Shown: one piece after another, positions 1 to 64,000 of the stretch
Layout of the letters: each line of letters begins with the position of its first letter
How positions within the stretch are numbered: the first letter of the stretch is position 1
NCBI GenBank assembly: GCA_030431375.1
Contig: JAUIIY010000007.1
Location: 4,228-68,227, forward strand
Reading direction: 5' to 3'
Origin: Alphaproteobacteria bacterium
GTDB lineage: Bacteria; Pseudomonadota; Alphaproteobacteria; Rickettsiales; JABSSG01
DNA: 64,000 bases
Position numbers and translations under genes: made by a program
The notes under the pieces: generated by a model
Databases searched by the model: none
What the model was told of the DNA's origin: nothing
Seen by the model: only the letters and a program-made list of their open reading frames with translations

Positions 1-3000
1 CAAAATTTGGCAATGACATATATACGTTAGAAAGTGAATCATTCGGAATTTGTAAACCGTGCTTCATTGCTAAAAGTTGATGCAGTCCATTATGCCAGAG
101 CATATTTTGTGAGATGGTCCCTGTATTATGCTGATGAATTTTTATTTGACTAAAGCCAGCGGATAGATGCTCTTGCACCAAATAATCTTCACCCTCTGAG
201 TACTTCACAGAGTTTAAAATTGAATCCATCCATATATTTGCATAGTCTGGCATAACAAAATCATACAAATGATTTGGTATTAATAGAGTTTTATCTCTTT
301 CTAGCTCACCTTCCATATATGCTCTATAAGAACTATTTGGAATTGTAGAAGCTTTTAATTCTCGAAGCGCTTGCTCCTTTAAAAACTCTGTATAAGCCGT
401 TTGATTGCCAATTTCAGTAACCGTAATTTTTGGTAACTCTTCAGGATTTTCTGGGGCCTCAACCTGCTTGTAATAATATATATCATCCTTTACCTCTGTA
501 TCACTGAGAATTCTATTTGCAACTGTAGCTTGATGATAAAGTATATGCTTTAAATGCTCAAAACCGGCAATAGGATCAACTAACTTAACTATATGCTGTA
601 TTTGATCAATTAGAATATTATCTACTTCATCCAATATCAGAACATCTTGAGTCCTTCCATATCTATAATTGTCAATTGTAGCTGTTTTTAATATATCTCC
701 AATAAAAACCAGCGGCGAACCATAAACTACATTAGCCTTATAACAACTTTTGGGCTTATCTCCGATACCACCCCTTACCGCATTAGCCATAGTAATTCCT
801 AATGAGTTAAAAAAAGGTGCTTGTTTTTCAGCTTCATTAGCTAAGGCATCCGAGCTAGTTACCACATCAACATATAAATTTGTCATAGCTCGTATGGCCG
901 CTGTCATAGCAACAATAGCGGTTTTTCCTTCACCTGTGCTAACTTGTATTAATCGGCCACTTTCAGATTTTAAAAGTGCTAATATGGAGATTAACTGCAC
1001 GTCACGGAGGTAATATTCGCCCTCAAATACAGTTTTATGCATAGCTTCAGAAGCTACAGCTAAAATCTTAGGAAGGGTTTCATTATTCAGTTCGTGAACA
1101 GACTCTTTGAAATTTTTATACCACGCATCTTCATATAGTGATTTAAGTTCACTAGCATATGTATGATGCTCAGATGACGAGCGCTCTTTATCTGAGAGAA
1201 GTTCAAAAATTTTGTTAAATGCTATAGAATGCTCAAGTTCAGAAAGGTTTAAAAAATTTATATCCTCTGATTCACTAGGTATTATATCTTTTAAAGTTGT
1301 TTGAACATAACGACCTGACTCTTTGTCGATATATCTAATATATATCTCATCAAACATTGGGTATACATACACAGTATTTGCATTAGTATTCCTTCTATCT
1401 GACGAATCAGTGATTAAAAATTCGTAACCTGCATCATCTAATTCCTTAATCATAGGCACTTCATATAGTTGCCTCTGTAGCTGGTAACTAGGGTTCTTTA
1501 CAAAAAAACTTGTCTGTTCTTCCCCATTTAATGAAGTAAATACTAAAGAATTTTGCTTTTTTGTAACCGTAATTTTGTCTGGAGTTAACCCTGGCTCATT
1601 ACCACCAGAATGCAAATTGAAATCAAGCGCATCAAAAAATTGACTTAATTTCTCCTGCTCTTTATGAGTTTCAATTATAATATGTCGTGAATCCCTTACA
1701 AATTCTTCAGCAATCTCTGGAGGATTATTTTTAGAGATTTCGGCTAAAATTTCTTCTAAATCTCTAGAAAAATACAATCTATTATCATCTGAAACAGTTT
1801 TAATTTTTTTATCCCAAAATTCTGGCTCAAATTTTGAGAAGACATCTATAACACGCAGCCCATCTCTATCTATAGTGAATGGACCAATATTATAATTTAC
1901 AACCCTTTTTAAAGCTTTATAAAAATGCTGTTCATTACCAGAATTTAAATAGGAAAAAAGTAAATTTTTTTGTGACAAAGTCCATGATTCAGAATTATAG
2001 AAATTTTTTACAGTTCTCTCAAAATCTGTAGGGGCTTTTTTTATCCAATCTGATGCATTTGCTGTTCCGTGAGCGGTATCACCCGAGCCTTCTAAACCCT
2101 TAGTTTTATAGGCTGGATCTTTTGACAAACAGTTACTACTATACCCAACCTTATTAAATAAAGAATCTAAAATTCTTTTTTGAGCATCATCATAGCTTGT
2201 ACATTTATCTTCAAGCTTATCATATATTTGCGAAGGTAATCCAGCATTCTTATCTGATAGGCGGTTACCAATAAATAATATTTTATTGCTCAATGATGAG
2301 TCATTTTTATTTATAGCATCCACATATGAAGAAATATTCTCTACAAAAATTTGAAGATTTTTCCATATATCATCTGATAATGACTGTGTGGTAATTAGCC
2401 TTTCGAAAAAAACTAAAAATGACGATATATGATCATTTTTAGCATCAAAAGATTTGCTTTGCTTTGCCAATATTTCTGATAATGCAAAAATTATTGGATT
2501 TGGGACATCATAATACAAATCTAAGATTTTATGACATATATCCATGACAAAATCAGCGTCTGGAGTATCTTTTTCTAATTCTCGTTCCAAAAGCTCGAAA
2601 ATAACTTTTGTAGTGTGATGTTTTGAAATAGGGTTCATCCCCTCTCGCAGATATTCTGTAAAAATAGCCGCTAGCTCAATTTTTGGCTTATATAGCTCAG
2701 CTCCGGCTCCAGCAAGCAATAAACTAACCAGAGCTGACTCGGCAGTTTTTTTTCCTGCAGTCACAGCTCCAAGATCTAGTAAATTCTCAAAAATAGTAAA
2801 TAATTCTGAATTATACTCAATACCTTCCAAGACACCTTTGGTAAAAGATTTGTATATGTTTGAGACAAAATGATCTGATAAAAATCTGTGCGCTACATCT
2901 TTTTCAATAAAATCCGCTATATACTGAACATGAGATGTGTCTTCAGCATGCTCAAGTGCATGTCTAACAATTAGGTTTGTTGTGTGCTCATACGGTGCGT

Positions 3001-3541
3001 AGGTATTATATTTTGAGAAATACAGTTTTTTGTACCCCTGGAGAATTCTAGGAGAATAACTTACTGTTGTTTCTATTGCTTCCAACGATGCTGAAGAGAC
3101 AATGTACTGATCATCATCTAAAACGGCTGATACGGTCAAAAAGATTGGGTGAGCTTTGGACTGCGCAAGCACCTTGTCTAACAACTCATATTTTTGCTCT
3201 TGAGCGAGCCTCCGCAATTGCTGTTTTATAACCGATGGATTATTTTGAAAATATTGATCCAATATTTTATATTGATAATTAATATCCTCAGCCTGTAAGA
3301 CATAAGTATAGTTACCATCGCTATTTTGAAAAATATTTTCGTCCTTTTGAGCCGAATCCTTGAAAAATTTATTAGGGAATTTACACTCCAAAAGCTTTTG
3401 AAAATCACACTCTAAATCATTCTTTACAAAATTGTTCCACAACTCATTATAACCAGGAGAATTATCAAGCATGCCGTTTACTGCAATACTATTGAAATAA
3501 TATTCTTCATCAAAAAATAGTGATATAAAATCTGTGTTCAT
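1..3541 (-). CDS. Giant SecA-like DEAD-motor protein (>=1180 aa, runs off the left window edge; absent from the ORF track)
   Basis: Manual translation of several segments from ATG 3541 (MNTDFISLFFDEEYY...) is open and in the same frame as the motifs near position 1. SecA motifs in order: LRDVQL, Walker A STGEGKT (920-940), VDVVTSS, LILDEVDNILID (DEVD 620-631), WHNGLHQLLAMKHG (~55-100). Confidence 0.85.
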   Translation of the reverse strand, partial: MNTDFISLFFDEEYYFNSIAVNGMLDNSPGYNELWNNFVKNDLECDFQKLLECKFPNKFFKDSAQKDENIFQNSDGNYTYVLQAEDINYQYKILDQYFQNNPSVIKQQLRRLAQEQKYELLDKVLAQSKAHPIFLTVSAVLDDDQYIVSSASLEAIETTVSYSPRILQGYKKLYFSKYNTYAPYEHTTNLIVRHALEHAEDTSHVQYIADFIEKDVAHRFLSDHFVSNIYKSFTKGVLEGIEYNSELFTIFENLLDLGAVTAGKKTAESALVSLLLAGAGAELYKPKIELAAIFTEYLREGMNPISKHHTTKVIFELLERELEKDTPDADFVMDICHKILDLYYDVPNPIIFALSEILAKQSKSFDAKNDHISSFLVFFERLITTQSLSDDIWKNLQIFVENISSYVDAINKNDSSLSNKILFIGNRLSDKNAGLPSQIYDKLEDKCTSYDDAQKRILDSLFNKVGYSSNCLSKDPAYKTKGLEGSGDTAHGTANASDWIKKAPTDFERTVKNFYNSESWTLSQKNLLFSYLNSGNEQHFYKALKRVVNYNIGPFTIDRDGLRVIDVFSKFEPEFWDKKIKTVSDDNRLYFSRDLEEILAEISKNNPPEIAEEFVRDSRHIIIETHKEQEKLSQFFDALDFNLHSGGNEPGLTPDKITVTKKQNSLVFTSLNGEEQTSFFVKNPSYQLQRQLYEVPMIKELDDAGYEFLITDSSDRRNTNANTVYVYPMFDEIYIRYIDKESGRYVQTTLKDIIPSESEDINFLNLSELEHSIAFNKIFELLSDKERSSSEHHTYASELKSLYEDAWYKNFKESVHELNNETLPKILAVASEAMHKTVFEGEYYLRDVQLISILALLKSESGRLIQVSTGEGKTAIVAMTAAIRAMTNLYVDVVTSSDALANEAEKQAPFFNSLGITMANAVRGGIGDKPKSCYKANVVYGSPLVFIGDILKTATIDNYRYGRTQDVLILDEVDNILIDQIQHIVKLVDPIAGFEHLKHILYHQATVANRILSDTEVKDDIYYYKQVEAPENPEELPKITVTEIGNQTAYTEFLKEQALRELKASTIPNSSYRAYMEGELERDKTLLIPNHLYDFVMPDYANIWMDSILNSVKYSEGEDYLVQEHLSAGFSQIKIHQHNTGTISQNMLWHNGLHQLLAMKHGLQIPNDSLSNVYMSLPNF

Positions 3542-3579
3542 TTCTAGAGATGCCTGTTTTTTTAATTAATCGTTACTAT

Positions 3580-4266
3580 TTAATAGCTATATTCTGATAC
3601 ATAATGTTGGTGACCAGATACTTCTTGTGATTTAGCATGAATAAGAAATGACGATTGGACCTCTGTGGTTTTAGTGGCATATTCATCTGGTGAAGCCTCA
3701 TACTCGGCCTCACTATTTAGCTCCGTATCCATATCGGCCCAGTTTTGTGCAATTTGGCTATCGTAATTGCCTATTAATGCCCGTAAAGCCTCAATCTGAC
3801 CTTCTATCTCCTGGCTTTTTGCTTGCTCCTTCTCATTTAGAATTTGATCGCATTTCGCAGCATTACTTGCTGGAGAACCCCTATAGCAAGAAATAAATTC
3901 TCGCTCCTTAGCGCTGATCTCAGCTTTCTTTGCCTCCAAGAAATTCAGCTGCACCGTAAAATTCATCTTCTGCGAATATAGCTCATTGAAATTCTCCTGA
4001 TAACCATCCAAGGCTAAAAATTTAATATGCTTCTGCTCAAGCTCATATTCATCGCGTATCCGACCAACAAATATATCATCAGCCTCCTTTACTGCTTTGC
4101 TCATTGCCTCTTCAACCAACGCATTCTTCTTGTCGAGAAGCTCCTGCTCATATTCCTTCCGAGGATAACGACCATGCATCTCATCTGCTTTTTCTTTACC
4201 GTATAATCTCACTGCAATTTTGTAATTTGTTTTTGCTCTTTCTATCCAACGTGAACGTGTAGTCAT
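3580..4266 (-). CDS. Hypothetical coiled-coil protein, tandem paralog 1 of 3 (228 aa)
   Basis: ORF track; AAGGAG SD upstream; near-identical to the two adjacent ORFs. Confidence 0.85.
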   Translation of the reverse strand: MTTRSRWIERAKTNYKIAVRLYGKEKADEMHGRYPRKEYEQELLDKKNALVEEAMSKAVKEADDIFVGRIRDEYELEQKHIKFLALDGYQENFNELYSQKMNFTVQLNFLEAKKAEISAKEREFISCYRGSPASNAAKCDQILNEKEQAKSQEIEGQIEALRALIGNYDSQIAQNWADMDTELNSEAEYEASPDEYATKTTEVQSSFLIHAKSQEVSGHQHYVSEYSY

Positions 4267-4291
4267 ATTAAGGCTCCTTATAATTTATATT

Positions 4292-4978
4292 CTAATAGCT
4301 ATATTCTGATACATAATGTTGATGGCCAGCTACTTTTTGTGATTTAGCATGAATGAGAAATGACGATTGGACCTCTGTGGTTTCAGTTGCATATTCATCT
4401 GGTGAGGCCTCATACTCGACTTCAATATTTAGCTCCGTATCCATATCGGCCCAGTTTTGTGCAATTTGACTGTCATAATTGCCTATTAATGCCCGTAAAG
4501 CCTCAATCTGACCTTCTATCTCCTGGCTTTTTGCTTGCTCCTTCTCATTTAGAATTTGATCGCATTTCGCAGCATTACTTGCTGGAGAACCCCTATAGCA
4601 AGAAATAAATTCTCGCTCCTTAGCGCTGATCTCAGCCTTCTTCGCCTCCAAGAAATTCAGCTGCACCGTAAAATTCATCTTCTGCGAATATAGCTCATTG
4701 AAATTCTCCTGAAAGCCTTCCAAGGCTAAAAATTTAATATGCTTCTGCTCAAGCTCATATTCATCGCGTATCCGACCAACAAATATATCATCAGCCTCCT
4801 TTACTGCACTAACCATTGCCTCTTCAACCAACGCATTTTTCTTGTCAGCAAGCTCCTGCTCATATTCCTTCCTAGGATAACGACCATGCATCTCATCTGC
4901 TTTTTCTTTACCGTATAATCTCACTGCAATTTTGTAATTTGTTTTTGCTTTTTCTATCCAACGTGGGTGTACATTCAT
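4292..4978 (-). CDS. Hypothetical coiled-coil protein, tandem paralog 2 of 3 (228 aa)
   Basis: ORF track; AAGAGG SD upstream; 15 aa differences from copy 1. Confidence 0.85.
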   Translation of the reverse strand: MNVHPRWIEKAKTNYKIAVRLYGKEKADEMHGRYPRKEYEQELADKKNALVEEAMVSAVKEADDIFVGRIRDEYELEQKHIKFLALEGFQENFNELYSQKMNFTVQLNFLEAKKAEISAKEREFISCYRGSPASNAAKCDQILNEKEQAKSQEIEGQIEALRALIGNYDSQIAQNWADMDTELNIEVEYEASPDEYATETTEVQSSFLIHAKSQKVAGHQHYVSEYSY

Positions 4979-5054
4979 GGCTAAACCTCTTATATTTTAT
5001 ATTCTAATGTTAGTAAAAAATCGTTTGATCTGAGTTTTGAGAAGTACGTCATAT

Positions 5055-5741
5055 TTAATAGCTATATTCTGATACATAATGTTGATGGCCAGCTACTTCT
5101 TGTGATTTAGCATGAATAAGAAATGACGATTGAACCTCTGTAGTTTTAGTGGCATATTCATCTGGTGAAGCCTCATACTCGACTTCAATATTTAGCTCCG
5201 TATCCATATCGGCCCAGTTTTGTGCAATTTGACTGTCATAATTGCCTATTAATGCCCGTAAAGCCTCGATCTGGCCTTCTATCTCTTGGCTTTTTGCTTG
5301 CTCCTTCTCATTGAGAATTTGATCGCATTTCGCAGCATTACTTGCTGGAGAACCCCTATAGCAAGAAATAAATTCTCGCTCCTTAGCGCTGATCTCAGCT
5401 TTCTTCGCCTCCAAGAAATTCAGCTGCACCGTGAAATTCATCTTCTGCGAATATAGCTCATTGAAATTCTCCTGAAAGCCTTCCAATGCTAAAAACTTAA
5501 TATGCTTCTGCTCAAGCTCATATTCATCTTGTATCCGACCAACAAATATATCATCAGCCTCCTTTACTGCTTTGCTCATTGCCTCTTCAACTAACGCATT
5601 CTTCTTGTCGAGAAGCTCCTGCTCATATTCCTTCCTCGGATAACGACCATGCATCTCATCTGCTTTTTCTTTGCCGTATAATTTTACTGCAAGTTTATAA
5701 TTTGTCTTGGCTTTTTCTTTTAAGCGTGAATAAGCGCTCAT
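5055..5741 (-). CDS. Hypothetical coiled-coil protein, tandem paralog 3 of 3 (228 aa)
   Basis: ORF track; AAGGAG SD upstream; 14 aa differences from each of the other copies. Confidence 0.85.
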   Translation of the reverse strand: MSAYSRLKEKAKTNYKLAVKLYGKEKADEMHGRYPRKEYEQELLDKKNALVEEAMSKAVKEADDIFVGRIQDEYELEQKHIKFLALEGFQENFNELYSQKMNFTVQLNFLEAKKAEISAKEREFISCYRGSPASNAAKCDQILNEKEQAKSQEIEGQIEALRALIGNYDSQIAQNWADMDTELNIEVEYEASPDEYATKTTEVQSSFLIHAKSQEVAGHQHYVSEYSY

Positions 5742-6005
5742 AATAATAACTCCTTATTTATAAATTATTTTCTAATTAGCTGAATAAATCAGAAGCGTTT
5801 TTATTAAGCACAAATTTGCCACAAGCAACAAAAACACATGCTGTTACTGCCCTGTAACAAAAAAGCTTTCAAAGTTCTAGAAATCAAGTTGGAGAGCATT
5901 AATTTGCCCATTTTGACGCCTCATCATTAAAAATTACTAATTTAATTTTTCCACCTAAAGGACACCCAGCCCTCGTTCTTCAGATTACTAACATATAAAA
6001 ACACT

Positions 6006-6027
6006 TTGTCAACGTATAAATTGACAA
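6006..6027. promoter_or_regulatory. Inverted repeat TTGTCAA-N8-TTGACAA, probably back-to-back sigma70 -35 elements
   Basis: Perfect TTGACA on both strands between divergent genes; -10 matches are weak. Confidence 0.4.
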
Positions 6028-6074
6028 TTAAATTATATTAGTTATTTTTTCTTGGAATTAATTAGCTATAAATT

Positions 6075-6944
6075 ATGGAAAATTACTACTGGGAAAGCAA
6101 TACAGGGCTAATTGAGCTTGAGGGGATTGATTTTGATATAGAGAAATGCAACCTCAAATATGAAGATTTGTTTATAAATATCGAAGAAGCAGCCAGCTCA
6201 ATAACCGAGAAAAACTTAACTTTTATCACCTATGATCTCGCTATATCAGAAGCAGAAAATTTTCATATTGCCCAAACAATTTTAAAGAGCTCTGATAAAG
6301 GTACAGAAACATATTTTAATTCCGCTTTGCATAACCCGGCAGAAGAAATAGATATTTTTTTAAACCGCCTCATGCCGGATGGGATGCAATCTACTAAAAT
6401 GGTGATGAAGAATCTACTGACAAATATAATTAGCGCCACCATATCTGCCTCTGGATATGAATATGCAGAAGTGGATATAAGGCTTCATTCCAAAACGACT
6501 GAAAATTTTATGGATCTCCATATTGATAAATCGCATGCAGAAATGATTTCTCAGTGTGGCAGGGATAGCGATGATAAAAATTTTGCAAAGCAAAAAGTTT
6601 TCATATTCCCTCTATATGGTGAAGCAACATACTTCTTTGATATGCCTGACGCGGTAAGAGGTGAATTTTTACAATACACTCATGAAACTAGCTCAACTTA
6701 CGGACAAGCATATTCTGAGCATCAAAGTGAAATTTTAGAGCTGTTTGAAAAAATGAATTTTCACACAGCAGAAGCAGGACAAGCCTCTATTCATTACGCC
6801 GGAACGGATGGAACGATTCACTCAAAACCTTTTTTTCATGAAAAACGCTTAGTTGTACTCGTTTACCCTAACCAAAAAGATATATTATTAAATTTAGATG
6901 CTTGTTTTGTGGAAGCTTTAAATAAAGCTGCAAAGCGAACATAA
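6075..6944 (+). CDS. Putative 2OG-Fe(II) oxygenase-fold (DUF1826-like) protein
   Basis: LHID (HxD), then YGEAT, then GTIHSKP..RLVVLV pattern. Confidence 0.5.
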   Translation: MENYYWESNTGLIELEGIDFDIEKCNLKYEDLFINIEEAASSITEKNLTFITYDLAISEAENFHIAQTILKSSDKGTETYFNSALHNPAEEIDIFLNRLMPDGMQSTKMVMKNLLTNIISATISASGYEYAEVDIRLHSKTTENFMDLHIDKSHAEMISQCGRDSDDKNFAKQKVFIFPLYGEATYFFDMPDAVRGEFLQYTHETSSTYGQAYSEHQSEILELFEKMNFHTAEAGQASIHYAGTDGTIHSKPFFHEKRLVVLVYPNQKDILLNLDACFVEALNKAAKRT

Positions 6945-6957
6945 ACACATCTTTTGA

Positions 6958-8313
6958 TCAACCACGACCTTGTCCTTGACCAGCTTTACGACCAGCTCCA
7001 GGGGATGAGGATGGTGCCGCAGGAGCGCCAGATTTTGCCGTTTCTGGGTTTGCTGTTAATCTTTCAACTATATGTGCAGGTGGACCCTCTGGGTAAATAT
7101 CTTCGTATCTTGGCGGAGGCGCTGGAGGAACTAATTTTGTCAGATCCGCTCCCGAACGATCTGCTGATATAGCAGGCTGAGAAGTCACACTAGCTGGCAC
7201 TGTAGGAGGATCAGCTTCTCTTCCATCATTTAACACTGCCGTCTCCCCTCTTCCCCTATCTCTTTCATGTTCTCTAACAGGTTGCCCTGGGGCAGGAGAA
7301 GGCGTAGGAGCAACTTTTGCAGCTTGTGGCTGTATAGCTTTGCCGCTTATCAATTCAATATTACGTTTTTCATTATATTGAAATAGACCTGCACCCGGAA
7401 TTAACGAACCAGCAAGATCTCCAAAATGCCTACCCAAGGTTTTTTTCGGATGTGCGCCTATGGAGCATAATTTATCAGCAGCAACGACTGCAGGTCCAAC
7501 CGCTACAAAACTTGCTGGAGGAGGCAGTGCACCAGCTGCAGCACCGGCTAAAGTCATTGAAATTATTCGGCCCGCTCCTCTAGCCCATCTTTTATACCAC
7601 TTTTCGTTTTTGTTTGCATTTTTGTGAGATATATTTGCAGCTATTGCACTTGCACAACCAGTAATTGCACCCACAATAGCTCCACCAATAGGTCCACCGA
7701 GGCTGTAAGCACCCCACATTACACCCGAATAAACAACTCCTACTCCACCAGTAAGTATACTCCTCCCACCTAATTTCAAAGTTGATCCAGCAACATTTTT
7801 AGCTACTCCCGTCACTCCAATTTCACTTCTGTTACCTGTAACAAAAAGTCCTTTAGATTTAGTAATAAGCCCAATATCATCTGCTGTACTAGTAGCATTA
7901 GCTAGCTCATATTGTTCTCTTTCCCGCCTCTTTCTTTCTCGCTTTTCTTTTTGTTTTGCCTCATTAGCTTCACGTTTAACAGCCCTTTCTTTTTCTTTTC
8001 TTTTTGCTTTCTCCTCTCGGGCTCTCACTTTTGCCTCTTGTCTTTCTCGCCTTTTCTTTGCCCTAGCTTCTTTATCGGCTTCCTTTTTCTTATCCGCTTC
8101 TTCTTTTTTTCTTCTCGCTGCTTCTCTTTGCTCCTCAGTTCGTGGTTTGCCAAATAAATTCATCCCCCCAAAGAAGGATTTTTTTTCTCCTTTTTTAGCT
8201 TCAACTACAGGACCTTTCTTTTCAGCCCTTTGTTCTTGTGCTTTTTCAGCTGCAGCTCTAGCTGCCTCAGTTTCAGCTTGCGCTTTTCTTAATCGATCTG
8301 CAACACTAGACAT
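6958..8313 (-). CDS. Hypothetical effector-like protein: charged coiled coil, glycine-zipper hydrophobic segments, Pro-rich tail
   Basis: 451-aa ORF; K/E/R-rich N-half, GxxxG repeats, PPPRY motif, basic Gly-rich C-terminus. Confidence 0.75.
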   Translation of the reverse strand: MSSVADRLRKAQAETEAARAAAEKAQEQRAEKKGPVVEAKKGEKKSFFGGMNLFGKPRTEEQREAARRKKEEADKKKEADKEARAKKRRERQEAKVRAREEKAKRKEKERAVKREANEAKQKEKRERKRREREQYELANATSTADDIGLITKSKGLFVTGNRSEIGVTGVAKNVAGSTLKLGGRSILTGGVGVVYSGVMWGAYSLGGPIGGAIVGAITGCASAIAANISHKNANKNEKWYKRWARGAGRIISMTLAGAAAGALPPPASFVAVGPAVVAADKLCSIGAHPKKTLGRHFGDLAGSLIPGAGLFQYNEKRNIELISGKAIQPQAAKVAPTPSPAPGQPVREHERDRGRGETAVLNDGREADPPTVPASVTSQPAISADRSGADLTKLVPPAPPPRYEDIYPEGPPAHIVERLTANPETAKSGAPAAPSSSPGAGRKAGQGQGRG

Positions 8314-8360
8314 ATAATTGCTGATAATTGGTTACCGTTTTCAAGCCTAAACAAAAAAGA

Positions 8361-8376
8361 TTAATAAAAGCTTAAC
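8361..8376 (+). promoter_or_regulatory. CtrA-binding consensus TTAA-N7-TTAAC
   Basis: TTAATAAAAGCTTAAC in the divergent intergenic region, 48 bp upstream of the 8313 start; AT-rich background lowers specificity. Confidence 0.45.
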
Positions 8377-8557
8377 ATTCTGAAAATCTACAATTTCATC
8401 AGATTCTTCTATATACAAAATTTGAATAATAAAAACACATAACTGTTCATATCATCACGCCATTGCACAATCAAAAAATTCACATTAACTTTTTCTACAA
8501 AATGTTATTTTAAAATAGATTATAATTTCATAGAATTACTATAAATGGGGTAAAATT

Positions 8558-8818
8558 ATGGATGAACAAACAAGCAAAAAACTAGGTAGGAATGCTGACC
8601 TTAAGGCTTCGGGTGGAGGATCAATGTCTGAGACACAGTCCGATATAACAGTAGAGCAAGCTAAATTTTTTGATGCAATACTTCACAAAACTCCAAAAGG
8701 ACAAAATGTCTTAGAAGAATTATCAGGAAGCAAGGTTACTTATGCTGGACAGCAAACAATTAAAAGGGCAGCACCAGGCACAAAACAGAAACAATCATCG
8801 CAAAAAGCAAAATTATAA
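8558..8818 (+). CDS. Hypothetical protein (86 aa)
   Basis: ORF with GGGG purine tract upstream, co-oriented with the ankyrin gene. Confidence 0.6.
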   Translation: MDEQTSKKLGRNADLKASGGGSMSETQSDITVEQAKFFDAILHKTPKGQNVLEELSGSKVTYAGQQTIKRAAPGTKQKQSSQKAKL

Positions 8819-8841
8819 AAAGGGGTTAACAAAAATATTTA

Positions 8842-18311: not shown

Positions 18312-19871
18312 ATGCTAGACAATATCAAAAAAGCATCTGATCATATCATTTTCAAATTACTGCTTGGCATTTTAATTTTCACTTTTGCCTTCACCGGTAT
18401 ATACGGATATATTGCAGGAAGCAGTGATGACTATGTAGCCAAAATTGGGAGTGATCACTATATTTCTACAGATGCATTTATAAAAGCTAAAAGAATACAA
18501 GTTCAAAATATCAAATCTAACTACCCACAAATTACCGATGAGCAACTAAAATTGCTCAATATCAACAAAAATATCCTTCAATCACTTGTTCTGAGAAAGC
18601 TTGTTGAGATAGAATCAAAGAATTTAGGGATATTAATTAGTGATAAAATAGTTGTTTCGGAAATTTCAAAAAATAAGTTTTTCCAGAACAAAGATGGAAA
18701 ATTTGACCCTATGCTTTTCAAAGCTTTACTAAGGAATTCTTCTATCCCAGAGAATGAATATGTAGAAAATTTAAAGAATGAAATTGCAGCCAATTTCTTA
18801 CTAGATATTTTTTCAGGAAATGTAAAGCACTCCCCTGCTCTTAACAGCAACTTGGCTAGATACCAAAATGAAAAAAGAGAAGTTACAATTGTAACCGCAA
18901 ACTCAAAGCATGACTATAATAAACAGAATGCTGAAGAAATTGAAACCTACTATAAGGGGCATCTTTCTGATTTCAGCACAGCTGAAATGAGGGATGTGGA
19001 GTATATTTATGTGCAACCAACCCATTTTAGCAATCAAGTTACCATAACTAAACAGGAAGAATCAGACGCAACTGCTCATCTCGAAAAAGATAAAAATTAC
19101 GAAGAAAATAAAAAGAATATTGTTACTCAATTAAAATTTCAAAAGATTGACCAAAAAATCATTGAGACAATACAAGAGTTAGAGGACGAAATAGCCTCTG
19201 GTGAGAATTTCCAAAAACTCGCAGAAAAATTTAAAGTAGGCTTTGGTAAGCTTACAGCTATTGCCAACAAATCGCAAAACATCCCTTCTTTCAAAGGATT
19301 CAAAAAGGAAATATTTAAAGCTGAGCTTGACCAACCTTCCGAAACATTGCAAATTGATGAAGCTAAGCCTGGATACTATATTATCAACGTCACCAAAATC
19401 ACCGAGCCAAAACCAATGCCTCTCGATGATAAAATAAAAGCAGAAATTATAAAAATCCTAACTCAAGAACACCAAGACAAACAAAATTTCAGCTATATAA
19501 AACAAGCCTTGTTTGATTATAATAAAAGTGAAGACCTCGGAAAGTTAAAGAATATCTCAACCAACATCAAGATTTTTGATAGACCTGATAACCAAACTAT
19601 GGCGATGGAAGGTCAAAATGATGCTATAATAGAGATATTTAATTTGCGCCCAAAGAAAGCTACTAAAATCTTCCCTAGTAAAAATAACTCCTATAGTTTT
19701 ATGGTCCTTAACAATATTATAAAACCTGCCAAGGCCAATGATGAAGAGTTAAAGAAAGCAAATGCTCTGCTCAATTCATATATAACTATGGCACAACAAA
19801 ATCAATTTATTGAGTATTTACAAGAAAAATATCCTGTAACTATCAGAGAAGATCTACTCGCAAAATTATGA
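18312..19871 (+). CDS. PpiD-like periplasmic chaperone (SurA N-terminal domain)
   Basis: N-terminal TM anchor, FQNKDGKFD motif, C-terminal helix ending YPV. Confidence 0.78.
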   Translation: MLDNIKKASDHIIFKLLLGILIFTFAFTGIYGYIAGSSDDYVAKIGSDHYISTDAFIKAKRIQVQNIKSNYPQITDEQLKLLNINKNILQSLVLRKLVEIESKNLGILISDKIVVSEISKNKFFQNKDGKFDPMLFKALLRNSSIPENEYVENLKNEIAANFLLDIFSGNVKHSPALNSNLARYQNEKREVTIVTANSKHDYNKQNAEEIETYYKGHLSDFSTAEMRDVEYIYVQPTHFSNQVTITKQEESDATAHLEKDKNYEENKKNIVTQLKFQKIDQKIIETIQELEDEIASGENFQKLAEKFKVGFGKLTAIANKSQNIPSFKGFKKEIFKAELDQPSETLQIDEAKPGYYIINVTKITEPKPMPLDDKIKAEIIKILTQEHQDKQNFSYIKQALFDYNKSEDLGKLKNISTNIKIFDRPDNQTMAMEGQNDAIIEIFNLRPKKATKIFPSKNNSYSFMVLNNIIKPAKANDEELKKANALLNSYITMAQQNQFIEYLQEKYPVTIREDLLAKL

Positions 19872-20437
19872 TCCTCATAATAGATAATTACGACAGTTTT
19901 ACTTATAACCTGAACGATTACCTATTGCAGCTTGGCCAAAACACTCTGATAAGGCTTAATGATAAGATTGATATTAAGAAAATCATAGAATATAGGCCTA
20001 AAGCTGTTTTAATTTCTCCTGGACCTTGCGGACCGGAGCAAGCAAAAATATCAAATGATGCATTTCATATTTGTTATGAGAAGGACATCCCCTTGCTAGG
20101 TATATGCCTAGGTATGCAGGTTATTGGATATCAGAGTGGTGCAAAAATTATCAAAGCAAAACAACCAATGCACGGAAAAATCTCAACTATTAAAAATAAC
20201 GGTCAAAATTTATTCCAGCATTTACCGGAAGAATTTAAAGTTACTAGATATCATTCCTTAGTTATAGATGAGTCGACACTTTCTGATGAATATTCCATCG
20301 ATGCAAGAAGTGAAGATAACCACACCATGGCTATATCACATAAGACTAAAAAAATATTTGGCTTACAATACCACCCTGAAAGCATTTGTAGCCAGTATGG
20401 CTTAGAGCAACTAAAGAATTTCGTGCAAATTATTTAG
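19868..20437 (+). CDS. Anthranilate/aminodeoxychorismate synthase component II (TrpG/PabA-type glutamine amidotransferase)
   Basis: IDNYDSFTYNL, ISPGP, GICLG, RYHSL, QYHPES. Confidence 0.93.
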   Translation: MILIIDNYDSFTYNLNDYLLQLGQNTLIRLNDKIDIKKIIEYRPKAVLISPGPCGPEQAKISNDAFHICYEKDIPLLGICLGMQVIGYQSGAKIIKAKQPMHGKISTIKNNGQNLFQHLPEEFKVTRYHSLVIDESTLSDEYSIDARSEDNHTMAISHKTKKIFGLQYHPESICSQYGLEQLKNFVQII

Positions 20438-20438
20438 G

Positions 20439-21113
20439 CTAACTTACAGGTGCACTAGCAGGCATTGGAGCAGCAGCTGGTAGACTATTACTTGCTGCAG
20501 AGCTCATAGATGCTGAGTTGCTACTAGAAGAAGAGGCAGGACTCGATGAAGCCATCGAAGAAGTTGAAGGATGATCAACACTCATTTTTGTATCATTATT
20601 CTTGCTCTTAGTGTTACTATCTTGAGTAGCATTTGAGTCATTATTTTTATTTAAACCTTCTAACGCATCAACTGCTTGAGATGATAATTTGGCCTTCATG
20701 TCCCTTTCAATTTGCAGAGCTTTCTTAGCTTGCGGCGAAAGTTTATTATATCTCTCTTGCGCTTCTTTTCTGGCCGTCAAAATAAATTCTCTGTAATCTT
20801 CTAGCTCTTCAAAAAGATTTTTAGGCCAAGTCGAAACTTCTTGTTGAATTTCTAATACAATTTTTCTGTCTTGATCAGACAAACCATTAATAACCTGTTG
20901 CAAAGAATCTGGTTGCTTTGCCTGCATTTGCTGATTTGTTTGCTTTTGAATTGTGGGATGAGACGAAGCAGGCATATTTGAAGATACAGCCTGATTAGCT
21001 GCTGCTGCAGAACTTCCCGTAGCTGCTGTAGCAACACTAGAATTTGTTGCACTAGCCACAGGGCTTAACGATAATACAGAACTCACAGCAAGAGATAACC
21101 AAAACTTATTCAT
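20439..21113 (-). CDS. Secreted Ser/Ala-rich hypothetical protein
   Basis: Signal-peptide-like MNKFWLSLAV..ASA from ATG 21113; low-complexity ends around a helical core. Confidence 0.7.
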   Translation of the reverse strand: MNKFWLSLAVSSVLSLSPVASATNSSVATAATGSSAAAANQAVSSNMPASSHPTIQKQTNQQMQAKQPDSLQQVINGLSDQDRKIVLEIQQEVSTWPKNLFEELEDYREFILTARKEAQERYNKLSPQAKKALQIERDMKAKLSSQAVDALEGLNKNNDSNATQDSNTKSKNNDTKMSVDHPSTSSMASSSPASSSSSNSASMSSAASNSLPAAAPMPASAPVS

Positions 21114-21266
21114 ATAATTCACCTTAAATTTAACAAATGATACAATAAAGAAATCCATTTTAGCAAGGGTATAAAACTCATAAAATTTTAATTTTTTATA
21201 TTTTAGTGCATTTTTGTCTTTTTTTGTGTATATACTTTCTCTTTGTTAACCGAGATTACAATTATT

Positions 21267-21755
21267 ATGATTAGCAAGACTATTTCTAGGCTGGCAGCGA
21301 TTCAAGTTTGTTACCAATTTGATATGGCCAAGTCTGAGGAGAATGCAGAGGACTTAAACCTTGAAAAATTTATTTTTGATATAGTTGAATATTATAAAAT
21401 CAATGAAGATTCAGCTAATCAAGAGTCGATTAATTTCGAACATGCTAATATAAATTCAAAACCAAACAAAAATTTTATATATAAATTATCTTCAAGCGTT
21501 TTTGAGAATTTAGAAAAAATAGATATTATTATTACAAAAGAATTAGAAAAAGAAGATTCAATCAGTAAAATGAACCTCCTTCTAAAAACAATTCTGAGAT
21601 GCGCAGTGTCAGAAATGTTTTTTGACAATACCCCAACTAAAGTGGTAATTGACGAATATGTTGGCCTAGCAAGGGACTTTTTCAATAATTCTGAAGTTAA
21701 TTTCACCAATGCAATTTTAGACAAAATATCAAAAAATCAAGATGCAAGAATTTAA
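21267..21755 (+). CDS. nusB: Transcription antitermination factor NusB
   Basis: SRLAAIQ, ILRCAVSE, VVIDEYV, FTNAILD; upstream of thiL. Confidence 0.9.
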   Translation: MISKTISRLAAIQVCYQFDMAKSEENAEDLNLEKFIFDIVEYYKINEDSANQESINFEHANINSKPNKNFIYKLSSSVFENLEKIDIIITKELEKEDSISKMNLLLKTILRCAVSEMFFDNTPTKVVIDEYVGLARDFFNNSEVNFTNAILDKISKNQDARI

Positions 21756-22719
21756 GATTATAGAGAAATATCTCAAACCTCTGACAAAGAACCATCCATC
21801 GGCTCTTTTACTGCAAGATGATGCCGCAGTGATTTCTCCCAAATCCAATACCCAGATTGTTTTATCCTGTGATAATTTAGTAGAAAATGTACATTTTTTG
21901 GAGAACACAACGCCGGAAAATATCGCAAAAAAACTTGCTGGCAGAAATTTATCTGATATAGCTGCAATGGGAGCTACTCCTTTATATACAATGATTTCTG
22001 CTACTCTGAATGAAAAATGTGACGAAACTTGGATAGCAGAATTTTGTCAAAGTTTGGAGAGAACAAATAATAGATATAATATTTGTGTTATCGGCGGAGA
22101 TACATCCTATCATAAAGGACCCATTAACTTGTCAATGACTGTTATTGGCGAAATAGATAAGTATAAAGCTGTAACAAGGGCAAAAGCATCAATTGATGAT
22201 GATGTTTATGTCACTGGAACAATAGGAGACGCTGCAATCGGCTTACTTGTAGCCAGAGATAATGAGTTTAACCTTACTCGTGAGAAGAAAGTTTTCTTTG
22301 AAAATAAATACCACTCCCCTGTTCCACAAATTGAAATTGGTCAAAAATTAATCAATTTCGCCAACTCAATGACTGATATATCAGATGGAATTTTGCTGGA
22401 TTTAAATAATATTGCAAGCACCTCTAATGTGGAAATTCATATTGATATCACAAAAATTCCTCTTTCTAAACATATGAAGGAGCTACAAAAAAGCTACGAT
22501 CTATATGAAAATATAATTACAGGCGGTGATGACTATGAGTTATTATTTACTGCCTCAAAAAGCTTCAAAAATGAGATAGCTGCTCTTGCAAAAGATTGTG
22601 ATGTAAAAATAACAAAGATAGGAACAGTAAAGAAAGAAGGCAACTCAGCTAAGATCTTTAACAAAAACAAAGAAGAGCTGTTCTTCACAAAAGCTGGTTA
22701 TATCCACCAAGAAGCTTAA
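21742..22719 (+). CDS. thiL: Thiamine-monophosphate kinase
   Basis: [34 protein letters not shown]. Confidence 0.95.
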
Positions 22720-24932
22720 TACAAATCAAATTTATTATTTTTAGGGAAACCAACAGGTGGCATTCTACCAATATTTGCTCTTTTTCCTAGCCACGGAAGA
22801 AGTTCCATCTCAGATCTGATTCGCTCACCTAAGCGCCATGATAAGCCATCATTTTTATCAAATATTTTAAGATCAGAGATCTTGGCTTCTTTATATTTTT
22901 GCAAAATAACCCCTCTACCCCTTTTCATATCAGGTATTTCATCCATATTGAAAATAAGTAGCTTGCGATTATTTCCTATTATAGCAACATGATCACCTTT
23001 GGCTTCTCTTGCTATATACAGACCATCATCTTTTTCTGGACTCATAACCAGCTTGCCATTTTTTGTCTGCGCGACTAAATCTTCTGATGAAACTACAAAA
23101 CCCCTACCTTTTCTTGAAGCAAGTAGATATTTTTTCCCTGCATGATGTGTAAATAAATCTACAATCTTATTTGATCCAATATCAAATAATACTCGTAAAG
23201 AATCGCCATGACCTTTTGCTCTAGGGATTTTGTCACATAATAGAGTGAAAAATTTTCCACTCTCACACGCAATAATTAGTTGGTCCGTAGTATAAGCCTT
23301 TAAAATAAAGCCAGCCTTATCACCATCTTTATATTTTACATTCGAAGAATCATAATTATGGCCTTTTACAGCTCTTATCCAACCTAAGTAGGAGCAAATT
23401 ATTGTTATAGGTTCTTTCTCAACAAAAACTTCAAAAGATAAATCAATGTTAGAATCAATTTGATTATTATCTATAACTGTCCTTCTTTTTCCTAAAGCAG
23501 TTTTTTTCCCATATTTTTCTTTTAAATAATCGAATTCTTCAGAAATCAGCCTCCATCTCAATGATTCATCAGATAACAAAGCTTTTAATTTGGCTTTTTC
23601 TGCAGTTAAGCTCTCATGCTCTTTACGAATTTCCATCTCTTCTAATTTACGTAAGGAACGGAGACGCATATTTAAAACAGCATCCACCTGTAATTCGCTG
23701 AGACTAAAGGTCTCTTGTAATTTTAATTTTGGATTTTCTTCAAAGCGGATTATCCTAATAACTTCATCTAAATTAAGATATACGATTAAAAATCCGTTTA
23801 AAATTTCTAAGCGTTTCTCAACTTTTGCAAGTTGATATCTTGCTCTTTTATTTACGATTTCTTCTCTAAATTCCAAGAAATTCTCTAATATCTCCTTCAA
23901 ATTCATCACGTTTGGAATAGAGTTTTTATCTAACATATTCATATTAGCATTAACCCTAGATTCCAAATCTGTTGTCTTAAATAAAGACTCCATTAAAATT
24001 TGTGGATCGATAGTACGAGACTTCGGCTCAAATATTATTCTAATTTGCTCAGCTGATTCATCACGTATATTATCTAAAAGCGGTAATTTCTTTGCCTTGA
24101 ATAATTCAGCAATTTTCTCGATTAATTTACTTTTTTGAACCTGAAAAGGTATTTCAGTTACAACAATTTGATATTGCCCCCTCTCCAATTCTTCTTTATG
24201 CCATTTGGCACGAACCCTAAAAGCACCTTTTCCTTTACTATATGTCTCTAGAATAGATTCCTTTGACTCTACTATTATTCCACCAGTAGGAAAATCAGGG
24301 CCTTTTACAAATTTACATAAATCTTTGACTGAACATTCACGGTTATCTATTAAATATTTAAGCGCATCACAAAGCTCATCAAGGTTATGGGGAGGGATGG
24401 ATGTGGCCATGCCAACCGCTATCCCTTCAGCTCCATTTGCAAGTATATTTGGAAATAACGCAGGAAGAACATTAGGTTCATTATCTTGGTCATCGTAATT
24501 AGGTTTGAAATCAACTGTTTCTTTATCTAAATCATTTAATAGCTCTCTGGCTATCTCAGTTAACCTTGATTCCGTATAACGCATAGCCGCAGCGCCGTCA
24601 CCATCAATGGATCCAAAATTTCCTTGCCCATCTATTAATGGATATCTTACCGTAAAGGACTGAGCATATCTAACTAACGCATCATAAATGGCAACATCAC
24701 CATGAGGATGGAATTTACCCATCACGTCACCAACTACACGCGCACATTTTTTATAACCAGATCTATGATCCAGCTTAAGTAAATACATGGAATATAAAAT
24801 ACGACGATGTACAGGCTTTAAGCCATCACGCAGATCAGGCAAAGACCTAGACATAATGGTGGATAAAGCGTAACTCAGGTAGCGCTCACCTAAGGCATCA
24901 GAAAAATCTATTTGTTCAATTTTTTCAGTCAT
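22716..24932 (-). CDS. parC: DNA topoisomerase IV subunit A
   Basis: [30 protein letters not shown]; 738 aa, no GyrA box. Confidence 0.93.
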
Positions 24933-25087
24933 TTAGCATTTTTAAGTATAAATTTCTTGCTGCAATAAGGGCAGATCACATGATCCTCCTCATGGTTTAT
25001 TTCAAGATATATTTTAGGATGACCCTCAACACCTTCTTCTCCGGAGCAAGAAACCTTTCTGGTTTTTACGTAAGTAACTTCAGTCAT
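24929..25087 (-). CDS. Zinc-finger (zf-CHCC) small protein, 52 aa, not in ORF track
   Basis: Manual translation [52 protein letters not shown]; ATGA overlap with parC. Confidence 0.88.
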
Positions 25088-25106
25088 TCTTATGGTTTTT
25101 ATTCTA

Positions 25107-25805
25107 TTACTCGTATTCTAGTATATCTCCGTGCCTAAAGGAATCTTTTGTTAATTTTTGCACAAAAAATTCTGCAACATTTTCAGCAGATGTGATTTTT
25201 GTCTTATCTTCATTAGGCATAGCTTGATACCTAATTTTAGTGTCCATCACCCCAGGATCAAACATCGCTATTTTTAAATTAGACGTTTGATTTTCAGCAG
25301 CATAGATCTGAATCAAGTTTTTCAATGCTACTTTTGATACAGAATAAGCTCCCCAATATGCTCTTGCCTCTTCAGACGCACTGCAAGTCGTGAAGATAAC
25401 CTCAGGAGCAGATGACAACTTAAGAATTGGAGTAAAGGCTTTTATTATATGGGCATTAGCATTTAGATTTGTGTCTATGACTTTTCCCCAAATTTTTGTA
25501 TCAAAATGATCTAGAGGAGCAATTTCGCCTAACATCGCAGCACATGATATGAGCAAATCTACTTTTGCGAATTTTTGATATATCACAGATGCAAGCTCAA
25601 AAATTTTAGGGAAATCAATCAGATCTAAATGCACAATGGTTGAAGATCCACCCTTTTCTCCTATCTGATCATCTAAGCTTTCAAGTTTTTTTAGATCCTT
25701 ATCAACAATAATAAGGTGGTTATCCGAATTTGCAAGCTCAAGCGCTATATTGCGTCCCAATCCATTTGCAGCTCCAAAAATAAGAACTATCTTCTTATCT
25801 TGCAC
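25107..25805 (-). CDS. Short-chain dehydrogenase/reductase (YciK-like)
   Basis: GAANGLG, YWGAYSVSK, DPGVMDT. Confidence 0.9.
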   Translation of the reverse strand: MQDKKIVLIFGAANGLGRNIALELANSDNHLIIVDKDLKKLESLDDQIGEKGGSSTIVHLDLIDFPKIFELASVIYQKFAKVDLLISCAAMLGEIAPLDHFDTKIWGKVIDTNLNANAHIIKAFTPILKLSSAPEVIFTTCSASEEARAYWGAYSVSKVALKNLIQIYAAENQTSNLKIAMFDPGVMDTKIRYQAMPNEDKTKITSAENVAEFFVQKLTKDSFRHGDILEYE

Positions 25806-26734
25806 TAATTTTCTCCATTATTATTCTGCTTTTCTTCTTCGCTTCTAGCCTGCATACGATATTTCAGAATTTCATTTTCGACCATCATCATTAAATTATG
25901 ATATTTACGATTATTTTTCTCTATTTCCACAGGATTATCTCCATCAACCATTTTTTGATGATTATATTGGTAATATTCATGCGCTATTTTTTCTAATATC
26001 TGCGCCTTTAACTCAGGCGGTGCCGTCATATCTTGCAAAGTAATCAGATCATTGTCACTTGTTCTTTCGATTATAGTATCAGGCAAGCTATTAAGCAGTT
26101 TATTGAGAGATCTGATTTTTTCAGCTCTAGTGCTTGGTAATTCAACCTCTCCCTTCTCGTTAGTAGACTCAACGATGGATTGATTAAGTTCATTCTCAAA
26201 TGTTTGTGGTACGAATAAATTCAACAAGTCTGCCCCTCGCTTAAGCAAAATGATTGTTTCTGATTTTTTAATCCATTCTGGTACTTTAGCATCTTTATCT
26301 TTTAACTTGTCCTCATCACCAACATTTAAATTTGGCATCACCATTGTTAAAACATAAAACAAGATCGAAACTACTAAACAACCACGTAAAAAACCAAAAA
26401 CTAAACCAAACGACCTATCTAAAAGCCCTCTGGCATGCACCAGGATCCACTTATTCAAAACATGGTTTAGTAGAGCCATTAATATAGCAACGAATAAGAA
26501 AACCGACCCTACTCCAAAAACGCTCGCCATCGCCTCGCTTGCAGCCGCATCTGAGAATAGCGGAGCAAAAATAGGCCCTAACTCTATTCCCAAATAGAGA
26601 GACAAAATCCAACCAATGAAAGAGATTGTTGAACTTAAGAAACCTCGATACACCCCAAACACAGATGAAACGAACACTATAAAAAATATTAGTACGTCAA
26701 ATGACGTGAGTGATAAAATATCTATATTACCCAT
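25805..26734 (-). CDS. cvpA: CvpA family membrane protein with long C-terminal extension
   Basis: GVYRGF, LDRSFGLVFGFLRG, P.W..S. Confidence 0.85.
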   Translation of the reverse strand: MGNIDILSLTSFDVLIFFIVFVSSVFGVYRGFLSSTISFIGWILSLYLGIELGPIFAPLFSDAAASEAMASVFGVGSVFLFVAILMALLNHVLNKWILVHARGLLDRSFGLVFGFLRGCLVVSILFYVLTMVMPNLNVGDEDKLKDKDAKVPEWIKKSETIILLKRGADLLNLFVPQTFENELNQSIVESTNEKGEVELPSTRAEKIRSLNKLLNSLPDTIIERTSDNDLITLQDMTAPPELKAQILEKIAHEYYQYNHQKMVDGDNPVEIEKNNRKYHNLMMMVENEILKYRMQARSEEEKQNNNGEN

Positions 26735-26829
26735 ATAACTTGCCTTGAGTATTTATATTAACAGTATATAATTTGCTATCAAATCATAGAGTATTTGTAA
26801 ACTATTCACAAAATAATTAATTTGATAAT

Positions 26830-28287
26830 ATGAAACTAATTTCCCACCTATTCATTCTAATCGTTTTTTTCCTTAATGTTAATAGCCAAGCTGACTTTTC
26901 TGCCCAAATAACTGAGCAAACAAAAAAAGCTGTAGTGAGTGTCAAAACTATATCTAATTATTCTGCCTATGAACGTACGGGAACTTCTCAAGGAACAGGC
27001 TTTATCATTGACAAACAAAAAGGCCTGATAGTAACTAACCGCCACGTTGTAAACCCTGTTTCTACCTCCAATTATGAAATAACTTTTTATGATGGAATGG
27101 TAACTGAAGCTAAACTCAAATATTACAGCCAATGGGTTGATGTGGCGTTCTTAGAAGTAGATCCATCAATGATTCCTGCGAATGCAGCTTCTCTGAAAAT
27201 TAGTGAATCCCCTATCGAAAGCAATCAAGAAATACTTATAGTTGGCAATAATGCCGGTGAAGAATTTTCAATTCAAACTGGCACGATTTCTAGTTTATTA
27301 GATACAGACTCTTATTTAGATACTCAAAATTTTAGAATCAGCCTAAATATTAGAGGTGGGAGTAGCGGATCACCAGTTGTAAATCATCAAGGAGACTTAG
27401 TAGGTATAATACATGCTACTAGCCAAACTTCAGCATCAGCAGTATATGTAGATTATATAAAGGATTTTTATCAAGATATTATGGCTGGGAGACAAGTTCA
27501 ATTTAATAATCCAGGATTCCTTTTACAATATAAATCTCTGAATAATATTAAGAAATATAACAGCTTTCCTGAGGATTTGATTAAAGAATATAATAAGAAC
27601 TTTCCTAAAGCCATGTTCAAAGCTTTACAGATTAAATATGTTTTCTTTGATAGTAAAGCTAGCAAATATTTAAAGGCAGGTGACTTGCTTTGGAAAATCA
27701 ACGGTGAGCTTGTAGGACCAAATTTGTACAAAGCTCAAAACAAGCTAAATAACTTAAATGCATATGATGTAGAGATATTTAGAAATGGAAAAAAATATAT
27801 TTTTAAGAATATACCTACCTACCCTTCATATAAGAACAAAATAACTAAATTTATTTATTTTGGCGGCGCGAGTTTTTACGAAGCGGATGAATTCGCAAGA
27901 TTCCACTTAGGGGTCAGAAATAAATCGCTTTTAGCCAGTAATATCAGCAATAGTGGAAGTTTCAGCAATGCATTTTTAATGACTCTTGCTAAATATTATG
28001 GAACTTTCCAAGGAGATTCCGGCGATTATGTGTCACCAGTTATGCTTAACTATAATAAAGTAAAAAATCTAGAGGAGCTTGCCAAAATCATTCCGGAATT
28101 AGTAAAAAAGAAATATTTTACAACCCACTATAGATTTCATGGAACCGCCTCTACTGGCCTAAGCAAGATTTTTACTAACACTCATACTTTAAGTACAGAC
28201 ATAAAATATAATGAGCTTGACGAAAAGCCACGCCTATTTTGGTTTGATGAAAAAGAGAATATTTGGAAATCTAAAAGCATACTATGA
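26830..28287 (+). CDS. Trypsin-like serine protease (S1C/HtrA, Nma111/Deg7-like) with PDZ-like region
   Basis: Signal peptide; GTGFIID, TNRHVV (His), DVAF (Asp), GGSSGSPV (Ser). Confidence 0.88.
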   Translation: MKLISHLFILIVFFLNVNSQADFSAQITEQTKKAVVSVKTISNYSAYERTGTSQGTGFIIDKQKGLIVTNRHVVNPVSTSNYEITFYDGMVTEAKLKYYSQWVDVAFLEVDPSMIPANAASLKISESPIESNQEILIVGNNAGEEFSIQTGTISSLLDTDSYLDTQNFRISLNIRGGSSGSPVVNHQGDLVGIIHATSQTSASAVYVDYIKDFYQDIMAGRQVQFNNPGFLLQYKSLNNIKKYNSFPEDLIKEYNKNFPKAMFKALQIKYVFFDSKASKYLKAGDLLWKINGELVGPNLYKAQNKLNNLNAYDVEIFRNGKKYIFKNIPTYPSYKNKITKFIYFGGASFYEADEFARFHLGVRNKSLLASNISNSGSFSNAFLMTLAKYYGTFQGDSGDYVSPVMLNYNKVKNLEELAKIIPELVKKKYFTTHYRFHGTASTGLSKIFTNTHTLSTDIKYNELDEKPRLFWFDEKENIWKSKSIL

Positions 28288-29357
28288 AATACTTAGTTCT
28301 TTTTTTAACACTGTTATTTCACATAAATTGTTTTGCAAAAGGCAATATTATAAATGTCTATAGCTGGTCATCATATATATCACCAGAAACAATCAAAGCA
28401 TTTGAAAAAGACTTTGGCATTAAAATAAATTACGACGTATATGATAGCAATGAAATGCTTGATGCCAAACTAATAGCTGGAAAAACTGGCTATGATTTAG
28501 TATTCCCATCAGACAATCCCTTTCTCAAAAACCAAATAAGTTTAGGCATATATCAAAAACTAGATAAGGAGAAGTTACCCAACTTCAAAAATATGGATAA
28601 ATTATTTTTGAATATTATGTCTCAAGAAGATCCAGGGAATCAGTATGCCATCCCTTGGTTATGGGGCCTTACTGGAATCGGAATGAACAAAAAAGCATTA
28701 TTGGAAATAGATCCTAATGCAGATCTTAACAGCTTAGACATAATTTTTGATCCAAAATATGCAGAAAAATTCTCAAAATGTGGAATTAATTTCCTCGATT
28801 CAGCGATTGAAATCATCCCATTTGCGCTAATTTACAATGGTTTTGACCCTAATAGTAATAACCTAGAAGAACTAGAAATAGCAAAAAAAACGCTATTAAA
28901 AATCAGACCTTACATAAGAAGCTTTAACTCATCAACCTATGATGATTCTTTCGTCGATAATTCAACATGCTTAGCAATCTCTTGGTCAGGAGATTTAGTA
29001 AAAGCCGAAGAAAAACTTAAAGCCCAAGGAAAAAAAAGTGACTTGGACTTTGTTCTTCCAAAAGAAGGTTTCTTGATGTCTATTGACGCTATGGCAATAC
29101 CATCGGATGCACCAAATAAAGAAAATGTATATAAACTAGTAAATTATCTAATGAACGCTAAAGTAGCAGCTAATAATAGCAACTTTACCAAATATTTTAA
29201 TTCAAATATAGCATCTTACCCTTTCATCGACAAAACTATGATGCAAAATAAACCATCAGCCGATATTATATTAAAGGGACATAGAATAGACCCAAAATCA
29301 GCAAAAATTTTGCGAAAGATTAACCGCATTTGGACATCATTTATCACAGAAAATTAG
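28284..29357 (+). CDS. potF: Polyamine (putrescine) ABC transporter substrate-binding protein
   Basis: YSWSSYI, DVYDSNE, GYDLVFPS, WSGD, PKEG; F-G-H-I operon order. Confidence 0.88.
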   Translation: MKYLVLFLTLLFHINCFAKGNIINVYSWSSYISPETIKAFEKDFGIKINYDVYDSNEMLDAKLIAGKTGYDLVFPSDNPFLKNQISLGIYQKLDKEKLPNFKNMDKLFLNIMSQEDPGNQYAIPWLWGLTGIGMNKKALLEIDPNADLNSLDIIFDPKYAEKFSKCGINFLDSAIEIIPFALIYNGFDPNSNNLEELEIAKKTLLKIRPYIRSFNSSTYDDSFVDNSTCLAISWSGDLVKAEEKLKAQGKKSDLDFVLPKEGFLMSIDAMAIPSDAPNKENVYKLVNYLMNAKVAANNSNFTKYFNSNIASYPFIDKTMMQNKPSADIILKGHRIDPKSAKILRKINRIWTSFITEN

Positions 29358-29359
29358 AT

Positions 29360-30508
29360 ATGGCAGAGCAACTCTTAAAGACAAAAAGACAAAGAAAAGA
29401 AAGTACCAATGATGTATTAATTAAGTTCAAGAATATCTCAAAAAAATATCCCCATAGTGATGAGCTCGCGGTTCATAATATCAATCTCGATATCGAAGAA
29501 GGCGATTTATTTGTTCTTGTAGGACCTTCCGGTTGCGGAAAATCTACTTTGCTTAGGATGATAGCTGGCTTTGAGAAACCTACATCAGGAAGAATCTATC
29601 TTGGTGACCAAGATATTACGGATTTACCACCACATAAAAGACCCATTAACATGATGTTTCAATCATATGCACTTTTTCCACATATGAATGTTTGGAATAA
29701 TGTGGCATTTGGTCTAAAGCAGGAAAAAATACCTCACGATGAAATCACTCAAAGAGTTCATGAGGCTCTAGAGATGGTAAATATGTCGAGCTTCGCAAAA
29801 AGAATGCCAGATCAATTGTCAGGCGGTCAAAAACAAAGGGTTGCACTAGCACGAAGCATCGTAAAAAGACCAAAAGTTCTTTTACTCGACGAACCACTCG
29901 GAGCATTAGACAGAAAAATACGTGAGCAAACACAAGTTGAATTAATCAAAATACAATGCCTACTAAACATCACCTTTATTATGGTAACTCACGATCAAGA
30001 AGAAGCGATGACATTAGCAGACTGTATGGCTGTTATGAATAAAGGAAAGGTTTTACAAGTAGGAACTGCTGAAGATATATACGAGACACCGAATTCGCGT
30101 TTTGTCGCTGAATTTGTTGATTCTATCAATTTGTTTAATGGACGGATAGTAGAGAAAAACGCAAAAAAACAATTAGTTGGCATATCTGTTGACGAAACAG
30201 ATGATATTATTTACTTCAAAACTAAAGAAGATTACCCTATCGGAAAAAAAATATCTCTGGGTCTAAGACCAGAAGAGGTAGAAATCGATGTCAGCAAAAC
30301 CCCCGATGATGAAAATGAAGTTGTAGGAACAATTATTGATTATGGATTTTTGGGGCAAAAAATTGTTTATCATGTTGAATTAAGAAATGGCAAGAATATC
30401 CATGTCACAATACCAACCTCCTCTAAGATGAAGAACCCAGACTTTAAAATGGGTAAGAAAGTATATGTTTCATGGTTCTATGATGATGGAGTTTTGCTGC
30501 AAAAATGA
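29360..30508 (+). CDS. potG: Polyamine ABC transporter ATP-binding protein
   Basis: GPSGCGKST, FQSYALFPH, LSGGQKQR, LLDEP, TOBE-like C-terminus. Confidence 0.9.
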   Translation: MAEQLLKTKRQRKESTNDVLIKFKNISKKYPHSDELAVHNINLDIEEGDLFVLVGPSGCGKSTLLRMIAGFEKPTSGRIYLGDQDITDLPPHKRPINMMFQSYALFPHMNVWNNVAFGLKQEKIPHDEITQRVHEALEMVNMSSFAKRMPDQLSGGQKQRVALARSIVKRPKVLLLDEPLGALDRKIREQTQVELIKIQCLLNITFIMVTHDQEEAMTLADCMAVMNKGKVLQVGTAEDIYETPNSRFVAEFVDSINLFNGRIVEKNAKKQLVGISVDETDDIIYFKTKEDYPIGKKISLGLRPEEVEIDVSKTPDDENEVVGTIIDYGFLGQKIVYHVELRNGKNIHVTIPTSSKMKNPDFKMGKKVYVSWFYDDGVLLQK

Positions 30509-31419
30509 TCTTGAAAAAACTACTTAATAACCAATCAATAAACAAAGCATTAATCATCATAACTCCAATGTTATGGATGTCTCTGCTGATTTTAGCACCA
30601 ATGTTGATAGTTTTTTCGATTAGTTTTAGCGAGTATTCAACCACTATTCCACCTTATAAACTTTTTTTTGGTTTTAATCCTCAAAGTAATGACTTCTTTT
30701 TCTCCCCTCTCATCGAGAATTATCAGATATTTTTTGAAGATTCGATTTACATCAAATCTATCCTTAACTCCCTAAGATTTGCACTGATAACAACCTTATG
30801 TACACTCGCTATAGGTTATCCAATAGCACTTGGAATTTCTAACTCTTCGGAAAACTCAAAAAATTTGCTTCTCACCTTGATGATACTACCTTTCTGGACA
30901 TCCCTAATAATTCGTGTTTATGCTTGGAAAACCATTTTGGGATATGACGGCATAATTAATAACGTGCTAATTAACTATGGATTGATAACTGAAAGATTCA
31001 TTTTCCTCAACACCGAATCAGCCGTTATATTAGGTTTAGTTTATTGCTATCTTCCATTTATGATATTCCCCCTTTTCATTGCAATTGAAAGAATTGATAG
31101 GTCTTTAACTGAAGCAGCTCAAGATCTTGGCTATTCACCGATAAAATCGTTTTTTAAAATAACCCTACCTTTATCAAAGCCTGGTATAATTGCGGGTTGT
31201 ATGCTTGTTTTTGTACCGGTTATTGGTGAATATGTAATACCAGATTTATTGGGTGGAGCCAAAATCATCAATATCGGTAAAATAATCTGGATAGAGTTTT
31301 TCCAAAATAAAGACTGGCCAATCGCCTCCGCAATAACGATAATTTTAGTTGTAACTTTCATAATTCCCCTGATAGTGATTCAAAAATTTATTAACGAAAA
31401 TCAGGAAGAAGATAATTAG
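30505..31419 (+). CDS. potH: Polyamine ABC transporter permease
   Basis: PFWTS..IRVYAW, EAAQDLG. Confidence 0.88.
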   Translation: MILKKLLNNQSINKALIIITPMLWMSLLILAPMLIVFSISFSEYSTTIPPYKLFFGFNPQSNDFFFSPLIENYQIFFEDSIYIKSILNSLRFALITTLCTLAIGYPIALGISNSSENSKNLLLTLMILPFWTSLIIRVYAWKTILGYDGIINNVLINYGLITERFIFLNTESAVILGLVYCYLPFMIFPLFIAIERIDRSLTEAAQDLGYSPIKSFFKITLPLSKPGIIAGCMLVFVPVIGEYVIPDLLGGAKIINIGKIIWIEFFQNKDWPIASAITIILVVTFIIPLIVIQKFINENQEEDN

Positions 31420-31427
31420 AGAAATTT

Positions 31428-32234
31428 GTGATGCAGCAGAAAAACCTTACAACAAAATTTTTTATGTTTTTAGGACTATGTTTCTTCTACATACCTATTC
31501 TGATTCTGATCATTTATTCATTTAATGAATCAAGATATGTAACATCATGGTCAGGTTTTTCATTTAAATGGTATTTTGAGATCTTCAATGACCAAGAGTT
31601 ACTTGATGCTACTATCACAAGTGTAGAGATAGCTTCAATCTCTGCCTCTCTATCAGTAATATTCGGCACTCTTTCGGCAATATCTTTAGCAAGATTTGGT
31701 AAATTTAGGGCTAGAGGCCTTTTCACCGGCTTATTAACAGCACCTTTTGTGATACCCGAAGTAATAACAGGATTTTCATTATTACTTTTCTTTACTTTCA
31801 TTGATCAAAAAATAGGTTTATTCGCTGAGAGAGGAACACTCACAGTAATCCTTGCTCATACTACTCTTGGAATAGCCTACACAACAGTAATGGTTCAAGC
31901 ACGTCTTGCAAATTTTGATCATTCTTTAGAAGAAGCAGCTCTTGATTTAGGGGCAGCTCCGCATGCTGTGTTCTTCCAAATAACCCTACCTATCATCGCT
32001 AAAAGTATAATAGCTAGCTGGCTATTGTCTTTTACATTATCTCTAGATGATTTAATTATTGCTAGCTTTACTTCCGGACCAGGTTCTACAACTTTACCTA
32101 TGCTGATTTACTCGCGAATAAAATTAGGAATTAGCCCTGAAATCAATGCATTAGCAACAATAATGATATTAATAGTCACGATTTCAATTTTGGCTGTATA
32201 TTTCTCTAATATCAAAAAAGATAAAAATTCTTGA
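31428..32234 (+). CDS. potI: Polyamine ABC transporter permease
   Basis: SFN..W.GFS.KWY, EEAALDLGA, SLDD, P.INA. Confidence 0.88.
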   Translation: MMQQKNLTTKFFMFLGLCFFYIPILILIIYSFNESRYVTSWSGFSFKWYFEIFNDQELLDATITSVEIASISASLSVIFGTLSAISLARFGKFRARGLFTGLLTAPFVIPEVITGFSLLLFFTFIDQKIGLFAERGTLTVILAHTTLGIAYTTVMVQARLANFDHSLEEAALDLGAAPHAVFFQITLPIIAKSIIASWLLSFTLSLDDLIIASFTSGPGSTTLPMLIYSRIKLGISPEINALATIMILIVTISILAVYFSNIKKDKNS

Positions 32235-32290
32235 TTATCATTTTTATTTAACTAATTGAAATCTGCAAAATTTTCTATATCTTCTTTTAT

Positions 32291-32380
32291 GAGGCTGGGA
32301 CGGGCAATAATGTCTGTAATCTGGTCAGGTCTGAAAAGAAGCAGCCACATCGTCCTCTTATTGGGTCGTTTCCAGTCCTC
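32291..32380 (+). ncRNA. ffs: Signal recognition particle RNA (4.5S)
   Basis: Domain IV motif GGTCAGGTCT-GAAA-AGAAGCAGCC inside a long hairpin closed by GAGGCTGGGA/TCCAGTCCTC. Confidence 0.9.
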
Positions 32381-32409
32381 ATAATTAGCAAAAACTAACT
32401 GTCAGACAT

Positions 32410-33099
32410 ATGATATATTTAGTACGCGCGGTTGTAGCTATATTTCTATCAACAGGATTTCTAACAACTTCTCATTCTTTAAATAATAAGCAATGTAATC
32501 TAGAAATTGGGGATTTAGTCTTTTTCTCTCAGCCCAATACTCTAAACAAAGATGATTTTGTATCTGCAGTTTCAACATCAAGCAAAAAATCCAACGCATA
32601 TCATGTAGCTATAATTGTTGGTAAAAACAACAACTCTTATGATGTCATACATGCTACCCAAACAAAAGGAGTAATATTGGAGGATCTTGAAAAGATACTA
32701 AATAGTGAAAAAACTACTAATAACGCCATAGTTTTTTATAGGAGAGTAAATACAAGTAAAGAAACAAAGCAAAAGGCAAAAGAATTTGCATATAACGCGC
32801 TCGGTGGTGAATATAATGATTTATTTTTTGAAAATAATCTTAATTCCAAACGTAAATACTCCTATTATTGCTCACAACTCATTGAACAAGCTTATAACCA
32901 GAGTGCAAATGCAACATTATTCAAGAAGCAAAAATTAAATTTTTCTGACCAAAGCGGTAATTTAATAAAATACTGGAAAAATTATTACGCTGAAAAAGGG
33001 TATGATATACCCTTTAATCAATGTGGCACCCACCCATCAACGATGCTACAAGAAAAAAACCTATCTGAAATACCAAATTGCGATGTCCTCAATAGGTAA
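32410..33099 (+). CDS. YiiX/YebB-like permuted papain-like (NlpC/P60) enzyme
   Basis: GDLVFF, HVAI, IHAT, YYCSQLI..AY; signal peptide. Confidence 0.85.
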   Translation: MIYLVRAVVAIFLSTGFLTTSHSLNNKQCNLEIGDLVFFSQPNTLNKDDFVSAVSTSSKKSNAYHVAIIVGKNNNSYDVIHATQTKGVILEDLEKILNSEKTTNNAIVFYRRVNTSKETKQKAKEFAYNALGGEYNDLFFENNLNSKRKYSYYCSQLIEQAYNQSANATLFKKQKLNFSDQSGNLIKYWKNYYAEKGYDIPFNQCGTHPSTMLQEKNLSEIPNCDVLNR

Positions 33100-33164
33100 T
33101 TAACACCCATTGTTAAATGAATTTGAGATCATATAATGTATGATAAGCACATAAGGGTAAAATT

Positions 33165-33326
33165 ATGACTAAGTCGAAAACAACGAAGCAAAATAAAGTC
33201 GTCGAAAAAAAGAGACTTGTTACAAATGACAACATAGCGAATTTCGTGAGATTCAAGAAGCAGTCTCTAAAGAGAGAGATAGAATATTCTCAAAGGATGT
33301 TGAAGAAATTGATTGAAAATCTTTAA
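33165..33326 (+). CDS. Small basic hypothetical protein (53 aa), not in ORF track
   Basis: MTKSKTTKQNKVVEKKRLV..MLKKLIENL fills the gap; upstream AAGGG SD-like sequence. Confidence 0.5.
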   Translation: MTKSKTTKQNKVVEKKRLVTNDNIANFVRFKKQSLKREIEYSQRMLKKLIENL

Positions 33327-33368
33327 TAAAAGTGATTTATTAGCTGGAATTGAGCAACTTTCGAGCTA

Positions 33369-34352
33369 ATGAAATCACTGATATATCTGACACTATTTTT
33401 TTCTTCTCTTCAAATAAGTACAGCTTTGGCCTCCAAAGACGAAAAAGGCATCTATAGCTTCATGCTTGAAAATGATATATTTGCAAGCACAGACAAGCAT
33501 TACACGAACGGCGTCAGATTCTCTTATTTATCACCAGAGACATCAGTTAACGAGTATGTCGAGGATATTGCAAATAAATTTCTCTTCTTTAAAACTTGCG
33601 CAAAAAAGAGATATAGCTATGCCTTTGGACAGTCGATGTTTACTCCTAAAAACATTAAAGTCTCCACTCCAAATCCAAAAGATCGACCATATGCGGGATG
33701 GACATATTTATCATGGGGAATTATTTCGGCAAACGATAAACGGTTGGATAATTTTGAAATTTCACTGGGGATAGTGGGTAAAGCCTCTCTTGCTGATAAG
33801 ACCCAAAAATTTGTTCATAAACATGTTGGCTCCCCCAGGCCAATGGGATGGAACCATCAATTAAAAACTGAACCTGGACTAATTGTTTCGTATGATAGAC
33901 AATGGAGAAACAAATTTGAACTAAATATTAAGGATTATTCTGTAGACATCACCCCTTCAGCCGGCACCAACCTAGGAAACATATATACCGACATATCAGC
34001 AGGACTAATGACAAGATTTGGAAAAAATATTCCATTTGACTATGGAGCGCCAAGAATTAGACCTAGCCAACCAGGCTCTGATTTCTTTATCCCATGTGAT
34101 GATTTGGGCTGGTACTTATTTGCCGGCAGCGAAATGAAAATTGTAGCTCGTAATATTTTTCTAGATGGTAACAGCTTTAGAAAATCTCCCTCAGTCCATA
34201 AACGAAATATAGTTTTTGATATGCAAATGGGCGCTGTCTTTATATATAAAGAGATGCGCGTTGGATACACACACGTGGTCAGATCTAAAGAATTCAAGTT
34301 TCAAAAAGCATCTGATCAATTTGGAGCAATTTCACTATCATTTAGATTATAA
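33369..34352 (+). CDS. lpxR: Lipid A 3-O-deacylase LpxR family outer-membrane protein
   Basis: ENDIF..TDKHYTNG, GQSMFTP, DRPYAGW, GWNHQL, NIFLDGN. Confidence 0.85.
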   Translation: MKSLIYLTLFFSSLQISTALASKDEKGIYSFMLENDIFASTDKHYTNGVRFSYLSPETSVNEYVEDIANKFLFFKTCAKKRYSYAFGQSMFTPKNIKVSTPNPKDRPYAGWTYLSWGIISANDKRLDNFEISLGIVGKASLADKTQKFVHKHVGSPRPMGWNHQLKTEPGLIVSYDRQWRNKFELNIKDYSVDITPSAGTNLGNIYTDISAGLMTRFGKNIPFDYGAPRIRPSQPGSDFFIPCDDLGWYLFAGSEMKIVARNIFLDGNSFRKSPSVHKRNIVFDMQMGAVFIYKEMRVGYTHVVRSKEFKFQKASDQFGAISLSFRL

Positions 34353-34355
34353 AAT

Positions 34356-35534
34356 ATGCTAAAAGGAAAAACTCTCCACATTTTTACTGTTGCTTCTACT
34401 ATTTTACTAACAAAGCTAACAACTGACCTATATATACCAGCGATAGTTTCTATCCAGGAAGCTTTTAATAGCTCAGCTTACAATGCAAAGCTTACTTTAA
34501 ATGCTTACATGCTTGGTTTCGCACTTTCTATTATTATTTGTGCTCCATTATCAAAAAAATTTGGTATAAAAAATATAACTCTTGTAGCACTAGCAACATG
34601 CTTTGTAACAACAACCTTATGCGCTTTTGCAAATTCCATACATAGTTTGATATTTTTTAGATTTATAGAAGCTATCGGTGCTGGAGTCGGCACTATTCTT
34701 GGAAGGATAATAATCAACAATAAATATAACTATAGTGATCGTATAAAAATATTTTCTCTTTTTGCAGCATTGACAGCTGCCTCTACTCCTACCATGCCTA
34801 TAGTTGGTGGCTTTATCGATGAATATTCAAGCTGGAGATATATCTTTGTAACTATTGCAGTTATCACATTAATAGTTTTTATTTTAGTAAAGAACAATCT
34901 AGAAGATGATAAAGAGCGAGTGAATAACGCTTTTTTAGATACAATTCACAATTATGTGTCATTACTTAGAAACCCACATTTTTTATATATAATCATTGTT
35001 AATAGTTCAGCCTGGTGCTTATATTTCATGTATCTTAATGCATCACCTTTTATTTTTCAGAATGATTTTGGCTTATCCTCCGTGGGTTATTCTATATCAT
35101 TTGGCCTATCTAGCTTGGGGTTTGTTTCTGGTTCACTCTCAATCAGGCATTTCCTTAAGAAAATTGACCTAAATAAATTTATTTTACAAATCAGTTTATA
35201 TAATTGCCTTATAGTATCTCTAGCAACCGGCTATCACCTATTCTTTGAAAAATCTCTTATATCAATCATTATATCATTTACATTGATATTAATAACGGTA
35301 GGAGCACTTTTACCTACATGCCTAACTCTTACCCTAAAAAGGTTTAAATATTGTTCAGTTGATGCATTAAGCTTACATTTCTTTATTCAGATACTTGCTT
35401 GTGCATTATTTGCTATCGCCTCTGGCTTGATTAAAGCTTCTACAGATCTGAAATTATTGATCCTAGAATGCTGCTTTACTATGATTCTTCTTGTATTTGC
35501 TTTTATCAATAGCAAAGTCATTGATGATGACTAG
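34356..35534 (+). CDS. MFS efflux transporter, Bcr/CflA family
   Basis: TDLYIPA, about 12 hydrophobic segments, P.VGG....SWR.IF. Confidence 0.85.
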   Translation: MLKGKTLHIFTVASTILLTKLTTDLYIPAIVSIQEAFNSSAYNAKLTLNAYMLGFALSIIICAPLSKKFGIKNITLVALATCFVTTTLCAFANSIHSLIFFRFIEAIGAGVGTILGRIIINNKYNYSDRIKIFSLFAALTAASTPTMPIVGGFIDEYSSWRYIFVTIAVITLIVFILVKNNLEDDKERVNNAFLDTIHNYVSLLRNPHFLYIIIVNSSAWCLYFMYLNASPFIFQNDFGLSSVGYSISFGLSSLGFVSGSLSIRHFLKKIDLNKFILQISLYNCLIVSLATGYHLFFEKSLISIIISFTLILITVGALLPTCLTLTLKRFKYCSVDALSLHFFIQILACALFAIASGLIKASTDLKLLILECCFTMILLVFAFINSKVIDDD

Positions 35535-37069
35535 CTGTCAGTAAGCTCTTTTATAGAGTTACGGTTATAAACTCCTGAAAAAAATAGAGCTACTATGTAT
35601 ATGGCAAAGCTTGCAATTAAAATTGCACTAAACACTCCGAGGCTAATCATTGTAGATTGATCAAAGATATATTTACCAAACAGACCATATATTGCGTTTA
35701 GAAATACATACATAATAATGCAGGATAATAGAATTCTTATAAATCTAATTTTAAACGCAAAATCAAACCTAAATAAATCCTTCTTATAGGCATATATTAG
35801 TAGAAGAATTATATTGGTCCAAGCACTAAACGCAGTTGCCACAGCGATACCCAGATATGATATATATTGTACTAGCACGTAATTCCCTACAGCATTCAAT
35901 ATTACGCAAATAACAGAAACCCTAACTGGTGTCTTGGTATCTTGGTTGGCAAAGAAACTAGAAACCAATATCTTATTTAAGACATATGCAGGGATTCCAA
36001 GCCCTAAAATCAGCAAAGCTGGAGCGGTCTTATCAGTATCTGCAACACTAAATGCACCCCTCTGAAACAGTATATAGATAATTGGCTCTGATATTTCATA
36101 TAAAATAATTGAACAAGGAATGCTAAGTACAAGGGCGATTTCTAATGAGCGATTCTGCAAGAAAACTGCTTTCTCCATATCTCCTGACTTAAATAATTTC
36201 GATAATTTTGGTAAAATTACAATCCCGATCGAGACTCCAATTAACGCAAGCGGAAGCTGAACTAACCTATCCGCATAATATATAATTGAAACGGCCCCAG
36301 GAATAGAGGTAGCAATAATTGTACCAATCCAAATATTTATTTGTGTCACTCCACTCCCCAGAATCGCAGGTGTTAAATTTTTAAAGAACTTACCAGAATC
36401 TTTATCCACTTTAATTTTTTCTAATTTTGGCAAATGCTCCTTACGCCATACCGCAATGAATATAGCTACAAGCTGGATCAATCCACCCCAAAAAACTGAA
36501 TATGCTGCGTAAAAACTTTTCTGATAATCATCCCCTCCAAAAAATGTAAGGCCAATTATCATAACTATATTTAATATAATTGGCGAAGCAGCCATGGCGG
36601 CAAATCTATCTATCGAGTTTAAAATACAGGCGTAAAAAGTAACTATTGAAATAAATAATAAATAAGGGCTGGTAATGCGGGTTAATTGCAAGGTTAACTC
36701 AAATTTTTCTGGGTTACTCTCAAATCCTGGGGCTATAGCCATAACGATATCTTCAATGAAAACTTGGAATATTATCATCAGGCAAATTAGAGCTACTACT
36801 AAGAACGATAAAATTCTTCCTGCAAATAAAAGAGCTTGTTTTTTGCCAGCCTCATGTAACTTTCCACTAAATAAAGGAACAAAAGCTGCACTAAATGCTC
36901 CCTCTGCAAAGATAGATCTAAATAAATTAGGCAACCTAAACGCTACATTAAACGCATCAGCAAACATTCCTATACCAAAATAATTAGCTAATAACATATC
37001 TCTAATAAAACCAAAAACACGCGATACCATAGTTAAAGATGAAAAAATAAAACTAGATTTAATAAACAT
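35531..37069 (-). CDS. murJ: Lipid II flippase MurJ
   Basis: SRVFGFIRD, AFRLPNLFR..FAEGAF, YADRL.QLP, DTKTPV. Confidence 0.96.
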   Translation of the reverse strand: MFIKSSFIFSSLTMVSRVFGFIRDMLLANYFGIGMFADAFNVAFRLPNLFRSIFAEGAFSAAFVPLFSGKLHEAGKKQALLFAGRILSFLVVALICLMIIFQVFIEDIVMAIAPGFESNPEKFELTLQLTRITSPYLLFISIVTFYACILNSIDRFAAMAASPIILNIVMIIGLTFFGGDDYQKSFYAAYSVFWGGLIQLVAIFIAVWRKEHLPKLEKIKVDKDSGKFFKNLTPAILGSGVTQINIWIGTIIATSIPGAVSIIYYADRLVQLPLALIGVSIGIVILPKLSKLFKSGDMEKAVFLQNRSLEIALVLSIPCSIILYEISEPIIYILFQRGAFSVADTDKTAPALLILGLGIPAYVLNKILVSSFFANQDTKTPVRVSVICVILNAVGNYVLVQYISYLGIAVATAFSAWTNIILLLIYAYKKDLFRFDFAFKIRFIRILLSCIIMYVFLNAIYGLFGKYIFDQSTMISLGVFSAILIASFAIYIVALFFSGVYNRNSIKELTDS

Positions 37070-37157
37070 ATGGCTTAAAATGATTGATTAATAAAAAAAT
37101 TTATTTAGTTTTGTATCAGCATAAATTTTGTAACATTTTAGGTAAAAATTAATATAA

Positions 37158-37895
37158 ATGGAAGATTTATTTACTTTAGAGCATCTTATTACATTTCTTA
37201 CTTTGTCTGGCTTAGAGATTGTTCTTGGAATTGATAACATCATATTTCTGGCAATAATTGTCCATCCCGTCCCTGCTAAGAAAAGAAACCAAGTTCGTAT
37301 ATTCGGCCTTGGGCTCGCAATCGCAATGCGAATTGTTATGTTGCTTGGTGTATCATTTATAATGAGCCTAACAAAACCTCTATTCACATTTTTTGATATG
37401 GAGTTTACAGGAAGGTCGCTAATGCTCATGGCTGGAGGAATATTCTTGGTTGTAAAAGGGGTTTATGAACTTTACGACATGTTGAAAGCAGCGGATGAGC
37501 CAAGTCACACTCCCGATGATACTGATTTATATACCAAACGACCATATTGGCGCATAATTATGCAAATTATATTTGTAGATCTAATTTTATCTTTTGATTC
37601 AGTAATCGTAGCAGTTGGAATGGTAAATAATATACCTATTATCATAGCGGCTATTTTAGTTGCTATGGTCATCATGTTAGTATCATCGAAAGCAATAGGT
37701 GATTTTATGTACAAAAACCCCTCTATTAAAATAATTGGAATTGCTTTTGTGCTAATGATTGGGGTGTTCTTGACCGCCGATGGGTTCTCATTACATTTCG
37801 AGAAAAATTATCTCTATTTTGCTATGTTCTTTTCTATGTTTGTTGAAATAATAAACTTGAAAGTCCGAAAAAAACTAAAACATGAAAAGGCTTAA
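37158..37895 (+). CDS. TerC family membrane protein
   Basis: LEIVLGIDNIIF, DLILSFDSVI. Confidence 0.92.
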   Translation: MEDLFTLEHLITFLTLSGLEIVLGIDNIIFLAIIVHPVPAKKRNQVRIFGLGLAIAMRIVMLLGVSFIMSLTKPLFTFFDMEFTGRSLMLMAGGIFLVVKGVYELYDMLKAADEPSHTPDDTDLYTKRPYWRIIMQIIFVDLILSFDSVIVAVGMVNNIPIIIAAILVAMVIMLVSSKAIGDFMYKNPSIKIIGIAFVLMIGVFLTADGFSLHFEKNYLYFAMFFSMFVEIINLKVRKKLKHEKA

Positions 37896-37897
37896 TT

Positions 37898-38806
37898 ATG
37901 TTCTTTTTAAGAAATTATCTTCCTGATGATATCAACATCAATTTTCTGAGGTACAAGTATATTGGCCTTATAATATCTCTATTTTTTGCCGTAGTTTCTG
38001 TGTGGGGATTAGCGACCAAGGGACTAAATTTTGGTATTGATTTCCAAGGTGGTATATTGATTGAAGCAAAGTTTCAAGATAAACCCAGCTTATCAAATAT
38101 AAGAACAGAGTTAAATAAATTGAATATTGGAGATATCTCTATTCAAACTGTGGGAAATGAAAATAATATTCTTATTAAATCTGGCGCAAGTAGTGATGCG
38201 AATATTATGAGTACGGCTAATAAAATCAAGGATGCCCTTGTAAACTCAATATCTCCACAAGTTGAATTTCGTAAAGTTGAATATGTAGGGGCTGAAGTCG
38301 GTGAAGAAATGATTTCAGATGGAATCATTGCCATTATACTTACCTTTATAGGAATCATGATATATGTCTGGTTTAGATTCAATTGGCAATATTCAATAGG
38401 TATAGTGTTTGGACTAATTCATGACCTGGTTTTAACAATAGGTTATCTCATATATAGCGGCTTTGAATTTAACATCACATCGATCGCTGCTATCTTGACA
38501 ATTTTAGGATATTCCGTAAATGATACAGTAGTTATGTATGATAGGATCAGAGAGAATCTTTTTAAAATTCGTAAGAAAAGCTTTTTAGATATATTGAACT
38601 TAAGTATCAACGAAACGCTTTATAGAACTTTATTCACCCTTCTCACCACATTAATAGCCGCCGGCTCACTTGTGATGTTCGGAGGACCTGCATTGCAAAC
38701 ATTTAGCATTACTGTTTTTGTTGGAATCGTAATTGGCACATATTCATCAATCTTCATCTCAATCCCGATATTATCATTCTTTAGCAAAGGGCTATCAAAA
38801 AATTAG
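37898..38806 (+). CDS. secF: Protein translocase subunit SecF
   Basis: GLNFGIDFQGG, IHD, GYSVNDTVVMYDRIREN, GTYSSIF. Confidence 0.96.
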   Translation: MFFLRNYLPDDININFLRYKYIGLIISLFFAVVSVWGLATKGLNFGIDFQGGILIEAKFQDKPSLSNIRTELNKLNIGDISIQTVGNENNILIKSGASSDANIMSTANKIKDALVNSISPQVEFRKVEYVGAEVGEEMISDGIIAIILTFIGIMIYVWFRFNWQYSIGIVFGLIHDLVLTIGYLIYSGFEFNITSIAAILTILGYSVNDTVVMYDRIRENLFKIRKKSFLDILNLSINETLYRTLFTLLTTLIAAGSLVMFGGPALQTFSITVFVGIVIGTYSSIFISIPILSFFSKGLSKN

Positions 38807-39606
38807 TCAAATCTTTTCTTAAGCCTTCCTATTGATAAAGCTACTTCCTTCAATGGATCAATTTCAACTTCTTGCTTTATGGCACCCATTATAGACAATA
38901 TGGTTTTGTATACATCTCCATTAGGAAAATCCTGCTTCTGGTTTTTTATTATAAGGCAATGAAAATCTGACACTCTTTGCATATGCCTTGCTATTTCAGA
39001 ATTTATTAAGTTAATATTATTATCAATCTCTTGAATAAATTCTTTAGCATCATTTTCGATTGCATTTTTGGACTCCAGAATTTCATTCAACTCCTTTAGC
39101 TTTCTGAACCAATTACTGTATAACTCTTCGAAGTTAGCAGTCAGAAAATAAATTGCTTCAAGCTTTTCTTTATCACTTTTTGATCTACTTAAGACCTCAA
39201 CAGCTTTATCTTGAAACGAATTTTGGACATCATTTTTTTGTCTCTGCTCTAAAAAATTAAAAATTGTTCCTTTCTTGACTGAGCCAATACTAGTCAACAA
39301 ATCACAAAAACGATTTTTGATTATCTCCGAACTCGCAAAATGTATTTCAAGAAACTTCTCTCCAGTAAAACTCTCAACTGAGTCCCAGCTCATCAATTTT
39401 GCTTTAAACAGAAACCTTGAAGTTTGCGGATGAAAAAAATCGTACATCACAGGTTTTGAAGATGCTAAAAAACCTTCTCTAACAAACTCATCTACAACTT
39501 TAAAAGCAGCGAGTCCTGATATTTTGATTATCCAACAATTACTCCCTGAACATAATTCTTCCGCAGAGTAATAAGTATTAAAATCCAATGCCTCTTTTAA
39601 ACCCAT
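38803..39606 (-). CDS. Degenerate MnmE(TrmE) N-terminal-domain-like protein without GTPase domain
   Basis: IIKISG and SFTGEKFLEIH resemble MnmE IRxSG and SFTGEDxxExH; no P-loop. Confidence 0.6.
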   Translation of the reverse strand: MGLKEALDFNTYYSAEELCSGSNCWIIKISGLAAFKVVDEFVREGFLASSKPVMYDFFHPQTSRFLFKAKLMSWDSVESFTGEKFLEIHFASSEIIKNRFCDLLTSIGSVKKGTIFNFLEQRQKNDVQNSFQDKAVEVLSRSKSDKEKLEAIYFLTANFEELYSNWFRKLKELNEILESKNAIENDAKEFIQEIDNNINLINSEIARHMQRVSDFHCLIIKNQKQDFPNGDVYKTILSIMGAIKQEVEIDPLKEVALSIGRLKKRFD

Positions 39607-39693
39607 AATGTAACTATGTTTAGTTCTCTAAGTTTCAAGATATCTCAAAATATTTTTATGACAATAGGTAAAAATTACTTACATGATATTTCT

Positions 39694-40212
39694 TTACTTA
39701 ACGTGTCTCATTACATAAATATTTTCAGCTGAGACCCCGTCATCATCATAGCGCAAGAATTCAAAGCCAGCTTTTTCGTAACATCTAATTGCAGCTTTGT
39801 TGCTAGCAATGGGATCAATTAAGATTTGATCACAATCAAATTTATCGTAAATAACATCTATGAACTTCTTTACAGCTAAAGATCCTATACCTTTTCCCAG
39901 ATGATCTTCTTCACCTATAAAAATATCAACACAAAAGCTCTTTGCTTTGTCATTTTTATATACACCCTCACCGTCTGGATTAAGTTTGTAATATGCATCT
40001 AAATCACAACACTGAATATAGCCAACCGGCTTATTATCACTATAAATAACGAATGGATATGTGTGGCCATTTTTTCCACCTATTTTTTCTAGGATTTTTT
40101 CAGGAGGTTCATAACCTTCCAGAAACCAGCTATTCTTCACATGGTCTTTTTCTTTCCACATGTTCCAGAGCTGCAAATGCTCTAAGTTAAAATCTTTGAT
40201 AGTAATTTTCAT
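39694..40212 (-). CDS. GNAT N-acetyltransferase (AAC(6')-like subgroup)
   Basis: VGYIQ, DIFIGE...GKGIG, DP..SN.AAIRCYEKAGF. Confidence 0.88.
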   Translation of the reverse strand: MKITIKDFNLEHLQLWNMWKEKDHVKNSWFLEGYEPPEKILEKIGGKNGHTYPFVIYSDNKPVGYIQCCDLDAYYKLNPDGEGVYKNDKAKSFCVDIFIGEEDHLGKGIGSLAVKKFIDVIYDKFDCDQILIDPIASNKAAIRCYEKAGFEFLRYDDDGVSAENIYVMRHVK

Positions 40213-40282
40213 ATTTCTTTAAAAATTTGACTTTCCTTTAGATAAATATTAATTGATAATATCCTAATTAACATAGTAAATC

Positions 40283-41239
40283 ATGACAGCATTTGAAATT
40301 TTTACATCTCCCTTTATCCAATTATTTATCTTAGGTCTAGTAGCTGGCATATTCAAATCGGATTTGAATATACCTGAAGACTTCACAAAAGCGATTACTT
40401 TATATTTGATGCTTGCGATTGGACTCAAAGGCGGTGTGACTTTAGCAAATAACGAAGTACAACCTATATTTCTCATTAAAATAGCTACCACAGGAGTCTT
40501 GGTCGGATTTTTATTACCATTTCTTGGATATATTTTTCTGAAAAAATTTACTTCTCTAGACCAAATAAACTCAGCTAATATAGCATCTCATTATGGCTCT
40601 ATAAGTGCTGTTACATTCAGCTATACCCTAAGCTTCCTTGACAGAGCACATATACCATATAGTGCATATATGATTACTTTGATGGCATTAATGGAATCAC
40701 CTGGTATTATAGCAGGACTTATGCTTGCAAGAAAAAACTCAAAAAAATCTATCTTCAGCAAATGTTTATTAAGTGAAGTATTATTAAACTCAAGTATTGT
40801 TTTATTACTGGGGGGTATGATAATTGGATATACTTCACCCCAAAATCAGATTTTACTTATCAAACCTTATTTGATTGATCCTTTTTATGGTATCTTATGC
40901 TTGTTCATGCTGGAAATGGGATTATTAGTAGCCAAGCACTCACATAGTCTAAAGAAAATAAGCCCGAAAGTCTTCGCCTTTGGTATTTATATGCCAATTA
41001 TTAGTGCGATGATCGGCATTCTTCTAAGCGCCATATTAGGTTTTCAGGTAGGTAATGCTTTGTTATTTTCTACATTATGCGCTGGAGCCTCATATATTGC
41101 GGTACCAGCAACCATGAAACATGCCTTACCGAAAGCAAATCACTCATTAAGCATAACATTATCTTTATGCATAACCTTTACTTTTAATATTATTCTTGGT
41201 GTTCCATTATATTATTATATAATCCAATTTATTTTGTAG
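40283..41239 (+). CDS. sbtA: SbtA family sodium-dependent bicarbonate transporter
   Basis: KSDL, YLMLAIGLKGG, HYGSISAVTF, MESP, ASYIAVPA. Confidence 0.9.
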   Translation: MTAFEIFTSPFIQLFILGLVAGIFKSDLNIPEDFTKAITLYLMLAIGLKGGVTLANNEVQPIFLIKIATTGVLVGFLLPFLGYIFLKKFTSLDQINSANIASHYGSISAVTFSYTLSFLDRAHIPYSAYMITLMALMESPGIIAGLMLARKNSKKSIFSKCLLSEVLLNSSIVLLLGGMIIGYTSPQNQILLIKPYLIDPFYGILCLFMLEMGLLVAKHSHSLKKISPKVFAFGIYMPIISAMIGILLSAILGFQVGNALLFSTLCAGASYIAVPATMKHALPKANHSLSITLSLCITFTFNIILGVPLYYYIIQFIL

Positions 41240-41241
41240 TT

Positions 41242-41895
41242 ATGATCATTACTCTCGATTCAATTTCAAAACCAGAAAGCATAGTAAAAATTGCTCAGCA
41301 ATTAATGTTCTTATTTAACAAATTGGAGATTGAATGCACTACAATAGCTGATAGGCACATTATTGACATATCTGATTTAGATAAACAGCTGCTTAATTAC
41401 AAATCTCATAAAGTGTTTTTGCTTCTACCACTTGCCAATAAACAAAATATCAAAGCTGAAATGATGATTAATTCACATTTAGTTTGCACTTTCATCGATG
41501 ATTTTATTGGTGATTTGCCTGAAATAGCATTATCCGCTAATGACCAATATGATGATGTAATTCCAGGAAAATATAGTGCTTATGTTTGGGAACAAAAAAA
41601 GAACAGGGCAAAATACACGAAAAGTAACTTTAACTGGAAGATATACAAAAATTACTCAGCTGTGTTCCAAGATGGAAAAAAAATAAATAGTGAAGCTATA
41701 TTGAGGAAAATCGCGCGCAAGATTGGCACAAAAATTGAACAAGGTGTTTCAAATCTGGGATGTTTTGATAAAGAAAATCTCTTTACCTCACGTAATTTGA
41801 ATATTAGCCAAGTTGTTGCTAAACAAGAAATTATTGGCATTATGCAAAGCTTTGATTCCAAATTCATCAATAGCAGATTAATTAAAAATCTCTGA
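41242..41895 (+). CDS. Hypothetical protein (217 aa)
   Basis: ORF starts 2 bp after the sbtA stop; no recognised motif. Confidence 0.6.
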   Translation: MIITLDSISKPESIVKIAQQLMFLFNKLEIECTTIADRHIIDISDLDKQLLNYKSHKVFLLLPLANKQNIKAEMMINSHLVCTFIDDFIGDLPEIALSANDQYDDVIPGKYSAYVWEQKKNRAKYTKSNFNWKIYKNYSAVFQDGKKINSEAILRKIARKIGTKIEQGVSNLGCFDKENLFTSRNLNISQVVAKQEIIGIMQSFDSKFINSRLIKNL

Positions 41896-43140
41896 TATTT
41901 TTTCTTTTGAGATAGAGCTTCCAATCCTGCCAATTGCTGATAAGCCAACTTTCCCAGAAAAAATCTTATTGGCAATCTCAAATAATTTATCTTTTGTAAT
42001 AGCTTCCAATTTTTCTATAACTTCTTGAGGCTCAATATATCGCCCGTATATAGCAATATCAGCAGCCATTTCAGACCCACGCTGACTTGTAACCTCCCTA
42101 CTCATTAAGAGATTTGCCTTAAATTTGTTTGTAGCTCTTATGATCTCCTGATCATCAATATTTTTACAAATTTTTTGTAATTCTTTGGATATAGCCTCAA
42201 GCATTTTAGGCAAATTATTTACATCTGTACCAGCAAAAATCCCGAAGGTACCAGCATTATGATACGGGCTGATGAAAGATTGAATAGTATATACTAGCCC
42301 AAGATTCTCTCTGATTTCTTGGAATAAACGAGAAGACATCCCATCGCCAAGTATAGAAGAAAGCAAATGAGCTACATAATAATCTTCATCATGATAATCA
42401 ACTCCTTTAAATGACATTGCCAAATGCACTTGATCAAGGTCTTTTTCAATCAAATCTATTCCACCAACAAACTTCGGCACATCAAATATGCTTTCATTAT
42501 TATTTGAATTATGCGAAAAACTTTTTGCGACTGACTCTCTAACCATCTCATGGTCTATTCTTCCTGCCACAGACACAATTACATTATTGCAGCTATAATT
42601 TTTATTCACAAAGCTTATTATCGTATCACGATTGAATTTGAGAACATTTTCTTTATTTCCAATGACTGGCCTGCCTATTGAATAATCCGGATAACAAAGT
42701 TTTTGTAAAGATTCAAACACCACATCGTCAGGATTATCAAAACTATGGGCAATTTCCTGCAAAATAACATTCTTTTCCTTTTCCAATTCTGATTCATCAT
42801 ACACAGAATCAAAAACTATCTCAGACAATAGCTTGAGTAGTATCTCGTAATGCTCCCTAAGACCAACCACATAAAAAACTGTATTTTCTCTTGTTGTGTA
42901 AGCGTTAAAATACGCACCCAAATCTTCAAAAGCTTTTGCGATAGCCAGAGCGTCATGATTTTTTGTCCCCTTAAAGCACATATGTTCAATCACATGCGAT
43001 ATGCCATTCAATTCAGCATTCTCATGCCTGCTACCAACTTTTACCAAAACATTTATGGCAACAACAGCCGAATGAGGCATATTTTTTTTTGCAATAGTAA
43101 GTCCATTCTTTTCTTTTATGATTTTATAATCTTCTTTCAT
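41878..43140 (-). CDS. M16 (pitrilysin/MPP-like) zinc peptidase
   Basis: GSRHE, HVIEH (HxxEH), NAYT, GMSSRLFQEIRE..GLVY. Confidence 0.95.
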   Translation of the reverse strand: MKEDYKIIKEKNGLTIAKKNMPHSAVVAINVLVKVGSRHENAELNGISHVIEHMCFKGTKNHDALAIAKAFEDLGAYFNAYTTRENTVFYVVGLREHYEILLKLLSEIVFDSVYDESELEKEKNVILQEIAHSFDNPDDVVFESLQKLCYPDYSIGRPVIGNKENVLKFNRDTIISFVNKNYSCNNVIVSVAGRIDHEMVRESVAKSFSHNSNNNESIFDVPKFVGGIDLIEKDLDQVHLAMSFKGVDYHDEDYYVAHLLSSILGDGMSSRLFQEIRENLGLVYTIQSFISPYHNAGTFGIFAGTDVNNLPKMLEAISKELQKICKNIDDQEIIRATNKFKANLLMSREVTSQRGSEMAADIAIYGRYIEPQEVIEKLEAITKDKLFEIANKIFSGKVGLSAIGRIGSSISKEKISEIFN

Positions 43141-43217
43141 TATCTTATTTATGTTTACAATTTGGTTTTAGACGATTAGATTCCATGTAACAAGTCTAAA
43201 AAATTCTTTTTACATAT

Positions 43218-43649
43218 ATGAAAAAAATCTTAGTCATTAATGGACCTAATTTAAATCTGTTAAGTAACAGGGCGAGCAATCATTACTCAAATTTTTCATA
43301 TAAAGAACTGGAAGATTTTATAAAAAAGAAAGCTGCAGATTTTGGTATAGAAGCAAACTGCAAGCAATCTAACAATGAGGGTGAAATTATTGACTGGATT
43401 CAATCATATAATGATTTTGACGCGATTATAATTAATCCTGGTGGGTATACCCATAGTTCCGTAGCGATACATGACGCCCTAGAAATTTGTACCAAACCAA
43501 AAATCGAAGTTCATCTATCGAATATACTTAACCGGGAAGAATTCAGAACTACATCAATTACTTCAAAAGCATGTAATGGCTCGATTCTAGGACTTGGGAT
43601 TTTAGGCTATGAGCTTGCTCTTCAAGCTGCTATAAATTTAATAAACTGA
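43218..43649 (+). CDS. aroQ: Type II 3-dehydroquinate dehydratase
   Basis: NGPNLNLL, QSN.EG, INPGGYTHSS, EVHLSN..REEFR. Confidence 0.95.
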   Translation: MKKILVINGPNLNLLSNRASNHYSNFSYKELEDFIKKKAADFGIEANCKQSNNEGEIIDWIQSYNDFDAIIINPGGYTHSSVAIHDALEICTKPKIEVHLSNILNREEFRTTSITSKACNGSILGLGILGYELALQAAINLIN

Positions 43650-45281
43650 TTTTCTCATTGTAACTCTTCAGCCAATCCAGCTCATCTGGGCTTATCAAAC
43701 TAAAATCAATTAACCTATCTTCAAACGGTAACAAAGTAAGTGGCTCAAAATAAAGAGTCTTGTCTATATTTGCTTTTATGCGATATAAATTTTCTATTCT
43801 TATACCATATTCTCCTGCTTTGTAATAACCTGGCTCAATGGATAAAATAAGATTTTCTTTCAGAGGTAGCTTTGAATATTTGCTGATCGAATATGGCCCT
43901 TCATGCACATTAAGAAACGAACCAACTCCATGGCCAGTCCCATGTTGATAATCCAAGCCCTCTTGAACCAAATATTGCCTTGCTAACTTATCAATATCAG
44001 CACCTGTAGTATTATGGTCAAAAATTTTAGAAGCAGCTGCAATATGCCCTTTTAATACAAGCGTGTAATTTCTTTTTTGCTCATCAGACACATTCCCCAC
44101 AGCATAAGTCCTGGTAACATCTGTAGTACCACCAAAATACTGCCCACCTGAGTCTATAAGCAGCAAACCATCTCCTTTTACTAATTTAGAGCCACTCTCC
44201 AACGGGCGATAATGTATTACCGCACCATTATCCTGAAATCCTATAATAGCAGGGAAGCTATCGCTGAAATAATCTGGCTGTTTTTTCCTAAATGATTGCA
44301 AAACATGCGATAATTCATATTCACTATAAAATCTACCTTCGCTAAATTCTGTTCTAAACCATAAAATAAACTCATTCAAAGCTCTTGCATCCTGCTTGTG
44401 GGCATTAACAGCAGATAAGATCTCTTGGCTATTTTTTGATGATTTCCATTCAATTATAGGAGAAGCGATATTTTTCGTGGAGATGTTTTTGACTAAACAG
44501 GAACATGAATTCTCACTGATAATCCTAGCTCCAGATATATTATCGCAGGCAATATAAAATTCATCCATAGATTCAACTTCTATACCCAACTCATTCAAAT
44601 AACGATTAATATTAGACTTTATTACGGCGTTTTCTATAAAAAGACAAATCCCCTGTTTTGAAAAGATAAGCTTAGCAGCAACAGTTGGATTGAACTCATA
44701 ATAATCACCTCTAAGATTCAACAACCAGGCGACGGAATCGCAATCTTCAATTATAAAATATTCAGTATTTTGCTGTTCGAACCACAATTTAAGCTTATCT
44801 AATTTAACACTTGCCGCCTCACCCGCATATTGCTCATCTAAAATAAAAATATTCTGCTTCCTAGCATTCCCCTCACCTTCGCCCATTATCTCGCCTATAA
44901 TAGCATCCCCACAAGTAATGAGGTTTTCTTGCTTTGCTTGCGCAAGAGTCAAATATCTGAATATATTCGGATTAAAAGCAAATTTCTTACCTTTCTCAGT
45001 CTGCTCCTTAATCCAGGCAGCTAAGTTACTTTCAGGTGAAATATGTATAACAGCTTCAGGAACCTGTTGCTTAGCCTGCAATTCATATCTGCCATCGGTA
45101 AAAATATGAGCAGCATTATCTATAACAACACCAATCCCGTTTGAACCAGAAAATCCCAATATTTTCTTTAGCTCATTATCTTCACCTGCTACATATTCAC
45201 TGAAAAATCTATCGAAATTAGATATTAATAACCCATCGCAATTATATTTATGTATAATTTTTTGAATCTCTTCTAGCTTCA

Positions 45282-45282
<1 letters not shown>
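43630..45282 (-). CDS. Aminopeptidase P family (M24B)
   Basis: GFSGSNG, DGRY, DSGGQY..GTTDVTRT, HGTGHGVG, EPGYY, GIRIEN; start coupled to the ligA stop (TAATG). Confidence 0.93.
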
Positions 45283-47378
<2,096 letters not shown>

Positions 47379-47429
47379 TTACAAATTGGAGTCTATCTTA
47401 ACCTGAGTGGCAAATAAAGTGAAGCTATA

Positions 47430-48329
47430 TTATCTCTCTCTTCCTCTTCCTACTCCAGGCCTATCAAGCTTAACCCCTGCCCTTGAAGCGAGCTCTCGTG
47501 TCATCTTTGTATCAAGCCTATGCACTTGCCCTTTTATAGCAACTTCAGCTCCTAGAGCTGCTGATGCAGCTTTCTTACAAGCTTCAGCTGCGCTGATATC
47601 GCCCAAAGCTTCCCTTACATGGGAATCAACTTTACTCACTAAGGCTATCTCATCGCCTTGCCTTTCTCTTCCTTTTGTAAAGAAGTTAGCGATTGCGCTG
47701 AAAAACCTGGTCAAAGATTCCAAAACAATCTCGTGCATTTTCTTTCTATATTCCGGAACTTCAATTTCTCCTTTGTTGAAAAGCTCTTTTCTAATTGATA
47801 AATCTTCTCCTTCACCCATAAGACGAGTACAAACCTCTAAAAAAGGGTTGTTAAATAACCCTGCATCAGACCTGTAATCAGAATCACTTGCTCGAAAGGC
47901 TCTAGAATATTCAGCTGCACTTGCATTTAGATGAGTTCTAGCCAAATCTTCAACCGTTTTAATTTCCTCTAGACCTATTTTAGACCTAGCATCATTATGC
48001 GGCTTTAAGAGCGGTTCAACCTCTGGTGATTTAATCTTTTCTTCAAGTTCTTTATAAGCTTTTTCAAAAACCTCTTTAAAATTCCCTCTAATATCTCTTC
48101 TTTGCTCTTCTGGCAAATCAGCTATTCTAATCCCCAGATATTTTTTTAGCGTTTCATCAAGCTTCCTTTCCAAATCTGCTGCCATTCCGTCGACACGCTC
48201 ACCGAAACCACCAACTTTTGCATCTTTCAGCTGTAAGAACATAATTGGATAAACTGATTTCATCACATTCGCATGCACAGCTTCCATTAATTTTTCACCA
48301 AATTCTTCTGTTGTTGTTACTTTAACCAT
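47430..48329 (-). CDS. Hypothetical helical protein with Arg-rich C-terminus (paralog A)
   Basis: 299-aa ORF with GAGGG SD; shares the ISAAEA motif with the adjacent ORF. Confidence 0.75.
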   Translation of the reverse strand: MVKVTTTEEFGEKLMEAVHANVMKSVYPIMFLQLKDAKVGGFGERVDGMAADLERKLDETLKKYLGIRIADLPEEQRRDIRGNFKEVFEKAYKELEEKIKSPEVEPLLKPHNDARSKIGLEEIKTVEDLARTHLNASAAEYSRAFRASDSDYRSDAGLFNNPFLEVCTRLMGEGEDLSIRKELFNKGEIEVPEYRKKMHEIVLESLTRFFSAIANFFTKGRERQGDEIALVSKVDSHVREALGDISAAEACKKAASAALGAEVAIKGQVHRLDTKMTRELASRAGVKLDRPGVGRGRER

Positions 48330-48348
48330 CTTTTTCCCTCTATAGTTA

Positions 48349-49398
48349 TTATTTTGCTCTAGCAGTAGTTTGTTTAATATTCTCTATACCACCAAGCCCG
48401 CCGACTATCCTATCAACATGCTTAGGATGCAGCACAGCATCTTTAATAGAATCTATGTCATATATTCCATCTCTCATTTGATCTTTAAGAGCAAACAGAG
48501 CCGCTGCTTGTAATGCCTCGGCCGCGCTAATACCTTTAAACCGACCTAGATCATCATAGCTTTTTCTTGGAATATTTCTCCTCAATAGCTCTAATTTTTC
48601 TACATTTAACATTTCATCTTTTGTTTTTTTAACAAAACAACTTTCCAGTTTCTTTACAAGCCCACCAAAAAATTTTCCTAATTTATGAATAAAATTTTTT
48701 CTAACAGCTGTTTCACCAAAAGAATCTTGCCTTGCTAATTTACCTCTATGCTCATTAACATCTAAAATATGCTTTAGTCGTTTCTCTTTATTTCCCTCCC
48801 TTTTTTGAGCAAATTTGGATACTGAACCCTCATGATGCATTGCTAACTGAAAATATTCTTTGACAATTGGATATTTAGAATTAAACGCTTCATGGAAATT
48901 CTCAAATTGTAAATCTTCATCAGGTATATCTGCTAACTCTTTACGAAATCTCTGATACTCTTGATCTATGGCTTGCTCATTACCAGGAGCCACCTCCTTT
49001 AAATAATCACGATGTTTATCTAAAAGTCTAATCATGTATCCACGGTCAAAGTGTTTTGCCAGCTGATTATTTTCATCAATTATTTTGTAAACGGCTTCTC
49101 GCATCATGTCCTTGACCTCAAGAGTCAACGCCTGACCCATTGCCTGGAGGTCAACTCCTAAAAGATCCATTGTTTCATCGCATAATAGCTCAAACGCTCT
49201 TTGCGTAGCTTGCTTAACTTCCCTTTCAACAGCTTCCTTACTATAGCTCTCCTGCATAGCAACAACTGCAATTAACTCGCCATTAATTGACTCAATCACA
49301 GAATGACTAATTGTATCCAATAACTCTCTACCAAGCAGATCTTTATAATCAACTTCTTCACCTAACCCTTCTTGACCAAATCTTTCATATGTCGTCAT
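48349..49398 (-). CDS. Hypothetical helical protein (paralog B)
   Basis: 349-aa ORF with AAGGAG SD; shares the ISAAEA motif. Confidence 0.75.
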   Translation of the reverse strand: MTTYERFGQEGLGEEVDYKDLLGRELLDTISHSVIESINGELIAVVAMQESYSKEAVEREVKQATQRAFELLCDETMDLLGVDLQAMGQALTLEVKDMMREAVYKIIDENNQLAKHFDRGYMIRLLDKHRDYLKEVAPGNEQAIDQEYQRFRKELADIPDEDLQFENFHEAFNSKYPIVKEYFQLAMHHEGSVSKFAQKREGNKEKRLKHILDVNEHRGKLARQDSFGETAVRKNFIHKLGKFFGGLVKKLESCFVKKTKDEMLNVEKLELLRRNIPRKSYDDLGRFKGISAAEALQAAALFALKDQMRDGIYDIDSIKDAVLHPKHVDRIVGGLGGIENIKQTTARAK

Positions 49399-49500
49399 TC
49401 TTTGCTCCTTGAGATCTACAAAAAATCATTCAATTTAAAATGGTACAGAAAAAATTTATATCTGAATAGTAAGAAATAATATGAGTTATTTACTAAATTT

Positions 49501-49523
49501 AACCTGATCTTACAACCTGATCT
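49501..49523. repeat. Short direct repeat AACCTGATCT-TAC-AACCTGATCT
   Basis: Two exact 10-bp copies. Confidence 0.7.
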
Positions 49524-50092
49524 AGGAGTCGGAACGGCTAATAAAAAATAAAAATGGTATTTCCTAGGAGAGGCAAATTAAATCCAGCAGATGCAAAGAA
49601 AAAGAGATCGGAGAAATTAGGATTTTCTCATTTAACCTATCCAACCTCTTGGGTCTCTCAAATTTTAGCCTTTGCAAAACTGCTATTCTGTTCAATAAAC
49701 CGCAACCACCACAATATACTCTGGACAGCCCACAAAAAATCCTTGTCATGTGTACTTAACCTGCTACTTGTACAAGGTGTGATGCCTTTAGATTACGTTT
49801 AAGAGAGCATCGTGATGGGCAGGCAAGACACTAAAAATTATCTTTTTCTTTGTTATATAAATAATAAGACCTATTTTATTGTTAGAGATGTAAATCGAAT
49901 GATAATACCAGGTGGTGTTGTACCATTGATAGATATAAATTCCAGGAAATATGCAGATCTTCATCTCATTTTTATAACAATATGTTTCCGACTATTTTTT
50001 TGCATATTATCTAATTCACACGTGATTGCATTTGAGATCACAGACATTGTGAACGTCAGAAATAATCAATCTAAATATAAAGGAGTGGTGAT

Positions 50093-52492
50093 ATGTTTGG
50101 AGCTGTAACCTCGTTCTTTGGAGGTCGTTCAGAAGTAGCTTTAACAAAGACTCCAGTAAGTAATCTGACTTATTATACGGAGTTACGAAATAATAGAACC
50201 GGCGGATGGTTTAGTATTTATCGTGAGCACACAAATGAAAAAGATATAACTGTAAATATCATTAACTATGTACTAGATGCAATTATTAAGGGGAAATATC
50301 AAGACTGTCATGCTCTGGATATTGGATGTGGAGATGGGTATCTAGCTGAGCAGATTGCTTCTGCTTTGCAAGTCCGCTGTGATAGCTCAGTTACATACAA
50401 TGCAATAGATTTAAATCCTAAATTTATATCTGAGACAGAAAGGAAACTAAAATTTCTAGGTTTTAATTCTGGAGAAAAAGATGGGAAATATAGATCGCAT
50501 ATTATTCATGGAGATTGTTTCGGGAAGGCTTTAGATGATTATGATGGTAAGCCGCTGATTTTTATCATATCTCATCTTGCCTATTATACTCCTGATTTGG
50601 AGACATTTATGAAGACCATCATTGATAAAATGCCATATGATAGTGTAGCAGTTTTTATACACGAATCACCCACAACTGTGGTTAGTCAGTGGAGAGAAAA
50701 ATATAGCTTTGATATTGAAACAAATGCTGCACTAAGAATATCGGATATATTAAGGAAACAAGATAATATTGATTTTTTGGAAACTATTTTCCCCTCCTCA
50801 TTGCAATTTCCATATTTAGATGAGGTAGATAAATTTCGACGTAATGATCAACTTGTACCGAAAGATTACCACGATAATCATCAGAATTACTTGATAGTGA
50901 AAAGCTTAATGGAATTTTTGTTGCAATGCCCAATTGAAAAACTCAGGAATGAAGGAACTTTGAAATATTTTCTCAACGAATTAACTACAGAAGTCATAAA
51001 AAATAATAACCAAATAATTATTTGGGATGTTATGCAGATTGCTATGAAGGTAGAAAAGGGATATTTCAGTAACCTACTGTCTGTTGTACAAGAGAAGGAG
51101 CCAAATCCACGGTTAGAGGAAGCAAAACAGATGCTATCATACTCAAGTGCAAAAGGCTTTACTCCTATGCATTGGGCAGTGCATAATAAACGTGAAGATT
51201 ACGTTGCCACTCTTATCCAAGATGATTATGAAATAGATCTCTTAGATGACAACGGGTTCTCACCTTTACTGATAGCTTTATCAAAAGGTTATGGGAACAT
51301 TGCAAGCACATTGGTTGAAAATGGTGCTAAAATATCTTCAGTTCGCGAATCATTCTTATGTGCTTTTTTTCAAATAAACTTAAGGGATTTCCTAAAGGAA
51401 ACCATCGGCATAGTTACCAAACAATTTCCAGGTTGCAACAAGATTGATTTTAAACATATGTTAAAAGAAGATCTACATTTGTTTTTGGAGGCTGCCAACT
51501 CAGGATATTTACATGTGCAAGTTGCTCTGGCACATTTTTATCAGCGAGGCCTTGGAGTAGAGGAAAATATGGACTAAGCTTTAAAGTGGTACCGTGAAGC
51601 TTCAAAACAAGATCATAATGGGGCTCGATATGCTACAGCCAAAATTATAGAGCAAAAGCTCGAAAAATATAGTATTATGGACTCTTTTTACAGTAATAGC
51701 TTACTATGTGAACTATATTATGGAAATTGCAAATACCTTGAGGAAGTGGAAGAAGAGATTGCTGAAATGTCCGTGTTATATAGGCATGTAGCTGGATCTA
51801 ACAACGTATTCAGCGAAGAAAGCGTATCAAAGCTTGAAGAAATAGCAAAAAAAAGCTACGTCACTAATGATTCTAAAAATTTTATGTACCAAAAATTCCC
51901 TTATGCATTAAGAGAATTAGCTTTTTATAAAATGCTTTCTTCAAAAGCTTCAACGAATGCAGACGAACAGTACCACTTGTGGGAGGAGGGCATGGCACTA
52001 TTAGTTCAAGTAATAAAACAAACTCATAGTGACAAAGAATCAATACGTTATTTAGTTTCGGAATATTGCAGAATGGACAACGATAATCTCTGGAAAGAAA
52101 CTGTTGCAAAGCTGTTTTCTTTTAATAAAGATGATTTTACTTTAAATGAGCAAGCTATAGAAATAACTATTAATATTTATATAAATAAAATCGAGGATGC
52201 TGCTGATATAGCGATACAAGCATTGGACTTTTTACGTAAAGAATATTGTATATTAATTGACGAGGCACATAGTTTAAGTTGGAGTAGCGGATTGATTTAT
52301 GGCAGCACCCAAGCATATATTACTGATACCATAGAAAAAATTAAATATGCTATAAGCAGAGAAATAGCAGGTTGCGCTGGACCTAGCGAACATTGTTTTT
52401 GCTCTAGTTTTGATAGCACTTCAAGTGGGAATAATCTTCTGGAATACACAGTAGAGCCAGCTGGAAATTTTTTAGTATTTGAGGATGAATGA
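50093..52492 (+). pseudogene. Class I SAM methyltransferase - ankyrin - Sel1 protein interrupted by a single in-frame TAA at 51575-51577
   Basis: LDIGCGDG motif I; ankyrin TPMHWAV and SPLLIAL; Sel1 consensus continues across the stop (GLGVEENMD*ALKWYREASKQD) in frame with 51677..52492. Confidence 0.8.
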
Positions 52493-52690
52493 TACTAAAA
52501 CTATAAGGCACTTGTGAACCTTAGCAGAAGAAGTCCTTGGCTTAATGAAACCAAAAAACGTCTATAGCATGGCTGTATTGAACAGGTGTTACCCAATGAT
52601 TGTAGATAACAGTTAAGATTAAGCGCTCTATTGTGTATATTAGCCCTTATAATCCGGAATGTATGGGTAATTGTTAATGGACAGACCTGT

Positions 52691-64000: not shown

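Follow-up and report, generated by a model that had tools for sequence, protein, structure and literature searches.

Polymorphic toxins are usually sorted according to the secretion machine that is engaged by their N-terminal part. In the available text of one survey of these toxins (Zhang, de Souza, Anantharaman, Iyer and Aravind 2012, PMC3482391), SecA-like domains are mentioned in passing for Amoebophilus effectors. [quoted passage not shown] The eukaryotic association module of prophage WO contains SecA-domain proteins that resemble invertebrate sequences more closely than they do bacterial SecA, according to the portion available of Bordenstein and Bordenstein (2016, PMC5062602). In the available text of Kamneva, Poudel and Ward (2015, PMC4452313), secondary SecA_DEAD proteins are reported from T1SS-like loci. 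The presence of SecA-like domains in symbiont toxins or effectors is already noted in passing in the literature. Our literature search, with supplementary files outside its scope, found no paper describing a giant SecA-motor toxin architecture, and none on the Bandiella and Megaera records of the family analysed below.

In this study, a giant gene with a SecA-type motor and the relatives of this gene were analysed, starting from a stretch of 64,000 nucleotides (hereafter the window; contig C9:4228-68227) of a Rickettsiales bacterium. Compared with CdiA, Rhs/YD, MafB and LXG-type polymorphic toxins, as characterised in the available text of PMC3482391, the family is alike in its giant multi-domain format and its conserved body with recombining C-terminal toxins (colicin E3/D, AHH and WHH), and its relatives likewise have a directly downstream immunity gene (SUKH, Imm11) and orphan cassettes. 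It differs from them in that its body houses a SecA-type ATPase together with a hydrophobic module of three helices; neither a T5-, T6- or T7-linked N-terminal domain nor filamentous or RHS repeats were found. The actinobacterial toxins are similar by description, being giant toxins akin to the polymorphic toxins, with a SecA-like ATPase and transporter-like membrane helices, but are set apart, again by the description available (PMC8195603), by their phylum, by GT4, ART and metallopeptidase toxins, and by MFS domains in place of the three-helix module. The prophage WO module can be likened to the present locus through Rickettsiales, SecA domains and animal-labelled proteins close by, as far as the available description reaches (PMC5062602), whereas the window gene sits among housekeeping genes, outside any recognisable prophage. 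A phage protein collection returned ordinary SecA-like matches below 60% identity only, none of them labelled as Wolbachia phage. In the T1SS-like loci, a short stand-alone motor lies beside HlyD, M50 and TolC-type/OEP genes (available text of PMC4452313), whereas here the motor is internal to a polypeptide that reaches 2589 residues or more, and none of the 10 neighbouring ORFs scanned is of these types.

The open frame and its motor

The frame begins at ATG 3541 and runs for 1180 codons with zero stops to the window edge, as the initial annotation had stated, and belongs to a larger gene than was noted there. In contig C9 the same frame continues to base 2 and is still open after 2589 codons, so that less than half of the gene lies inside the window; no internal stop occurs in these codons. 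Upstream of the ATG just 8 more codons are open (stop-to-stop frame of 2597 codons versus 2589 from the ATG). The length of the frame, the 35% G+C of the genome and the intactness of every SecA ATPase motif together indicate that the frame is not due to chance. The features are collected in Table 1.

Table 1. Features of the giant gene and of the three genes upstream of it (window coordinates)
Feature	Coordinates	Strand	Basis and remarks
Giant SecA-motor gene of putative toxin type, 5' part (codons 1-1180)	2..3541	(-)	ORF translation and contig extension; contig end cuts gene at C9 base 2
Conserved N-terminal leader, residues 1-60	3362..3541	(-)	Family alignment
Helical-pair (repeat-like) region, residues about 100-470	2132..3244	(-)	AlphaFold2 model, pLDDT mostly 70-90; overlapping repeat-like profile matches
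Conserved helical core of N-region, residues about 500-645	1607..2044	(-)	Family alignments and model
Small predicted beta-sheet domain, residues about 657-750	1292..1573	(-)	Model strands 657-749, pLDDT about 60-84
SecA-type nucleotide-binding domain 1 (NBD1), residues about 800-990	572..1144	(-)	Pfam, alignment with own SecA, structure model
Walker A STGEGKT	920-940	(-)	Residues 868-874
DEVD	620-631	(-)	DEVD(NILID), residues 971-979
Beta+alpha insert in NBD1 at SecA preprotein-binding domain (PPXD) position, residues about 995-1160	62..559	(-)	Weak PPXD match, alignment, model
GLHQ, SecA motif closing NBD1 insert	77-88	(-)	Alignment with own SecA
First of three tandem 228-aa genes	3580..4266	(-)	Coiled-coil-like composition, motif CYRGSPASNAAKC; 38 bases from giant gene's ATG, same strand
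Second 228-aa gene copy	4292..4978	(-)	93-94% protein identity to other copies
Third 228-aa gene copy	5055..5741	(-)	93-94% protein identity among copies

The motor occupies residues about 800-1560 of the protein, and translation and alignment placed the SecA motifs RDVQL (846-850), STGEGKT (868-874), DEVDNILID (971-979) and GLHQ..MKHG (1152-1162) where they had been claimed to be. Among the SecA profiles, Pfam SecA_DEAD was matched clearly (88.4 bits for the window part and 95.8 bits for the extended protein; cut-off 24.6), as was the P-loop_SecA domain (50.3 bits in the extended protein, above its cut-off), whereas the PPXD match (PF01043) was weak (14-16.4 bits, below the cut-off of 23.5); the insert fits in size and position and ends in GLHQ, and PF01043 is annotated (precomputed) in 6 of 11 homologues. 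TGEGKT, DEVD, TGT, GRGTD and GRSxRxGxPG are all conserved in the alignment with the genome's own SecA, and Walker A, DEVD, TGT, GRGTD and the arginine finger are invariant in both motor alignments. Judged by these motifs, the motor is a catalytically intact, very divergent SecA-type ATPase. Its structure model (pLDDT 78.4, pTM 0.76) consists of two alpha/beta domains, the NBD1 insert and a 45-residue helix directly after NBD2, with further long helices beyond it. Past NBD2, where SecA has its helical scaffold and wing domains with the two-helix finger, identity to the own SecA is only 9-11% (12/133 and 11/98); in view of this value and the PPXD score below cut-off, the motor is no more than a putative polypeptide translocase.

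A separate canonical secA is present in the genome, on contig C18 (1113.3 bits). By contrast, the giant protein falls below the equivalog cut-offs of the housekeeping models TIGR00963 and PRK12904 (151.5 bits versus 800, and 144.7 versus 814). It shares NBD1, NBD2, the ATPase motifs, an insert at the PPXD position and, in the model, a long post-NBD2 helix with housekeeping SecA, but lacks the C-terminal zinc-binding, SecB-binding tail, which reads CPCGSGxKxKxCHG in the own SecA. In a 50-row tree, sampled with a single SecA2 row and no helicases, all 32 giant-protein motors stood on one side of a branch apart from SecA/SecA2 (SH-aLRT 100), and the same split was recovered when a long branch was left out (31 of 49 rows giant motors, SH-aLRT 100). 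A clade of the own motor and the own SecA was rejected by topology testing (p-AU 2e-62), and the motor groups with neither SecA nor SecA2. The proposal of a non-canonical SecA-domain protein is therefore upheld by the score against the 800-bit secA cut-off, by the separate canonical gene and by the separate clade.

The Ca. Bandiella woodruffii homologue is publicly annotated as 'DEAD/DEAH box helicase', and the Pfam DEAD model indeed gave 27.2-28.3 bits here, barely above its cut-off of 26. That the protein is a nucleic-acid helicase is nevertheless scarcely credible in view of the SecA_DEAD and SecA P-loop scores: every one of the 24 PDB sequence matches of the motor is SecA or SecA2, the NBD1 insert closes with the GLHQ motif of SecA, and the motors are sister to SecA in the tree without helicase rows.

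The contig end requires a separate assessment. It cuts the gene, and its last 103 bases (the start of C9) recur unchanged inside another contig (C7:471-573, 34 codons), where the C7 arrangement is unbranched in the contigs of two sequencing runs. These points could indicate a pseudogene remnant or a chimeric contig end. Such decay or misassembly is most improbable, as no stop interrupts the 2589 codons, every catalytic motif and family-invariant residue is preserved in them, full-length relatives align collinearly with the protein, and 95% of the sampled words from the first 4000 bases of C9 are present in the two runs. A multi-copy element was seen at C7:1-127. The start of C7 would supply 157 extra codons (C7:1-573 shares 34 codons with the last assembled stretch of the gene), in which no Pfam family was found and which may not be part of the giant gene. 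No obvious continuation was found at any contig end of the genome, C7:471-573 being the sole match to the C9 start, and tblastn with the tails of five relatives against this genome gave no match. Because the assembly breaks off here, it includes neither the tail of this gene nor any immunity gene, and we therefore infer the toxin end of the window gene from its relatives.

Regions flanking the motor and genes upstream

Members of the family begin with a conserved leader and a mostly helical region (~800 residues in the present protein), which only this family has. The SecA motor comes next, then a helical linker and a conserved three-helix hydrophobic module, and a variable tail closes the protein. 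The leader is specific to the giant SecA-motor family, and its motifs in the family alignment are [LI]xL[FLI][FY]Dxx[YF][YF] at residues 6-16 and CxxPNx[YF]F at residues 53-59; model confidence is low here, and no signal peptide was apparent by eye. In the helical core, W520, Y550, D558-R559, G561, D586-N587 and N606 are invariant or nearly so. Residues 1-800 matched no Pfam or NCBIfam family, and no recognised secretion-linked N-terminal domain (TPS, PAAR, LXG, WXG, signal peptide etc.) was found on them. The N-terminal region gave 5 matches among 1.84 billion representative proteins and was detected in 12 of the 50 collected proteins by iterated profile search. An RTX protein (P0020) was discarded as spurious, with a match of 29 residues only. 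The ~820-aa region had been described as novel and helical: its novelty holds at the level of Pfam families, but relatives exist, and the AlphaFold2 model is mostly helical except for the predicted beta domain.

The hydrophobic module corresponds to own residues about 1970-2400, and its alignment across relatives contains invariant motifs and three hydrophobic helices. Homology is collinear through motor, linker and hydrophobic module, between own residues 806-2392 and the relative G024 and between own residues 520-2444 and the relative P0017. A PDB profile search with this C-terminal module gave nothing below E 0.28, a word-indexed protein search with residues 1560-2589 returned no match, and a structure look-alike search with the fragment P0021 gave no usable match (TM at most 0.26; model pLDDT 0.52).

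The genes upstream bear on whether the motor could be a SecA2-like accessory motor that exports other proteins, for instance the three small ones encoded there. The ATPase motifs are intact, the three tandem genes lie on the same strand within 38 bases of the giant gene, comparable small Cys-motif genes occur upstream in 4 other loci, and secondary stand-alone SecA-like motors have already been proposed in the available text of PMC4452313. This role is very unlikely, however. The protein reaches 109-151 bits with the SecA2 models, whose cut-offs are 725-1100; its motor lies apart from the single SecA2 row of the tree; and motor, toxin tails and membrane helices are fused in one polypeptide. 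Among the 10 neighbouring ORFs scanned, no SecY2/Asp or other accessory Sec genes and no HlyD, M50 or TolC-type genes were found. Moreover, the small Cys-motif profile matched just its 5 seed loci among 20 loci, so the small gene is not a universal partner. The 228-aa protein had no homologue beyond its own cluster (1 protein among 209 candidates), and Pfam gave only coiled-coil noise for the small upstream proteins.

Relatives, toxin tails and immunity genes

The family is rare and mostly confined to Rickettsiales, where 19 of 400 genomes have it; a search of genome contigs with the motor for related loci found no relative. Among 15 complete relatives, five have a nuclease toxin domain known to Pfam at the end; four kinds occur, namely, colicin E3 (Cytotoxic, 35.5 bits), colicin D (51.5 and 66.3 bits), AHH (54.8 bits) and WHH (50.7 bits). 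The tails of 8 others belong to no Pfam family and one carries ankyrin repeats, and hence not all tails need be nucleases. Two relatives, G309 and G163b, are 85-100% identical over about 344-2335 and only 21-32% identical afterwards, with near-identical bodies and unrelated ends. Orphan tail cassettes were found in 3 loci of relatives (88-90% identity across 50-634 residues, divergent afterwards). Downstream of relatives, 10 scanned ORFs included SUKH-1 (70.9 bits), Imm11 (22.1 bits, at its cut-off) and DUF6980, DUF2247 and DUF7674 over their cut-offs; 2 were under cut-off and 3 had no family. In environmental relatives, a WHH tail is paired with SUKH at locus L112 and an AHH tail with Imm11 at locus L110. 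To judge from the sequences of the relatives, the family has a polymorphic-toxin architecture. The initial annotation had left effector, toxin and dedicated motor as options, and the nuclease tails, immunity genes and orphan cassettes of the relatives favour the toxin.

Two family records are plasmid-borne and differ in their tails. The Ca. Bandiella woodruffii homologue (plasmid NZ_CP110822.1, CDS 1-8901) belongs to the same motor clade, with 31% identity over 97% of the motor, the C-terminal module and a LysM-containing tail, behind which ORFs start, by eye, with lipoprotein-type signal peptides. The 'SecA-like domain protein' on Ca. Megaera polyxenophila plasmid CP113870.1 also falls in this clade.

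A host-directed effector represents the main competing explanation: the protein would be delivered to the eukaryotic host, for example by a type IV system, insert its hydrophobic hairpin into host membranes and act on host RNA or organelles. The genome is of the reduced Rickettsiales type with two VirB4 genes, ankyrin repeats are present in P0016 and in the G037 protein, an ankyrin-repeat gene is close to the giant gene, and animal-labelled homologues nest among the bacterial giant motors in the tree. SecA domains in the phage WO 'eukaryotic association module' (PMC5062602) and SecA-like domains in Amoebophilus effectors (PMC3482391) point in the same direction, as far as the available texts go. 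We regard this explanation as unlikely, though deserving consideration, in that orphan cassettes and cognate genes of immunity type (SUKH-1, Imm11) typify toxins able to kill the producer or its kin, the tail domains are colicin-type, and the lipoprotein-type signal peptides behind the LysM tail point to a target in the bacterial envelope. A host-effector role is compatible with the toxin reading and does not exclude it.

Proposed action and implications

On balance, the frame is probably the start of a giant polymorphic-toxin-type gene with a built-in SecA motor in a reduced-genome Rickettsiales bacterium. The motor and the hydrophobic helices would form a built-in protein-conducting device, in which the motor, at the expense of ATP, would drive the C-terminal toxin in unfolded form through a membrane. 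In the simplest case this would be the inner membrane of the producer itself, crossed on export. The N-terminal region may serve trafficking or partner binding, and an immunity protein like those of the relatives would protect the producer. Likely targets would be other bacteria within the same host cell, and host targets are also conceivable. Counted against this explanation are the unassembled tail and immunity gene and the failure to find a secretion-linked domain or signal peptide; moreover, the animal-labelled homologues and the ankyrin repeats of certain members would also fit roles directed at the host.

A bolder version appears doubtful to us. The SecA-type motor and three-helix module may be a self-contained, ATP-driven protein-conducting device in the toxin, independent of type V, VI or VII machinery, and in the boldest form would work from outside the target, pushing the nuclease tail across into an organelle or a bacterium nearby. 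Producer and target are both in the host cytoplasm, so ATP is available outside the bacteria and the motor could act from outside. Such action would explain the concentration of the family in small-genome intracellular lineages.

Obligate intracellular bacteria are mostly without type VI systems, and none was found in this genome. In the giant family no link to a known secretion machine was found; instead, a putative translocation ATPase and membrane helices are part of the toxin itself. Toxin delivery would follow a new principle if this motor really does move the tail, and the fight of obligate intracellular bacteria against competitors in a shared host cell would become accessible to study. 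The family connects three scattered observations, namely, the Amoebophilus effectors, the phage WO eukaryotic association module and the giant actinobacterial toxins. Database labels such as 'DEAD/DEAH box helicase' are corrected by the family assignment, and the animal-labelled homologues are possibly transfers from symbionts.

The giant frame and its SecA-type motor

An open frame had been annotated on the minus strand from ATG 3541 to the window edge, and translation confirmed 1180 codons without a stop. The frame stayed open when followed on its contig (C9) to base 2, reaching 2589 codons and no stop; therefore, the window, which spans C9:4228–68227, covers less than half of the gene, and the gene is truncated by the contig end. 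The source genome comprises 1.41 Mb in 20 contigs and is 95.8% complete. Roughly 400 residues of the protein, tail included, are missing, because past the point where the alignment stops a 2956-residue database relative (P0017) continues for 537 residues and the truncated frame for 145.

The SecA motifs named in the initial annotation were present in the correct order, and Pfam models matched the SecA domains of the extended protein above their cut-offs (see table). PPXD reached 14 bits, under its cut-off, the generic DEAD model scored 27.2 bits, just above its own, and the NCBIfam secA and secA2 equivalogs scored 109–166 bits against cut-offs of 725–1493. Aligned with the SecA of the same genome, the giant protein retained all catalytic motifs (TGEGKT, DEVD, TGT, GRGTD and GRSxRxGxPG) and had no counterpart of the zinc-finger tail. 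Identity was 51/192 in NBD1, 23/103 in the insert and 51/227 in NBD2, and just 12/133 and 11/98 in two stretches past NBD2. Residues 795–1700 were modelled using AlphaFold2 with a 19-row alignment (mean pLDDT 78.4, pTM 0.76). The model contained two alpha/beta domains, the first bearing a beta+alpha insert, with a 45-residue helix right behind the second and further long helices after it; this predicted layout is the general layout of SecA. All 24 PDB sequence matches were SecA or SecA2.

A separate canonical secA was found on contig C18 as a 903-codon frame (1113 bits on TIGR00963), and its product was 51–60% identical (best segment) to 80 listed loci, mostly labelled alphaproteobacteria and including several Rickettsiales or Holosporales-like ones. 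In a maximum likelihood tree of the NBD1-to-NBD2 region (quick search, 50 rows, 568 columns), 32 giant-protein motors occupied one side of a branch, and 17 SecA rows and a single SecA2 row the other, with support of 100 measured by SH-aLRT and not bootstrap; the sample held one SecA2 and excluded chloroplast motors and the stand-alone secondary motors of T1SS-like loci. The genome's own SecA was placed among the SecAs of its relatives. After a very long branch was removed, 31 giants still stood apart with support of 100. Forcing the giant motor together with the genome's own SecA, a group named after the tree was seen, cost 275.7 log-likelihood units (p-AU 2e-62). Judged by sequence, the giant motor is neither the housekeeping enzyme nor a recent copy of it.

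Features of the giant protein, of the tails and downstream ORFs of its relatives, and of its neighbourhood
Feature	Position	Strand	Score or description
N-region	residues 1–100		low confidence (AlphaFold2)
N-region	residues 100–470		series of paired helices, pLDDT mostly 70–90 (AlphaFold2)
N-region	residues 500–645		helical (AlphaFold2)
N-region	residues 657–750		small beta domain (AlphaFold2)
SecA_DEAD	residues 809–1197		95.8 bits, cut-off 24.6 (Pfam)
SecA P-loop domain (NBD2)			50.3 bits, cut-off 27 (Pfam)
RDVQL	residues 846–850
STGEGKT	residues 868–874
DEVDNILID	residues 971–979
GLHQLLAMKHG	residues 1152–1162
C-module	residues ~1970–2400		hydrophobic module
Tail, colicin E3 'Cytotoxic'			35.5 bits (Pfam)
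Tail, Colicin_D (two relatives)			51.5 and 66.3 bits (Pfam)
Tail, AHH			54.8 bits (Pfam)
Tail, WHH			50.7 bits, with Colicin-DNase 34.3 (Pfam)
Downstream ORF, SUKH-1/SMI1_KNR4	behind WHH tail		70.9 bits
Downstream ORF, Imm11	behind AHH tail		22.1 bits, exactly at cut-off
Downstream ORFs, DUF6980, DUF2247, DUF7674			each above cut-off
228-codon gene triplication	window 3580–5741	minus	94–96% DNA identity (first 300 bases), 93–94% protein identity
Ankyrin-repeat protein, 252 residues	window 8842–9600	plus	Ank_2, 100.6 bits

Conserved regions outside the motor and spread of the family

The N-region had been described as apparently helical. The AlphaFold2 model (13-row alignment, mean pLDDT 68.7, pTM 0.51) predicted helices for its two longest stretches, whereas a beta domain was predicted before the motor and the first 100 residues were of low confidence. 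The region matched no Pfam or NCBIfam family and no PDB sequence, and the Atlas gave no look-alike for it. When residues 1–800 were searched exhaustively with phmmer against 1.84 billion representatives, five proteins were returned, four of which were giants of 2312–2956 residues; one of these four, an RTX protein, was disregarded because its match covered 29 residues only. An iterated profile search aligned the N-region N-terminus to N-terminus with 12 of 50 other collected proteins, a small and pre-selected database for which collinearity and not E-values is the main argument. A leader-like motif in the first 60 residues and a core at residues 520–610 were conserved.

Giant frames with the motor were found in 5 of 60 relatives (G010, G024, G035, G056 and, weakly, G037); 54 of the other 55 matched solely via the ~900-residue housekeeping SecA, and G026 gave no match. 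Homology extended collinearly far past the motor, over residues 806–2392 with the G024 protein and 511–2388 with one G035 protein, and residues 520–2444 and 1–432 aligned with P0017 at 32% and 25% identity. In the C-module, an invariant L-E..W..T motif is followed by a pair of hydrophobic helices, a loop with GxPID and one more hydrophobic helix; the module also has two cysteines that do not vary. As a query, it matched 19 of 400 scored genomes of the order, the source genome included (11 of the 19 in one family of 39), 3 of 401 in a class-wide sample (the two others being genomes of 1.6–1.7 Mb) and the source genome alone among 401 in a phylum-wide sample. Its profile matched 20 of 32 giants. 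Hydrophobicity was profiled in 13 giants, six of them without a profile match, and in five of these six a strongly hydrophobic stretch lay between a few hundred and ~1800 residues past the motor; in G037, the sole such stretch lay ~1250 residues past the motor, near the C-terminus. In one G035 locus (L098, C1:97000–114000), two adjacent frames overlapped by a few bases, the first with 1717 codons and the motor, the second with 1230 codons, the hydrophobic module and LysM; the split reflects either a frameshift in one gene or a true two-gene organisation.

Plasmid-borne members occurred in Ca. Bandiella woodruffii, annotated 'DEAD/DEAH box helicase', and in Ca. Megaera polyxenophila, annotated 'SecA-like domain protein'; Legionella geestiana and a Rickettsia endosymbiont of Culicoides also carried members on plasmids. 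A contig of G281, a genome assigned to the same order as the source genome, was 100% identical over 13,902 bases to the Bandiella plasmid record; Bandiella belongs to Rickettsiales, which places the source genome in that order. On plasmids L107 and L122, the genes measured 15.7 kb and 4.8 kb (Megaera) and 14.8 kb (Culicoides endosymbiont). With the whole protein as query, a word-indexed search returned no more than 11 matches, mostly via the motor, and 4 of the 11 carried animal names. These animal-labelled giants (P0005, P0008, P0010 and P0011; Aricia agestis, Anguilla anguilla, Rotaria and Silurus) nested among bacterial giants in the motor tree; three of the four sat on contigs of 15–66 Mb, and two matched the hydrophobic module weakly. 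Transfer from symbionts, or contamination, could account for them.

Exchangeable tails, immunity genes and orphan cassettes

Nuclease-toxin ends were recognised by Pfam in 5 of 15 complete relatives; one other tail contained LysM, one ended in ankyrin repeats, and eight had no Pfam family. A small same-strand ORF lay 2–70 bases 3' of nearly every complete giant gene. Ten such ORFs were scanned, and half had no accepted family (two under the cut-off, three with no family); the remainder are tabulated. The G309 and G163b giants were 85–100% identical over residues ~344–2335, the last 450 residues being unrelated (21–32%) and the first 250 different. Orphan cassettes stood behind the immunity gene in three loci, their ORFs matching the conserved part of the adjacent giant gene at 88–90% identity over 313, 50 and 634 residues before diverging. 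Tails, immunity genes, end swapping and orphan cassettes, as read from the sequences, are the features by which polymorphic toxin systems are defined. The protein had been proposed as a non-canonical SecA-domain effector, toxin or translocation motor; the toxin option fits the nuclease tails, immunity genes and orphan cassettes of the relatives, and the family is classed here as polymorphic toxins whose body is unusual in containing a motor.

The source genome itself may contain a similar arrangement. The first 103 bases of C9 were identical to C7:471–573, and the two contig starts shared nothing else. On C7, the same frame started exactly at the 103-base boundary, two codons after a stop, and ran 191 codons to the contig end without a family match. 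In this locus (L105, C7:1–573, outside the window), the first 34 codons equalled those at the assembled end of the giant gene, and the gene body was absent upstream. The arrangement is real, because C7:98–2000 formed one unbranched piece (depth ~7.3) in the contigs of two public runs; their C7 layouts were identical and perhaps not independent of each other. C7:1–127 lay on short pieces of depth 31–55, which indicates a multi-copy element. The C7 frame may be an orphan tail cassette of the kind seen in relatives, with a 103-base handle in common with the giant gene; alternatively, it may be where the giant gene actually continues, in a different structural variant. Several contig ends of this genome overlapped internal positions of other contigs by 99–127 bases (for example, the C15 end overlapped C11:488–610 inside an EF-Tu gene), and long tandem protein repeats lay at the C9 far end and the C10 start; these contig ends are assembly breaks at repeats.

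In this family, one polypeptide carries, in this order, a SecA-type ATPase with its catalytic motifs intact, helices of membrane type and, where relatives are complete, a toxin tail. The motor and helices would together make up a conducting device within the protein itself, through which the unfolded tail would cross a membrane; in the simplest case, this would be the inner membrane of the producer, at export. The N-region would serve trafficking. A prediction for actinobacterial giant toxins in PMC8195603 is in line with the conducting device. A bolder variant, in which ATP of the host cytosol would drive import of the tail into a nearby bacterium, would fit the concentration of the family in small-genome intracellular lineages. 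The target may be either bacterial or host. The genome contains two VirB4-type and two TolC-type genes; searching it for a type VI sheath gene gave no match.

Family members are already in public records under vague names, and SecA-like domains have been mentioned for effectors of symbionts and for giant toxins (PMC3482391, PMC5062602 and PMC8195603). A full-text literature search, with supplementary files outside its range, returned no description of this architecture or, for Rickettsiales, of the toxin/immunity/orphan organisation. The SecA-like motors described in PMC4452313 belong to a different system, in which the motor is a short stand-alone gene in a T1SS-like cassette.

Genes next to the giant gene

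Immediately upstream, on the strand of the giant gene, stood three tandem 228-codon genes, with 38 bases between the nearest and the ATG; they had no homologue beyond their own cluster among 5.8 billion sequences. The C6 end carried an 80–92% similar copy of their 5' region. A C-[WY]-[RK]-x-SP..C motif was common to these genes and to small coiled-coil-like genes upstream of giants in four other loci; a profile of the small genes found no additional ones among 20 loci, and they are a lead, not a conserved partner. A second small family (250–295 residues, 27–29% mutual identity, no Pfam family) stood upstream of the giant in L098, L100 and L102 and was absent from the ORFs adjoining the giant gene in the window. 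In the window, the triplication was followed further upstream by two family-less ORFs, an ankyrin-repeat protein, which is a typical endosymbiont effector type, and then housekeeping genes. The ankyrin-repeat gene lies ~5 kb upstream of the giant gene, beside LpxC, M32 peptidase, SURF1 and COX3.

Follow-up and report, generated by a model that had tools for sequence, protein, structure and literature searches.

The window, a 64,000-nucleotide stretch of DNA from a Rickettsiales genome of 1.41 Mb, begins with a gene for a giant SecA-like protein that is preceded by three nearly identical genes for a small helical protein, which raises the question of what kind of system they form. We think it probable that the locus represents the 5' portion of a type of polymorphic-toxin cassette found mainly in Rickettsiales and made up of a gene that we call X, a small-protein gene (M, present here as three tandem copies), and a giant that would be a modular toxin. 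An earlier note on this DNA described four co-oriented genes with narrow gaps, and the ORF listing bears this out: the three M copies and the giant, whose frame (3541 to 2) is open at the window start, form a minus-strand run with spacings of 76, 25, and 38 bp (Table 1). Its statement that no terminator is evident between the genes also holds, with 0 terminator-like sites in 3300-6200 versus 1.7 +/- 1.2 in shuffles. The single shared upstream region that it proposed is present upstream of M copy 1, but this region also serves the divergent gene X, and its sole strong promoter-like match (6021-6048, plus strand, 10/12) faces X. No convincing minus-strand promoter was found in 5742-6074, and promoter-like matches overall were at chance level (9 seen versus 9.0 expected). 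An ankyrin-repeat gene also lies near the locus.

Table 1. Features of the locus, in positions of the window
Feature	Position	Strand	Remarks
M copy 1	5055..5741	-	228 aa; ORF translation, paralog alignment, motif counts
M copy 2	4292..4978	-	228 aa; ORF listing, paralog alignment
M copy 3	3580..4266	-	228 aa; 38 bp upstream of giant
Giant, first 1180 residues	1..3541	-	Start at 3541; remainder on C9:1-4227, outside the window
Divergent intergenic region, M copy 1 / gene X	5742..6074		333 bp, common to both sides
Gene X	6075..6944	+	289 aa; homologs adjoin giants

The three M paralogs share 93-94% identity, and pairwise comparison shows 37-47 differences in 687 nt. The codon differences (14-26 synonymous versus 14-15 non-synonymous) cluster at residues 2-10; copies 2 and 3 show 15 non-synonymous versus 14 synonymous differences. 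The repeat takes in about 25 nt of a GGAG-type ribosome-binding region, and all three copies have kept a full-length frame and a ribosome-binding site. In runs X1 and X2, the unitig common to the copies reached a depth of 43.5 versus 7.9 in the single-copy flanks, and a back-joint from 5730 to 4274 was seen within the array; the copy number of M may exceed three. The protein is helix-rich and has only two cysteines, which flank a single loop, CYRGSPASNAAKC (C127-C139). It lacks a signal peptide and ends in an acidic region followed by a conserved tail (...HQHYVSEYSY), and a crude score of heptad periodicity gave 7 windows versus 3.4 +/- 5.0 in 200 shuffles, which does not establish the coiled coil named in the earlier note. 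Neither Pfam nor NCBIfam produced a match to M, searches of 5.8 billion and 1.84 billion proteins returned only its own cluster, and no homolog was found by sequence among 40 relatives. When this genome's M was compared with six syntenic M proteins using hhalign, the probability was 0.23% (E 0.27) and only the Cys-SP loop aligned. Homologs of this M cannot be traced by sequence; its ties to other M proteins consist only of position, the Cys-bracketed Ser-Pro loop, and the tail motif. The loop pattern C.{2,4}SP.{4,7}C, which was defined after the sequences had been seen, occurs in 8 upstream-slot ORFs in 80 loci (7 distinct) versus 9 of 1339 other ORFs, with a background of 11/1804 in this genome; the loop is absent from the M of L037 and L115.

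That small genes and giant make up a unit, as the earlier note had supposed, and a recurrent one, is supported by synteny: a small helical protein is encoded directly 5' of a homologous giant, with X also present, in 11 distinct cassettes. X, M, and the giant follow one another in this order, co-oriented and with short gaps, in L028, L051, L084, L036, L033, L037, L032, L109, L113, and L114 (L112 and L111 being repeats of L036 and L033), and L108 has the three genes in the divergent layout seen here. At an Arcanobacter locus that is truncated by the contig start, M and the giant are present, and the same M and giant start are found on two contigs (L030 and L031). Among 400 scored Rickettsiales genomes, X was detected in 16, the post-motor region of the giant in 14, and both in 12 where about 0.6 would be expected; these matches cover six GTDB families. 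G010, from the same GTDB family as this genome, has the giant without X, and G001 has X and M without the giant. Gammaproteobacterial relatives without X and M have a signal-anchor-like segment at the start of the giant instead. The amplification of M seen here also occurs in two Bandiella loci.

The best-supported partner of the giant is X, which was absent from the earlier note. Its 36 relatives are all unnamed, Pfam assigned it to no family, and 0/34 members match PF13640. The AlphaFold2 model (pLDDT 76.1, pTM 0.77) is of mixed alpha/beta structure with a strand-rich C-terminal half. Residues H149-x-D151, H249, and R136 are invariant, H240 and R258 are nearly so, and the arrangement H149-x-D151...H249...R258 fits the pattern of 2-oxoglutarate/Fe(II) oxygenases (HxD...H, with a basic residue about 9 after the distal His). 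Comparison of X with 16 PF13640 proteins (2OG-oxygenases of the prolyl-hydroxylase type) using hhalign gave a probability of 0.15% with only HxD aligned, and a PF13640 search of this genome returned nothing at E <= 10. X would probably be a metal-dependent enzyme.

The giant reaches a length of at least 2589 aa before contig C9 breaks off and cuts it short, and the whole protein is larger than 2700 aa. Positions 1-103 of C9 are identical to 471-573 of C7, on which the frame continues for at least 156 residues and is still open; through this exact 103-bp repeat the tail of the giant is linked to another partial copy, located on C7, in the manner of orphan modules. Near its N-terminus, where no hydrophobic signal was found, the protein has the motif (F)FDEEYY, followed by a conserved N-domain at about residues 160-640. 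A SecA-like NBD1 and the start of a preprotein-binding-like insert follow from about residue 809 inside the window, and outside it (C9:1-4227) lie NBD2, a helical region, a glycine-rich region that is hydrophobic by hydropathy (1996-2130), and an unfinished tail. Pfam found no match in the last 700 aa assembled.

The SecA likeness that had been noticed from the sequence was confirmed, as the giant matches SecA_DEAD (PF07517, E 3.7e-27) and P-loop_SecA (PF21090, 3e-13), and its NBD1 and NBD2 have intact Walker A, Walker B, and arginine-finger motifs. In a five-sequence alignment of the motor, the invariant columns include GEGK, DEVD, TGT, GRG.D, an arginine-rich G-R-x-x-R-x-G, and W..GLHQ....KH (full motif strings such as GEGKT come from this genome's giant). 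The motor profile matched SecA or SecA2 chains in 24/24 of the PDB matches listed (best E 8.4e-56); these stop near chain residue 555-588, and no match to the helical scaffold or wing was seen with this profile. The W..GLHQ....KH motif is carried by an insert of about 220 aa at the expected place in the motor, and we take this stretch to be a match to the preprotein cross-linking domain of SecA; SecA_PP_bind (PF01043) gave an E-value of 0.077 and failed to reach its cut-off. A canonical SecA was rejected as an identity for the giant, which has at least 2589 aa versus about 900 aa and scores 79 bits against the NCBIfam SecA family (TIGR00963, cut-off 800), and a true secA is encoded on C18. The motors of the giants group in a clade of their own, separate from canonical SecA sequences such as the genome's own secA (SH-like support 0.975).

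The C-terminal parts of relatives point to the function of these proteins. Their tips include Colicin_D (L031), Cytotoxic (PF09000, colicin-E3-type, L051), and WHH/Colicin-DNase (L037), while L108 has an AHH tip followed by an Imm11 gene at exactly the cut-off (22.1 bits). LysM is found in L028b, L033, L037, L035, and L108, an orphan CdiA-CT RNase A ORF (RNAse_A_bac) in L028, and DUF6980, DUF2247, or DUF7674 genes 3' of giants in relatives. Small and variable genes other than Imm11 can thus take the place behind the tip. Unrelated tips occur on near-identical cores: L109 and L036 share 76-99% identity in the core and 85% in X, compared with 18% for M, 16-18% for the first 300 columns of the giant, and 14-23% for its last ~500 columns. 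By their domain content the complete relatives are polymorphic toxins, and the effector role that had been proposed for the module fits giants whose complete relatives terminate in toxin domains. This genome's own giant would presumably terminate in a toxin as well; no toxin, LysM, or immunity gene is recognisable for it, and its 3' end falls outside the assembly. Known N-terminal trafficking domains (TPS, PAAR/VgrG, LXG, MuF etc.) were not found by Pfam in this giant or in three relatives scanned whole.

The part of the giant with which M varies is its N-terminus. After motor and X identity were removed, the partial correlation between M and the giant's N-terminus was 0.70 (55 pairs, 11 cassettes), a value reached by 0/5000 permutations but resting on few swap events among adjacent genes, so that simple linkage accounts for it as well as co-adaptation does; the M-to-X partial correlation was -0.03. 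Because M varies with the N-terminus of the giant and not with the toxin tip, it is not an immunity protein, and the earlier note's suggestion of an immunity-like partner is not upheld: immunity-type genes sit 3' of giants (Imm11 in L108), and M is 66% identical between L051 and L109 while their tips are 14-20% identical. We read M as a putative N-terminal adaptor or cargo.

From these features we infer a topology, a self-export mechanism, roles for M and X, and a target. The giant would begin with an N-terminal docking region; a polypeptide motor of SecA type, driven by ATP, would come next, then a helical region, and after it a glycine-rich segment for the membrane. Complete relatives add a peptidoglycan-binding LysM and then an exchangeable C-terminal nuclease or lipase tip, with immunity genes 3'. 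The N-terminal part and motor would be cytoplasmic and the hydrophobic segment would lie in the inner membrane, so that the built-in motor could push the LysM-toxin part, and possibly M too, across this membrane without a signal peptide. M would be matched to the variable N-terminus and serve it as adaptor, chaperone, or co-exported partner, and X would act either on M or on the giant itself. Competing bacteria within the same host cell would be the likely targets, with host organelles as a further possibility. As proposed, the mechanism covers transport across the inner membrane. A bolder version, which we offer only tentatively and consider rather doubtful, is that X, M, and the giant form an unrecognised self-powered toxin-export route of obligate intracellular bacteria and a new trafficking class of polymorphic toxins. 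The toxin would then itself supply both the SecA-type motor and the conduit through the membrane, and an N-terminal docking module, read by the matched, dosage-amplified M and by X, would replace the signal peptide. X would belong to a new metal-enzyme family that modifies the Cys-bracketed Ser-Pro loop or the His/Tyr tail of M, and the system would be used in warfare between symbionts, or against organelles, within the host cell.

The same giant could instead be a host-directed effector that leaves through a type IV or other secretion system, with M proteins as chaperones or co-effectors and tips that hit nucleic acids of the host or its organelles. The small Rickettsiales genome and the nearby ankyrin-repeat gene would suit such a role, as would the acidic region and conserved tail of M, which could be a secretion signal. 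In the available parts of the sources, SecA-like helicase-related domains are reported among Amoebophilus effectors (PMC3482391), and polymorphic toxin loci of a protist endosymbiont have been proposed as host-addiction devices (PMC8163844). However, LysM, colicin-type tips, the Imm11 neighbour, and the orphan CdiA-CT cassette are inter-bacterial hallmarks, a soluble effector that is injected has no evident need for a membrane segment or a SecA-type motor, and no secretion-system gene was seen next to the mapped cassettes, so we regard this explanation as unlikely.

It is distinctly improbable, in our view, that the giant is an accessory translocase whose cargo is other proteins, chiefly M, and that the toxin tips of relatives are secondary fusions. 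The dosage of M would then be amplified because M is the main cargo, in line with its amplification here and in two Bandiella loci and a unitig depth that hints at more than three copies; the preprotein-binding-type W..GLHQ....KH is conserved, and M, which has no signal peptide, nevertheless has two Cys that bracket a loop, as often in disulfide-stapled exported proteins. Against this, toxin tips and immunity-type genes are widespread in the clade, M follows the N-terminus of the giant and not the motor, export of M has no support from experiment or fold, and SecA_PP_bind does not reach its threshold (E 0.077). Mere adjacency, with an orphan gene recently duplicated in tandem beside the giant by chance or left as a decaying remnant, would agree with a contig broken at repeats, with an M that is an orphan in every sequence search, and with the even balance of non-synonymous and synonymous differences between copies 2 and 3. 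We consider this very improbable, since a small helical protein, in most cases one that has the Cys-SP loop and a comparable tail, occupies the slot in 11 distinct cassettes, all three copies retain full-length frames and ribosome-binding sites, and L108 shares the divergent layout.

Polymorphic toxins are classed by their trafficking mode. In the cassette that we favour, trafficking appears to depend on an internal SecA-type motor together with two conserved partner genes of no known family, and its carriers are bacteria that live only within eukaryotic cells. If this is true, it would add a delivery route to the known set, provide a concrete role for the SecA-like domains recurring in giant proteins, and imply that endosymbionts with reduced genomes continue to bear the cost of anti-bacterial, and perhaps anti-organelle, weapons. 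The cassette also makes the idea of giant-protein self-export directly testable, as X, M, and the N-domain are small and the ATPase motifs can be mutated.

Like housekeeping SecA and accessory SecA2, the giant has NBD1, a preprotein-binding-like insert, NBD2, and all ATPase motifs; unlike them, it scores 79 bits where the family cut-off is 800, lacks a scaffold/wing match, holds its motor inside a protein of more than 2700 aa, and belongs to a separate clade. LXG toxins of type VII secretion have small helical Lap proteins encoded just upstream and matched to the N-terminal targeting region. Set beside these by description, the cassette likewise has small helical proteins 5' of a polymorphic toxin and matched to its N-terminal region, but the LXG/Lap systems are Gram-positive and of type VII, and WXG and LXG domains are absent here. 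Classical polymorphic toxin systems (Zhang et al. 2012, PMC3482391) include CDI, Rhs, and colicin-like bacteriocins. The cassette differs from these in that scans of whole giants and of C-terminal parts revealed no known trafficking domain, transport appears to be based on the internal SecA-type motor, and the giant is preceded by the conserved genes X and M. Relatives of the cassette share with them a body that is conserved while the C-terminal toxin is exchangeable, an immunity gene directly 3', orphan tip cassettes, and sharp identity breaks ahead of the tip.

Our full-text literature search found no description of the X-M-giant arrangement, in agreement with the earlier note's view that no such system had been described, but SecA-like ATPases within giant proteins and toxins of other phyla have already been noted in the portions of two sources available to us (PMC8195603; bioRxiv 10.1101/2023.11.21.568195), and the idea of a motor in a giant is therefore not new. 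[quoted passage not shown] They resemble the giants described here in their very large size, kinship with polymorphic-toxin effectors, built-in SecA-like ATPase, and membrane-transport segments. By description they are set apart by phylum, by MFS domains in place of a glycine-rich segment, and by the colicin-type nucleases and LysM found here, and the available part of that paper does not mention X/M partners. For the giants of Omnitrophota, which have divergent SecA_DEAD domains, self-export has been proposed (bioRxiv 10.1101/2023.11.21.568195). According to the available part of that preprint, which mentions neither colicin-type tips nor immunity genes nor an X-M cassette, these differ in having tens of thousands of residues and carbohydrate-active and adhesion domains, and in belonging to free-living predatory bacteria. 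They share with the giants of our cassette a SecA motor and preprotein-binding parts without scaffold/wing, set beside transmembrane regions in genomes that, in the same portion of the preprint, also have a normal secA.

We lean towards reading this locus as a toxin cassette, in which a large gene with a SecA-type motor (the giant) is accompanied by a tandem array of a small helical protein (M) and by a divergent gene (X). The genome, that of a Rickettsiales bacterium, has a size of 1.41 Mb, 35% G+C, 20 contigs, and a completeness of 96%; the window corresponds to G000:C9:4228-68227. Our ORF map agrees with the earlier note, which had described four co-oriented genes, with gaps of 76, 25, and 38 bp between the three M copies and the giant. 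The absence of an evident terminator, also claimed there, was borne out, as 0 terminator-like sites occur in 3300-6200 against 1.7 expected. Promoter-like matches at the locus did not exceed the chance level in number, and the best of them points toward X.

Features of the window and C-terminal ends of relatives of the giant (L numbers denote relatives' loci)
Feature	Position	Strand	Description
Giant	starts 3541, runs out of window	-	ORF
M copy 3	4266..3580	-	228-aa ORF
M copy 2	4978..4292	-	228-aa ORF
M copy 1	5741..5055	-	228-aa ORF
X	6075-6944	+	289-aa gene
451-aa protein	6958-8313	-	Pfam and NCBIfam matches only weak, low-complexity
252-aa protein	8842-9600	+	ankyrin repeats (Ank_2, E 7e-29)
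L031 giant	C-terminal end		Colicin_D
L051 giant	C-terminal end		colicin-E3-type Cytotoxic domain
L037 giant	C-terminal end		WHH/Colicin-DNase
L108 giant	C-terminal end		AHH

The three M paralogs are 93-94% identical in an alignment, with their differences concentrated at residues 2-10. They form a tandem repeat with a period of about 712-763 nt, the unit of which takes in a GGAG-type ribosome-binding region. In two DNA sequencing runs (X1 and X2, which are nearly identical in appearance and possibly non-independent), the unitig common to the M copies had a depth of 43.5, compared to 7.9 for the single-copy flanks, and a contig from the same runs contained a joint leading back from 5730 to 4274 through 18 other letters. 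Because of this depth and this back-joint, the array may hold more than three copies, about five or six, or a number that differs between cells. Outside the window, a fourth gene (G000:C6:14288-14538, into the end of contig C19) shares its first ~32 residues with M (MTRLSKHKEKAKTNYEFAVKLYGKEKADEMHG), followed by tandem PATNGTVVEA repeats and then an acidic tail. Loose ends in both runs carry this N-terminal variant of M and one further variant, and a marine metagenome run (X3) contained fragments 90-95% similar to M and to the beginning of the giant. On the other side of X, the 451-aa protein begins with a part rich in Lys, Glu, and Arg, continues with a hydrophobic, glycine-rich centre, and ends in a proline-rich part; its stretch has 42-48% G+C compared to about 35% in the surroundings. 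Ankyrin-repeat proteins such as the one encoded beyond it are typical of host-interacting intracellular bacteria.

The giant encodes at least 2589 aa on its contig (C9), the end of which interrupts its 3' part. C9 starts with 103 bases identical to C7:471-573, where the frame extends by 156 residues or more without reaching a stop; this exact repeat resembles an orphan module. Frames at the contig ends of the genome yielded no convincing candidate for the missing 3' end. The SecA-likeness that had been noted for this protein held up well: Pfam identified SecA_DEAD at residues 809-1197 (E 3.7e-27) and P-loop_SecA (E 3e-13), with SecA_PP_bind sub-threshold, and a profile of the motor alignment compared with solved structures matched SecA or SecA2 chains alone (24 of the 24 matches listed, best E 8.4e-56), over chain residues about 56-588 and thus short of the scaffold and wing region. 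In an alignment of the giant with four relatives, the ATPase motifs are kept, as is a W..GLHQ....KH motif in the intervening insert. That the giant is simply the cell's SecA was ruled out, as it scored about 79 bits with NCBIfam SecA models that have cut-offs of about 800, a normal secA (903 aa) is encoded on contig C18, and 31 giant-type motors formed one clade apart from canonical SecA (SH-like support 0.975) in a midpoint-rooted FastTree phylogeny of 88 motor domains. Conservation among relatives extends beyond the motor, at residues about 800-2390, including a glycine-rich hydrophobic stretch at 1996-2130, and the N-domain (about 160-640) is also conserved; a PDB sequence search returned nothing usable for the N-domain or the post-motor region.

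The closest loci belong to Candidatus Bandiella, Candidatus Arcanobacter, the Rickettsiales endosymbiont of Peranema, and uncultured Rickettsia and Rickettsiales, with remoter matches in Coxiellaceae, Holosporaceae, Wolbachia of Tribolium confusum, Legionella, and chlamydiae. Of the 80 loci, roughly half encode SecA-like proteins of ordinary size and not giants. A large clade of such proteins (735-1200 aa) from Legionella, Mycoavidus, and chlamydiae (L050, L057, L063-L066, L079-L080, and many chlamydial loci) branches apart both from the giants and from the group with the canonical SecA of our genome, and its members are possibly the housekeeping SecA of those organisms. In the Wolbachia endosymbiont of Tribolium confusum (L046 4934-16660), an ORF of 3908 aa, whose SecA-like motor is of the giant type, adjoins a 1509-aa SecA-like ORF. 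Another giant, of gammaproteobacterial origin (4081 aa), is preceded by putative genes (L035 1981-4337), and the ParA-like and replication-protein-like look of these genes, judged by eye on printed sequences, suggests that it lies on a plasmid.

Several relatives of the giant end in recognizable toxin domains (see table), and one Coxiellaceae giant has a lipase-like part. In several complete relatives LysM follows the membrane region and precedes the tip, and small variable genes lie downstream of the complete giants. These include an Imm11 gene after the AHH tip, with a score exactly at the cut-off, and DUF6980, DUF2247, and DUF7674 genes after other giants; at L028, a CdiA-CT RNase A ORF occurs as an orphan, next to a small gene of its own. 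Two giants (L109 and L036) share 76-99% identity across alignment columns 751-2550 but drop to 14-23% in the last ~500 columns, and this near-identical core with dissimilar tips fits the pattern of polymorphic toxins. The L036 and L113 giants have a junction motif, KKVFTKPDTPHHKTYTD, in common; it lies about 130-150 residues from the C-terminus, ahead of unrelated tips, and may mark a recombination boundary. In CdiA, such a boundary is marked by VENN. By kinship with these relatives the window giant would itself be a toxin; we argue from kinship because its own tip is unassembled and Pfam gave no match in its last 700 residues or the C7 fragment.

X is a partner of the giant that the earlier note overlooked. 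In other genomes its homologs (E 3e-20 to 1e-12) lie directly upstream of giants, and it is present in 7 of the 80 loci, co-oriented with the giant in all seven. Among 400 scored Rickettsiales genomes, X occurs in 16, the giant's post-motor region in 14, and both in 12; related genomes among these are non-independent, but the matches span six GTDB families. Four genomes have X without the giant (G001, G005 with an in-frame TGA, G009, and G384) and two have the giant without X (G088 and G115). In a set of 5.8 billion proteins we found 36 relatives of X, all unnamed and without Pfam domains, and X and M themselves are absent from the Protein Atlas. The invariant residues of X include H149, D151, and H249, and R258 is nearly invariant, a spacing that we take to recall 2-oxoglutarate oxygenases. 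A profile comparison with PF13640 of that family was non-significant, and no profile test spoke in its favour. DUF1826, a lead from the homolog P0013 in the Protein Atlas, was rejected (1 of 34 members, E 0.15; no match in our genome), and a PDB sequence search with X gave nothing usable. An AlphaFold2 model of X was of fair quality (pLDDT 76.1, pTM 0.77), with a strand-rich C-terminal half.

The slot between X and the giant is occupied in every case by a small, helix-rich protein with a length of 170-362 aa, and the L108 locus has the divergent layout of the window. Two Candidatus Bandiella loci have additional short M-like genes in tandem; these arrays lie between X and M (L051 3536-7213 and L109 3682-5348) and encode M-like proteins of 144-150 aa with an N-terminal Cys pair, which at L051 alternate with 114-aa proteins having a signal-peptide-like start. 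For M of the window, a word-indexed search, an exhaustive HMMER search, and a comparison with 40 relatives recovered only its own copies, PADLOC, Pfam, and NCBIfam gave no match, and a profile comparison with the syntenic M proteins was non-significant. The M proteins are only weakly similar to each other in sequence, and what they have in common is a Ser-Pro loop with a cysteine on either side, together with an acidic stretch and a tail of His, Tyr, Gln, and Glu. We found the loop pattern in 8 upstream-slot ORFs, 7 of them distinct, compared to 9 of 1339 other ORFs of the same loci, with a background of 11 in 1804 frames in our genome, a contrast that is indicative only because the pattern was picked after viewing the sequences; the variants at L108 and L113 narrowly miss the pattern. 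Across few swap events between adjacent genes, M identity tracks the first 300 residues of the giant, and not X, the motor, or the tip. An N-terminal motif of the type L-x-L-F-F-D-x-E-Y-Y is also common to the giants that are accompanied by X and M, whereas gammaproteobacterial relatives lacking both start with a signal-anchor-like segment. An immunity-like role for M, one of the options proposed earlier, was rejected, since M lies upstream and its sequence does not follow that of the toxin tip.

What stands of the earlier interpretation, given the tips of the relatives, is an effector-type module with a SecA-type motor, to which X is added and from which an immunity-like M is removed. The parts follow the order of a cytoplasm-type N-terminus, the motor, a membrane segment, LysM, and the toxin, which suggests motor-driven passage of the C-terminal part: the motor would push it across the inner membrane, acting either in cis or from one molecule on another. 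As for the roles of M and X, which we infer as we do the topology and target of the giant, M would be a matched partner of the N-terminal module, such as an adaptor, a chaperone, or a co-exported protein, and X may be an enzyme with M or the giant as its substrate.

Polymorphic toxins are known as a kind, and SecA-like domains in giant toxins or effectors are already in the literature. Full-text literature searches turned up no description of the X-M-giant cassette or of these Rickettsiales toxins, though supplementary lists may hold relevant loci. We rate these proteins as polymorphic toxins whose built-in motor is uncommon, accompanied by two new accessory families, X and M. The motor-driven passage that we propose is similar to that put forward for actinobacterial toxins (PMC8195603) and for the giants of Omnitrophota (bioRxiv 10.1101/2023.11.21.568195).
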